From the human T2T-CHM13v2.0 reference genome, Homo sapiens, in the NCBI RefSeq assembly GCF_009914755.1, contig NC_060937.1: a stretch of DNA of 64,000 nucleotides. One strand, written 5' to 3'. The notes below the pieces were generated by a model. The model made no database searches and was not told the origin of the DNA. It saw only the letters and a list, made by a program, of their open reading frames with translations. Position numbers and translations under genes: made by a program. Below are positions 1 through 64,000 of this stretch, in pieces (position 1 is the first letter of the stretch; each line of letters opens with the position of its first letter).

Positions 1-201
1 AGGACATCAGTCCATATGGCACAGCCCTTATGAATGGGATCGGTGCCTTTGTAAAAGACACACCAGAAAGCTACCTTGTCCCTTCCACTATGTGGGAATA
101 CAGGGACAAGGTGCCATCTATGAACCACAAAGCAGGCACTGAATTTGCTGTACCTTGATCTTGGACTTCCCAGCCTCCAGAATTGTGAGAATGGACTAAG
201 A
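1..201 (+). mobile_element. MaLR LTR (MLT1A/MSTD-like), 3' part
   Basis: CCTTGATCTTGGACTTCCCAGCCTCCAGAA and terminal ATGGACTAAGA, typical of MLT1/MST LTRs. Confidence 0.8.
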
Positions 202-227
202 TGAGGGAAACAATTCCATTTGTAACA

Positions 228-330
228 GGCTACAATGACACAGTTGAGTAGTTGAAGCAGAAACTGTAAGGTTCTCAAAGCCTAAAACATTTACTATCTG
301 GCTCTCCACCAAAGAAATTTGCCAATGATG
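228..330 (+). mobile_element. MER58-like hAT MITE fragment
   Basis: GAGTAGTTG...CAAAGCCTAAAACATTTACTATCTGG; a similar fragment lies at 56350-56490. Confidence 0.65.
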
Positions 331-891
331 TCCAAAAGTGAGAGAAGACTTGCCCCCAGGGCAAAGGAACTAAAAGATTTGGTGACAGAGTGTTTGTGAC
401 AAGAAAACAAATTTCCCCAGTGCATTTCCACCCAAGTTTTAGGCTCATGTTATTCCTTAGCAAGCAGGATGTCAAATGACTGTAGCAAGGAGGATAGATA
501 TGGAAGAAGAAAATCCAACATACAGAAAATTGGCTTTCCTGAAGAAGCAATCAACAATCAGAACACAAAGGTAATTCAGTCAGTAATGGAACTTTTGTGA
601 AATAAACAACCACTTTATTTGTTGTTTGATGGCTCCCACTGTCCTCCAGAAAATCTAATACAAGCAATGCCAAGTTTCAGTGGCATCACTGATATTCCTC
701 TCTAAAGGATGAATCATACAGGCATCCAGAAGAAAGTCCTCAAAGCCAGAAAAGAACTTTCGTTTACAAAGATTTGGGGGAAATAGAATTGGAATTAAAA
801 ACTGTCTGCCCATTTAAGTTATTCTATAAGCCTGAAAACAACAGATAGACGATATTAGGAGTGCAAGAATTCAGGAAACATCCAATACACC

Positions 892-1241
892 TGTCTTAGT
901 CCATTCGGGCTGCTATACTAAACTACCATAGACTGGGTGGCTCATAAACAAACTTCTTTCTCACAGTCCGGGAGGCTGGAAAGTCCAGGATCAAGGTGCC
1001 AGCAGAATTGGTGTCTGCTGAGTGCCCATTTCCCGGTTTATCTTTTTGCTATGTTCCAACAAGGCAGAAGGGGCAGGGATCTTTTTGGGGCCTCTTTTAC
1101 AAGAGTATTGATCCCATCATAAGGGTTTCATTCTCATGACTTAATCACCTCCTAAAGCCCCCACCTCCTAATACCATCATATTGGGGGTTAGATTTCAAC
1201 ATATGAATTTTGAGGGTAACATAAGCATTTGGTATATAGCA
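892..1241 (-). mobile_element. MLT1A-type solo LTR
   Basis: Begins TGTCTTAGTCCATTCGGGCTGCTATA and ends ATAGCA; internal CCCCACCTCCTAATACCATCA. Confidence 0.85.
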
Positions 1242-1592
1242 GTAACTCCTTAAAAATACAAAGATTTTGATAACAAAAACTGCTAAAGGGAAGATAGAAA
1301 ATGAAAACTTAACTAAGACATGGAGAAGCCATGATACAAGAACAGGTGGTGAGCATCAAACTCATTTAAATATAGAATCACAGCATTTCCATCATCTTAC
1401 ATGGTTATAGTTTCTGTAATTATCCTTCACACCATTACTTAGGTTTTTATTCTGACAATGCCAAAGTAATTATATAAAAACAAAACTCAAAAAGTGCAAA
1501 GAAGGGGACGTTGGAGAAGGTGTTAATGTGCTCATTTCCTTATCTTTTATAAGAGGAAGTTAAAAGTTATCACTTAAAGTTGAAATATATAG

Positions 1593-1741
1593 GTTTTTTT
1601 GTTTGTTTGTTTTTTGTTGTTTTTTTTTTTTTGAGACGGAGTCTTGTTCTGTCGCCCAGGCTGGAGTGCAGTGGCGCAATCTTGGCTCACTGCAAGCTCT
1701 GCCTCCCGGGTTCACGCCATTCTCCTGCTTCAGCCTCCCGC
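1593..1741 (-). mobile_element. 5'-truncated AluY (part of right arm)
   Basis: Poly-T tail; AluY-type GCAAGCTC..CCTCCCGGGTTCACGCC; TSD GAAATATATAG (1582) / GAAATATGTAG (1742). Confidence 0.9.
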
Positions 1742-2157
1742 GAAATATGTAGTTTATAAAAGCATAACAAACTCAACTGCTTAGTGTTTTTCATGTTTTC
1801 AGCAAGGAATCTTTTATAATCTGGTTTCTCCTGGGTAGAGAAACTTTTAAGTTTAGCAATTCTTTTAGTCTCACTAGGTGCTTCTTCTTATCTCCAAATA
1901 AAAATAAAATATAATACATTATGATGATGATAACATGTAGATTCATCAAGGCTGCTGCTAACACAGACAGGGTCTTTATGTAAATTAGAATCCAGCAATT
2001 CCTGTTGGGAAACAAATTATATATTCTCTCTCTCTCTTTCTTGGTAGATGGATTACAAAAGGGCATCTTCTTGCTACTGACAAATGTGTCCGGATTTCAG
2101 ACCCCGTTCTTCCTCTGGGCGCTTCTGAGTGAGGAACAATCTGCACAACATGTTTAC

Positions 2158-2384
2158 TTTTTTTTTTTTTTTTTTTTTTGGAGATGGAGTCTCACTCTGT
2201 TGCCCAGGCTGGAGTGCAGTGGTGCAATCTGGGCTTACTGCAACCTCTGCCTCCCAGGTTCAAGTAATTCTCCTGCCTCAGTCTCCTAAGTAGCTGGGAT
2301 TACAGGCACACACCACAAGCATGATCTACCCACCTTGGCCTCCCAAAGTGCTGGGATTACAGGCGTGGGCACCTGTGCCCGGCC
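2158..2384 (-). mobile_element. AluS with internal deletion
   Basis: Right arm joins the left arm at about 2318; the A-rich linker and adjacent left-arm sequence are missing. Confidence 0.9.
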
Positions 2385-2419
2385 TATTATTATTATTTTA
2401 ATCTTGCTGTCTTTTCTCA

Positions 2420-3005
2420 TTTTTTACAGCCTATTGAGGTACAAATGATGTAAGATAAATTGCATAGATATAGTGTACAATTTGATAAGTTATGATGTAC
2501 TATATCCATGAAACTACCACCATAATCAAGGTAATAAACATCTCTTCCCTCCAAAAGTTTCCTCATGCCCCTTTTCCACCTCTCCCATTCTTTCTTTCCC
2601 TCCCACCTCCAGCACCCAAGTGACTAAGCATGTGCCTTCTCTCGCTATAGATCAGTTTGCATTCTTTAAAATTTTGTATAAATAAAATAATACAGCATTT
2701 ATTCTGTTTTTCCTGGCTTCTTTCATTTAGCATAATGCATTTGACATTCATTCATATTACTGCATGTATAATTAGTTTGTTCTTCTTTATTATTGAGTAG
2801 TGTTCTATTATTTAGAGATAGCACAATCTGTCTACTCATTTGTCTGCTGATGGACACTTAGGTTGTTTCTAGGTTTTTGCTATTACAAAAAAGCTTCTAT
2901 GAACATTTCTGTACAATTCTTTGTCTAGATATTTTCTTCTTTTTCTCATGGAAGTGGGAAGGTGAAATCGTATGATAGGTGTGTTTACTTTTTAAGAACT
3001 GCCAA
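2420..3005 (-). mobile_element. Ancient L1M 3' end
   Basis: ATTGAGGTA..., CTGATGGACACTTAGGTTGTTTC, GCTTCTATGAACATT motifs of the L1M 3' region. Confidence 0.8.
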
Positions 3006-3049
3006 GCTGTGCAGATTCGTGCTTCCATATTGTGCTATGTTCCTTTTGC

Positions 3050-3515
3050 CTAAAGGACTTCCTTTAACATTTATTGTAGAACAAGTCTTCTGGTGCTAAA
3101 TTTTTTATTATTTTGTATGTGTAAACCAGTCATTATTTCATGTTTATTTGAAATATATTTTTTCTGGATATAGAATTCTAGCTTGACACTTTCTTTTTCA
3201 GGACATAGACTTATTGCTCCAATAGCTTGCATTGTTTCCAAAGAAAAATGTGATGCCATTCTAACCTTTGTTCCTCTGTATGTAATATGTCTGTTTTCCT
3301 CTGGCTGAACTAAGATGATCTCTTTATTATTAGTGTTAAGTAATTCCTTTATAATGTGCTTCTTAGTGTAGTTTTCAAATTTCTTACACTCGGAGTTCAC
3401 TGAGCTTTCCAGTTCTGTGGGTTTTTTCAACCAATTTGTAAAATTTAGGCCATTATGTCTTCAACTATTTTTTTCTGTTTTCCCCTTTCTTTATTCCTTT
3501 GAGGATTCTAATTAT
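3050..3515 (-). mobile_element. Ancient L1M ORF1-region fragment
   Basis: ORF 3071-3430 reads KHIIKELL..KEIIL..ITYRGTKVRMASHFSLETMQA, resembling degraded L1 ORF1p. Confidence 0.75.
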
Positions 3516-3547
3516 GGGATGAAGGTCAATGGTAAAAAGAAAGATTG

Positions 3548-3921
<374 letters not shown>

Positions 3922-4214
3922 TTAAATATTGACAATGTTTCCCGCTTATTTTTAAAAATAACTGACAACTCATTTCTTGAATAGAGAAATTCTTCTCCCA
4001 AATTAAAAAATAAAAGTCATTAATATGCTACATTTTTTTTCTAGATTTCTAAAGCATCATGTAGAATCAACTCAAAAAAAACAAAAAAAAAGGTGACCAA
4101 AATGAACAACATCTTTCTTGCACTCAACTAAAATTGCCAGTTCTTATATTTTAAAGCTATATTATCATTTTTGAAATTGGCAACTTTAAGCCTGCTCAAA
4201 GATATAAATGTGTG

Positions 4215-4605
4215 TGCTATTCATACAATGAGATACTACTCTGTAATAAAAAGAAATGAATTATTGATATAAGCAACAACATACATGAATCTCAAAATAA
4301 TTAGGCCAAGTGAAATAAACAAGACAAAAAGAGCACATACTGTTTAATTCCATATTTGTAAAATTCTAGAAAATGCAAACTAGTGTTCCGTGACAGAAAG
4401 GTGGTCTGTGGTTGCCTGGGGATGACAGTTGTGAGGAAGGAGAGATCACCAAGGGGTGTGAGGAAACTGTTGCTGTGTTGGACATGGCCATTATCTTAGC
4501 TATGTGATGGTGTCCTGGGTGCTGGCATGTGTTAAAACTTATCAAATTGTACACTTTAAATATGTGCAGTTTATTGTATGTTAATTATACCTCAGCAAAG
4601 TTGAT
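4215..4605 (+). mobile_element. Ancient L1M 3' end
   Basis: CATACAATGAGATACTACTC...ATGAATCTCAAAA...TTAATTATACCTCA. Confidence 0.8.
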
Positions 4606-4689
4606 GTAAAAATTCATTTTACGTTAAACACAATAAAGCCTGTGACATGTCTCTCTTGTAAAATCATAAATGGGAGAAAATTAGGATAT

Positions 4690-4830
4690 GCTGAGCACCT
4701 TCTCTGTCCTAAACAATGCTAAGTGCTTGTGCTAAGTTTTGTCATCTAATCCTCATACCAGCCACATAAAGTAGGTATTATTAGCACTCCATTTAACAAA
4801 GGAGGAAACCTAGACTCAGAGAGATAAGGG
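4690..4830 (-). mobile_element. MIR fragment
   Basis: TAATCCTCA...GTAGGTATTATT...GAGGAAAC core. Confidence 0.7.
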
Positions 4831-5735
4831 TTCCTCAGTGGGGACTCAGGTTTGTATTAGGTCTTATTTCAGATTTGTGCCTTTTCCATAGTAGCAGAGG
4901 CTTCTCTTGAGGTATTTTTGCCTGCTAGGAATCCTAAGTATTATTTATACTTGTTAGTTTGTGACAATATTCTTGCTTATTATGGTTTTTTGCTTAAAAA
5001 TAGGTTACAGTTTAGGCTTTTTATCTTGTAGTGATTTTTTACAGGGGATTAAAGATAGAGATGAAATATATGAATTTGTAATACTGGTTTTTCTTTGTTT
5101 CTGATTGTCATGATCTGCATATTTATGCAAAATTTAAAACTGGGAATAGACACACTTTTTAGAATGGCAAGTAGAACCAAAAAAAAATCTATCCTCTGAA
5201 GAACATAACTTGCCCATACAGTCTTAAAAGTCCAGAATAGTTTAGTTAGCAGCAATCTCCACATAGTTCATTTTGCCACAAAATGGAACTATATGATTTT
5301 CTCTCTAATTTTTAAATTATAAACATGCAACCACAATGAAGAAGAAACAACTTTGAACTTGTCTTCTCTCCATATTAACACTTTCCAGCCTCTCTCCCAC
5401 CTCTCTCTCACAAACCCTGCACTCCGCCCCATCTGTTCTATTCTATCAACCATTTCTCTCTACATATATTCGTTTATTCTGCCATTTGCCTCTGAACTTG
5501 CACTTACGTTACTCTGTCTTCCTGGGAATGAAGTCCACCTTTAAAGTGTCAACATTCTTTAAAGATTTGTTTGAATCCTCCCACTGCCATTGTGTCTTTC
5601 TTGTTCATCCCGACCAAAAACAAACAGCTCACTTTCCCCAGTCTTTGAAATATTTACTTTCTGTACCATTCACTTACCCTTTACAGATCATATACCACAT
5701 TATTAGTCTGCATGCTGCTTTTACTCTTTAATATT

Positions 5736-6292
5736 TGTGTTAGTCAGGGTTCTCTAGAGGGACAGAACTAATAGGAAATGTGTATATATGCAGGGGAGTT
5801 TGTTAAGGAGTATTGACTCACACGATCACAAGGTCAAGCCCCATGATAGGCCGTCTGCAAGCTGAAGGGCAAGGAAGCCAGTCCAAGTCCCAAAACCTCA
5901 AAAGTAGGAAAGCCAACAGCACAGCCTTCAGTCTGTGGCTGAAAGCCTGAAAGCCCCTGGTAAACCACTGGTAAAAGTCCAAGAGTCCAAAAGCTGAAGG
6001 GCTTGGAGTCTGACGTTCAAGGGCAGGAAGCGTCCAGCATGGGAGAAAGATGAAGGCGGGAAGACTCAGGAAGTCAGCTCCTTCCACCTTCTTCTGCCTG
6101 CCTTATCCTAGTCATGCTGGCAGCTGATTGGATGGTGCCCACCCAGATTGAGGGTGGGTCCACCTCTCCTAGTCCACTGACTCAAATGTTAATCTCCTTT
6201 GGCAACACCCTCACGGACACACCCAGGAACAATACTTAGCATCATTCAGTCCAATCAAGTTGACACCCGATCACTCAATATCAACCGCCACA
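5736..6292 (-). mobile_element. MLT2A (HERV-L) solo LTR, probably MLT2A2
   Basis: TGTGTTAGTCAGGGTTCTCTAGAGGGACAGAAC ... CAACCGCCACA; 5-bp TSD ATATT (5731, 6293). Confidence 0.92.
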
Positions 6293-6435
6293 ATATTTTA
6301 AATTGTTGGAAGGTTAGAGTCCCATGATATACCTCTGTATCTCTCAAAATGCCTAGTTGAGTGCTTTCCATTTAAATGGTCAATACATATTTGGTGTCTA
6401 ACTGAATAAGTAAATAGTTTGCAAATCTCTGGAAG

Positions 6436-6921
6436 TGATGCAGGGTAGGCAAGCCTCCGAATTGGTGCTTAGCTTGGGAAGGTTCTTGATTTTGCCCAGG
6501 AAAGAATTCAAGGGTGAGCCTGTGGTGTTAGACAGCAACTTTTATTGAAGTGCCAGAGCACAGCAACAACAGGGATACTGGTCTTTGTGGAGCAGGGCTA
6601 CTCCATAGACAGTGTGCCCAGAGGAACAGCTCAGAGGCAGTTCTGCAGTCAGATTTATACCCACTTGTAATTATACACAAATTAAGGAAGAGATTATGCA
6701 GAAATTTCTAGAAAAAGGTGATAACTTCCAGGTTGCCCAGTTGTTACCATGGAAAGGGTCCATAACCTCCAGGTGCTGCCATGGTAATGGAAACTGACAT
6801 TGCGCACTGGTGGATGTATATTTTGGAAACTTGCTTCTGCCCTGTCCCTACTTTAGCTAGTTCTCAATTTGGTCCAGTGTCCAAGACCTGCCTCCAGAGT
6901 CGAGTCCTGCCTCCTACCTCA
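6436..6921 (-). mobile_element. ERV1 solo LTR (MER66-like)
   Basis: Minus strand starts TGAGGTAGGAGGCAGGACTCGACTC; TG..CA ends; 4-bp TSD GAAG. Confidence 0.8.
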
Positions 6922-7073
6922 GAAGTGCCAAGAAATGTTAGAGAAAGCAGAGACCAGCTATATAGAACTCACTAGGGTAACATAGTTGGAGGTCTGGAGT
7001 GTGCTAACCCCACTTCATGTAAGCTGGTGGGAACTAGTGCTTTATCCTTTTTGGGTGTCAAAATATATGCATA

Positions 7074-7430
<357 letters not shown>

Positions 7431-7431
7431 A

Positions 7432-7665
7432 TAGCATTAAAACATTAGAAGATCAATGGTGACTGAACTATATATTCATCAACTAGTGTGAAGTCTGGGA
7501 TTTTTACTTCAAAGTAAGCCAGTAGGGGGCTGAGAGAGAATATTGATGAAACAAAACTAGTCATGTGTTGATATTTATTGAAATGGGAGATGGATAAAGG
7601 GTATTTTATTATACTAGTCTCTATGATTTGGTCTTTATTTGAATGTTCCAATAATATTTTTAAAA
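7432..7665 (+). mobile_element. Ancient L1M 3'-end fragment
   Basis: GGGATTT..TTCAAA...GATGAAACAA...TTTGAATGTTCCAATAATA; distantly similar to 25480-25675. Confidence 0.55.
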
Positions 7666-7927
7666 GATTTTTCATTAAAGCATTAAGATATGTACAATGA
7701 AGAACAAAATATTCTCACTTATACAAGTCAATTATTGTAACACATATGTTGCTCCAAAACCTTATTTGATAAGAGATGACACAAAGGTCCATGTTTGAAA
7801 GGAATCTGTTTCCATGCTTCATTGCCCTTTAAAGCCACCATTGAAAGAGTGGAGCCCTGCACTGATCCTATGCTACTATTGCATAATAATACTGAGCATT
7901 TCTTTATTTGTTTAAAAAATGTATTGA

Positions 7928-8228
<301 letters not shown>

Positions 8229-8460
8229 CTAGATACCACATGAGGAGGTGTAGTGCCTGCCTGCAAGACACTGCCAGTCCGGCAGGAAAGTCAAACTACA
8301 AGTGCCATTAAAACCTTAGGTTTTTCCCATCTCCATAAAAGCACAACCTCAAGCCAAAATTTGGGAAGCATCCTTGATTCTTTCCTTCAGTTCATATAGC
8401 CAATGTATTATCAAGTCCTGTCAACTGCTTCCCCTAAAATCTCCCGCTTTCTTCTTCTAG

Positions 8461-8848
<388 letters not shown>

Positions 8849-9126
8849 GGTCTTTTCTTCCGCTTTTGTATTTCTATCATTCATCTTCAAAATACATCAG
8901 ATAATGTTCCTCCCCATTGCCTAAAAGTCTCTGATAGGTTCCCATGGCATTCAGGATGGGACTTACAGGATCTTTCCTCTGTGATCCGAACTCATATCAC
9001 TCTCCTCATTTGCTCCACTACAGACTGACTGGCTTACCTAGAAAAATGACATGCACTACGCTAAGAGGCATTCCAGACTGGCTAGGAAAAAACATCTGCC
9101 AATTACACTATATGTTACATATTGTC

Positions 9127-9241
9127 TTTCTAAGGAAATATACCAGTCCATGTAAGGATAATGTCTACTACAGTAACGAGATACATGCACTGGTATATTT
9201 CCTTAGAAATATGCTATCTCATTAATGTAGTAGACATTATC
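9127..9241. repeat. Interleaved inverted repeats A-B-A'-B'
   Basis: 9127-9154 is the reverse complement of 9182-9209 (27/28); 9157-9183 is the reverse complement of 9215-9241 (25/27). Confidence 0.92.
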
Positions 9242-9338
9242 AAAAAAGTGAAAATTATATATACCTATATATATGAATAAATATAATAATATGATGTGAT
9301 GGGACTCTAACCTTCCAATCACTTATTGTATGATTCCA

Positions 9339-9621
9339 GAGTCCCCACTGAGGAACTCTTATCTCTCCGAGCCTAGGTTTTCTCATTTGTTAAATGCAGT
9401 TCTAATAATGCCTACTTCATGTGGCTGGTATGAGGATTAGTTGACAAAACTTACCACAAGCACTTAGCATTGTTTAGGACAGAGCAGTCTTAAACAGTGC
9501 TCAGTATATCCTAATTTTCTCTCATTTATGATTTACAAGAGATACATATTACAGGTTTTATTTTTTAATGTAAAATGAATGTTTTAAATCAACTTTGCTG
9601 AGGTATAATTAACATACAATA
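9339..9621 (-). repeat. Inverted duplication of 4572-4847
   Basis: About 90% identity by manual alignment, spanning L1M end, spacer and MIR. Confidence 0.93.
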
Positions 9622-9672
9622 TGCTATGACGGGACTCTAACTCTCCAGTAATTTAAAATATTAGAGTAAAAC

Positions 9673-9887
9673 TTGAAACATTCAAATACAGACAAAACTT
9701 TAGAGACTAGTGTAATAAAATACCCTGCATCCCTCTCCTATTTCAATAAATATCAACATATGACTAGTTTAGTTTCAATATTCTCTCTCAGCCCCCTACT
9801 GGCTTATTTTGAGGTAAATCCCAGACTTCACACTATTTGATGGACGTATAGTTCAGTAACCATTGACCTTCCAATATTTTAATGCTA
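9673..9887 (-). repeat. Inverted duplication of 7432-7651
   Basis: For example CTCTCTCAGCCCCCTACTGGCTTA is the reverse complement of TAAGCCAGTAGGGGGCTGAGAGAG; colinear over about 215 bp. Confidence 0.92.
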
Positions 9888-10342
9888 AGCTCCTAGACAG
9901 TAATTAGAAAGTATTTCAGACTTACATCCTCAATATTACACCCATGAAATGAATGTGCTTACTATTTATTTGTATTTCATTGTATCTTACTGAACTTTAA
10001 TGTATTTGTATACTAACATCCATAAAAGTTTAAAGATTGAAGTTAAAAAAACAGTAAATATAGACTAAACCCCAACAAAACAAGGAAACTAACTTAGAAA
10101 AATACCATAACTTTATGTTATTAGTTGCTATTTATAAATTGCTTTCCAAGCACAAAAAGCAACATGAATACAAAGTACTTTAAGAGTCAGAATAGGGCTT
10201 CTGTGAAATCAAAAGTCTTTAAAGCCCCAAAGAAATTTAAGATAATCCCAATTCAGAAGGGAAACACATACTTGGCATTCTTCCTGACCAGTGGTCTACA
10301 TAATATCAAATAAAAATCAATATTTTATCAAGGATATAACTT

Positions 10343-10886
10343 GTGTGTGGAAGGCAATTTTTTCACTGACTGGGACCACAGTGGGGGTTGAGGGGGTGGG
10401 GATGATTTGGGGAGGATTCAAAAACATTACATTTATTGTTAACTTTATTTCTATTATTATTACATCCTAATAATAGGATGTAATCCATCTCTCTCATTGT
10501 AATATATAATAAAATAATTATACAGCTCACCATAATGTAGAACCAATGGGAGACCTGAGTTTGTTTCCCTGCAACTAGATGGTCCCGTCTGGGGGTGACG
10601 GGAGACAGTGACAGGTCATCAGGCATTAGATTCTCATAAGGAGGGCACAACCTAGAAACCCTTGCATGCACAATTCAGAGTAGGGTTTGCACTCCTATGA
10701 GAATCTAATGCTGCAGCTGATCTGACAGGAGGCAGAGCTCAGGTAGTAATACAAGAGATGGGGAGTGGCTGTAAATACAGATGAAGCTTTGCTCACTTGC
10801 CCACCATTCACTTCCTGCTGTGTGACGCAGTTCCTAACAGGCCATGGACTGGTATTTGTCCATGGTCCAGGGGTTGGGGACCTCTG
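10343..10886 (+). mobile_element. MER1A (hAT-Charlie)
   Basis: GCATTAGATTCTCATAAGGAG...CTCCTATGAGAATCTAATGC internal inverted repeat; terminal GGTTGGGGACCTCTG. Confidence 0.9.
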
Positions 10887-11708
10887 GTCTAAGCACAGCA
10901 GTAAGTCTCTTTTCAGAGCGAAATGAGGACACTTACTAAATCTTTTCCAGGTTGCCTGTCTTTGGGTTGCATATTTAGGATAAGGGCATAATAATAATGG
11001 CGTGGTGACCAGTTGGAAATGAGTCCATAGGATGAGAGAGCTACCATGCGCCAGGCACTTAGACACATTACCTGTACTACCTATCTTAACCTTCACAACA
11101 ATTTCATGATGTCATTATTATCTCCACTTTATAGATGGTATATATATTTGATATTATGTCTCATCCCCAGGTTTGCTTTAAGGACATTTGTTTGAATTGC
11201 TGTTCAAGGGAAAGAACAGAAGAAAGAACAGAAGATTGCTGTCTTCTTTAGGTCCAGTCACATTTTGGGAAATTCTTATAAGTAATCACAGTTTTGTTAC
11301 TTAAGCAAACCTCATGGCAAAGGTGCCAGGAATAAGGCAAGATAAAATTGATGCATCATCTTTTAGCAATTGCATTTAGTCACAGGATATAACCATTAGT
11401 TCTATGTGAATGGCTCCCAAAAAGGCTACTACCATCCTGAACTTCCCAGGACCCCGGTTCTAATCCTACCTTTCCAAATGCCCAGAAGCCTCTCCCAAGG
11501 AGATATTCTTGTGGACATCTAATTCAATATTCTAAATCGGAATTTATAAATTTTTCTTTCCATTCTACTTATCCTCATGCATACCTGATTATGATTAAAG
11601 AAATTGGTATCTCTACAGGCCCCTGATGTGAAACATTTTATCTTTAGCTTTTACCTTTTACTGCTCCCTTCATCCAATTAATCTATTGACAATCCTTGTA
11701 ATAGCAAC

Positions 11709-12132
11709 TACTATGGCTTGAATGTGTCCCCCAAGGTTCATGTGTCAGTCAGAAACTCTACCTCAAATGTGGAAGTGTTGAGAGGTGAGGCTTCATGGAA
11801 GGTGTTTGGGCCATGGGGACATTTCTCTCATGGGTGGATGAATGCCATTATCATGGTAGTGTGTTTGTTATCATAGGAGTGGCTTCCTTATAAAAGGACA
11901 AGTTCAGCCATCTTTGCCCACCCCCTCCCCCACTCTCTCTCTCATCCTCTCTTTGCTCTTCCACCTTCTGCCATGGGATGGCAAAGCAAGAAGACTCTCA
12001 CCAGATGCTAATGTCTTGATCTTGCCCAGATCAAGTTTCCAGTGTCCAGAATTTTGAGAAATAAATTTCTATTCATTATAAGTTACCCAGTTCCATGTAT
12101 TCTTTTCTAGAAGCACAGCATGGACTAAGACA
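11709..12132 (+). mobile_element. MST (MSTC/B2-like) solo LTR
   Basis: CTATGGCTTGAATGTGTCCCCCAA ... TGGACTAAGACA; TSD GCAAC/GTAAC. Confidence 0.85.
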
Positions 12133-12439
12133 GTAACCTTCTGTTCTTTCTTCTCCATATGAGTATTTCTCACCAACAGAGTGAGAGCAGAAAGTGACAT
12201 GGCAACTTCCTTGCTAAGGCCTTCTCTGCCTTCTCCTTCATGTTCCACTGGCTAGATCCATGGGACAACAGGGCCCTAGATGAAGGTAGCACCATTAGAA
12301 AAAAGGAACTTACCTTCCTGAATATTGCACAAAAGTGAGCCACTACTAACTAACAACATATACCTCAAACTATTGTAGTTGTGTTATTGTATATTTGGGG
12401 GACCTACTTGTTGCCACAGCTAGCCTACCATAATATACA

Positions 12440-12660
12440 TGCTTACTATGCATCAAGCACTGGACTAAGCACTTTATATAAATTCTCTCATTTTCCCCTA
12501 AGAATAAGACTATAAGGAAGATATTATTACTATTCCTCTTTCACACAAAACAAAACTGGATTCTGCATAGTTCAGGAAACTTATGCAATGTCACAAGTAA
12601 GTTTCAGAAGCAGCATCCAACCCAGGATTACCTGATTCCAATGTCCCATTCTTAACTCAC
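12440..12660 (-). mobile_element. MIR
   Basis: GCTTACTATG..AGCACTG..CTAAGCACTTTA; ends TCTTAAC. Confidence 0.6.
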
Positions 12661-13227
12661 ACTAGATGGCCACTTCCCATTATAATAAATGAAATCCAGT
12701 AATTTTAAGAATTAAAGTTGAGGTGCTATGGTTTCTCTGCCTTTAGATTCGCTTGAGAGATGTATTCAACATTTTGGCTTTTTAAGTCACTGCAAGTCTA
12801 GTTTACATGATATCCCCCTCACTCTGAGTATTGGCAGAAATAAACATAAAGCTGAAATAACTTACATTTCACCGAACAAATGTTTAAGGAATGATATTTA
12901 CCAGGTACTCCCATAGACATTGGGTACATAACTGTGAAATAGAGACACTGGCAAAGAGATAATATTAGAGTAGAGGGATAGGGAAATTAAAAAAGGTATT
13001 AATTGCTCATAAAAATTCTGTGAAATGGTGAGAGTAGACATTATTATCCCATTTAATTAAGAGGAAATTGACACACATTATTTAAGATTAGTCTAATCTC
13101 ATACATAGACTAATGATAGAACCAGAAGTAAGATCCTGGTCACCTGATCACAGATATCCCAAATAATCCACTTCAAGCAGGGTAGGGACAAGGGAAAAGG
13201 ATGTTCATGAGACATGAGCTGTACAGC

Positions 13228-14536
<1,309 letters not shown>

Positions 14537-15515
14537 TTAAAATATGTATAAGATTTTAAGCCAAACACTTTCATTTTTTCATATGAAAAGACAAAGAGTA
14601 TGAAATTGCCCTAGCCATGTAGCCACATAGAGAGTAGCAGAGAGATCTGCTGTGAGTTGTGCTGGAAAGGTCTTTCTGCATAATGTAAAACCAGCTTTGC
14701 AGGCTGCAGCAGCCAGTTCCTGCAAATGCATTACAGCATGGCTGATTCACAATGCTTAATCCTCAGCTTCTAAACCCACAGATCTATTTAAATAAACTCC
14801 CAATTCTTTTTTATTTGCTACATTTACAATGCAAGGTTTACTTTCAGAATGGGAAGGAATACCTAATACTCCCTCAGAGGGCTATTTCCATTCTAAAATA
14901 TAAGACTTGCAGAGCTGTGTTTCAGAAGTAATTGATTACCAGAGTAGATACATTCACAATTCAGTCATATTGGCCCCCTGTTTTTTTTTTTTTTTTGGCT
15001 CCTTGGGGGAAAAAAGTCACATGGCCAACTGATTTCATGCCCATCTGCAATGCAGACAAACATATTTTTATTTTTTAAAGCAAAACAAAATGGTCTTCCT
15101 GAGAAACGTTTAAGGATCCTTTCAAAATGGTCACAAATATTTGCAGCATTAAATTGCCAAGCTGCATTATAGATACTTCTGAACTAAATTTACTATTTCC
15201 TAGATAGCTGAAATAAGAAATTAGGAGAAATATGTAGGAAGAATATTCTTTCTTTATAAGTACTTTATATAAAGCCAATTATGCAGAGACAGATATGGCA
15301 TCTATATATGTGAATTCATTTATTAATATAAAATAAAAGCCTGGTGAGTGAAATTATGTAGTATACTCCCTTTGCCTTTCATCAAATTTTCAAACAGATG
15401 GTGCCTTTCTTTTCTATGTATGATCTGCTCAAGTGTCAAGTTAACCATTTAAAAAATTTGCTTTTCATAACAAGTCTTTTTTATTTAGAACTTTGTCATC
15501 AGTTTATAATTATTT

Positions 15516-15684
15516 TTCTTTTTAAAAATCTTTTTATTTTTAATTTTTGAGGTTACCTAGTGGGTTTATATATTTCTGGGGTACATGAGATGCTTTGATA
15601 TAGGCATGCAGTGCATTTGTTTCTTCTTTCTTGTTTATTCTTTTAATTTTTTAATTTTTAATTTTTGAGGGTACATCATAGGTT
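15516..15684 (-). mobile_element. Short L1 (L1MA/late L1PA) 3'-end insertion
   Basis: T-rich tail followed by TTT.TGGGGTACATGAGATG..TTGATA.AGGCATGCA; TTTATAATTATTTTT on both sides. Confidence 0.65.
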
Positions 15685-15729
15685 TTATAATTATTTTTTC
15701 AAAATTCAATCATAAAAGAAATACATATA

Positions 15730-15975
15730 CTGGGGTTTCTCAGTGTTAACACTATTGACATTTGGGGCTGAAAATTTATCATAGTGGTGGAGGGGGCTGT
15801 CTCATCATGCATTGTGGTATGATTAGCAACATTAGAGAGCTCTACCGACTAGGTTCCAGTAGTACCCTCCCCTCAGTTGCGAGTTGTCACATGTCAAAAT
15901 ATCTCCAGACAGTGCCAGTTGTTCCCTAGAGCAGGTAGAGGGCAGGGAGCAAAATTCCTGCATTAAGAATCACTG
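15730..15975 (+). mobile_element. MER20 (hAT-Charlie)
   Basis: ACTATTGACATTTGGGGC...TCTCCAGACA.TGCCA...AGAATCACTG. Confidence 0.8.
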
Positions 15976-16748
15976 ACATACACCTATGTCAGCTATGGAG
16001 CTCAGTGTGGTTTTCTTGTTCACCACTGAACACCAAAACATGCAGCAATTTATCATGCAGCAAAAATGCACCCAAGAAATACAATGGCTTAGAAGCAGGT
16101 CTAACATTGAACAGAATATGTGCAGACAAATTAATATTCATCCTGTGTGTTCTCCATAGGCCTGAGGTCCAATTTAGTCTCAGCCAAGACCCAGAGGAAT
16201 GCGAAAATGTCTAGATTTTAGAATATCTTTGGCTCCTTCCTGATTCAAAGTTAACTGGAGAGACTAATTTACCCTCCCCTCAGGCAGTTTAGGTATTCTT
16301 TGAAAGGGCCTGACATGGCCTCAGGAACTCTATCAGGAGTAATGCCTCATAAACATACACTGAAATAAAACTATAGGTTATAAGAAAAATTAGGCATAAA
16401 ATACTTAAGATTCTGAGTTGTCCTTGAACTTCCTAGTTGGCTTGTTGATTCATCATTTATCAAGTGGGTGCATCCCATGTGCCAGGCATGGTGTTAGACA
16501 CAGGAGATACAAAAAAGGAGTAGGATACTATCCTGCTTCAGAGAGATGAATCTGGTGTCAGGAAAATAAGAAGCACTATCATCTATGAAGGCCCTATAAT
16601 GGGGCTTCATGTAATACTCACAAAGTCCAGAATAGTAAATATCATCCACATTCTTAAAAACAAGGAACTAACATTCAAAGCTGTCAAGTAATTTACACAA
16701 TTTTACAGAGCTAGTAAGTGTCAGAAATCACATTTGAAGCCATATATG

Positions 16749-21641
<4,893 letters not shown>

Positions 21642-21980
21642 CCTTCACCCACGAAGTCATATTGTTTTTCCTGATACCTGCCCAGGCTCTTTTGTAGGTG
21701 CCAAACCACTAAAATTACTATTGAGGACCTAAATTTTTCAAATCTCTTTCCTCAGGTATCACCCAAAATATTTTTTCACATTATATATTTTTTAACATTG
21801 ATATTAAAAATCTTTGAACATGCACTTAAAGGTCAGAAAGGATATAAATTCTGGTGTATTATAAATATGATATTTTAATAAAACTGATGTTACTTTTTTT
21901 TCAATGTGTCCAATGTTATCTAAATTTCATCCATCTTGATTTCTACCATCACCCACTTAAAAAAGTAAAGTAAAAGGTCA

Positions 21981-22278
21981 GGCTGGGCATGGTGGCTCAT
22001 GCCTGTAATCCAAGCACTTTGGGAGGTCAAGGCAGGAGGATCACTTGAGCCCAGGTGTTTGAGACCAGCTTGGGCAGCATGGCAAAACCTCATCTCTACA
22101 AAAAATAGAAAAATTATCCAGGTATGGTGGCATGCACCTGTAGTCCCAGCTATTCATGAGGCTGAGGTGGGAGGATTGATTAAGCTCTGGAAGTCAAGGC
22201 TGCAGTGAGATGTAACCATGCCACTATACTCCAGCCTGGGTGACAGAGGAAGACCCTGTCTCAAATAATAATAACAAT
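21981..22278 (+). mobile_element. AluJ
   Basis: GGATCACTTGAGCCCAGG, GGAGGATTG; TSD TAAAGTAAAAGGTCA. Confidence 0.93.
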
Positions 22279-22966
22279 AAAGTAAAAGGTCAAATTACAA
22301 ATTGGGACAGAATATTTGTTAAATATATCCCATTCAAAAAATTAATATCCTAATATATAAAGAGATTTTATAAGTAGGGAAAAAATCCAACAGCTCTATA
22401 GAAAAATGGGCTATAGAAATGAACATAATGATTCACAGAAAAGTAGATCACAATGCAAATGGCATTTAAACATATGAAAAGATTATCCGTCTTGCTCATA
22501 AGATAAATGCGTATTAAAACTACACAGAGATTCCATTTCTCATCTATTAGATAAGCAAAATGCCAAAACTTTAATAGCATTCTCTTTTAGCAAGAGGAAA
22601 GAGGCACTTGATGCACTGCTGGTGGGAATGCAAACACGGCATAACCCCTATGAAGGGGAATTTGATAGTATCTGGCAGAGCTCCCTGTGTATTAATCCCT
22701 AGATCCAGAACTGCATTCATTTCACTTTCCCAAAAATGCAGAGACAAAAATGCAAAAAGACAGATGCATACTACATCGTGGCATTATTTGTAAAAACAAA
22801 AGACCTAAAAGAGTCAAACATATGTCAGCAAAGGACTGCTTGGATAAATTATGGCATATCCATGCAATGGAATGCTAAGGTGTTTGAACAAAGAAATAAA
22901 CGTTCCTGAACAAAGAAATAAAGATTATCTCTATGTACTGCTATGGAGTTGACACAGATGTATTGT

Positions 22967-23386
22967 TGATATACTTTGGATATGTGTCCTCGCCCAGATC
23001 TCATGATGAATTGTAATCCCCAGTGTTGGAGGTGGCATCTGGCAGGAGGTGACTGGATCTTGGGGGTGGATTTCTCATGGATAGTTTAGCACCATTCTCT
23101 TGGCGCTGTTCTCATGATAGTGAATTCTCGTGAGATCTGGTTGTTTAAAAGTGTGTAGCACCTCCCTTCTTTTTGTTCCTGCACTCGCTATGTGAGATGC
23201 CTGCTCCCCCTTCTCCTTCTGCCATGATTGTAAGTCTCCTGAAGTCTCCCCAGAAGCCAAGCCAATGCCAGCATCATGCTTCCTGTATAGCTGCCTGTGG
23301 AACCATGAGCCAATTAAACCTCTTTTCTTTATAAATTACCCAATCTCAGGTATTTCTTTATAGCAATGTGAGAATGAACTAATACA
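22967..23386 (+). mobile_element. MSTA/B solo LTR
   Basis: TGATATACTTTGGA..TGTAATCCCCAGTGTTGGAGGTGG ... GAACTAATACA; TSD ATTGT/ATTCT. Confidence 0.9.
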
Positions 23387-25128
23387 ATTCTTAAATGAAA
23401 AGATCAAGAGAGGGAGAAGGAATGTATAGTGTATTATAGTTTAGGACAGAAGGAATACTTGTATGTGTATTTATAACACACATATGCTATATATAATTTT
23501 AAAACAACAATAGAAGGATAGTCTAGAACTTGTTTTCAATGGCTGCCTATTGAAAGAGCAAGGAAATGGGGTGGAAGTAATAGAGATAGAAGCTAGGACT
23601 CATTTTGTATTACATATTTGAGTTCAGAACCATTAATATCTTACAGAATTATAGAACAATATTAAATTTTTAAAAATCCATAAAAAATAAAAGTGAACAA
23701 AATTAAGCTAAATATGTATCCACTTGGTGATATAACCATACAGAGAAGAAGTTGGTGTGATTTGCAAAAATGAATATTAAGTGTTTCTGGTACTTATGGT
23801 GGGTAGTAATAATGTTGGTTTTATCATTCTGAAACCCGTGTGCATATGTCATGGCATGAAACCATGACTATTATATGATATTCTACCATCCCTAGTGTTT
23901 TTTGAGAACCAGGATTATCACTACAGGAAAAGAAAAGACAGATATATGATTACAGCAGAGAAGTACACTGTAGTACTAAATTTAAGTTGAAATCATGAAT
24001 ATAAACTCATGATTATTTTGTTTTAAAAATGCATTCTTACACACATGTACATTTCTTCTATCTATCTAATGAAAAGGCTTAGAAACAATGACTAGTGTAG
24101 TAGCAATGAAATCCCCAGTTGTGGTTTCAAAATTCCATTTTGACTAAAAGGAAAGAGAACTCCTTGGAGAAATGACTAATTTCAGGAATAGAAAATGTTT
24201 ATGATGATCCTGAAAGGTCTTATCATATGTAAAATCCGGGAAGCTATTAATAATTACTGGGGTCATGTAATTTTTTATTAGGGTCAGGATCCAACTTCAA
24301 GAGGCTCTCATTGACCAAAGATGGTAAACTTTAAGAAAAAGAACCATATTACCAGTAATGGCTTAAAGCATATCAAATATGTTTAAATCCATTAGTTTCT
24401 AGTGCCACTAAAAGCAATAACAACTAATAATTCACCACTAGAGGATCTCGGTGGATAAGGTCATTATTTTGAAAAATGGTAAATGAAAAGAATCAAGCAT
24501 GAATCCTTCCTTTCCAATATGAATTGTACCAAGACATAACCAAATAGTAGATGGGAGAAGTTATTAAATTTAGAATAATTAATAGAATATACTAATGATT
24601 AATTCAAATATACTGCACTAATTCTGTATATTACCATTTGCAATTCTTGAGAAAATAATCATTCTAGGCATCGAATGACTCCAGCTGCTAACATCACAAA
24701 AAAGAAATAACCAGATATTAGATGTCTCTTAATGAAAGAAGGCAGCACCATTTGTGAAGTAGTTTTACCTAAAGATATTGAACCACAGTCTATTTGTGCT
24801 TTTAGATGCAACTATCAATTTATAGAAAACACGGAGGATAAAGGAATATGTTAAATGCAATCATCAAAGTCCAGTCTGTGTGAAATTTTAGAGAAAACAC
24901 AATCTAATTTCTTCAACAAATAATTTAGTAAGGAAAAATAATTAAAAGAGAGAGAAAACTTGAGGTTGTGTGTGAATGTGAGAGAAGGAGGGGTAGGTGG
25001 AAAGAGAGAAGTAGTCAAATCCATAAATTAAAAGACTTTAGAGCCATATAACTAATTTTTATGTGTGGACTTTATTTGAACTCTGATTTAAACAAACTTA
25101 AAAAATCTGGGTTAGAAATATAAGCACT

Positions 25129-25356
<228 letters not shown>

Positions 25357-26775
25357 AGAAATAGAAGCACTGACTGGATATTTGATGATACTAAAAATTA
25401 TTGATAATTGTAGGTATCACAATGACATTGTGGTTATGTTTTTAAAATGTCCTTATCTTTTAGAGATATATACTACAATTTTACTGATGAATTGACACAA
25501 TGACTGGAATTTGCTTCAAAATAATGTAGGTAAGGGAGATGTAGGTGGACGTGCAGATCAAACAGTATCGGCATGAGTCAGTAACTATGGCAGCTAGATA
25601 ATGTGTACGTGAGGGTTCATGGCTACTCTTCTATCTAGTCTTGCTTATGTTTAAAAATTTTCACAATAAAAAGATGAAAACATCCACTAACAAGCTTGTT
25701 TTAAACAGTTTTAACAGTTTTTAACAGGTGCCTTTTCTTAAAATCCATTCCCGTTGCCCATCAGTATTTTGTCCTAATGTAATGAAAATCAATAAAAAGC
25801 ATTTTGTTGATCACTAATTTATATTTCTACAACAAAAATAAGTATATAAAGATAGATTTTTAATCTTTAAAATTTTCATGCTGTGATGAGGTTCTAAGTG
25901 TTTCTTCCGTGTTTAACAATTATTTGTTGTAATTATTGATTACTGATAATACATAATTGATTAGAATTTTAAAAATAAACATGACATTTGTTGATAAATA
26001 ATTATCAAAGGTAAAAGCACAATTTTTAAAAATGCATCTTTTAATGTGGTAAGGAAAGAATAGGGAAACTTAATTAAGGGAGGCTTTATGTTTTTAACTG
26101 TTCTTTTGTTTGGTACACTAGGCCAATATATAAAATGTAATTAGAATCCAACTTGAAGTTTGAAGTCTAGCCATAATCTAACAAAGAAAGTTTTCAGGAA
26201 AAATCCTCAGATTAGTTTGTATTTTAAAGTTTGTCTTTATCTTTTCTTAAAAATTAAGCAGATAGGAGAGAAGCAGAAAATCAGGTAGGAGGGAGGAGAA
26301 TAATAACACTGACTAAAGGATTTGCATTGATTTGGGGACACCCTGGACCACCCTCCTGATTACAGTCTGGATTTGAATTCAATAAAACCTTCAGTATGCA
26401 TTTCCCTATAGAACTTCACCTGGCAAGGAAGTCACAAAATTCTAAAGTGAGTTAAGGTTGCCAAATCCTTGGGAGTTGGAGGGCACATAATCAACAAGAA
26501 CCTACCTAGAGAACTTTAAGATAATAAAATCTGGAATGAATTTTAACTAGGGATAAAAATCTAGAACAGCTGTGGATCTCCTAAGACCATGTGGTCCAAA
26601 CCTACAGTGGTAAGTAGCCTCAGAAGTCAATTAAAATTAGAACATAACAGATCTATTTAATGTCAGGGCCAAATAAATAAATGAGCAATTACTAAAGAAG
26701 TTGGAAGAAAATTCTAATTTGAAAATAATTGATAATTTTCACCATATCTCAGGAAGTTTAAGAATTTCCAAAAAT

Positions 26776-27225
26776 TGAAATTGGCCCAATTTCCACATAG
26801 AAATGATATTTACAGATTTTTGAATACACGTAGAAATTGACCCTCCCAGTCTTAAAACTTGAAACTTATATTTGTCTCATCTGAGATTCTTTCTAAGGAA
26901 AGCAACCCTCAGGCAAGGGATGGAAACTCACCAGATCACTCCATTTAGACAATGAGACGCCAGAACCATTATTCATCATGATTGCTTCCTTACAGCTCCC
27001 TAATTGTGGTTTTCCCACACTTGTAGTTACATTTCTTCCCCCACATATAAACCCCCCAGTTTCAATTGATCAGAGAGATGGATTTGAGACTGATCTCTCA
27101 TGTTCCTCTGCTGATGTCACCCGAATAAAAAGCCCTCTTCCCTGGCAATACTCACACTCTCTGTGATTGGCTTTCTGTGCTGCAAGCAATGGGACCTAGA
27201 CCAAACCACTGGCATTTCAGCCACA
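26776..27225 (+). mobile_element. ERV1 solo LTR (LTR54-like), related to 21120-21641
   Basis: Shared GTAGAAATTGACCCTCC and GTGATTGGCTTTCT; TG..CA ends. Confidence 0.8.
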
Positions 27226-27396
27226 AATGCATGGCTATATGAAAAGTATATGATTTTCCCTAGAAAAACAAAATGAAATGAGACATTTGCCCAATAAAAG
27301 TCACTTAGAATTTCAGATTTATATAAAGTGTAAAAATTATTATTAAAAAATTCCAATACGGTGGGTTCAATAACTTGCATAAAATTAGGATGTGGT

Positions 27397-28135
27397 TGAA
27401 ACCACCTTTGCAGAAGTTATAACAGTGAGAAAATTAAGACAGTGGAAGAGACCCAATCAAACCAACTCCATCTTGCCTTTAACCTCCAAACTGCCCTTGG
27501 TCATTCCTGGATGTGGGCCAGCCAACTTTGGGAGAAATTTGGTTTATGGTTTAAGTGATAATACTGCTTCCCAAAACTAAACTGTCTTTATAAAACTAAA
27601 ACATGGTCACAGGTTAGAATTATGAAAGGGGCCTGAATTCTGCTAAGATGTAGGCATAGTTAAATGATTGCCAGCCATTGTTCTGGAGGTCACATGATTT
27701 GTAACTTCCCCAATTACTCCTATGAATAACATGACTATTGTAGAATCTAAAATTGACCTTTTGAGATGTCTTTTCAGACTTTTGCATTGCTGAAGACCAT
27801 ATGAATACACCTGGACATGTGACTCATGACTCAACTGGTCCTGTAGCCCCCACCCAGAAGCAAACTCAGTGCAGGAAAATCATTTTCCACACCCAATTAC
27901 ATCCCCAACCAATCAGCAGCACCCATTCCCTAGCTCTGACCTGCCTAACTACCTTTAAAAAACCCTCACTTCCAAAGTTTGGGGGAGGCTGATTTGAGTA
28001 GCAATAAAACTCCAGTCTCCCATTTAGCTGGTTCTATGTATATTAAACTCTTTCTCTATTGTAGTTCCCCTGTCTTGATAAATTGGCCCTATCTGGGCAG
28101 TGAGCAAGATGAATCAGTTGCTCAGGTGATTATGT
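27397..28135 (+). mobile_element. LTR8/LTR8A solo LTR
   Basis: TGAAACCACCTTTGCA...ACTCCATCTTGCC...AATAAAACTCCAGTCTCC. Confidence 0.85.
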
Positions 28136-28675
28136 AGTCATTTCCAAGTATGGGAGCAGAAGTTAGGGAAGATAAACCAAGAAATAGAGGTAAGGTAATC
28201 TCATAAGATGATACATTAAGTATCTAAATTTATGCTCAATTTCAAAGTCTTAGATCACCTAAATTTCAAAATATCAATTTAAGGAGACACTTCATCCAAC
28301 CATTCATAACCTTTAACACTACCAGCTAATATTTGAAACAACTAGAATAAGTAAACCACTGCAATACAGGAAGAAGAAAATAGCAGATTCACATACTGAG
28401 AAACTGATCTCTATTATTCAAAATCAATTATTTTGACAGATTTGTAAATTAAGCCTAGGAATATTTTCTCTCAAACTCCTACTTGGTAAATTGCAAATGC
28501 AATTAGTGGAAATGCATTCAGATTTACTTGAATGAAGTGAATGTCAAAAATAAGTAGACAGCTAATAGTTTTATTACTGTCTAGTTCTTCTGAAACTCAA
28601 AGGCATTTTTAATTACCGAAGTGAAATGTTCCATGATGTTACAAAAATCTTTGAAGTGAGACCAGTTTAAAGTAT

Positions 28676-29163
28676 AAAACATTTGTTTTTAAAATGTTTC
28701 TGACTTTCAAAAAACTCTCCAAGAAATTAGGAAATTATGTAAATATGCAAAACATATCCACAATATTTAGCCCTCAAACTTAAAAAAAAATGCTTTGTTG
28801 GCATAAACTCATTAGAAAACAAATAAGAGTTAATGTTTTAAAGAAGAACAACATAGATTATAAAGTAATTTCCAGCCCTGAAAATTTTCTTGTGCTACAT
28901 GAAGATATTGTGGAAATGGCTGGGCCTTGCTAATTCCCTGACAAAGAGCTGAGAATCTGATCCTCCAGAGGGACAGAATTCCCATTATCACTTGAAATTG
29001 AGACTAAATGAGGTAATAGATATGCTATACCTTTGCATTTTATTAATGCCTATACAAATATAAGGTACCATCATTGATAGTACTAAAAGTCAAATTACCA
29101 AAAACATTTGTTTCTAAAATATTTTTGACTTTCAAAAAACACTCCAAGAAATCAGAAAATTAT
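28676..29163 (+). repeat. 63-bp dispersed direct repeat (28676-28738 and 29101-29163)
   Basis: 57/63 identical, ungapped. Confidence 0.9.
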
Positions 29164-29659
29164 ACAACCTTTCAATTTCAAATTATTTCAACGCCAAAGA
29201 AGGTCCATGCAGAGATGCAAGAAGAAAACAAGAATTAGACTGGGCTAAAATAAAATGAATTAATTATCAGGTGTACTTTGGTGAATTGAAGATAATCAAA
29301 ATGTGGAATGCAGAAAGTGTGCAATTCAGAGCGCTGAAGATGGGAACAATTCACTGTAGACCCTTGACTGACTGCTTATAAATCATGGTCAGAGTGCTCC
29401 TAACTGATTTCACCTGCATTTTGAGATCAGCCCTGACCTAGAGTGACCCTAGGGAAAGAAGTAGATTGGAGTTATTTCTTGGGATTTGGACCCAGAGACT
29501 CCTGAAGTGTCCTCAAGAGCCACTAATAGAATGTGAATGGGTTTCTCAGTGTCCATACACTTAACAAGTATGGGCTTGTTAACAAAGTAAAGGGGCTAAA
29601 GTGGGACCGAGAAGAGGGCAGCTGCAGAGTTGGAAGCTTCAAATCCTTTCTTTCCTACA

Positions 29660-29947
29660 TAATGATACATTTCAGGCATCCCAGTGGATGCCCGAAATTG
29701 TGCATAGTACCAACCCCTATATAAACTATGTTTTTTCCTATATGTACCTACCTATGATAAAATTAACTTATAAATTGGGCACAGTAGGAGATTAACAACA
29801 ATATCTAATTATAAAATAGAACAATTAAAACAATATACTGTAATAAAAGTTATGTGAATGCAGTCTGTCTGAAAATATCTTATTGTACTGTACCACTGTA
29901 AATTCAAACTCTGGAGAGTGAAACCGCAGAGAAGTGGGCACTACTGT
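29660..29947 (+). mobile_element. MER44A-like (Tigger7-derived)
   Basis: CCCAGTGGATGCCCGAAA..ATAGTAC; CACAGTAGGAGATTAACAACAATA; ends CTACTGT. Confidence 0.8.
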
Positions 29948-30419
29948 CCTCTTTCCATCTTTCCTTATTGATGCTTTTTTCCAATATGTGATTTGCATGG
30001 CTCATGTCCTCCACTATTCTGTTTACTGACACACTTCTTTGCCTCATCACAGCCATTCCTCTCCCCTAACAACTCCTCTTCCAAAACACAAGCTCTTGCA
30101 CTTGAACACTGCCTGCCTTTTGCCTGCAGAAAGAAAAGCAGTGCCTTCAAAAGAGTACCTCCACAGTGACCTGTTAGGACTTTTATGACATAGGGAGAGC
30201 AGTTCCTCATTGACCTTTAAAAAGTTTCCTCCACAATAAATTGTGCTGCCTGCCATATTGCATCATTGAAAATATGACATTTTCTATTGGAGAACAAGTT
30301 ACTCAAGCCAAATCATTTTTCTAAACTCACCGTAGCCTGGAATAACCATTTATTATTAAAACAATGACCTTTTAGAAAGTATGGTTATTGGTCTCTGTCA
30401 TATTGTTTGAGCACTCCCA

Positions 30420-30570
30420 AGCTCTATGACCTTGGGCAACTTAACCTCCCTGAGCCTTGGTTTCTTCATCTAGAAAATGTAGACATTAATAAAGCCTGTA
30501 TCACAAAGTTGTGAAGATCAAATGAAATCATCCATGTAAAGCTCTTAGGACTCTTTTAGCACAAAGTAAG
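30420..30570 (+). mobile_element. MIR
   Basis: TGACCTTGGGCAACTTAACCTCCCTGAGCCT..GTTTC.TCATCT. Confidence 0.75.
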
Positions 30571-31179
30571 GAAAATCTTAGCAGCTGCTGATGCTGTTGC
30601 TGTAGTTGTATTTATTATTGTTGTTGATTTTGTTACTATCATTATATGTGTAAAGGATATGCTTTTTTCATTTTCCCTGGGATCTAGTTAGTCCAGTTTT
30701 CACAATTATCATCTCACACATAGACACGGAAAAGAATCCAAAAGTTAAAAATACACAAAATTACTTTGGCTACATCCCTTATACATGAGGAGACATTAGT
30801 ATATTTTAAATAGTCTGTGAAAAGAAAAGAAAGGGGGAAAGTTCAGAATGTGGATGTAAGATAAAGGCTCTAAAAGGAGGAGAGACATTCCCAAGACTCT
30901 GGGCTAGGGATGGAAGAATGTTATGAGAGTTTCATGAGATCCCGGTGCACTCACATCATTAGAAAGCTTTTAATTTGGGCACCTTCATAATCTTCCTTGT
31001 TCAAAAGTGTTAACCTTGGTCTATTACAATGCCCTTACTCTCCTTAATACACGAGATTTTTCTCAATGAATTGCTTGCCTTGCCCTCCAAAGCCACGTTC
31101 CTCAATCTTACTTTCTCTTTTAGTTATCATCCACAAACTTCACCAAGCTTATACTTATGCTGCAGTGTGTGATCCATCT

Positions 31180-32500
31180 GACAGTCACTTCTTCACCTTT
31201 TGCAATCTGGCATACAACCCATCACTCAATGAAAAATATTCTCTCTGTGACCTCTTGCTCAGCTATGTCCTTGTATTTGTGAGCTCCAAAGGTCTGTTCT
31301 CTCAGTGCTGGTCTTCCAGGGCAGCTTCAAAGCATCTAATCCTCTCCTTCCCTTGGTGATACCATTCTTCCTTGGCTTCTATGATACTGCCCTCTCCTGG
31401 TTCTTGTTTGTGTGTCTCTGGTCACTGAGCCTTCCCCTCTAGTTCCTCTTCCTCTGCCTCTCCCTTAAGTGTACATATTCCCTAAGGTTCTGTCCTTAAT
31501 CTTCCTTTTTCTCATTACTCCTTCCTCTAACTACAGTTATCTTGATTTTGAAGACCCAGGCTGCCAAATCTCCATCTCCGCTAGCACGATTCTGGAGCTG
31601 CATCCAGAGGGCCACCTTAGAGGTCTACCATGCCTCAGCTCAAGAGTCCCCTCATCCAGGTGTGCTTCTCCTCGGTGCTTTATTTCTTAATTAATTGCAC
31701 CTTCATCAACTCTACCCTTCCGATTTAGAAGCCTCAGTATTATCTTTGATTTGTATTTCTGTGTCAATCACAAATAAAATCAACAATCAAACCCAATTAC
31801 TTCTGTCTACAACATCTTATTTCCAATATCTGGCTCTTTCCTCCTCAAAAATCTTCAATGGATCCCAATTGCCCCTCGAGAATAGAATGAAGATTTTTAA
31901 GAATGAGATCAAAATATTACTAGGCAATGATCTTCCTTTTGGGCATGAATACTCATTATCTTCATGAATTCTATGCTTTTTCTTCTACCAGATATTTCCT
32001 GATCATACAAACACTTTCAAGCTTTTGAATCTTGGCACATGAAATTGCCCTAAGCTGGAATATCCTTTCTTCTCTCCAACTACTGGAATCCTATCTATCT
32101 TTCAAGTTCAAATACCAACTTCTCTCTGTAGCCTTCTTTGATATTCACAGAATTCATCCCTCTTTATGCTGTGATCATATATGATTTTGTGTTAACACAT
32201 TTAAAGCATTTAAGTCATGCTTATTAACACATTTTCTTTACCTGAATTTCAGACTCATATTTAATTCCCCAACAATCATCTCCACTGGGTTAACCCTCAA
32301 GTCCCTCAGATTCATTACACTCAAGTTGAACACACCCTGCTGACTGGACTTGGTCTTCCTGCAGTGTGCTTTCTGCTGGGAGTCACCCTTCATTCTTCCA
32401 TCTCTTTCTAATTTCACACCCTGCCTAAATGATTCTAGCTTCTAAATATCTTTCTAAGGTATTCACATCTCTTCCCCCACTATTAATAAACTAGTTCATA
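31180..32500 (+). mobile_element. L2 fragments
   Basis: Pyrimidine-rich; CTTCCTTGGCTTCTATGATACTG.CCTCTCCTGGTT and other L2-like motifs. Confidence 0.55.
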
Positions 32501-33595
32501 CCAGCATATTTTATTATTAGTTTTCTTCCTCTGGTCAATGATTAATCAATTGATTAGAATTGCTAATAAAAAAAGATCAACTCTCAGTTCAGGAAAATAA
32601 ATATCAAGTTATATAATCTATATGTAGTCATATAGCCTTTATAGTTTTCTGCCTTCTCTTTTAACTTCCATAGGGCAACTCACTATAGTAAAGCCTTTTG
32701 TGTTATTAAGTTATCTCTTGGTAAACCAAGTTAAAAATTAATTTAGTGGTCCAGTATTCAGATATTTTTCTATTTAGTTATAATAAAAGCTAAGAAGCCA
32801 TCATATTATTCTTCATTTTCTTTCTCTGACCAATGTCTAATACATGACTTAGAGAAATTAAATGTTACTTTTATGTGGGTCAAGTCCAATCAACTAATAA
32901 AAAACAGGATATAGACATCTGAAAACAATGTACCTATTAAAATTTCCTTTTATACTTTCTTTTCAAAGTGTTTAAATTAGAGTTTAATGGAAAGTATGAA
33001 GTAATTTACTTATCCAGCTTCTACGGCCAAAATGGAATGTGCTAATTTTATTAATCTGAACAATGGTGGCTTGCATTTGAAAAGCTCAAGAAACAGCGAC
33101 GCACCATGGGGCTAATCACTTCAAGTTTTCTTTTCTTTATCTCTGCCCATTTTGCAAGTTCTCATTATTTGCATGAAGACTCTCAGAGAATTACCAGACC
33201 AGAAATGTAACCCATTGTATTCTTTCTTCTAAAAGGGGTAGAAATCATTTTTGAGATCATTTTCAAAATTGGAACATTGCTGAAAGGAAAAAAATCAAAT
33301 GGATCGATAACCTTGAGCTTAAGGAAAAACTGTATGTTAAGCAAGCAATGGTTGTGACATAAAGTAATAATATTACTCATTAAGTAAATTTTTTTTAAAC
33401 TTTCACATAAGTTTAAATAACCACTAACAGAATTTTATCTGATACAATTATAAATGGAATTAATGACAATAGTTTACAACCTGATTTCAAAAATTTGTTT
33501 TTTTATGTGTTTTAAGGAATTCCACATGCTTATTTTGCGCTGGGGAATTAATTTGAAATAGCAAATTGAAGGATGCTAGTAGGTATGTACTATAC

Positions 33596-34396
33596 TGATA
33601 TGGACAGGAGACAGGGAAATACTGGGTAGAAGAAGGCAGTTCCCCGGCAAAGGCCCCACCCTCAAGCCTGGATACTCATGGCCCTAAATGAGAACAAATA
33701 TTCCTGTTTTCGCGCTCCTCTTTGGTCCGCCACATCCCCTATCCTGCACCCACATAAACCCCAAATCCCAAGCTCCAGAGCAGACCAGCAGGTGAGGACA
33801 CAGGAGGCAAGCAGACCGACAGTGGAACAACGCGGCAGAGAGAAAGAAGAGTAGGGGCATCTGGATGCTGAGAGGAGTTTGGCTGGGGGTGGTGCAAGAG
33901 GAGTTTTGCCTCCGGCCGCTGGGTGGCCCAACTCCAGGGGAAGATACCTTCCCACTCCATCCCCCAGCCCCCGCCCTTCCAGCTTCCCATCCACCACACT
34001 GAAAGCCACCTCTACCACTCAATAAAACCTCACATTCATCCTTCCAGTCCGTGTGTGACCCAATTTTTCCGGGACACTGGACAAGAGCTCGGGATACAGG
34101 AAGCTGTCACACTGGCCCTCTGCCCTTGCGAAAAGGCAGAAGGTCCACTGAGCTGATTAACACTCAAGCCGTCTGCGGGTGGCCAAGCTGAAAGAGCTTT
34201 GTAACACTGAGGTTGCAGGCACCCACCATTAGACATTACCATGGGGCCAGAGCCCAAAGTGCTCGCCCTGGCCTCTGCACCTGCCCATCTGCATGCTCCT
34301 CCTCTCACAAGGGGTCTGAGCAGTGGGCAACCGAACAAGGGAGCCATACCCCTGTCTCATATCCTGTAAAGGGAGTCAGGGAAGTCTCCCGTTTCA
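33596..34396 (+). mobile_element. MER50 solo LTR
   Basis: TGATATGGACAGGAGACAGGGAAATACTGGGTAGAAGA ... CCCGTTTCA; AATAAA at 34021; TSD ATAC. Confidence 0.9.
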
Positions 34397-35206
34397 ATAC
34401 TATGTGGCCATGTGACTTGCTTATGACATGCTAGAGAATGTGCCAGTGGTAGATGGGCAGGCTGTTTGTAATGAAAATTAAAATGCAAGTTCTGTGCTGA
34501 ACTGAACTGTTGAAAGGATAACAGACCTTGGAAAAATGCCAGGTAGAAAACGGAAAACATTTCTCCATGGTATTTCTGGTACGTGGCACCACAGTAGACA
34601 CTCAACAAATATTTTTGAATAAATGAATGTGAGGGCTGAGTTAGCTTAGGAGACATTAATATAAAATTGAAAACATTGATGATTTGATTGTCTAAGATCA
34701 GAGCAGTCCCTTAAGAAAAGAAATCCCAAATCATGTATTAGGAGAGAACGTGTTCTAATCTGGAAAATTTCAAGATTATTGTTTTGTTCATTTCTTTGTT
34801 TTTTTCTTTTTAAAATCCAATGAAAGGATTTAGCAAAAATTCCTAAGAGTCTATATGGTACATTTCATCAGTGATCTGTGAGACCTTGGGGGTTGAAAAG
34901 AAAGTACAAGAACTTAGCCTCACTCTGTTGTAGACTTTATAAAATACAATCAAGGATCGCTGTCTAAAACCACTTCTCATAAAAAAATGGTTTATAAACT
35001 TTATTTGCACATTACAACCTTAGAGATAAATAATAAAATGGAAATCTAGAGTCCAGCCTAATCTGTTTCTCCATTAAACCTCACACAATGTGATGAGGAG
35101 CTGTAGAGTTCTGAGGAATAAGGTTTGAAACCTGTTGTCCCAGAGGATTCTTCTGAGGAACCTAAATGCAAGAACCTCTGGTAGTGAAATGATGACAATT
35201 GAATGT

Positions 35207-35603
35207 TTTCACTCGCGTCCATGTGAAGAGACCACCAAACAGGCTTTATGTGAGCAATAAAGCTTTTTAATCACCTGGGTGCAGGCGGGCTGAGTCCGAA
35301 AAGAGAGTCAGGAAGGGAGACAGGGGTGGGGCCGTTTTATAGGATTTGGGTAGGTAAAGGAAAATTAGTCAAAGGGGGTTGTTCTTTGGCGGGCAGGGGT
35401 GGGGGTCACAAGGTGCTCAGTAAGGGAGCTTTTGAGCCAGGATGAGGCAGGAGAAGGAATTTCACAAGGTAATGTCATCAGTTAAGGCAGGAACAGGCCA
35501 TTTTCACTTCCTTTGTGATTCTTCAGTTACTTCAGGCCATCTGGATGTATATGTGCAGGTCACAGGGGATATGATGGCTTAGCTTGGGCTCAGAGGCCTG
35601 ACA
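35207..35603 (-). mobile_element. LTR7-family (HERV-H) solo LTR
   Basis: Minus strand TGTCAGGCCTCTGAGCCCAAGCTAAGCC ... CCTATAAAACGGCCCCACCCC ... GGACGCGAGTGAAA. Confidence 0.95.
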
Positions 35604-35695
35604 GATATTGTAATAATACAGTTATCATTTACTGAATGTCTACCAGATCTAGGTACTTCCCAGAGCTTATTTCATTGATTCTGAGTTAAGTATTA

Positions 35696-36247
35696 TGTCA
35701 GAGGCGTGTGAACCAGAGCAACTCCATCTTGAATAGGGGCTGGATAAAATGAGGTTGAAACCTACTGGGTTGAATTCCCAGATGGTTAAGGCATTCTAAG
35801 TCACAGAATGAGATAGGAAGTCAGCACAAGATATAGGTCATAAAGACTTTGCTGATAAAACAGGTTGCAGTAAAGAAGCCAAACAAAACCTACCAAAACC
35901 AAGATGGCAATAAGAGTCATCTCTGGTCATCCTCACTGCTACACTCCCATCAGGGCCATGACATTTTACAGATGCCATGACAACGTCAGGAAGTGACTCT
36001 ATATGATCTAAAAAGGGGAAGTATGAATAATCCACCCCTTGTTTAGCATATAATCAAGAAATAACCATAAAAATGGGCAACCAGCAGCCCTTGGGGCTGC
36101 TCTGTCTATGGACTAGCCATTCTTTTATTTCTTCGCTTTCCTAATAAGCTTGCTTTCACTTTACTCTGGACTCACCCTGAATTCTTTCTTGTGCGAGATC
36201 CAGGAACTCTCTCTTGGGGTCTGGATCAGGACCCCTTTCCAGTAACA
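35696..36247 (+). mobile_element. MER41 solo LTR (MER41A-like length)
   Basis: TGTCAGAGGCGTGTGAACCAGAGCAACTCCATCTTGAATAGG ... CCAGTAACA; TSD ATTA; sits within MIR-like sequence. Confidence 0.92.
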
Positions 36248-36724
36248 ATTATGTCTCTTTTTAACGAGAAAGCTGAGTTTCATGGAGGTTAAACTGCCAA
36301 AGTCACTCAAATGCTAAGTGCACTTTTGACTATTCAACTGCTTCAAATATGACACAACAAAAGAACAGGCATCTCTTACTGCATAGATTTTCTGAAGTAT
36401 CCTCCTTCTGTCGAACAAGGTTCTGTGGTGCTGGGAGATGTACGGACTTCCAAGCAGGTTAAATTTTCCAGAGGGAATCAGCAATGTGTGTGATTAGGGG
36501 TGGAACAGCTAAAAAGTTTGCCATGATCACCTGACTTTTAGGAACCATAAACCCATTATCACAACAGAGCCTCCTTGCAGAACCAAGGCTCAGACACTCA
36601 CACAACCCCTACTTTAGATTCAGGGATCTTGTCTGGGGCCTGATTTATCACACTCAACTATCCCAACCCCTCCAAAGTCCCAGAATGAACACAGAAGTGA
36701 TCTCACGTGATCAGTAAAGCTGCT

Positions 36725-37040
36725 TACGCATTTGTCCAAACCGGTAGAACTATGCAACACAGTGAACACTAATGTAAACAATGGCTTTACTTCATAATAA
36801 TGTATCATACTGATTCGTCAATCATAGCAAATGCAGATAATAGGGCATACTAACATCTAAATAATAGGGAGTATTAGTAATAAGTAATAAATAATACAGA
36901 ATATTAACACCTAAAGAAAGATGTTAATAAGAGAGAAAACTGGGGGGGTGCGCAGTATTTGGGAATGCTGTACTTTCTGCTTAATTTTTCTGTAAACATA
37001 AAATTGCTCTAAAAATTAAAGTTTATTAGTTTTTTAAAAA
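36725..37040 (+). mobile_element. L1MC-type 3' end
   Basis: CATTTGTCCAAACC..TAGAA; TGTACTTTCTGCT.AATTTTTCTGTAAAC.TAAAA.TGCTCTAAAAA. Confidence 0.75.
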
Positions 37041-37484
37041 GTAGCTATTTTCTGGATCAACTGTATAAAACAATGCATATCCAAAAGAAGACAAATATTA
37101 AAGTTAAGAAAATTCAAATCTAGGATTTACTCAGCCTCTAACTAACTCTTCAGCCCCACACTTAAACTTGTACATTCACAGAAAGTGGCCAGTTGTTGGC
37201 TGCACCCAAGGTCAAAGGTAGGTCTGAGTGGAACACAGCTATGAAAAAAATCCACAGGTTGGTGCCAGGTTAATGACATTTCTGATGAGACCGTAAACGA
37301 CTTGGTGCGGGTTTCTCATCAGACAGAGTAGTAAACCCAAAAAGGCAAAACCACTTTTCAAGATATCTGATTACCCAGAGTTAGCTGCTCACTTCCAAGT
37401 TTCCTTTGAAACTGGGACAGAAAGCGCTCCAATTCTTTCTGAACTCCAGGTCTAGTGTAGAAGCAGAGCAGATGCTTCCTTCCC

Positions 37485-37788
37485 ATTTGACTTGAATGCC
37501 ACCTTCTCAGTGCAACATTCACCAAACAACCACTTTAGAACTGCAAACCTTCACTCTGGCCACCCAGTATCCCCTTTCTGATGTTATTTCAACTCCACCC
37601 CCACCCGGGGCACTTATTGCCATTAATAAGCACACTACACATTTTACTTACTTTGTTTATTGTTTCCTCACCTGACTAGTCTAAATTCCAGGAGAGCCGT
37701 GATTTTATTATTGTGTCCTCAGCCCCTAAATGCAGTACCTTGCATTTAGCATGCTTCCCATAAATATTTGTTGATTCGAATGAATAAA
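37485..37788 (+). mobile_element. L2a 3' end
   Basis: Ends ATAAATATTTGTTGA.TCGAATGAATAAA. Confidence 0.7.
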
Positions 37789-39089
37789 CCACCACTTGCA
37801 AGACGAAATGGGCGTGAAAAGGAATTATAATCAGAACAATCAGAGTTTAAGGCTCTCCTGCTCTACCTCCCCCACCTTTCTGCATGGGCTTTCCCGGCTT
37901 ATTTTTGACACACTGCATTTGGTCGTTGTCTACTACCAGTGAGAAGATTGCTGAAGATAGAACAGTGGTCAACAGGATTGACTGTTAAGATTATAGTCCA
38001 GATGCAACTGGATGGAGGCTTCAGGAAAATAGCTTTTTGACCAAAAAAGCAGTACTTTTTTTTTTTATTTCACTATAGCTAGCACAATGAGAATGACCAG
38101 TTGGCCACTTAGGACAATTGCCAGAGAGATTATATGATACACTCTATAGAGGTCACAATGTCACGGTTTTCTTTGCTGCTGCACCAAAAAAAGAAATAAC
38201 TAGTCCAGACCACTTACACACAGTAGAAAACATAAAAACAAATGCGCCCCCAAAAGACTCTACTTAGGGTTCCCACGACAAGTCTTCCAAAATCAACAGT
38301 GCAGTCTGTCTGAATGTTATCAATGCTCACTAACCATGCATTCCCATGACATGACTCAGTGACTCCATTTCCTGCCTAAGTCACTTCCGCTAGCTCTGGG
38401 CCTCACTTTGAGCTTGTCTGTCAAGTATAGTAATGCCAGATACTTCTAGCTCCTACATGTACACCATAAAAATACTTCAGAAAATACACAACACATGAGA
38501 ATAATATCAGAAACCAATTTACTTCCCAATTTCATCCATTCTTGTGATTGTACCTGTCAATTAAAAAACTATTCAGAACTCTATCACATTAGGTTTTCTT
38601 AGACATCACTTAAGCCAATTATCATCTTAACCATTTTAAGTGGACAGCTCAGTGGAAATGTGGAATTTTGAACTTGTCTTTTACATTAGAGACTTGTTAA
38701 GAAAATGCTAACTTATCAAATAATATGAGCTCCTCTATACATGGTACTATTCGAGAAAGCCTTGAAGATAAATGATAAACATTTACAAGGGGCAGCATGA
38801 ACTAAAGTTAAAGGACGGGAAAGCTTGAACACTTTCTTCATGTGGATCACTTACTTTCTTATTAGTCTTGAGTAAAATATTTAAATATTTGTGTCTCAGA
38901 TTTCCAATCTTCTAAACAGGATGGAAATATTTGCCAAATACTTGCCATGTATATATTTTCTTTGAATAAAGCTAGTAAGAAGGAAGAGGAGCATGGTTTT
39001 GAATTGTTTTGTATTACTCTCTGTTTTCCATGCCTCTTTTATAATGGATGATTTAAATCAATTTTCATCTTGAGCTAATAATCTTTCCA

Positions 39090-39750
39090 CATTTAATATA
39101 ATTTATTTTTTATTCAGACAAGTATTATAATATAATCATTTTATTATTACATAATTAATATTATACAATTAGAATGTACTATAATTATATAATATATAAT
39201 TATATAATGATTACATATAATTATATATAGTTATGTTATTATATTATATAGTTATATATTATTGTATATAATTATATTATTTAATTATATATAGTTAATA
39301 TATAATTATTATAATAGATAGTGAATATAAATTATTATAATTATATATAGTTAATATGTGATTATTATAATTATGTATAGTTAATATAATTATAGTTATA
39401 TATAGTTAATATATAATTATATTAACTAAATAATTATTTAAATAATTTTATTTTTATAATATATTTATAATCATTTTAATTTATTTTATAATTTCTACTT
39501 ATTTAAATATAATTTATAATATACTTATATAATTTCTAATGTAAACATAATATAATTTATAGTATAAATTTTATAATTTACATATGCATTATAGAATTTA
39601 CATATGAATTATAAACTTTATTCTTTTATAAATTAAAAATAAACTCAGTTTATTTTATTAAAAAATAAAGTGTATTTACAATAGCAAATACATTTGCAGC
39701 TAACACTGCCTCATTATTATTGTTACTATTACTATTATTAATTTATTTAG
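39090..39750. repeat. AT-rich low-complexity tract with degenerate minisatellite
   Basis: Almost only A/T; unit ATATAGTTAATATATAATTAT recurs at about 39288-39420. Confidence 0.9.
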
Positions 39751-42202
39751 AATAATTGGTCAGTTTCCATAATATCCTCATGGTAAAAACTTCCTCATGG
39801 TATCATTTTTAATATACAGTTCTCTCCCTAACTTATCATCCCACTTGATTACGCAATTTCTCTTCTTATACATGTTATAAAAATTTGTTTAGGTCAGACA
39901 TTTGTGTAATATCAATTCATCTGAATCACCTGTATGCACAGGCACATATAGTTTGTTTTTAAGTATCAAGCATCCAAATGGCTTCCATGTTTAACTCTTT
40001 TTCTATAACACTGGAACAGGTACACATACAGAAGAGTACTTTTAAATTTCATGATGATGATTATGATAGTGATGATACAGTTTATACATATTCATTGCTG
40101 TTTTTTTAAACAAAGAAGAAATGTATGCCATTTTGTCTCAACATCAAATGATAAATTTTCAAATTCTATTAGATCCTTGAGTTTTGAAAATCTTTATATA
40201 GTTTCGTTTCTGGATAAATTTTGGCTATGTGATAAGCTGCTCTCTGTTTTGTTGCAATTATCCTACAAGTACCGTTTTTCTCAACTGAACCTCAAGTATA
40301 TAACAAACAGATAATTTTGTAAGAGAACTCTGTTTTGTCTTATTTTCACAGCTTTGTGGTTATTCTTTATGGCAAGGAAAATAGACCTTGGGTATCCTCC
40401 CAAATTTTGAGAAGAATAAAAGACAGGCTTAGCTTAATTAGCACGACCTCAGAATGAGTCCCATCACATCCCAAGACCTTTAAGTTTCCCAAATCATTAA
40501 TCTAATTACCATCCTGAAAAAAATGATCTGCTGTGCTCCTCCATGTGCAAATGTATGTTGTTGACGTTATGTGCTAAATATTAAGATGTAACCAAAAATA
40601 CACAGTCTACTTCTTTTCCATGAAGACTGAATGTTTATTTTGTTCTCTGAGTAATATTAGTCATCTAAAGGACTGTGTATAAGGCTGTTCTCAGCCTGAA
40701 ATTTCATTTCCTCTATCAGCAAACAGAGTTGAAGCTATGATTATGTCAACCTTGGGAAGTCTCTATCTTGATAAAGAAGTGAGAAAAGTTTTCCAAGATC
40801 ATAAAAATATTTAGTAAACAGGTGGTAGTATGAGCCTTTAGTTCTAAATCACAGCTAAATCACGCAGTCACTCCTCCTAGTTATCTTGACACTGCTCTAC
40901 TTATTTCTCTCTCCTCTTCAATATACAAACCTGTCAAGTTCACTTGGTGGCCAAATTAGCTGATTTGTTTATTCTATCTACTATCTGCTTTAAAAATCAC
41001 TATTAGTCTTTCCCTGTCTGTCTAGAGCTATTACTGTAGTTTCAACATCCACCAAGTGCCAAGTACTATTGTGTCTTCTCATAGGTCTAGTGATCCCTAC
41101 TCATTGTGGAGAGTATCAGGTTTGGTGAAGGTGGAATTAGACCTGTGAGAGCGTCCTGGCATATACAACCCTTGCAACTCTGAAATGATAATGATTTAGT
41201 AAATAACGTAATTACTTTTGTGGTTCTACTATGTTACTTTAGTATCAAGGGAATTGATAAATACAGACATGCAAAACTCTGTAATACGAAATGAGTTCCT
41301 TCACCATGTGCATCAATAACAACCAACTTTTTACTAGCATAACATAATCTAAGACATTACAATAGTGGCTAATAAAAAAGAGCTGTCATATCAAGAACTG
41401 ATTTCAAAGAGACGAACTAGAAGCTACTGATACTTCCATGTGTCTAAATTGAAGTTTTAAAAGCATCTAGTTCTTTGCAAACAGAGAAAAATAATACATT
41501 TACTCTTGAGTCTTAAGTCAATATGAAATAGTTAGAAGCACAGCATGACAACTGATAACCTTCAATTATAAGAACTTGGAATTCTCCTCTGCTAAGTGCA
41601 CACTCTGGGTCAAAGTGTTATCCCAATGTTGATGAAAAAGGTTTTAATGGAAATGATATGAGTGAGAGTTAAATAGATCAAAATTCAAGTTCCTCTAATG
41701 ATTTTACATTAGGGATTGTTAGAGCCTCTTTATTTCAGAATATTGCAGTGGGTCATGAATTCGACTTTTTAAAATATTTGCATTTTTGTAATAGGCAAGA
41801 GATAAGGTAATAGGACCTCTATTAATATAATGAAAGAAACATAAGATTAGCTTTGGGTAGAAAAGATAATCAATGAGATTGAATGAGTTTAAATGCTTTC
41901 TATTATTAAATGGGTCCAAATTATACATATTAAATGACAATTTAAAATAACATCTTTGCAAGATAAGATACAAATATTTCTTGTATTAAATAAAAAATGC
42001 TAAAATGGTACAGAGAAAGATAATAATGAATCAAAAGTAAAGAGTACATTCAGCTATGATCCAAGTTATAAAATAGTAAAGAAGGCATACATTGTATCTC
42101 CTTCATATTTTCAATATTGCATATTTGCATATGCAATGCTTCAGAAATACTGAGAGAGGAATCTTGAAATAGTCTCAAATTCTTCCTACCACAACAAAAC
42201 TA

Positions 42203-42526
<324 letters not shown>

Positions 42527-42816
42527 TCAGAAATTATTTAATCTGATAATCTTATGTTTATAAATGACAAAACTGAGGTTGAAAAAAGTTGAGTGGGTTG
42601 AACAAGTATATTAGTCAACTTAAGCTGCCATGACAAAATACCAAAGACTGGTTGGTTAAATAACATAAATTTATTTCTTATAGTTTCAGAGGCTAGAAGT
42701 CCAACATCAAGGTGCCAATGTGGTTGGCCTCTGGTGAAAGTTCTCCTTGGGTTGCAGATGGCCACTTTGTTGCTATATTCTCACATGGCAGAGAGAAAAG
42801 GAGCTCCAGGCTCCAG

Positions 42817-43115
42817 TCTTTTCTCCTTCTTCTTCTTTCTTCTTCTTCTTCTTTCTTTCTTTCTTCTTCTTCTTCTTCTTCTTCTTCTTCTTCTTCTTCT
42901 TCTTCTTCTTCTTCTTCTTCTTCTTCTTCTTCTTCTTCTTCTTCTTCTTCCTTCTTCTTCTTCTTCTTCTTCTTCTTCTTCTCCTTCTTCTTCTTCTTCC
43001 TCGTCCTCTTCTTCCTCTTTCTCTTCTTCCTCTTCCTCTTCCTCTTCCTCTCCTTCTCCTTCTCCCTCTCCCTCTCCCTCTTCTTCTTCTTCTTTCTTTT
43101 TTTTTTTTTTTTTTT
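42817..43115. repeat. (TTC)n / polypyrimidine tract (Alu tail)
   Basis: Pure (TTC)30 at 42861-42950; only one purine (43003) in 299 nt. Confidence 0.97.
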
Positions 43116-43381
43116 AGAGACAAGGTCTTACTCTATTCCCCAGGCTACAGTGCAGTAGCACAATCATAGCTCACTGCAGCCTCAAACTTCTGGGCTGAAG
43201 CAATACTCCAGCCTCAGCCTCCCAAGTAGCTGGGACTATAGGCACCTGCTGCTGTGCCCGGCAAATTTTTTGTTGTTGTTGTTCGCTGTGCTGCCTAGGC
43301 TGGTCTTGAACTCCTGGCCTAAAGCAATCCTCCCACCTTGGCCTCCCAAACTGCTGGGATTACAGGCCACTGTGCCTGGCC
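43116..43381 (-). mobile_element. AluJ
   Basis: CAATCATAGCTCACTGCAGCCTCAAAC, GCAATCCTCCCACCTTGGCC. Confidence 0.9.
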
Positions 43382-44670
43382 ACGCTTCCTCTTCTTACAA
43401 AAATACTAATCCTATCATGAAAGTCCTACCCTCAAGACTCTACCTTAATTACCTCCCAAAAGCCCCACCTCCAAATACCATCACATTGTGGGTTGGAGCT
43501 TCAACATATAAATTTGGGAAGGAGGGACACGAACACTCAGTCCATAACAATGGATTGAGAAAAATTTAGAGTGAAAGTAAGGACTAGAACCTAGACCTGC
43601 TGAAATCCTGGCCAGCCATCTTTTCAAATGAAATTATTGGTTGATTCTAACTTACATTATTTGACTTCTAAAATTAATTGTGCAATTTTTAAAAACATAG
43701 TTGAAATAATGCTAAGGATTAGAAAACCAGCAGAGAAGGAAAATGAGATTGACAATTTCCTACAGTTCTGTATCATTATACTTATAAAAGTTTTCCTATG
43801 TCATTTGATGCCTGTCTCATATCATTTCACTATGTTCTTTTTTAATAATCAGCCTTAATGCACCTGAACAGAATGTATTAAAGATGTTCAATGAAAAATT
43901 TTTCTTGCTGCTAAATAAATCCATTTTGGGTGCTCTTTGGGTTGTTATTTCTTCAGACACAATCAGTTGAGTGCTTGATGAAATCCTTTCTGCCTCAGAC
44001 TGTGATGACTTCTAACATTTTGTTTATATATTTAGCAGCAAAAGGAATCAAGAGCTGCCAAGTATTATTAAAGTAGAACCAACTACAGCAGGAATTCTAT
44101 CATGAGGGCAGCATCACTAATGAAGTAAAGCAGTGAGATAGAAAATTCTAACCATAACTCCAGTTTCTAACTCCTCATGATATGGGGACATTGATTCTCT
44201 TACTGTTTTTCAATTTAAACAATGGAGATAACCAACTTGTATTAAGGATTCTCAAATAATGCTTCAGTATGCATATAATAATTATAAAATGCTTGCTTTT
44301 TAAGGAAAAACAGTATAACTATCGGAAAAATATTTATGGTCTTAAAAAAAAAAACCTAAAAAAATAACAAAAAACCCTGCCACATCACATTTCTTTCCTC
44401 TTCTCTCTCTCCTTTTTTTTTTTTTTTTTTTTTTTGAGACAGTGTTTTGCTCTGTTGCTCAGGCTGGAGTGCAGTGGCACTATCTCAGGTCACTCTGTCT
44501 CCCGGGTTCAAGCAATTCTCCTGCCTCAACCTCCTGAGTAGCTGGGATTACAGGCACCCACTGCCACACCAGACTAGCTTTTGTATTTTTCTATAAAAAT
44601 AAAAATTCACCATTTTGGCCAGGCTGGTCTTGAACTCCTGGCCTCAAGAGAACCACCTGCCTTGGCCTCC

Positions 44671-47131
<2,461 letters not shown>

Positions 47132-48113
47132 CCATCAGAGTGAACAGGCAACCTACAGAATGGGAGAAAATTTTCACAATCTACCCATCTGACAAAGGGC
47201 TAATATCCAGAATCTACAAAGAACTTAAACAAATTTACAAGAAAAAAATCAAACAATCCCATCAAAAAGTGGGCAAAGTATATGAACAGACTCTTCTCAA
47301 AAGAAGACATTTATGCAGCCAACAGACACATGAAAAAATGCTCATCATCACTGGTCATCACAGAAATGCAAATCAAAACCACAATGAGATACCATCTCAT
47401 ACCAGTTAGAATGGCGATCATTAAAAAGTCTGGAAACAATGGGTGCTGGAGCGGATGTGGAGAAATAGGAACACTTTTACACTGTTGGTGGGACTGTAAA
47501 CTAGTTCAACCATTATGGAAGACAGTGTGGTGATTCCTCAAGGATCTAGAACTAGAAATAACATTTGACCCAGCCATCTCATTACCAGGTATATACCCAA
47601 AGGATTATAAATCATGCTGCTATAAAGACACATGCACACATATGTTTATTGCGGCACTAGTCACAATAGCAAAGACTTGGAACCAACCCAAATGTTCATC
47701 AATGATAGACTGGATTAAGAAAATATGGCACATATACACCATGGAAAACTATGCACCCATTAAAAAGGATGAGTTCATGTCCTTTGTAGGGACACGGATG
47801 AAACTGGAAACCATCATTCTGAGCAAACTATCGCAAGGCCAGAAAATCAAAGACCGCATGTTCTCACTCATAGGGGAGAATTGAACAATGAGAATACTTG
47901 GACACAGGGTGGGGAACATCACACACTGGGGCCTGTCATGGGGTGGGGGGAGGGGGGAGGGATAACATTAGGAGATATACCTAACGTAAATGACGAGTTG
48001 ATGGGTGCAGCACACCAACATGGCACATGTATACCTATGTAACAAACCTGGCACGTTGTGCACATGTACCCTAGAACTTAAAGTATAACAAAAAATAAAT
48101 AAAAAATAAAAAG
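47132..48113 (+). mobile_element. Forward 3' segment of the same L1PA (L1PA5/6-like)
   Basis: ORF2 C-terminus, G-rich 3'UTR, ACTTAAAGTATAA plus A-tail; 17-bp exact flank repeat ACCACCTGCCTTGGCCT (44652, 48117). Confidence 0.96.
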
Positions 48114-49169
48114 AATACCACCTGCCTTGGCCTGCCAATGTGCAGGGATTATACGCCTGAGCCACTGTGCACTGCCTCATATCTTCTTATAAAAAATAAA
48201 TTACACCACGAAGATGGCAGCAATAGTTGCTCTATTTGAGGCATTGCTAGAAAGGTCTTACTTCTGCAGAAAAGTCCTTCAGCTACAGCCTGCATATTAT
48301 TCTGCCTGAAAGAAAGCCTGCTTCCCAAGTACAACTCATAGCAGCTTGGGTGTTCAGTGAGAACTGAATAAAGGAGCCCAACACTCCCTGTCCTAAGTCT
48401 GTGAGTTTACAACCCCGTGCTTGTTGCTCTTGTAAGCAGAGACTGGGAATAGTAAGTTGATGGCAGAAAGAAAATAAACATTTATTGAGTGTCCTCAATG
48501 TGGTCAGCAAAGCACTAAGTTTCACATTTATTATACCATTACACCATTCTTAGAAAAATGTCCCAAATGTTCTACAAATAAGGAAACTGAGGATAAGGGA
48601 GGTAAAAATTGAAGATTCATTAGTTGGTAATTGGTATGGCTGGAATCCATCCTCAGGTTTCTCTAGTACTAAAAAATAATTCAGTATATAATACAATAAG
48701 TAATTAAAAATTCATATAGAATTAACTCACATTTTTTAAAAAGTCATTTCACAAAAATGAATCTTTATATATAGTAGGACATTAAATATTATAAGCCAGA
48801 AAAATTATATATGGTTTTGCACAGATATAAAATATAATACCAAAACATTAATATTATCCTTTTAAATAATTCTTAAACAACAAAACGTCTTTTGAAAGAA
48901 AAGACAATTTTCAAATTTGTCTGGCAAACAAATCTGCCGAAGAGCAATGTCTTCTGATTTAACTACATCTTTTGTTAAATTTTTTATCCCCAACTTTCAT
49001 GAAAATTTAGAACAAAGTATTTCGAAGTCTAGTTTGACATACATTGTTACAGTGACAAAAATGACAGATAGAAAACAATGGCCAAGCCAAAATAGCACCT
49101 CATGCTCATGAGTCCTTTTATGGTGGGTCCTCCACAAATATATTTATTTCAGTTCTTACATGATATAGC

Positions 49170-50885
<1,716 letters not shown>

Positions 50886-50916
50886 TGCTATAGAAAGAAT
50901 GTGTGTTCAATAATTA

Positions 50917-51357
50917 CAATTGACCCTTGAACAAGGCACATGTTAGGGGTGCTGACCCCCAACACTGTCAAAAATCCAAGCATAACTTGTGAGTCCCCAA
51001 GAAAACTTAACTGTTAACACAGCCTACTGTTGACTGCATTCCTTACTAATAATATAAATAGCTGACAAGCACATATTTTATATGTTGTATGTATTATATA
51101 CTGTATTCTCACAACAAAGTAAGCTAGGGAAATTTTTTTTAAGAAAATCATACGGAAGAGAAAATATATTTATTATTGATTAAGTGGAAGCAGATCATCA
51201 CAAAATCTTCATCCTCATCATCTTCTTGTTGAGTAAGCTGAGGAGGAGGAGGAAAAGGAGGGTTGGTCTTGCCGTCTCAGGGGTGGCAGAGGTGGAGGAA
51301 AATCCACACGTAAGTGGGCCTGTGCAGTTCAAGCCCGTGTTGTGCAAGGGTCAATTG
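50917..51357 (+). mobile_element. Tigger2a (MER28)
   Basis: TIRs CAATTGACCCTTG / CAAGGGTCAATTG; TA on both sides. Confidence 0.9.
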
Positions 51358-51379
51358 TACATGATAATATGTAACTAAG

Positions 51380-54270
51380 ACTAAAGTGTGTTTAGGTATC
51401 TGCCTCCCAACTTTCAAGTCACTTGCCTAAGGTAGGGAATACAGGCTTTTTGATTTAGCATCTTCTTCAGGAAAACCACTCCTCTGCCATTCTCACTGCA
51501 AGTGGCTGATCCTACTCTCTGGATCCAGGGGAAGCTGGCATGTGTTGCAGAACTTGCTAAGTATAGTACTACATTCCTAAAAAACTGGTCAGGTGGCCCA
51601 GACAGGCCAACAAAGGAATATTTGTATTTACAATTTTGGTTGTGTTGCTAACCCTGCGGATGCAGCCTGAAGCTGCTGGTGGCTGTCTTTGCTAACAAGT
51701 GGAAAAACAATTACAGAGTAGCCAACATAGATAGTAGGGACAAGTGGAAAAAAATGTATACTGATAATACTGAACTCTGTAACCAACATGCTTGAAGACA
51801 ATTGCATCTTTGGCCTTTCTAGTCAGAGAAGCCAAGAAATTCCTTCTATTTAAACTTTTATAAGCTGAATTTATATTATTTGCACTGAAGCGAACCCTAA
51901 CCAATACAGTATTTGATAGCTGGAAGTGGAGTGTTGTAAATGACAGTTCTTAAAATGTGACACTGGATAAGCTGAGGTGAGAGGGAGGACTCCCCCATTC
52001 CAGGGAAAAAGGCAAATGCTGTTGACAGCAAAGCCGCCAGATGAAAGATGCTTAATGTGTATCAGAACTCAAATCATATACAGTCATGTGTTGCTTAACA
52101 GCAGGAACAAATTCCGAGTAATGCATCATTAGGCAATTTTGTCATTGTGGGGACATTCTAGAGTTTACTTATACAAACCTAGATGGTATAGCCTACCACA
52201 CACCTAAGCTATATGATATAGCCTATTGCTCCTAGGCTACTAACCTGTACAGCATGCTATTTTACTGAATACTGTAGGCACCTGTAACACAATGGTTAAG
52301 TATTTGTGTATGTAAACATATCTAACATAGAAAACATAGAAAACATAGAAAAGGTACTGTAAAAATATGTTATTATAATCTTATGGGATCACCACCATAG
52401 ATGCACTCTGTTGTTGACTAAAACATCATTATGCAATGCATGACTTGACTGTAAATATCAAGTTTTATGGAATCAGGAAAAAGATGCCAGAATTTTGGAG
52501 GTTGTTGGCTACTTCTTTTGGCCTTCAGTAAGACCATATAGGAAAGGAACGACCTTCAGCCTCATCTGGCAGTTGCAGAAGGAAAGAGGAAAAGGGATTT
52601 GGTCCTTCCTAAGAGTCATCCTTTCTGCCTGCTCCAGGCACTCCAAAATGGCCAACAGCAGATAACCATTGGCCTTTAGGATGTGTAAATCTCTGCCCCA
52701 TGCTAAATTTAGTACAAGCAGGAAACATAACGGGAAAAGAGATTGGGATCCTGGTCAACCAGGGATCTGGGTTCCAAACACTTGCTGCTGTACATTCAAA
52801 GAGAGCAGGTACAATTCTACTCCAAAAGCCATCCCTAGGAATTCCACCACTGAGGGGTGAGGATCTGTGTGATTTCAGCCCATTGCCTCCAAGTGTGAGG
52901 CCCAAATGGCTAGGGAGAGGGGTAGAGCATAAAGGCTGATTGCTAAGAGGGAGAATCAGTGAGGTTTGGAACCAGGCCGATGGGCCATGACTCCACAAAA
53001 GCTCTGGCTTTGTTACCACTGTAGGGAGTATCCAAGAAATTAACAGAGCAACAGCCAACAGATCTGTCAGGAGAGGCTGTGGCATTGCCAGTGAAATGCC
53101 AAGGCTCAGCAAACAGCCCAGAGAATGCCTAACTCGTAGGGCGAATTTTCAGTGCCCAAACCCACACCCACAGGAAGGAGGAACTAAAATGTTCTAGCTG
53201 TTAGAACAGGAACTTCCTGGTGTCCATCTGACGCATAGCTGTGCAGGATAATAGGAAAGGGAGTTCCTCCCAGAAAGCAGTGAAGGGCCAGCCAGATTCC
53301 TGAACAAAGAACTCCCTCCACTGCCAGGTCAGAGAGTCCTTGCTCTCTTTGCCCAGCAGCATGAGATCATTGTGATGGACTTGAGATCAATCTTCAGTGG
53401 TTGCCCTTCTCGCCTTTTCCAAATGGAAGTTTTATTGCAGTGATGGCATTTTCTCTCTACCACTGTGAAGTGGCAGTGCTAAATTTATCTTTTAGCCAGA
53501 GGTTGCCAAGCCACGATGAGCTACATTTAGACCCAACCAAAAAAATGTCATAACTTAGAGATTCTGGAATTGAAGTTGAAAGCAGTAACTGGATGAGCCT
53601 AAGCATAGTCTCCCTTTAGAGTGAAGGTAGGGAAATTTTTCTGGTAGAGGTATATTTGCAAGGGCCACTTTGAGAATTTTATAAATAGAAAGAAGGCTCA
53701 TATGGATACTGGGCAGCCAAGGGATGGAAAGATAATGAGAGACATAGTTAACCTGTGCTTTGTTCAGCTCTTTAGGAGCTTTTTCCCATTCTGAGTCCAA
53801 GTTCTTTAGGTGGGGCTCTAGAACTCCTGGCTCTAGGGCTGCTATCATGGAAACCTGGCCAATAAAGTACTGGATTTCTTCATTCATGGTGATTACATCC
53901 AGGGATGATCACATGACCAAAGCCAGGACAATAAAAGCTCTCCCTGGGTCTTCTGTTGGAGCTATTGAAAAATTGACTTTTTATTTTTATTTTTACTAGA
54001 AATTCCAGCTGCCAGTACAACATAAACTAGGAACTGCTGCTGGTCATTTTTGCCACATTGTGGGGAGAGCCTGCCCAATAATGCAGCCAACTTCAAGTTT
54101 AGTAAGCAGAGAAAATTATTTTGAACTTCTAAATCTAGTCATATCTAAAGCTGGACTGATAAGCCCTGGTTTTCCAAATTATTTGAGTCAATAAATACAT
54201 TTTTGTGTACTGAGTTCACAAGCCAAATAATTGAAATTGAGTTCACAAGCCAAATAATCCTAACAGCTAA
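51380..54270 (+). mobile_element. Probable ancient MaLR (MLT1-type) LTR-internal-LTR relic
   Basis: LTR-like end CCCTAACCAATACA (51908) followed by TTTGATAGCTGGAAGTGG; second LTR-like block at about 53900-54270 shares GCTGCTGGT..TTTGC and AGTCA motifs. Confidence 0.5.
52081..52451 (+). mobile_element. Tigger3a (MER7A)
   Basis: TA-CAGTCATG ... TGACTG-TA; CAAACCTAGATGGTATAGCCTAC. Confidence 0.9.
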
Positions 54271-54361
54271 TTAAAATAATTTCTATTTCATTTAAATTCT
54301 TTCAAAGAGAAATAATTGAGCTGACACCTAAATTTTTTTTTTCTGTTTAAAAGCTGATGTT

Positions 54362-54697
<336 letters not shown>

Positions 54698-55803
54698 TTA
54701 ACAAATGTAACATTTCAGTACAGGAATTGTTGATTTAAAAATCTGTAGGGAAAACAAAAAAATCACTGTAAACTGAGATGGCATTAAAAGGTAGCTAAGG
54801 TCACAAAGATCTGTATTAGAGGGTGATTCCCCTGGACAAAGTGATGATGAGAGCCAACCATTTACTATTTATTATTTGTATCCTACTTACGTTTAAAAAT
54901 TTTTTGTGTCTCTTTGCAATAAAAGGTACTATGTAATGAAACCACTAAAGCAAATTAAAAACTAAAAGATCCAAATAATAAAATGAAGGAAGAGGAAGTT
55001 GTATTGCAAATCCTAGGCGGAGTCTCCCCACTAGAGTCAAGTACAAAACTGGTCTCTGAGCTTCTGAAAAGGCAAAGCAAAATGGATATCAAAAAGTTCC
55101 GTATCATGGTTATCTTAATTGAAGGAAATACTTCATTAGGAGAGATTACTTGCTTCTATCACTAAAGTTTAAAAATAACTAATTACCTAGCTCTTTATAC
55201 ACTAGCCCCATGTAATAAAATTGAGTCTTTAACAGAAGCTTCATAAAAGATGCAGAAATGCTCTTTTCACAGCTCTTATAGAAAAAAAATTGGCCATTAA
55301 TTAAAGCTCAGAGGCACTTGTTTAATTGTAAATCCATGAAGACAATTTGGATGGAGACTTTGAAATAAGGAAGGAGACACAGGCTGTTTTTAGTAATGTG
55401 GCTTGGTATTTGAGCAGATTTTGGAGAATGTATTCCAGAAGAAAGTGTGGCGGGTGGCATGTCCCTTAAGACCACTCTTCCCAATTAACAGTTGACTCAC
55501 AAAATCTTGTAAATAAAGGTTACACAGCAAGCCACTGGAAACTAAAGACTAAGATCAATCTTAGGAGATTAAGTGCCAAAAGAGGACTGCTGATTAAAGT
55601 GATATCTACATGCACTAAAAATCCTATTATATGTGAGCAAAATTTTACAATGCAAATCAGTCTTGCTTTTCTTACAAGATGAGGAGTAATAAATACTGTT
55701 AAAATGCATAACTAAAAGCTTTCAAGATTAAGAGTCTTAGAGAAGTGTTAGAGTCCTTAGAGCAAAGACAGGTGCTTTTTAAATTTACTATGTTTTTTCA
55801 CTC

Positions 55804-56103
55804 TTTTTTTCTTTTTTTTGAGGCGAAGTTTTGCTCTTGTCGCTTAGGCTGGAGTGCAGTGGCGTGATTGCGGCTCACTGCAAACTCCACCTCTAGAGTT
55901 CAAGTGATTCTCCTGCCTCAGCCTCCCGAGTAGTTGGGTTTATAGGTGCCCGCCATCACGCCTGGCTAATTTTTTGAATTTTTAGTAGAGATGGGGTTTC
56001 GCCATGTTGGGCAGGCTGGTTTTGAACTCCTGACCTCAGGTGATCCACCTGCCTCGGACTCTCAAAGTACTGGGATTACAGGCATGAGCCACTGCGCTCG
56101 GCC
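55804..56103 (-). mobile_element. AluS (Sx/Sq-like)
   Basis: CCTGACCTCAGGTGATCC; TSD TTTTTTCACTCT. Confidence 0.95.
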
Positions 56104-56147
56104 ATTTTTTCACTCTAACCATAGCTTCATCCCAGGTTCTTGAAAGC

Positions 56148-56345
56148 TCAGATTGCCAGCAAACCACTAGAAGATACCAGAGAGTCCTGGAACAGATTCT
56201 CCCTCCCAGTCCTCAGAAGAAACCAACCCTGTGCATATCTTGATCTCAGGCTTCTAGTTCCAGAACTGTAAGACAGTAAATTTCTACTGGTTAAGCCACC
56301 CAATGTGTGGTACTTTGTTAGGGCAACCCTAGTAAAATAATAACA
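56148..56345 (+). mobile_element. MLT1B/C LTR 3' half
   Basis: GATTGCCAGCAAACCACTAGAAG...GGAACAGATTCTCCCTC...TAAGCCACCCA.TGTGTGGTACTTTGTTA. Confidence 0.8.
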
Positions 56346-56349
56346 ACAG

Positions 56350-56490
56350 CCACATTCACTTGTTTATATATTGTCTACAGCTGCTCTCATGCAACAACAG
56401 CAGAGTTGAGTGGTTGGAACCAAAACCACATGGCCTCAAAGCCTAAAATATTTACTATCTGGCCCTTTACAGAAAATGTGCTGACTGTTG
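56350..56490 (+). mobile_element. MER58 fragment
   Basis: CAAAGCCTAAAATATTTACTATCTGGCCCTTTACAGAAAA. Confidence 0.8.
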
Positions 56491-58399
56491 ACTTATCTGA
56501 TGAGTGAGATAGGGTAAAGGGTCACCAGGCATATGAGGTTTATTCTCCTTGTCTTTCTCCTTTGAGAACTGTTTGATGATCCTTGCTCAGCCCCTCTCTC
56601 TTTCACACAGGCTGACTCACCTGGGATCACTGAGTTCTATTTGGGATAAGAGTAGAAGAAAATAAGAAGACACTTGGGGTCTGAGGCGTGGTCTCCAATT
56701 TAGCTTTATCAGCAATAAAGTGTTTATTTTCTCTCTTCCTGATAGCTATACATATTTCTCAATTGATTTCAAATCTGGGAGGAGAGACATACGTGATTCA
56801 TTGACTTCCATGAACCTCAACTTCTTCCTCCTCATAGTATGAAGGTGTTGGAAATCTTATTTCCCTCTTGAAGTTTTCCCAAAAAGGAAGTGAGTGCTGA
56901 CTTGTTTTTAACCTGGCCATATCCTCTCTGAAGATGCAATTCTCATGACTAATTTTTAAATTCCATAGCACATAAAACTATTATACTTGCACTCATGCTC
57001 ACAAAGTTTAGATTTTTTTTCATGCTATGCCATTATGTATTTATGAGTCTCTGTGTATGCTTTTATAGATCTAAATTACTATAACCTTTCTTAGATTATG
57101 AGCTTCTGAGCAGATTTTTGTTCAACTTGCATTCTGGTTTGTTTAATAGCAACACAGTGCTATGCTGTTAATATGTTTCCCCCATTAATGAAGTCCCCAC
57201 TAATCCACCAACAACTTTATTCACGTAACGTAACAAGGAAGATAATTTTCAAGATGAAAAAGACACTGATAATAAATAACAGCTTTGTAGATTGAGAGAA
57301 AAATATTTTAACCTCTAATAAAATATATCTAGAAATGTGCCTGAGAAAGTCAGCCTCTAATCTGTCACCTGTAGCTTGTAATTAACTAAGTTAACCCATT
57401 GATATTTATGGAAAATACCCATTACACACATGATTCTCTCTGACATCAGTAGATGGAAGGGCATGGAAGATAATAAGATTAAATAAACAGTTGGGAAAAT
57501 ACCTTGACGCTCAGGCAGAAAAATCTGGCTATGATTCAGTAGATGTTCACAAAGTGTAATGGAGAAAATGGACACAGTGTTTGGGAGGAATTGTAGAGGT
57601 CTTAGCTTAATGATCTAAATGAGATAATGTGTCTGGCTTGTGGGAAGGAGGAGCAGGGTAGGCCCAGCAGGGTCTGTTTGCTTGAAGGATCTAAAGACAC
57701 TCAGGGAAATAACTCATCGAAAGGAAGGACGGCCATGGGGTGCTGCTGGAGAAATTGTTGGGCTTGTTACCTAGTTATCTAGTTACCAGTTGCATCTGGC
57801 TCAGCCTCTGTGAGCTGGTCTGGGAGAGAGGGTGGCGGTCAAAAGTGAGTAAAAGTGGAAAGAGCAGTTTCCTTAAAGACTCTGTTGAGGGCAGTGTTTA
57901 ACAGTAGGTGCCACAATGGAGGCTGGAGGGTAGGGTGGGACCAAGGGCATGTTCCTACTCTGCTGTTACCTTTGCAGCTGCACGCTAGAACAGCCTCTAG
58001 CTGGACCAGGCAAGTGACAGAGCAAAACACAGGGGCAGCATCAGGATCTTTGGAGGGCTTCAGCTACACCACAATATGGACAGTGACAGATGATACCATG
58101 GATTCCAAACAGTCATAACAAACAAAAAAGGAGCCTGCCATGATGCAGTCTACCAATCCAAGTTTTAGACATACGTGGACCTCTCCCCCGGCACCCCACT
58201 CCCACCAAGATTCCTCGGGAGAAAAAGAGCCCAAGGCTTCTAGAACTGGTGGGCAGAAATTGTAGATGGAGTGTGAATAAATGGGAGTGGAGCCTCGGAA
58301 AGTGTGTGGTTTTACAATTACCGCTTCCAGGTTATGTGGCCTGGAAAACACCACTTACAAAGATGTAGAAGAGGAGGTGATGTAGAGTAAAGGCCAGAG

Positions 58400-58570
58400 T
58401 ACTAGAGGCTGGATGTGTTAAATATCAGCTGTGTGACCTTGGCCAAATTATTCAAATGTTCTGGCTTCAGTTCCTGTATCAAAAAAGTGGAATCTTTCAA
58501 ATGTCCTCACAAGGTTGTGGTAAAGCTCCAATGTGTGAGAAAACCCTTTACTCTAATGAAGAGTTATTAT
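58400..58570 (+). mobile_element. MIR
   Basis: AGCTGTGTGACCTTGG.CAA.TTA.T.AA; CCTCACAAGGTTGTG. Confidence 0.7.
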
Positions 58571-59384
58571 TATAATTACATGGAGTATTGCGGAGCAGGC
58601 TATTTAGAAAAGGTTCTGAGAGCACTGATTTACAAGATATGCTGCCAAATAATTCAGCTGTCTGCTGGTGTAAAAATGTTTTTGTGTCTTCCTAAGCCAT
58701 TTCCCAAGAAAGTAATTTTTCTCACATAAGCAATTGTCTCAGCAAAACCTAGAGCCTCTTGAAATGAAGGATTTTAGGAGCATCCACTTTTGTCCGTGTT
58801 CTCCAAGGAGACGAAACAAGGAAAGTGCAGAGATAGCTGGCACAGGAGAAATGAAGGACAGGAAAGCCTCTGGGGCACTAGAAAGTGGGGACCATAAAAA
58901 TCTTGGCCTTATTTTAACATTTCTCAGAATATAGAAGAGTCAGTGTATCAGCTTGTTGGTAGTGATGGTTCTACTGGGAAATCTTAACTTTAAATTGCCT
59001 GCCAATCTTTATTTTGCGTGTCCAAGAAGAACCATTTATCACTTTTATGAAGCCACTGAAAGTCCACGGTGAGGGATAAAACTAATTATTGAGCAGTACA
59101 TGTCCTCACACTAAATACATAATGAGAGTAATGGGCTGAAGGCTGTAGAGATGGGTAGTAAATGTTTTGATAAAACAAATCTAAGATGCTTTCGACAGAA
59201 AGACAGCCCTTCTTCATCTCCACTAATTCTCTGTTGCCCACCTGGGGAGCAAGTTTCTGACAATTAGCGATTCTCTGTGATGATGGATTTTATCTGATAG
59301 CTTATCTCCACAGTATATATAGCCTTTCATTAGCCAATGACAGTAACCCAGGTATGCATATGACTTTCACTCTTAGCAAAGCAG

Positions 59385-59632
59385 TTTTTATATATATATC
59401 CACATATATATACACACACACATACACACACATATATGTTAACTTTGTATATATAACACTCTCAGAAGTGTTATATATAATTTATATATAATATATAATG
59501 TATATATAATTCATATATATGAATTATATATATTTATGTCATAATATATATTCAGTATCTATAATTCATTATAATTCATAATATAATGAATTATATATAA
59601 TTTCATATATAGTTGAAATTTCATATATAGTT
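59385..59632. repeat. TA/CA-rich low-complexity tract with palindromes
   Basis: (TA)n and (CA)n runs; perfect 32-bp palindrome at 59501-59532. Confidence 0.9.
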
Positions 59633-59991
59633 GGAGTATTACTGAAACCCAGGGCAATAATTAAGCATATCAGTTTCAGCTTTTCTTACTTACCTTAAGA
59701 ACACCGAGAACATTTTTGAATGAATTCCATCATCATATTTTAATTCAAAGTAAAAAAACATATCCCCTTACATGCATCTGAAGCCTATTCAGTAAACTCT
59801 ACTGGTCAAATAAATCTTCCTTTGCCAGGCTATTTCTTGGGAATCCATATCCAAAGTTAATTTGCTTAATTTTTTCTCATTATTCTTTTTAATGCTCTCT
59901 GACTTAGATTCTATAAGATTATCTTTTTATTGGTTAAACAATAACAAATGGCTTTGGTCATCATAAAGTCCTTCCTATTGGGTTACCACCT

Positions 59992-60490
59992 AGAGCTTCT
60001 CTGTCCATGGCCCACAAATGCCTCCTGAGCTCTTGGGATGTGGCTAGTCCAAATTGAGATGTGCCATAAGTGTAAAATACAAACCAGATTTTGAGGACTT
60101 AGAACCCCTCAAAGAAAGTTACATATCAGGCCAGGCATGGTGCCTCATGCCTGTAATCCCAGCACTTTGGAAGGATGAGGAGCAAGGATCACTTGAGCCC
60201 AGCAGTTCGAGGTTGTAGTGAGCTATGATTGCAACACTGTACTCCAGCATGGGCAACAGAGCAAGACCTTGTCTCAGAAAAAAAAAAAAAAGGAGGGAGA
60301 AGAAAAAAAAGTAATATGTCAGTAATTTTTGTGTGTTGATTACATGTCAAAAATGATAAGATTTAGGATATATTGGTTTCAATAAAATATACTATTAAAA
60401 TTAATTATACCTGTTCCTTTTACTTTTTTTAAAGTGGCTGCTAAAATATTTTAAATTACCTATGGGGCTCAGTTTGATGGGCAATGCTGA
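59992..60490 (+). mobile_element. MER33 (hAT-Charlie) split by an Alu monomer
   Basis: TGTGGCTAGTCCAAATTGAGATGTGC..TAAGTGTAAAATACA; GTTGATTACATGT. Confidence 0.85.
60129..60291 (+). mobile_element. Alu monomer (FRAM/AluJ-derived)
   Basis: Single arm with poly-A. Confidence 0.9.
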
Positions 60491-62291
60491 ACTTTCAACT
60501 CTGCATCATAGGTTTTTATCACAATGTTCCCCCCACCCTATTCAAGCTCATCCTGCCCTCTTTTTTTGTCCCATGGGCATTAACATCACCGCTGAACAGC
60601 TAAAACCCAATTCGTTTTGCCTACCTCTACCTCAACCAAAGAAGAGTTCCTTGGCCCTCATTTGCTGGAGGATAGATGTAAGAATTTGATGCTACTCATA
60701 TAGCAAGTATGCTGGTCCTGAAGTTATTCCATTAGAAATTTTAAAAAATGGTTTTCCTTATTCCTAAAATGATGTCTGAAGACTTAAACCAAAGTTGGCA
60801 GAACAGGGGCAGAATGTTCACAGATGTTCCTACTGGCCCTGAAGGCAGAATTGACTTTCTGGAAAATTACATCCAGTAAGACAGTTCTACATGGAGTGAA
60901 ACAAATTTAGTCCTGATATTCAAGGGAGTGCATAAAGGTTCCTCTGATAATGTGGAGTTAATTAAAAGGGATGGCCAAACTGATTGTGTTTGTCTTGAAG
61001 GAAGTTCATAGGCAGTATCAATCCAGCTCAAGGGAGCAATGGGGCTGGATATTTTCCAAGCGTTTGCCATCAACAGCTGGACATACTCTTGCAATTGTGA
61101 TTTGCCATTCTTTTTACGCTTCTGATATTTTTCGGACAAATAAATCCATACAGAGACATGTTTATAACAAACCATTGTCAATCCATGATGTATACAAACC
61201 TGCCTCACAATAACCAGACTGTACTGAGAACCGCCTGCCCTGTCTCTGTGTCCTGTCTACCTACTGGCTGCTCCCTGCCACACTCTTTCTCCTCCTCTAC
61301 ATCTGCTTCTGGGACTCATTATTTAAAAACAATGGCAAAAACAAACAACAACAACAACAATAACAACAACAATCTTGAAGCTTTTAGGGAATCAGTGAGA
61401 CTAGAAGTTGGGGGCAGGAAAAGGCTCTGAAAAAGCAGAAACAACTTCCAGGAGCACAGACTTCTAGACAGGGCTAGTCAGCCTGTGTTGTGCCCATTTC
61501 TGAAACAGTTTCTTGTGCATTACTTGGTTTGCTTTCATTTTACTGTTACACTGCCAAAATTACCCCCCATCCCAGATTTACTTGGGCAAGACAGGATCTG
61601 TTAAAAATGAAGATACTTCAAGAGTGTTAAAGTATAAATTTATCCATCGAATTGCCCTTCTACTTTGGACTCACTGCTTGTATTCCTCAACAGTAAGGAC
61701 AGCAATCTAATTTCAATATGAAGGGTTAGAAAGCCGCCTACCTGTGGCTACTCCTGAAATCCACCAAGATAACATTCGTGCAGCTCAAAAAGCTATGCCA
61801 AACTGCCTCTCAAGTTTTCTCCAGCAAAATGATTTGAAAACTAAAAAGATTCAGGAGACCTCATTTTTGTTATGCAAATATGGGAGGGGAGGTGGGGCAC
61901 CAATTTATGGTCCTGCGGTCTTAACTGTAGAGAAGGAAATTTCCCAAGAGGTGACAGCTGTTTGGGGAGGGTGGGGAGGATGATAGGGCTGAGTAGAGGC
62001 AAGTGGCACAGTTTGATAACTCACCTGTCACACTCACTCTCCAGGAACAGCTGTGTAATCACTAAAGAACCTGAACTTCAAGACGCTGATATTTATGGCC
62101 AGAATTCACAGTCACTTCTGCACTTTGCATACCTTGATGGAGACTTTTCTGGATATTTAAAGTCTGTAGGACCCTGCTGTTTGTGTATGAACCAAATCTA
62201 TTTCTACCACCTGGTCAGAGCCTCCTGCCATGAGCTAGGCTATTCCAATGGGTCCTGTCTTCCATGAGTCATATAAGGTCAAGGCACATGA

Positions 62292-62548
62292 TGACAAAGA
62301 TTCTCTGCTTGACCAAACATCTAAACCTCCTAGGCCCATCTGAGCACTTTAGCAAGAACCCTGCTAAGTCAGCTTAACAAGCCTGCATACCTGATGCCCC
62401 TCAATATCTGATCAGATTCATTATGCATCACCAGCCCCCAGGTGATGATTTCTGATTACCCTGGCCTGTCTTCAGCAAGAATCCTCTCAGGTGGGTTTAG
62501 GCAGACTCCCACTCCTGTTGATGATATTTCCTCTTGGTAATTTTTCTC

Positions 62549-62612
<64 letters not shown>

Positions 62613-62990
62613 TTCTTTCTCTTTCTTTCTTTCTCTCTCTCTTTCTTTCTCTCTCTCTCTCTCCTTCCTTTCTTCCTTCTTTTTTCTTTCCTTTTCATTT
62701 TTTTTTAAGATGGAACGCCATCACCATGTTGGTCAGGCTGGTCTTGAACTCCTGACCTCAAGTGATCCACCCACCTCGGCCTCCCAAAGTGCTGAGATTA
62801 CAGGTGTGAGCCACTGTGCCCAGCTGGGAATTTTTTTTATCCACTGGCCTCCACCCTCCTCCTTGGCTATAAATTCCAACTTGCCCATGCTGCATTTAGA
62901 GTTGAACCCAATCTCTTCCCCACTGCAAAATCTCATTACTGTGATTCCTATACCTATCTTGAAGTGCTTTAGCAAGCGCCATTACATAAT
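62292..62990 (+). mobile_element. ERV1 LTR (MER31/MER67-like) split by an Alu
   Basis: TGACAAAGATTCTCTGCTTGACCAAAC; CTGGCCTGTCTTCAGCAAGAATCCT; CCTTGGCTATAAATTCC. Confidence 0.7.
62541..62825 (-). mobile_element. Alu left arm with (TTTC)n tail; right arm mostly deleted
   Basis: (TTTC)15 at 62551-62610; GGTAATTTTT / GGGAATTTTT flanks. Confidence 0.9.
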
Positions 62991-64000
62991 TTTTTTAGCA
63001 ATGACCAACTTAAAAAGCCACAGAAAGCATCGTTGATGGTTAATCCCTTAATCTCTGTTCCAACTTCATAACACAGAAAATCAACAGTGGAGAGACCTTG
63101 AAACATTAGGAAATCATTATTTCTCCCGTCTTTTTGTAAGAGATGAGGTATTCGTAATATTTCCAAGTCCTGCATAGAGCCAACTCAACACAAAAACAGC
63201 AATTCTTGAAGGTCTACACAGAGAAGGCACTCCATAAATATTTGCAGGCCGACTTGTTCAAATGTGTTTTTAAGAGCACTGCAAAATGTATACCTTGCTT
63301 TACTTGTAAATGTGTATTTTCTCTAAATATCCTCTTCTCATAGATATCCAGTCATTTTCAGTTGCCATCTGGTGCATAATTTCTGGCACAGGTGTGGGCT
63401 GCCCAGGTCTGCGGAGTGGAGAATTTATTGCAACAGTCGATGCTGCTATCCATTCAAGACAGAGGAAACATGTGATCAGTAAAGGCTATAAAACAAACCA
63501 GAATGAAAGCCTTGAATTTTTCAGAAATGCCATGTTTAAAAGTGCTTCTTTAATAATTCAGAGGAGAAATATGTTTGTCTGGTAGCTGGGGTGATTTCAT
63601 GGGTGGATATATCTAGTCAAGGCCTAAAGAATGCAGTGGCCACATGCGGTTGTGACTGCATATTTTCACCCACACAACTGGGCTGTGTTCCTGAGACAGA
63701 TGCTGTTTTACACAGACATGGCTTAGTAGGTATTAGTCCTGGCAAATAGTTCCCAAAGCTGCAGAAGACATAAGGACCTAAATAGCCTAGAATAGTTCAT
63801 CCTAATTTAATCATAAACACAGTATAAAGTACTGTGTTTTATACTCCAAGACGTTACTTTTCTTTTTAAACAATAGCGGCCAGTCTAACTTCATCTGCTG
63901 GACCACTGTGTACATTCAGCTTGCCCCTCGGGTAGTGCTACCTCAGCCTGGTGGTCAAAGTCATTCTGCCTTCCCCACAGCTGCTGTCGTGAGGATTTGC

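What the first reader, a model, noticed from the sequence alone, without database searches (positions are those of the whole stretch)
9291..9887. 600-bp patchwork built from inverted copies of three separate upstream loci
Seen in the sequence, in order: 9299-9318 is the exact reverse complement of 6306-6325; 9339-9621 is the reverse complement of 4572-4847 (about 90%); 9625-9671 returns to the 6298-6329 locus; 9673-9887 is the reverse complement of 7432-7651. All pieces are inverted. The donors lie 2-5 kb upstream and are visited out of order (6.3, 4.8, 6.3, 7.6 kb). The first long copy crosses an L1M/spacer/MIR boundary, so it is not an independent TE insertion. The last two donors share TAAAATATTA-like microhomology near the switch point. 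Inference: a fixed, ancient serial template-switching event (FoSTeS/MMBIR or polymerase-theta templated insertion). RepeatMasker would probably label it only as MIR/L1 scraps.
Basis: partly seen in the sequence, partly recalled or inferred. Interest (0 to 1): 0.8.

Follow-up and report, generated by a model that had tools for sequence, protein, structure and literature searches.

The report
Ancient mosaic of inverted nearby copies
About 600 bases in an intron of human STARD13 are stitched together from backwards copies of three stretches lying 2-5 kb upstream, which is most simply the fossil of a DNA-copying machine that jumped between templates tens of millions of years ago; this kind of mutation is already known.

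Summary

**The patch.** Window 9294-9890 is a gap-free chain of inverted copies:
- B'' 9294-9321 copies 6303-6328.
- A' 9336-9621 copies 4572-4850 (92% identity).
- B' 9625-9671 copies 6329-6298 and continues at 5735-5719.
- C' 9673-9890 copies 7429-7651 (89%).

**What rules out simpler origins.** These stretches have no other long match in the 3.1-Gb genome. Each piece is inverted but their order is collinear, which excludes one inverted duplication with deletions.

**Direction of copying.** An old L1-like repeat runs through the 4572 break point in the donor. In the patch it is cut off at that point, so the upstream loci are the originals.

**Relative age.** B' reads straight across a 557-bp LTR-like repeat (5736-6292) that now splits its donor, so the event probably predates that insertion. 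Divergence is 46 of 494 sites, which I infer to mean roughly 30-55 million years.

**Additional findings.** B'' and B' form a 34-nt direct duplication around A'. About 50 nt to the left, 9127-9241 carries an interleaved double inverted repeat, the signature of a short template switch.

**Verdict.** This is serial template switching of the MMBIR/FoSTeS type, in one or two rounds. It is a new example of a known kind. No outgroup genomes were available.

The parts
9294..9321 (+). B'': short inverted copy of donor 6303-6328. It is also the first member of a ~34-nt direct duplication (9288-9321 / 9618-9651) that flanks A'.
   Evidence: 20 of 20 exact. The 20-mer occurs only twice in the genome. Alignment. 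Direct repeat D5 (38 nt, 79%).
9319..9335 (+). 17-nt junction filler between B'' and A'. It holds a 10-nt direct-orientation match to donor 4571-4580, the far break point of donor A.
   Evidence: Only suggestive: 465 of 20000 shuffles and 25 of 689 natural 17-mers reach a 10-nt match in the break-point zones.
9336..9621 (+). A': inverted copy of 4572-4850, spanning old repeat, unique spacer and the last 40 nt of an L1-3'-end-like repeat.
   Evidence: 22 mismatches in 276 aligned nt plus 4 indel events.
9622..9624 (+). 3-nt filler (TGC) at the A'-to-B' junction. With its flanks it forms a 10-mer found only twice in the window, here and at the a'/b' junction (9208-9217).
9625..9671 (+). B': inverted copy of donor 6329-6298 that continues into 5735-5719, so it reads across the site where the LTR-like repeat now sits.
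   Evidence: With the repeat and one target duplication removed, the alignment lengthens to 43 columns at 86%. 42 of 49 nt match, including 9 of 9 beyond the insertion site.
9673..9890 (+). C': inverted copy of 7429-7651.
   Evidence: 24 mismatches in 218 aligned nt plus 2 indel events.
4572..4850 (+). Donor A, in its original context. The L1-3'-end-like repeat runs through the 4572 break point.
   Evidence: All 10 other family copies align to the donor from 4213-4347 through 4584-4612. Only 5 of 10 align to the patch, and only at 9590-9621/9625. Family hits.
5719..5735 (+). Left half of donor B, now separated from the right half by the LTR-like repeat.
5736..6292 (+). 557-bp LTR-like interspersed repeat (TG...CA ends, 5-bp target duplication ATATT at 5731-5735 and 6293-6297). 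It was inserted into donor B, most likely after the copying.
   Evidence: Read. In 9 of 11 other copies homology starts at 5735-5740. 5310 first-look candidates in the genome.
6298..6329 (+). Right half of donor B. It was used twice, for B'' and for B'.
7429..7651 (+). Donor C. Its left end abuts the Alu target duplication and a (TA)n tract at 7358-7428.
9127..9241 (.). Interleaved double inverted repeat a b a' b': a 9127-9154, b 9157-9183, a' 9182-9209 (27 of 28 complementary), b' 9215-9241 (25 of 27). It is the footprint of a short-range template switch about 50 nt left of the patch.
   Evidence: (I1, I2). As single-stranded DNA it folds at -29 kcal/mol, z -7.1, and 0 of 200 shuffles fold as well. 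It matches the '3-1-4-2' event type, which creates two inverted repeats (PMC5453318, passages).
9242..9293 (.). A+T-rich stretch between b' and the patch, probably the original target-site flank. It has a low-complexity resemblance to the (TA)n tract at 7358-7428.
   Evidence: (I15, I21-I25). The left flank 8856-9295 has no other match in the genome.

Best explanation
Window 9294-9890 is the fixed scar of a replication- or repair-coupled serial template switch, of the kind called FoSTeS/MMBIR or a 'templated insertion' string.

Proposed path (inferred):
1. A growing 3' end moving rightwards left its template in an A+T-rich, hairpin-prone stretch.
2. It re-primed on single-stranded DNA of the same region 2-5 kb behind it.
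3. It copied that DNA backwards, released, and re-primed again several times. The order was donor B, then donor A, then back to the start of B with a 4-nt AATA overlap (re-copying about 34 nt), then donor C.
4. It then resumed at 9891.

This leaves four inverted pieces of 28, 286, 47 and 218 nt, joined by 0-17 nt of filler. The B''-A'-B' nesting may equally be a second round at the same site.

What is shown: the anatomy, the uniqueness of the donors, the direction of copying for piece A, and the fact that B' reads across the later LTR-like insertion.

What is inferred: the mechanism, its single-event nature, the direction of synthesis, and the age (about 30-55 million years, from 9.3% divergence and recalled primate substitution rates).

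A by-product is two long inverted-repeat pairs in the STARD13 intron. In the pre-mRNA these could pair as double-stranded RNA.
For: **The donors are local and unique.** The only long genome-wide matches to the patch are the local donors (8 matches, of which 2 are long donors and 5 are 54 nt or shorter). Searching back from the donors finds only the patch plus old repeat families at 69-83% identity. The B 20-mer occurs just twice in 3.1 Gb.

**The geometry needs several switches.** Each piece is inverted while their order is collinear: 4.8 kb, 6.3 kb, 7.6 kb. One inverted duplication followed by deletions would give the opposite order.

**The direction of copying is shown for piece A.** All 10 other copies of the L1-3'-end-like family align through donor position 4572. 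In the patch they stop at 9621/9625.

**B' preserves the site without the LTR-like repeat.** This includes 9 of 9 nt beyond the insertion site.

**The pieces have similar divergence.** A is 22/276, C is 24/218 and B' is 7/49.

**B'' and B' look like one duplicated junction.** Both start at the same donor nucleotide and share the 6 nt (AATATG) immediately upstream, which the donor lacks (D5, 15, 27). This is what a return upstream of the exit point would produce.

**A second template-switch footprint lies about 50 nt away.** It spans 9127-9241, and a 10-mer is shared only by one junction of each structure.

**The patch stands out in its surroundings.** In the 64-kb window, the A and C pairs are the only long (over 200 nt), >85%-identical low-copy pairs lying within 5 kb of each other.

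[quoted passage not shown] Strings of 2-7 templates within one locus, and local n-jumps, are described in cancers (PMC7025897, passages).
Against: - No outgroup genome could be examined. The empty ancestral site, the single-event claim and the date are therefore all untested.
- Junction microhomology is weak or unreadable after about 9% divergence. There are 4 nt (AATA) at the A'-to-B' junction, but 0-1 nt at B'-to-C' and at C'-to-flank.
- B'' and B' differ at 8 of 38 positions (D5). That is more than the 9% seen in the long pieces, which is awkward for a duplication made at the same time unless the synthesis was error-prone.
- Clock evidence does not confirm that the LTR-like repeat is younger. 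Against its 10 best relatives it differs at 9.4-11.5% of non-CpG sites, with transversions 2.1-3.9%. The patch shows 9.3% overall and 3.8% transversions.
- Direction of copying for piece C rests on one weak family match that crosses 7651 by 15 nt.
- The filler match to the donor A break point is only suggestive.
Confidence: 0.7

Rival explanations
1. Several independent templated insertions or small inverted duplications accumulated at one fragile, A+T-rich, hairpin-prone site over a long period, rather than forming as one chain.
For: - The B''-A'-B' nesting looks like an insertion of A' into an already existing B.
- B''/B' differ by 8 of 38 positions, compared with 8-11% in the long pieces.
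- A separate small template-switch footprint lies at 9127-9241.
- A' and C' divergences differ nominally, 8.0% vs 11.0%.
Against: - The pieces abut with 0-17 nt of filler, are all inverted, and all come from one 3-kb stretch on one side.
- The difference between A' and C' is within error (3.0 +/- 2.6%).
- No other such pair exists elsewhere in the 64-kb window.
Confidence: 0.17
2. RNA-templated repair or a reverse-transcriptase template-jumping product. The + strand of the patch has the sense of the STARD13 pre-mRNA (the gene is on the minus strand), so intronic RNA could have been copied piecewise into a break.
For: All pieces have the same orientation and all donors lie in the same intron of one transcribed gene (hub annotation). 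The order of the pieces is free in such a model.
Against: - Neither end of the patch has a poly(A) tail, a target-site duplication or a TT/AAAA-like nick site (read).
- The junctions carry short direct and inverted DNA-type fillers.
- A DNA-level short template-switch footprint sits next to the patch.
- Orientation equally fits a DNA strand constraint.
Confidence: 0.06
3. One large inverted segmental duplication of 4572-7651 that was later reshuffled by deletions and inversions. Alternatively, a low-copy composite repeat family.
For: Inverted orientation and proximity of the two loci.
Against: - The order of the pieces is collinear, not reversed, so at least three further inversions would be needed.
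- No inverted homology exists between 7652-9290 and 4851-7428 other than Alus.
- No third copy exists anywhere in the genome.
Confidence: 0.04

Closest known systems
FoSTeS / MMBIR complex rearrangements and germline 'MMB-TI' templated insertions (Osia et al. 2021, PMC8421209, passages read; FoSTeS and MMBIR papers recalled)
   Same: The insertion is made of inverted copies of nearby sequence, several templates are strung together, junctions are short or microhomologous, and there are no transposon hallmarks. Germline examples with up to five templates are reported.
   Different: The published screen looked only for templates within 100 bp and for inserts no longer than a sequencing read. Here the pieces reach 286 nt, the templates lie 2-5 kb away, and the event is ancient and fixed rather than polymorphic or disease-causing.
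Cycles/bridges of templated insertions and local n-jumps in cancer genomes (Li et al. 2020, PMC7025897, passages read)
   Same: 2-7 templates are copied and strung together within one locus, returning to the host chromosome. Local templates give clustered, often inverted junctions.
   Different: Those events are somatic, the segments are usually kilobases or longer and often come from other chromosomes, and they were detected through copy-number gain. This one is germline, sub-kilobase and entirely local.
Short template-switch mutations, four-point model (Loytynoja and Goldman 2017, PMC5453318, passages read)
   Same: The small structure at 9127-9241 has the layout of the '3-1-4-2' type, in which one switch-and-return creates two inverted repeats. 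The insertion of A' with a return upstream of the exit point is also describable by four points.
   Different: That model covers one switch-and-return over tens of bases. The main patch needs at least two or three consecutive switches over kilobases.
Polymerase-theta mediated end joining with templated inserts
   Same: Short fillers templated from the immediate neighbourhood of the junctions (9319-9335 and 9622-9624) resemble its products.
   Different: By recall its inserts are typically a few to a few tens of nt, templated close to the break. The 286- and 218-nt pieces from 2-5 kb away do not fit. Osia et al. also set their events apart from it.

Membership tests
Replication/repair-based serial templated insertion (FoSTeS/MMBIR type) | The inserted DNA is a copy of sequence present elsewhere nearby and is not a dispersed repeat. 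| tested here: met
   The only long matches in 3.1 Gb are the local donors.
Replication/repair-based serial templated insertion (FoSTeS/MMBIR type) | Two or more templates are joined head to tail in one insertion, in an order that a single duplication cannot give. | tested here: met
   There are four inverted pieces in collinear order, with 0-17 nt between them.
Replication/repair-based serial templated insertion (FoSTeS/MMBIR type) | Microhomology of a few nt at each switch point. | tested here: inconclusive
   There are 4 nt (AATA) at the A'-to-B' junction and 0-1 nt at B'-to-C' and at the right end. About 9% later divergence blurs the junctions.
Replication/repair-based serial templated insertion (FoSTeS/MMBIR type) | An ancestral allele without the insertion (empty site), and all pieces arriving together. 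| not testable with these tools
   No primate genomes are held. Only indirect polarity is available, from repeat continuity and the LTR-free state of B'.
Polymerase-theta end-joining templated insert | A short insert templated within a short distance of the break (sizes recalled). | tested here: not met
   The pieces are 286 and 218 nt, from 4.5 and 2.0 kb away. Only the 3- and 17-nt fillers would fit.
Retrotransposition / L1-mediated chimeric retrocopy | A poly(A) tail at the 3' end, a flanking target-site duplication, and a T-rich nick site. | tested here: not met
   The flank sequences read show none of these at 9288-9297 or 9890-9900.
Single inverted segmental duplication | Copy and source are anti-collinear over their whole length. 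| tested here: not met
   The pieces are anti-collinear internally, but their order is collinear.
Interspersed repeat family | Further copies elsewhere in the genome at comparable identity. | tested here: not met
   Other matches are 40-54 nt to the patch, or 41-283 nt at 69-90% identity to the donors, and lie only in the old-repeat parts.
Short template-switch mutation, type 3-1-4-2 (for 9127-9241 only) | Two interleaved inverted repeats, explicable as the reverse complement of one contiguous stretch inserted within that stretch. | tested here: met
   (I1 27/28, I2 25/27; b and a' overlap by 2 nt, so b+a' is one contiguous 53-nt block). Type description from PMC5453318. The ancestral state was not tested.

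The most novel reading that the evidence does not exclude
All of 9127-9890 records one germline break-induced-replication episode with seven or more template switches. There is a short-range 3-1-4-2 switch at 9127-9241. Then come four fold-backs onto the long single-stranded tail 2-5 kb behind the growing end, with error-prone synthesis explaining the excess differences in the re-copied 34 nt. If so, it would be one of the oldest and most switch-rich fixed MMBIR scars described at base resolution. It would also give a natural measure of how far behind the growing end single-stranded template was available in the primate germline.
Probability: 0.3. Interest if true: 0.5.

Novelty: new member of a known kind. 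Interest (0 to 1): 0.38.

Why it matters
It is a clean, base-resolved germline example of a multi-template inverted insertion that became fixed. It carries an internal relative date, because a later LTR-like insertion splits one donor. It also has a built-in polarity marker, a repeat cut off in the copy but whole in the donor.

Such fossils show that the copy-and-paste processes catalogued in cancers and genomic disorders also shaped neutral primate DNA. They also show that standard repeat annotation would miss them. Sub-kilobase pieces taken from kilobases away fall between the size ranges covered by the published screens I read passages of.

The event also created two long intronic inverted-repeat pairs in STARD13. 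Predicted RNA duplexes pair 257 and 200 positions. These are candidate non-Alu double-stranded RNA and editing substrates. No function is shown, and none is needed to explain the structure.

Tried and rejected
- **One inverted duplication plus deletions.** Rejected on the order of the pieces.
- **A kilobase-scale version of the 3-1-4-2 single switch** (ancestral A...C' with the reverse complement inserted between). Rejected because 7652-9290 shows no inverted homology to 4851-7428 other than Alus.
- **An inversion with staggered breaks.** Rejected because the donors were not adjacent. The intervening 4851-5735 reads as old, non-inserted sequence (by eye), and 6298-6430 has no family hits.
- **A repeat-family origin.** Rejected.
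- **A target-site repeat split by the patch, to define the empty site.** Both flanks are unique in the genome, so this gave nothing.
- **Dating the LTR-like repeat against the patch by pairwise divergence.** Inconclusive, as the values are similar.
- **A 21-nt direct similarity** between 4856-4876 and 9903-9923 (D9). At chance level for 9-nt seeds, so dropped.
- **Resemblance of 9256-9297 to the (TA)n tract** beside donor C. Low complexity, so left open.
- **The filler match at the donor A break point.** Only suggestive.
- **Rfam.** Nothing reached a gathering score in 4000-10600. Sub-threshold hits are Alu-derived or plain hairpins.

Full report
**1. The observation.**

- 9336-9621 with 4850-4572: 87.9% over 289 columns, E 7e-101.
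- 9673-9890 with 7651-7429: 87.0% over 223 columns, E 9e-74.
- 9625-9662 with 6329-6292: 84% over 38 nt.
- 9299-9318 with 6325-6306: 20 of 20.

With gaps set aside, the long pieces differ from their donors at 22 of 276 sites (A) and 24 of 218 sites (C).

**2. Not a repeat family and not chance.**

The window's own assembly (3.1 Gb) is searchable.
- A search with 9291-9890 gave 8 matches: itself, the two local donors, and five matches of 40-54 nt.
- Searching back from the donors with their flanks found the patch again, plus only old, 69-83%-identical family members for part of donor A (40 of 1570 candidates scored). Donor C gave two weak matches.
- The 20-mer shared by 9299-9318 and 6306-6325 occurs exactly twice in the genome, at these two places. 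With up to 2 mismatches there are 26 sites, 11 of them in one tandem array, against 6 for the reversed control.
- In a self-comparison of the whole 64-kb window, the A and C pairs are the only long (over 200 nt), low-copy pairs above 85% identity lying within 5 kb of each other.

**3. Geometry.**

Reading rightwards, the patch visits donor coordinates 6328 to 6303, then 4850 to 4572, then 6329 to 6298 continuing at 5735 to 5719, then 7651 to 7429. Each piece is inverted, but the long pieces keep the donors' left-to-right order.

A single inverted duplication of 4572-7651, however much was later deleted, would place the 7.6-kb piece first and the 4.8-kb piece last.

I also tried two one-step schemes that can produce 'individually inverted but collinear' pairs:
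- A kilobase-scale version of the 3-1-4-2 template switch.
- An inversion with staggered breaks.

Both require either inverted homology between 7652-9290 and 4851-7428, or adjacency of the donors. Neither is seen.

**4. Direction of copying.**

Donor A begins inside an old L1-3'-end-like repeat (name recalled).
- All 10 other genomic copies that I fetched align to the donor from 4213-4347 through to 4584-4612, so they run straight across the break point at 4572.
- Only 5 of the 10 align to the patch, and only over 9590-9621/9625, stopping at the junction.

The patch therefore holds a truncated copy and the upstream locus is the original.

Donor A then continues through 129 nt that matched nothing else, into an old dispersed repeat at 4742-4827 (6 matches at 76-90%; MIR-like by recall).

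For piece C the only polarity evidence is one weak family match that crosses 7651 by 15 nt.

**5. A later insertion splits donor B.**

Positions 5736-6292 are a 557-bp interspersed repeat with TG...CA ends and a 5-bp target duplication, ATATT.
- In 9 of 11 other copies homology begins at 5735-5740.
- The family has at least 5310 first-look candidates in the genome.

In the patch, the B' piece does not stop at the repeat. After the bases matching 6329-6298 come 9 nt (9663-9671) that match, 9 of 9, the reverse complement of the sequence on the far side of the repeat. Only a 2-nt gap in an A run intervenes.

The simplest reading is that the copy was made before this repeat was inserted. The alternative is that the polymerase happened to jump across the repeat using its 5-bp duplication. 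I rate that at about 15%.

Clock evidence neither confirms nor contradicts the order:
- The repeat differs from its 10 best relatives at 9.4-11.5% of non-CpG sites, with transversions 2.1-3.9%.
- The patch differs from its donors at 46 of 494 sites, with transversions 19 of 494.

The TAAAATATTA-like similarity between donors B and C lies 9-10 nt before the real B'-to-C' junction, and at that junction the overlap is 0-1 nt.

**6. Fine structure of the junctions.**

- B'' and B' start at the same donor nucleotide and share the 6 nt (AATATG) just upstream, which the donor lacks. Thus 9288-9321 and 9618-9651 are a direct duplication (79% over 38 nt, D5) that brackets A'. This is what results if synthesis leaves B, copies donor A down to 4572, and returns about 34 nt upstream of its exit point. 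The shared AATA (the end of A' and the start of the duplicated stretch) would serve as microhomology.
- The 17-nt filler before A' contains a 10-nt direct-orientation match to 4571-4580, the far break point of donor A. This is only suggestive: 465 of 20000 shuffles and 25 of 689 natural 17-mers do as well.
- The 10-mer spanning the A'/B' junction occurs only once more in the window, at 9208-9217, which is itself a junction.

**7. A second footprint next door.**

About 50 nt left of the patch, 9127-9241 reads a, b, a', b'. Here a' is complementary to a (27 of 28), b' is complementary to b (25 of 27), and b and a' overlap by 2 nt.
- The stretch is unique in the genome.
- It folds far better than shuffles as single-stranded DNA: -29 kcal/mol, z -7.1, 0 of 200 shuffles.
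- Because b+a' is one contiguous block equal to the reverse complement of a+b', a single switch-and-return inside an ancestral a+b' explains it. This is the '3-1-4-2' type of Loytynoja and Goldman, described as creating two inverted repeats (PMC5453318, passages).

Whether it belongs to the same episode as the patch or marks a recurrently unstable site is open. Its divergence, 3 of 55, is not significantly lower than the patch's.

**8. Mechanism.**

The best-supported reading is serial template switching during replication or break repair.

All four pieces are inverted, and all donors lie within 5 kb on one side. A 3' end growing rightwards that folds back onto single-stranded DNA behind it would give exactly that. 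That single-stranded DNA could be the lagging-strand template, or the long nascent tail that break-induced replication leaves. The existence of such tails is established knowledge, recalled rather than tested here.

- **Shown:** templated origin, polarity for A, multiple switches, and relative order with the LTR-like insertion.
- **Inferred:** the enzyme pathway, one round versus two, the direction of synthesis, and the age.

From 9.3% pairwise divergence (4.7% per copy) and recalled primate substitution rates, I estimate roughly 30-55 million years.

**9. Rivals.**

- **Several separate insertions at a fragile site (0.17).** This is favoured by the nesting of A' and by 8 of 38 differences between B'' and B'. 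It is disfavoured by the tight abutment, the uniform orientation and the single source region.
- **RNA-templated repair (0.06).** It is conceivable because the patch's + strand has the sense of the STARD13 pre-mRNA. However, there is no A-tail, target duplication or nick-site motif.
- **A reshuffled large inverted duplication or a low-copy repeat (0.04).** This is contradicted by the order of the pieces and by copy number.

**10. Comparison with what is known.**

- Germline inverted templated insertions from up to five templates are reported. The screen behind them required templates within 100 bp and inserts no longer than a read (PMC8421209, passages).
- Cancers show 2-7 templates strung together within one locus, and local n-jumps, at larger scales (PMC7025897, passages).
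- Short single switches are catalogued between human and chimpanzee (PMC5453318).

This locus works like these and meets the testable defining features. The microhomology criterion is inconclusive and the empty site is untestable here. It is therefore a new member of a known kind, unusual mainly for its piece size (up to 286 nt), template distance (2-5 kb), number of switches and age. My three literature searches were not designed to exclude a prior description of this locus.

**11. Consequence.**

The event left inverted-repeat pairs of 280 nt (4.5 kb apart) and 220 nt (2.0 kb apart) inside one STARD13 intron. As RNA, the arms are predicted to pair over 257 and 200 positions, at -389 and -288 kcal/mol. 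Shuffled partners give means of -80 and -61. Whether they pair or are edited in cells is untested. Rfam finds no known RNA here.

Noticed in passing
window 9127-9241: Interleaved double inverted repeat a b a' b' (28- and 27-nt arms, 96% and 93% complementary). It is unique in the genome and folds strongly as single-stranded DNA.
   Followed up: yes
window 5736-6292: 557-bp LTR-like repeat with a 5-bp target duplication, ATATT. It belongs to a high-copy family (5310 first-look candidates; the best full-length relatives are 85-88% identical). The family name was not determined.
   Followed up: partly
window 6430-6930: A second repeat begins at about 6430 (five genome matches to 6430-6479 at 87-89%). 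By eye it looks like another LTR on the minus strand. Its age relative to the patch is unknown.
   Followed up: no
window 7060-7436: An S-type Alu (subfamily by recall), on the + strand, with target duplication AAAATATATGCATAG. Its tail and second duplication copy have grown into a (TA)n/(TATG)n tract at 7358-7428. Donor C ends exactly at this boundary. Whether the Alu was present at the time of the event cannot be told.
   Followed up: partly
window 28676-28738 and 29101-29163: A 63-nt direct repeat, 90% identical, 363 nt apart, low-copy within the window.
   Followed up: no
window 10459-10484: A 26-nt palindrome, 92% self-complementary.
   Followed up: no
window 13261-14498 vs 44670-48096: Long pairs of 989 nt at 86% (inverted) and 277 nt at 93% (direct), 30-33 kb apart. 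They lie in stretches masked as repeats, so they are presumably L1 fragments.
   Followed up: no
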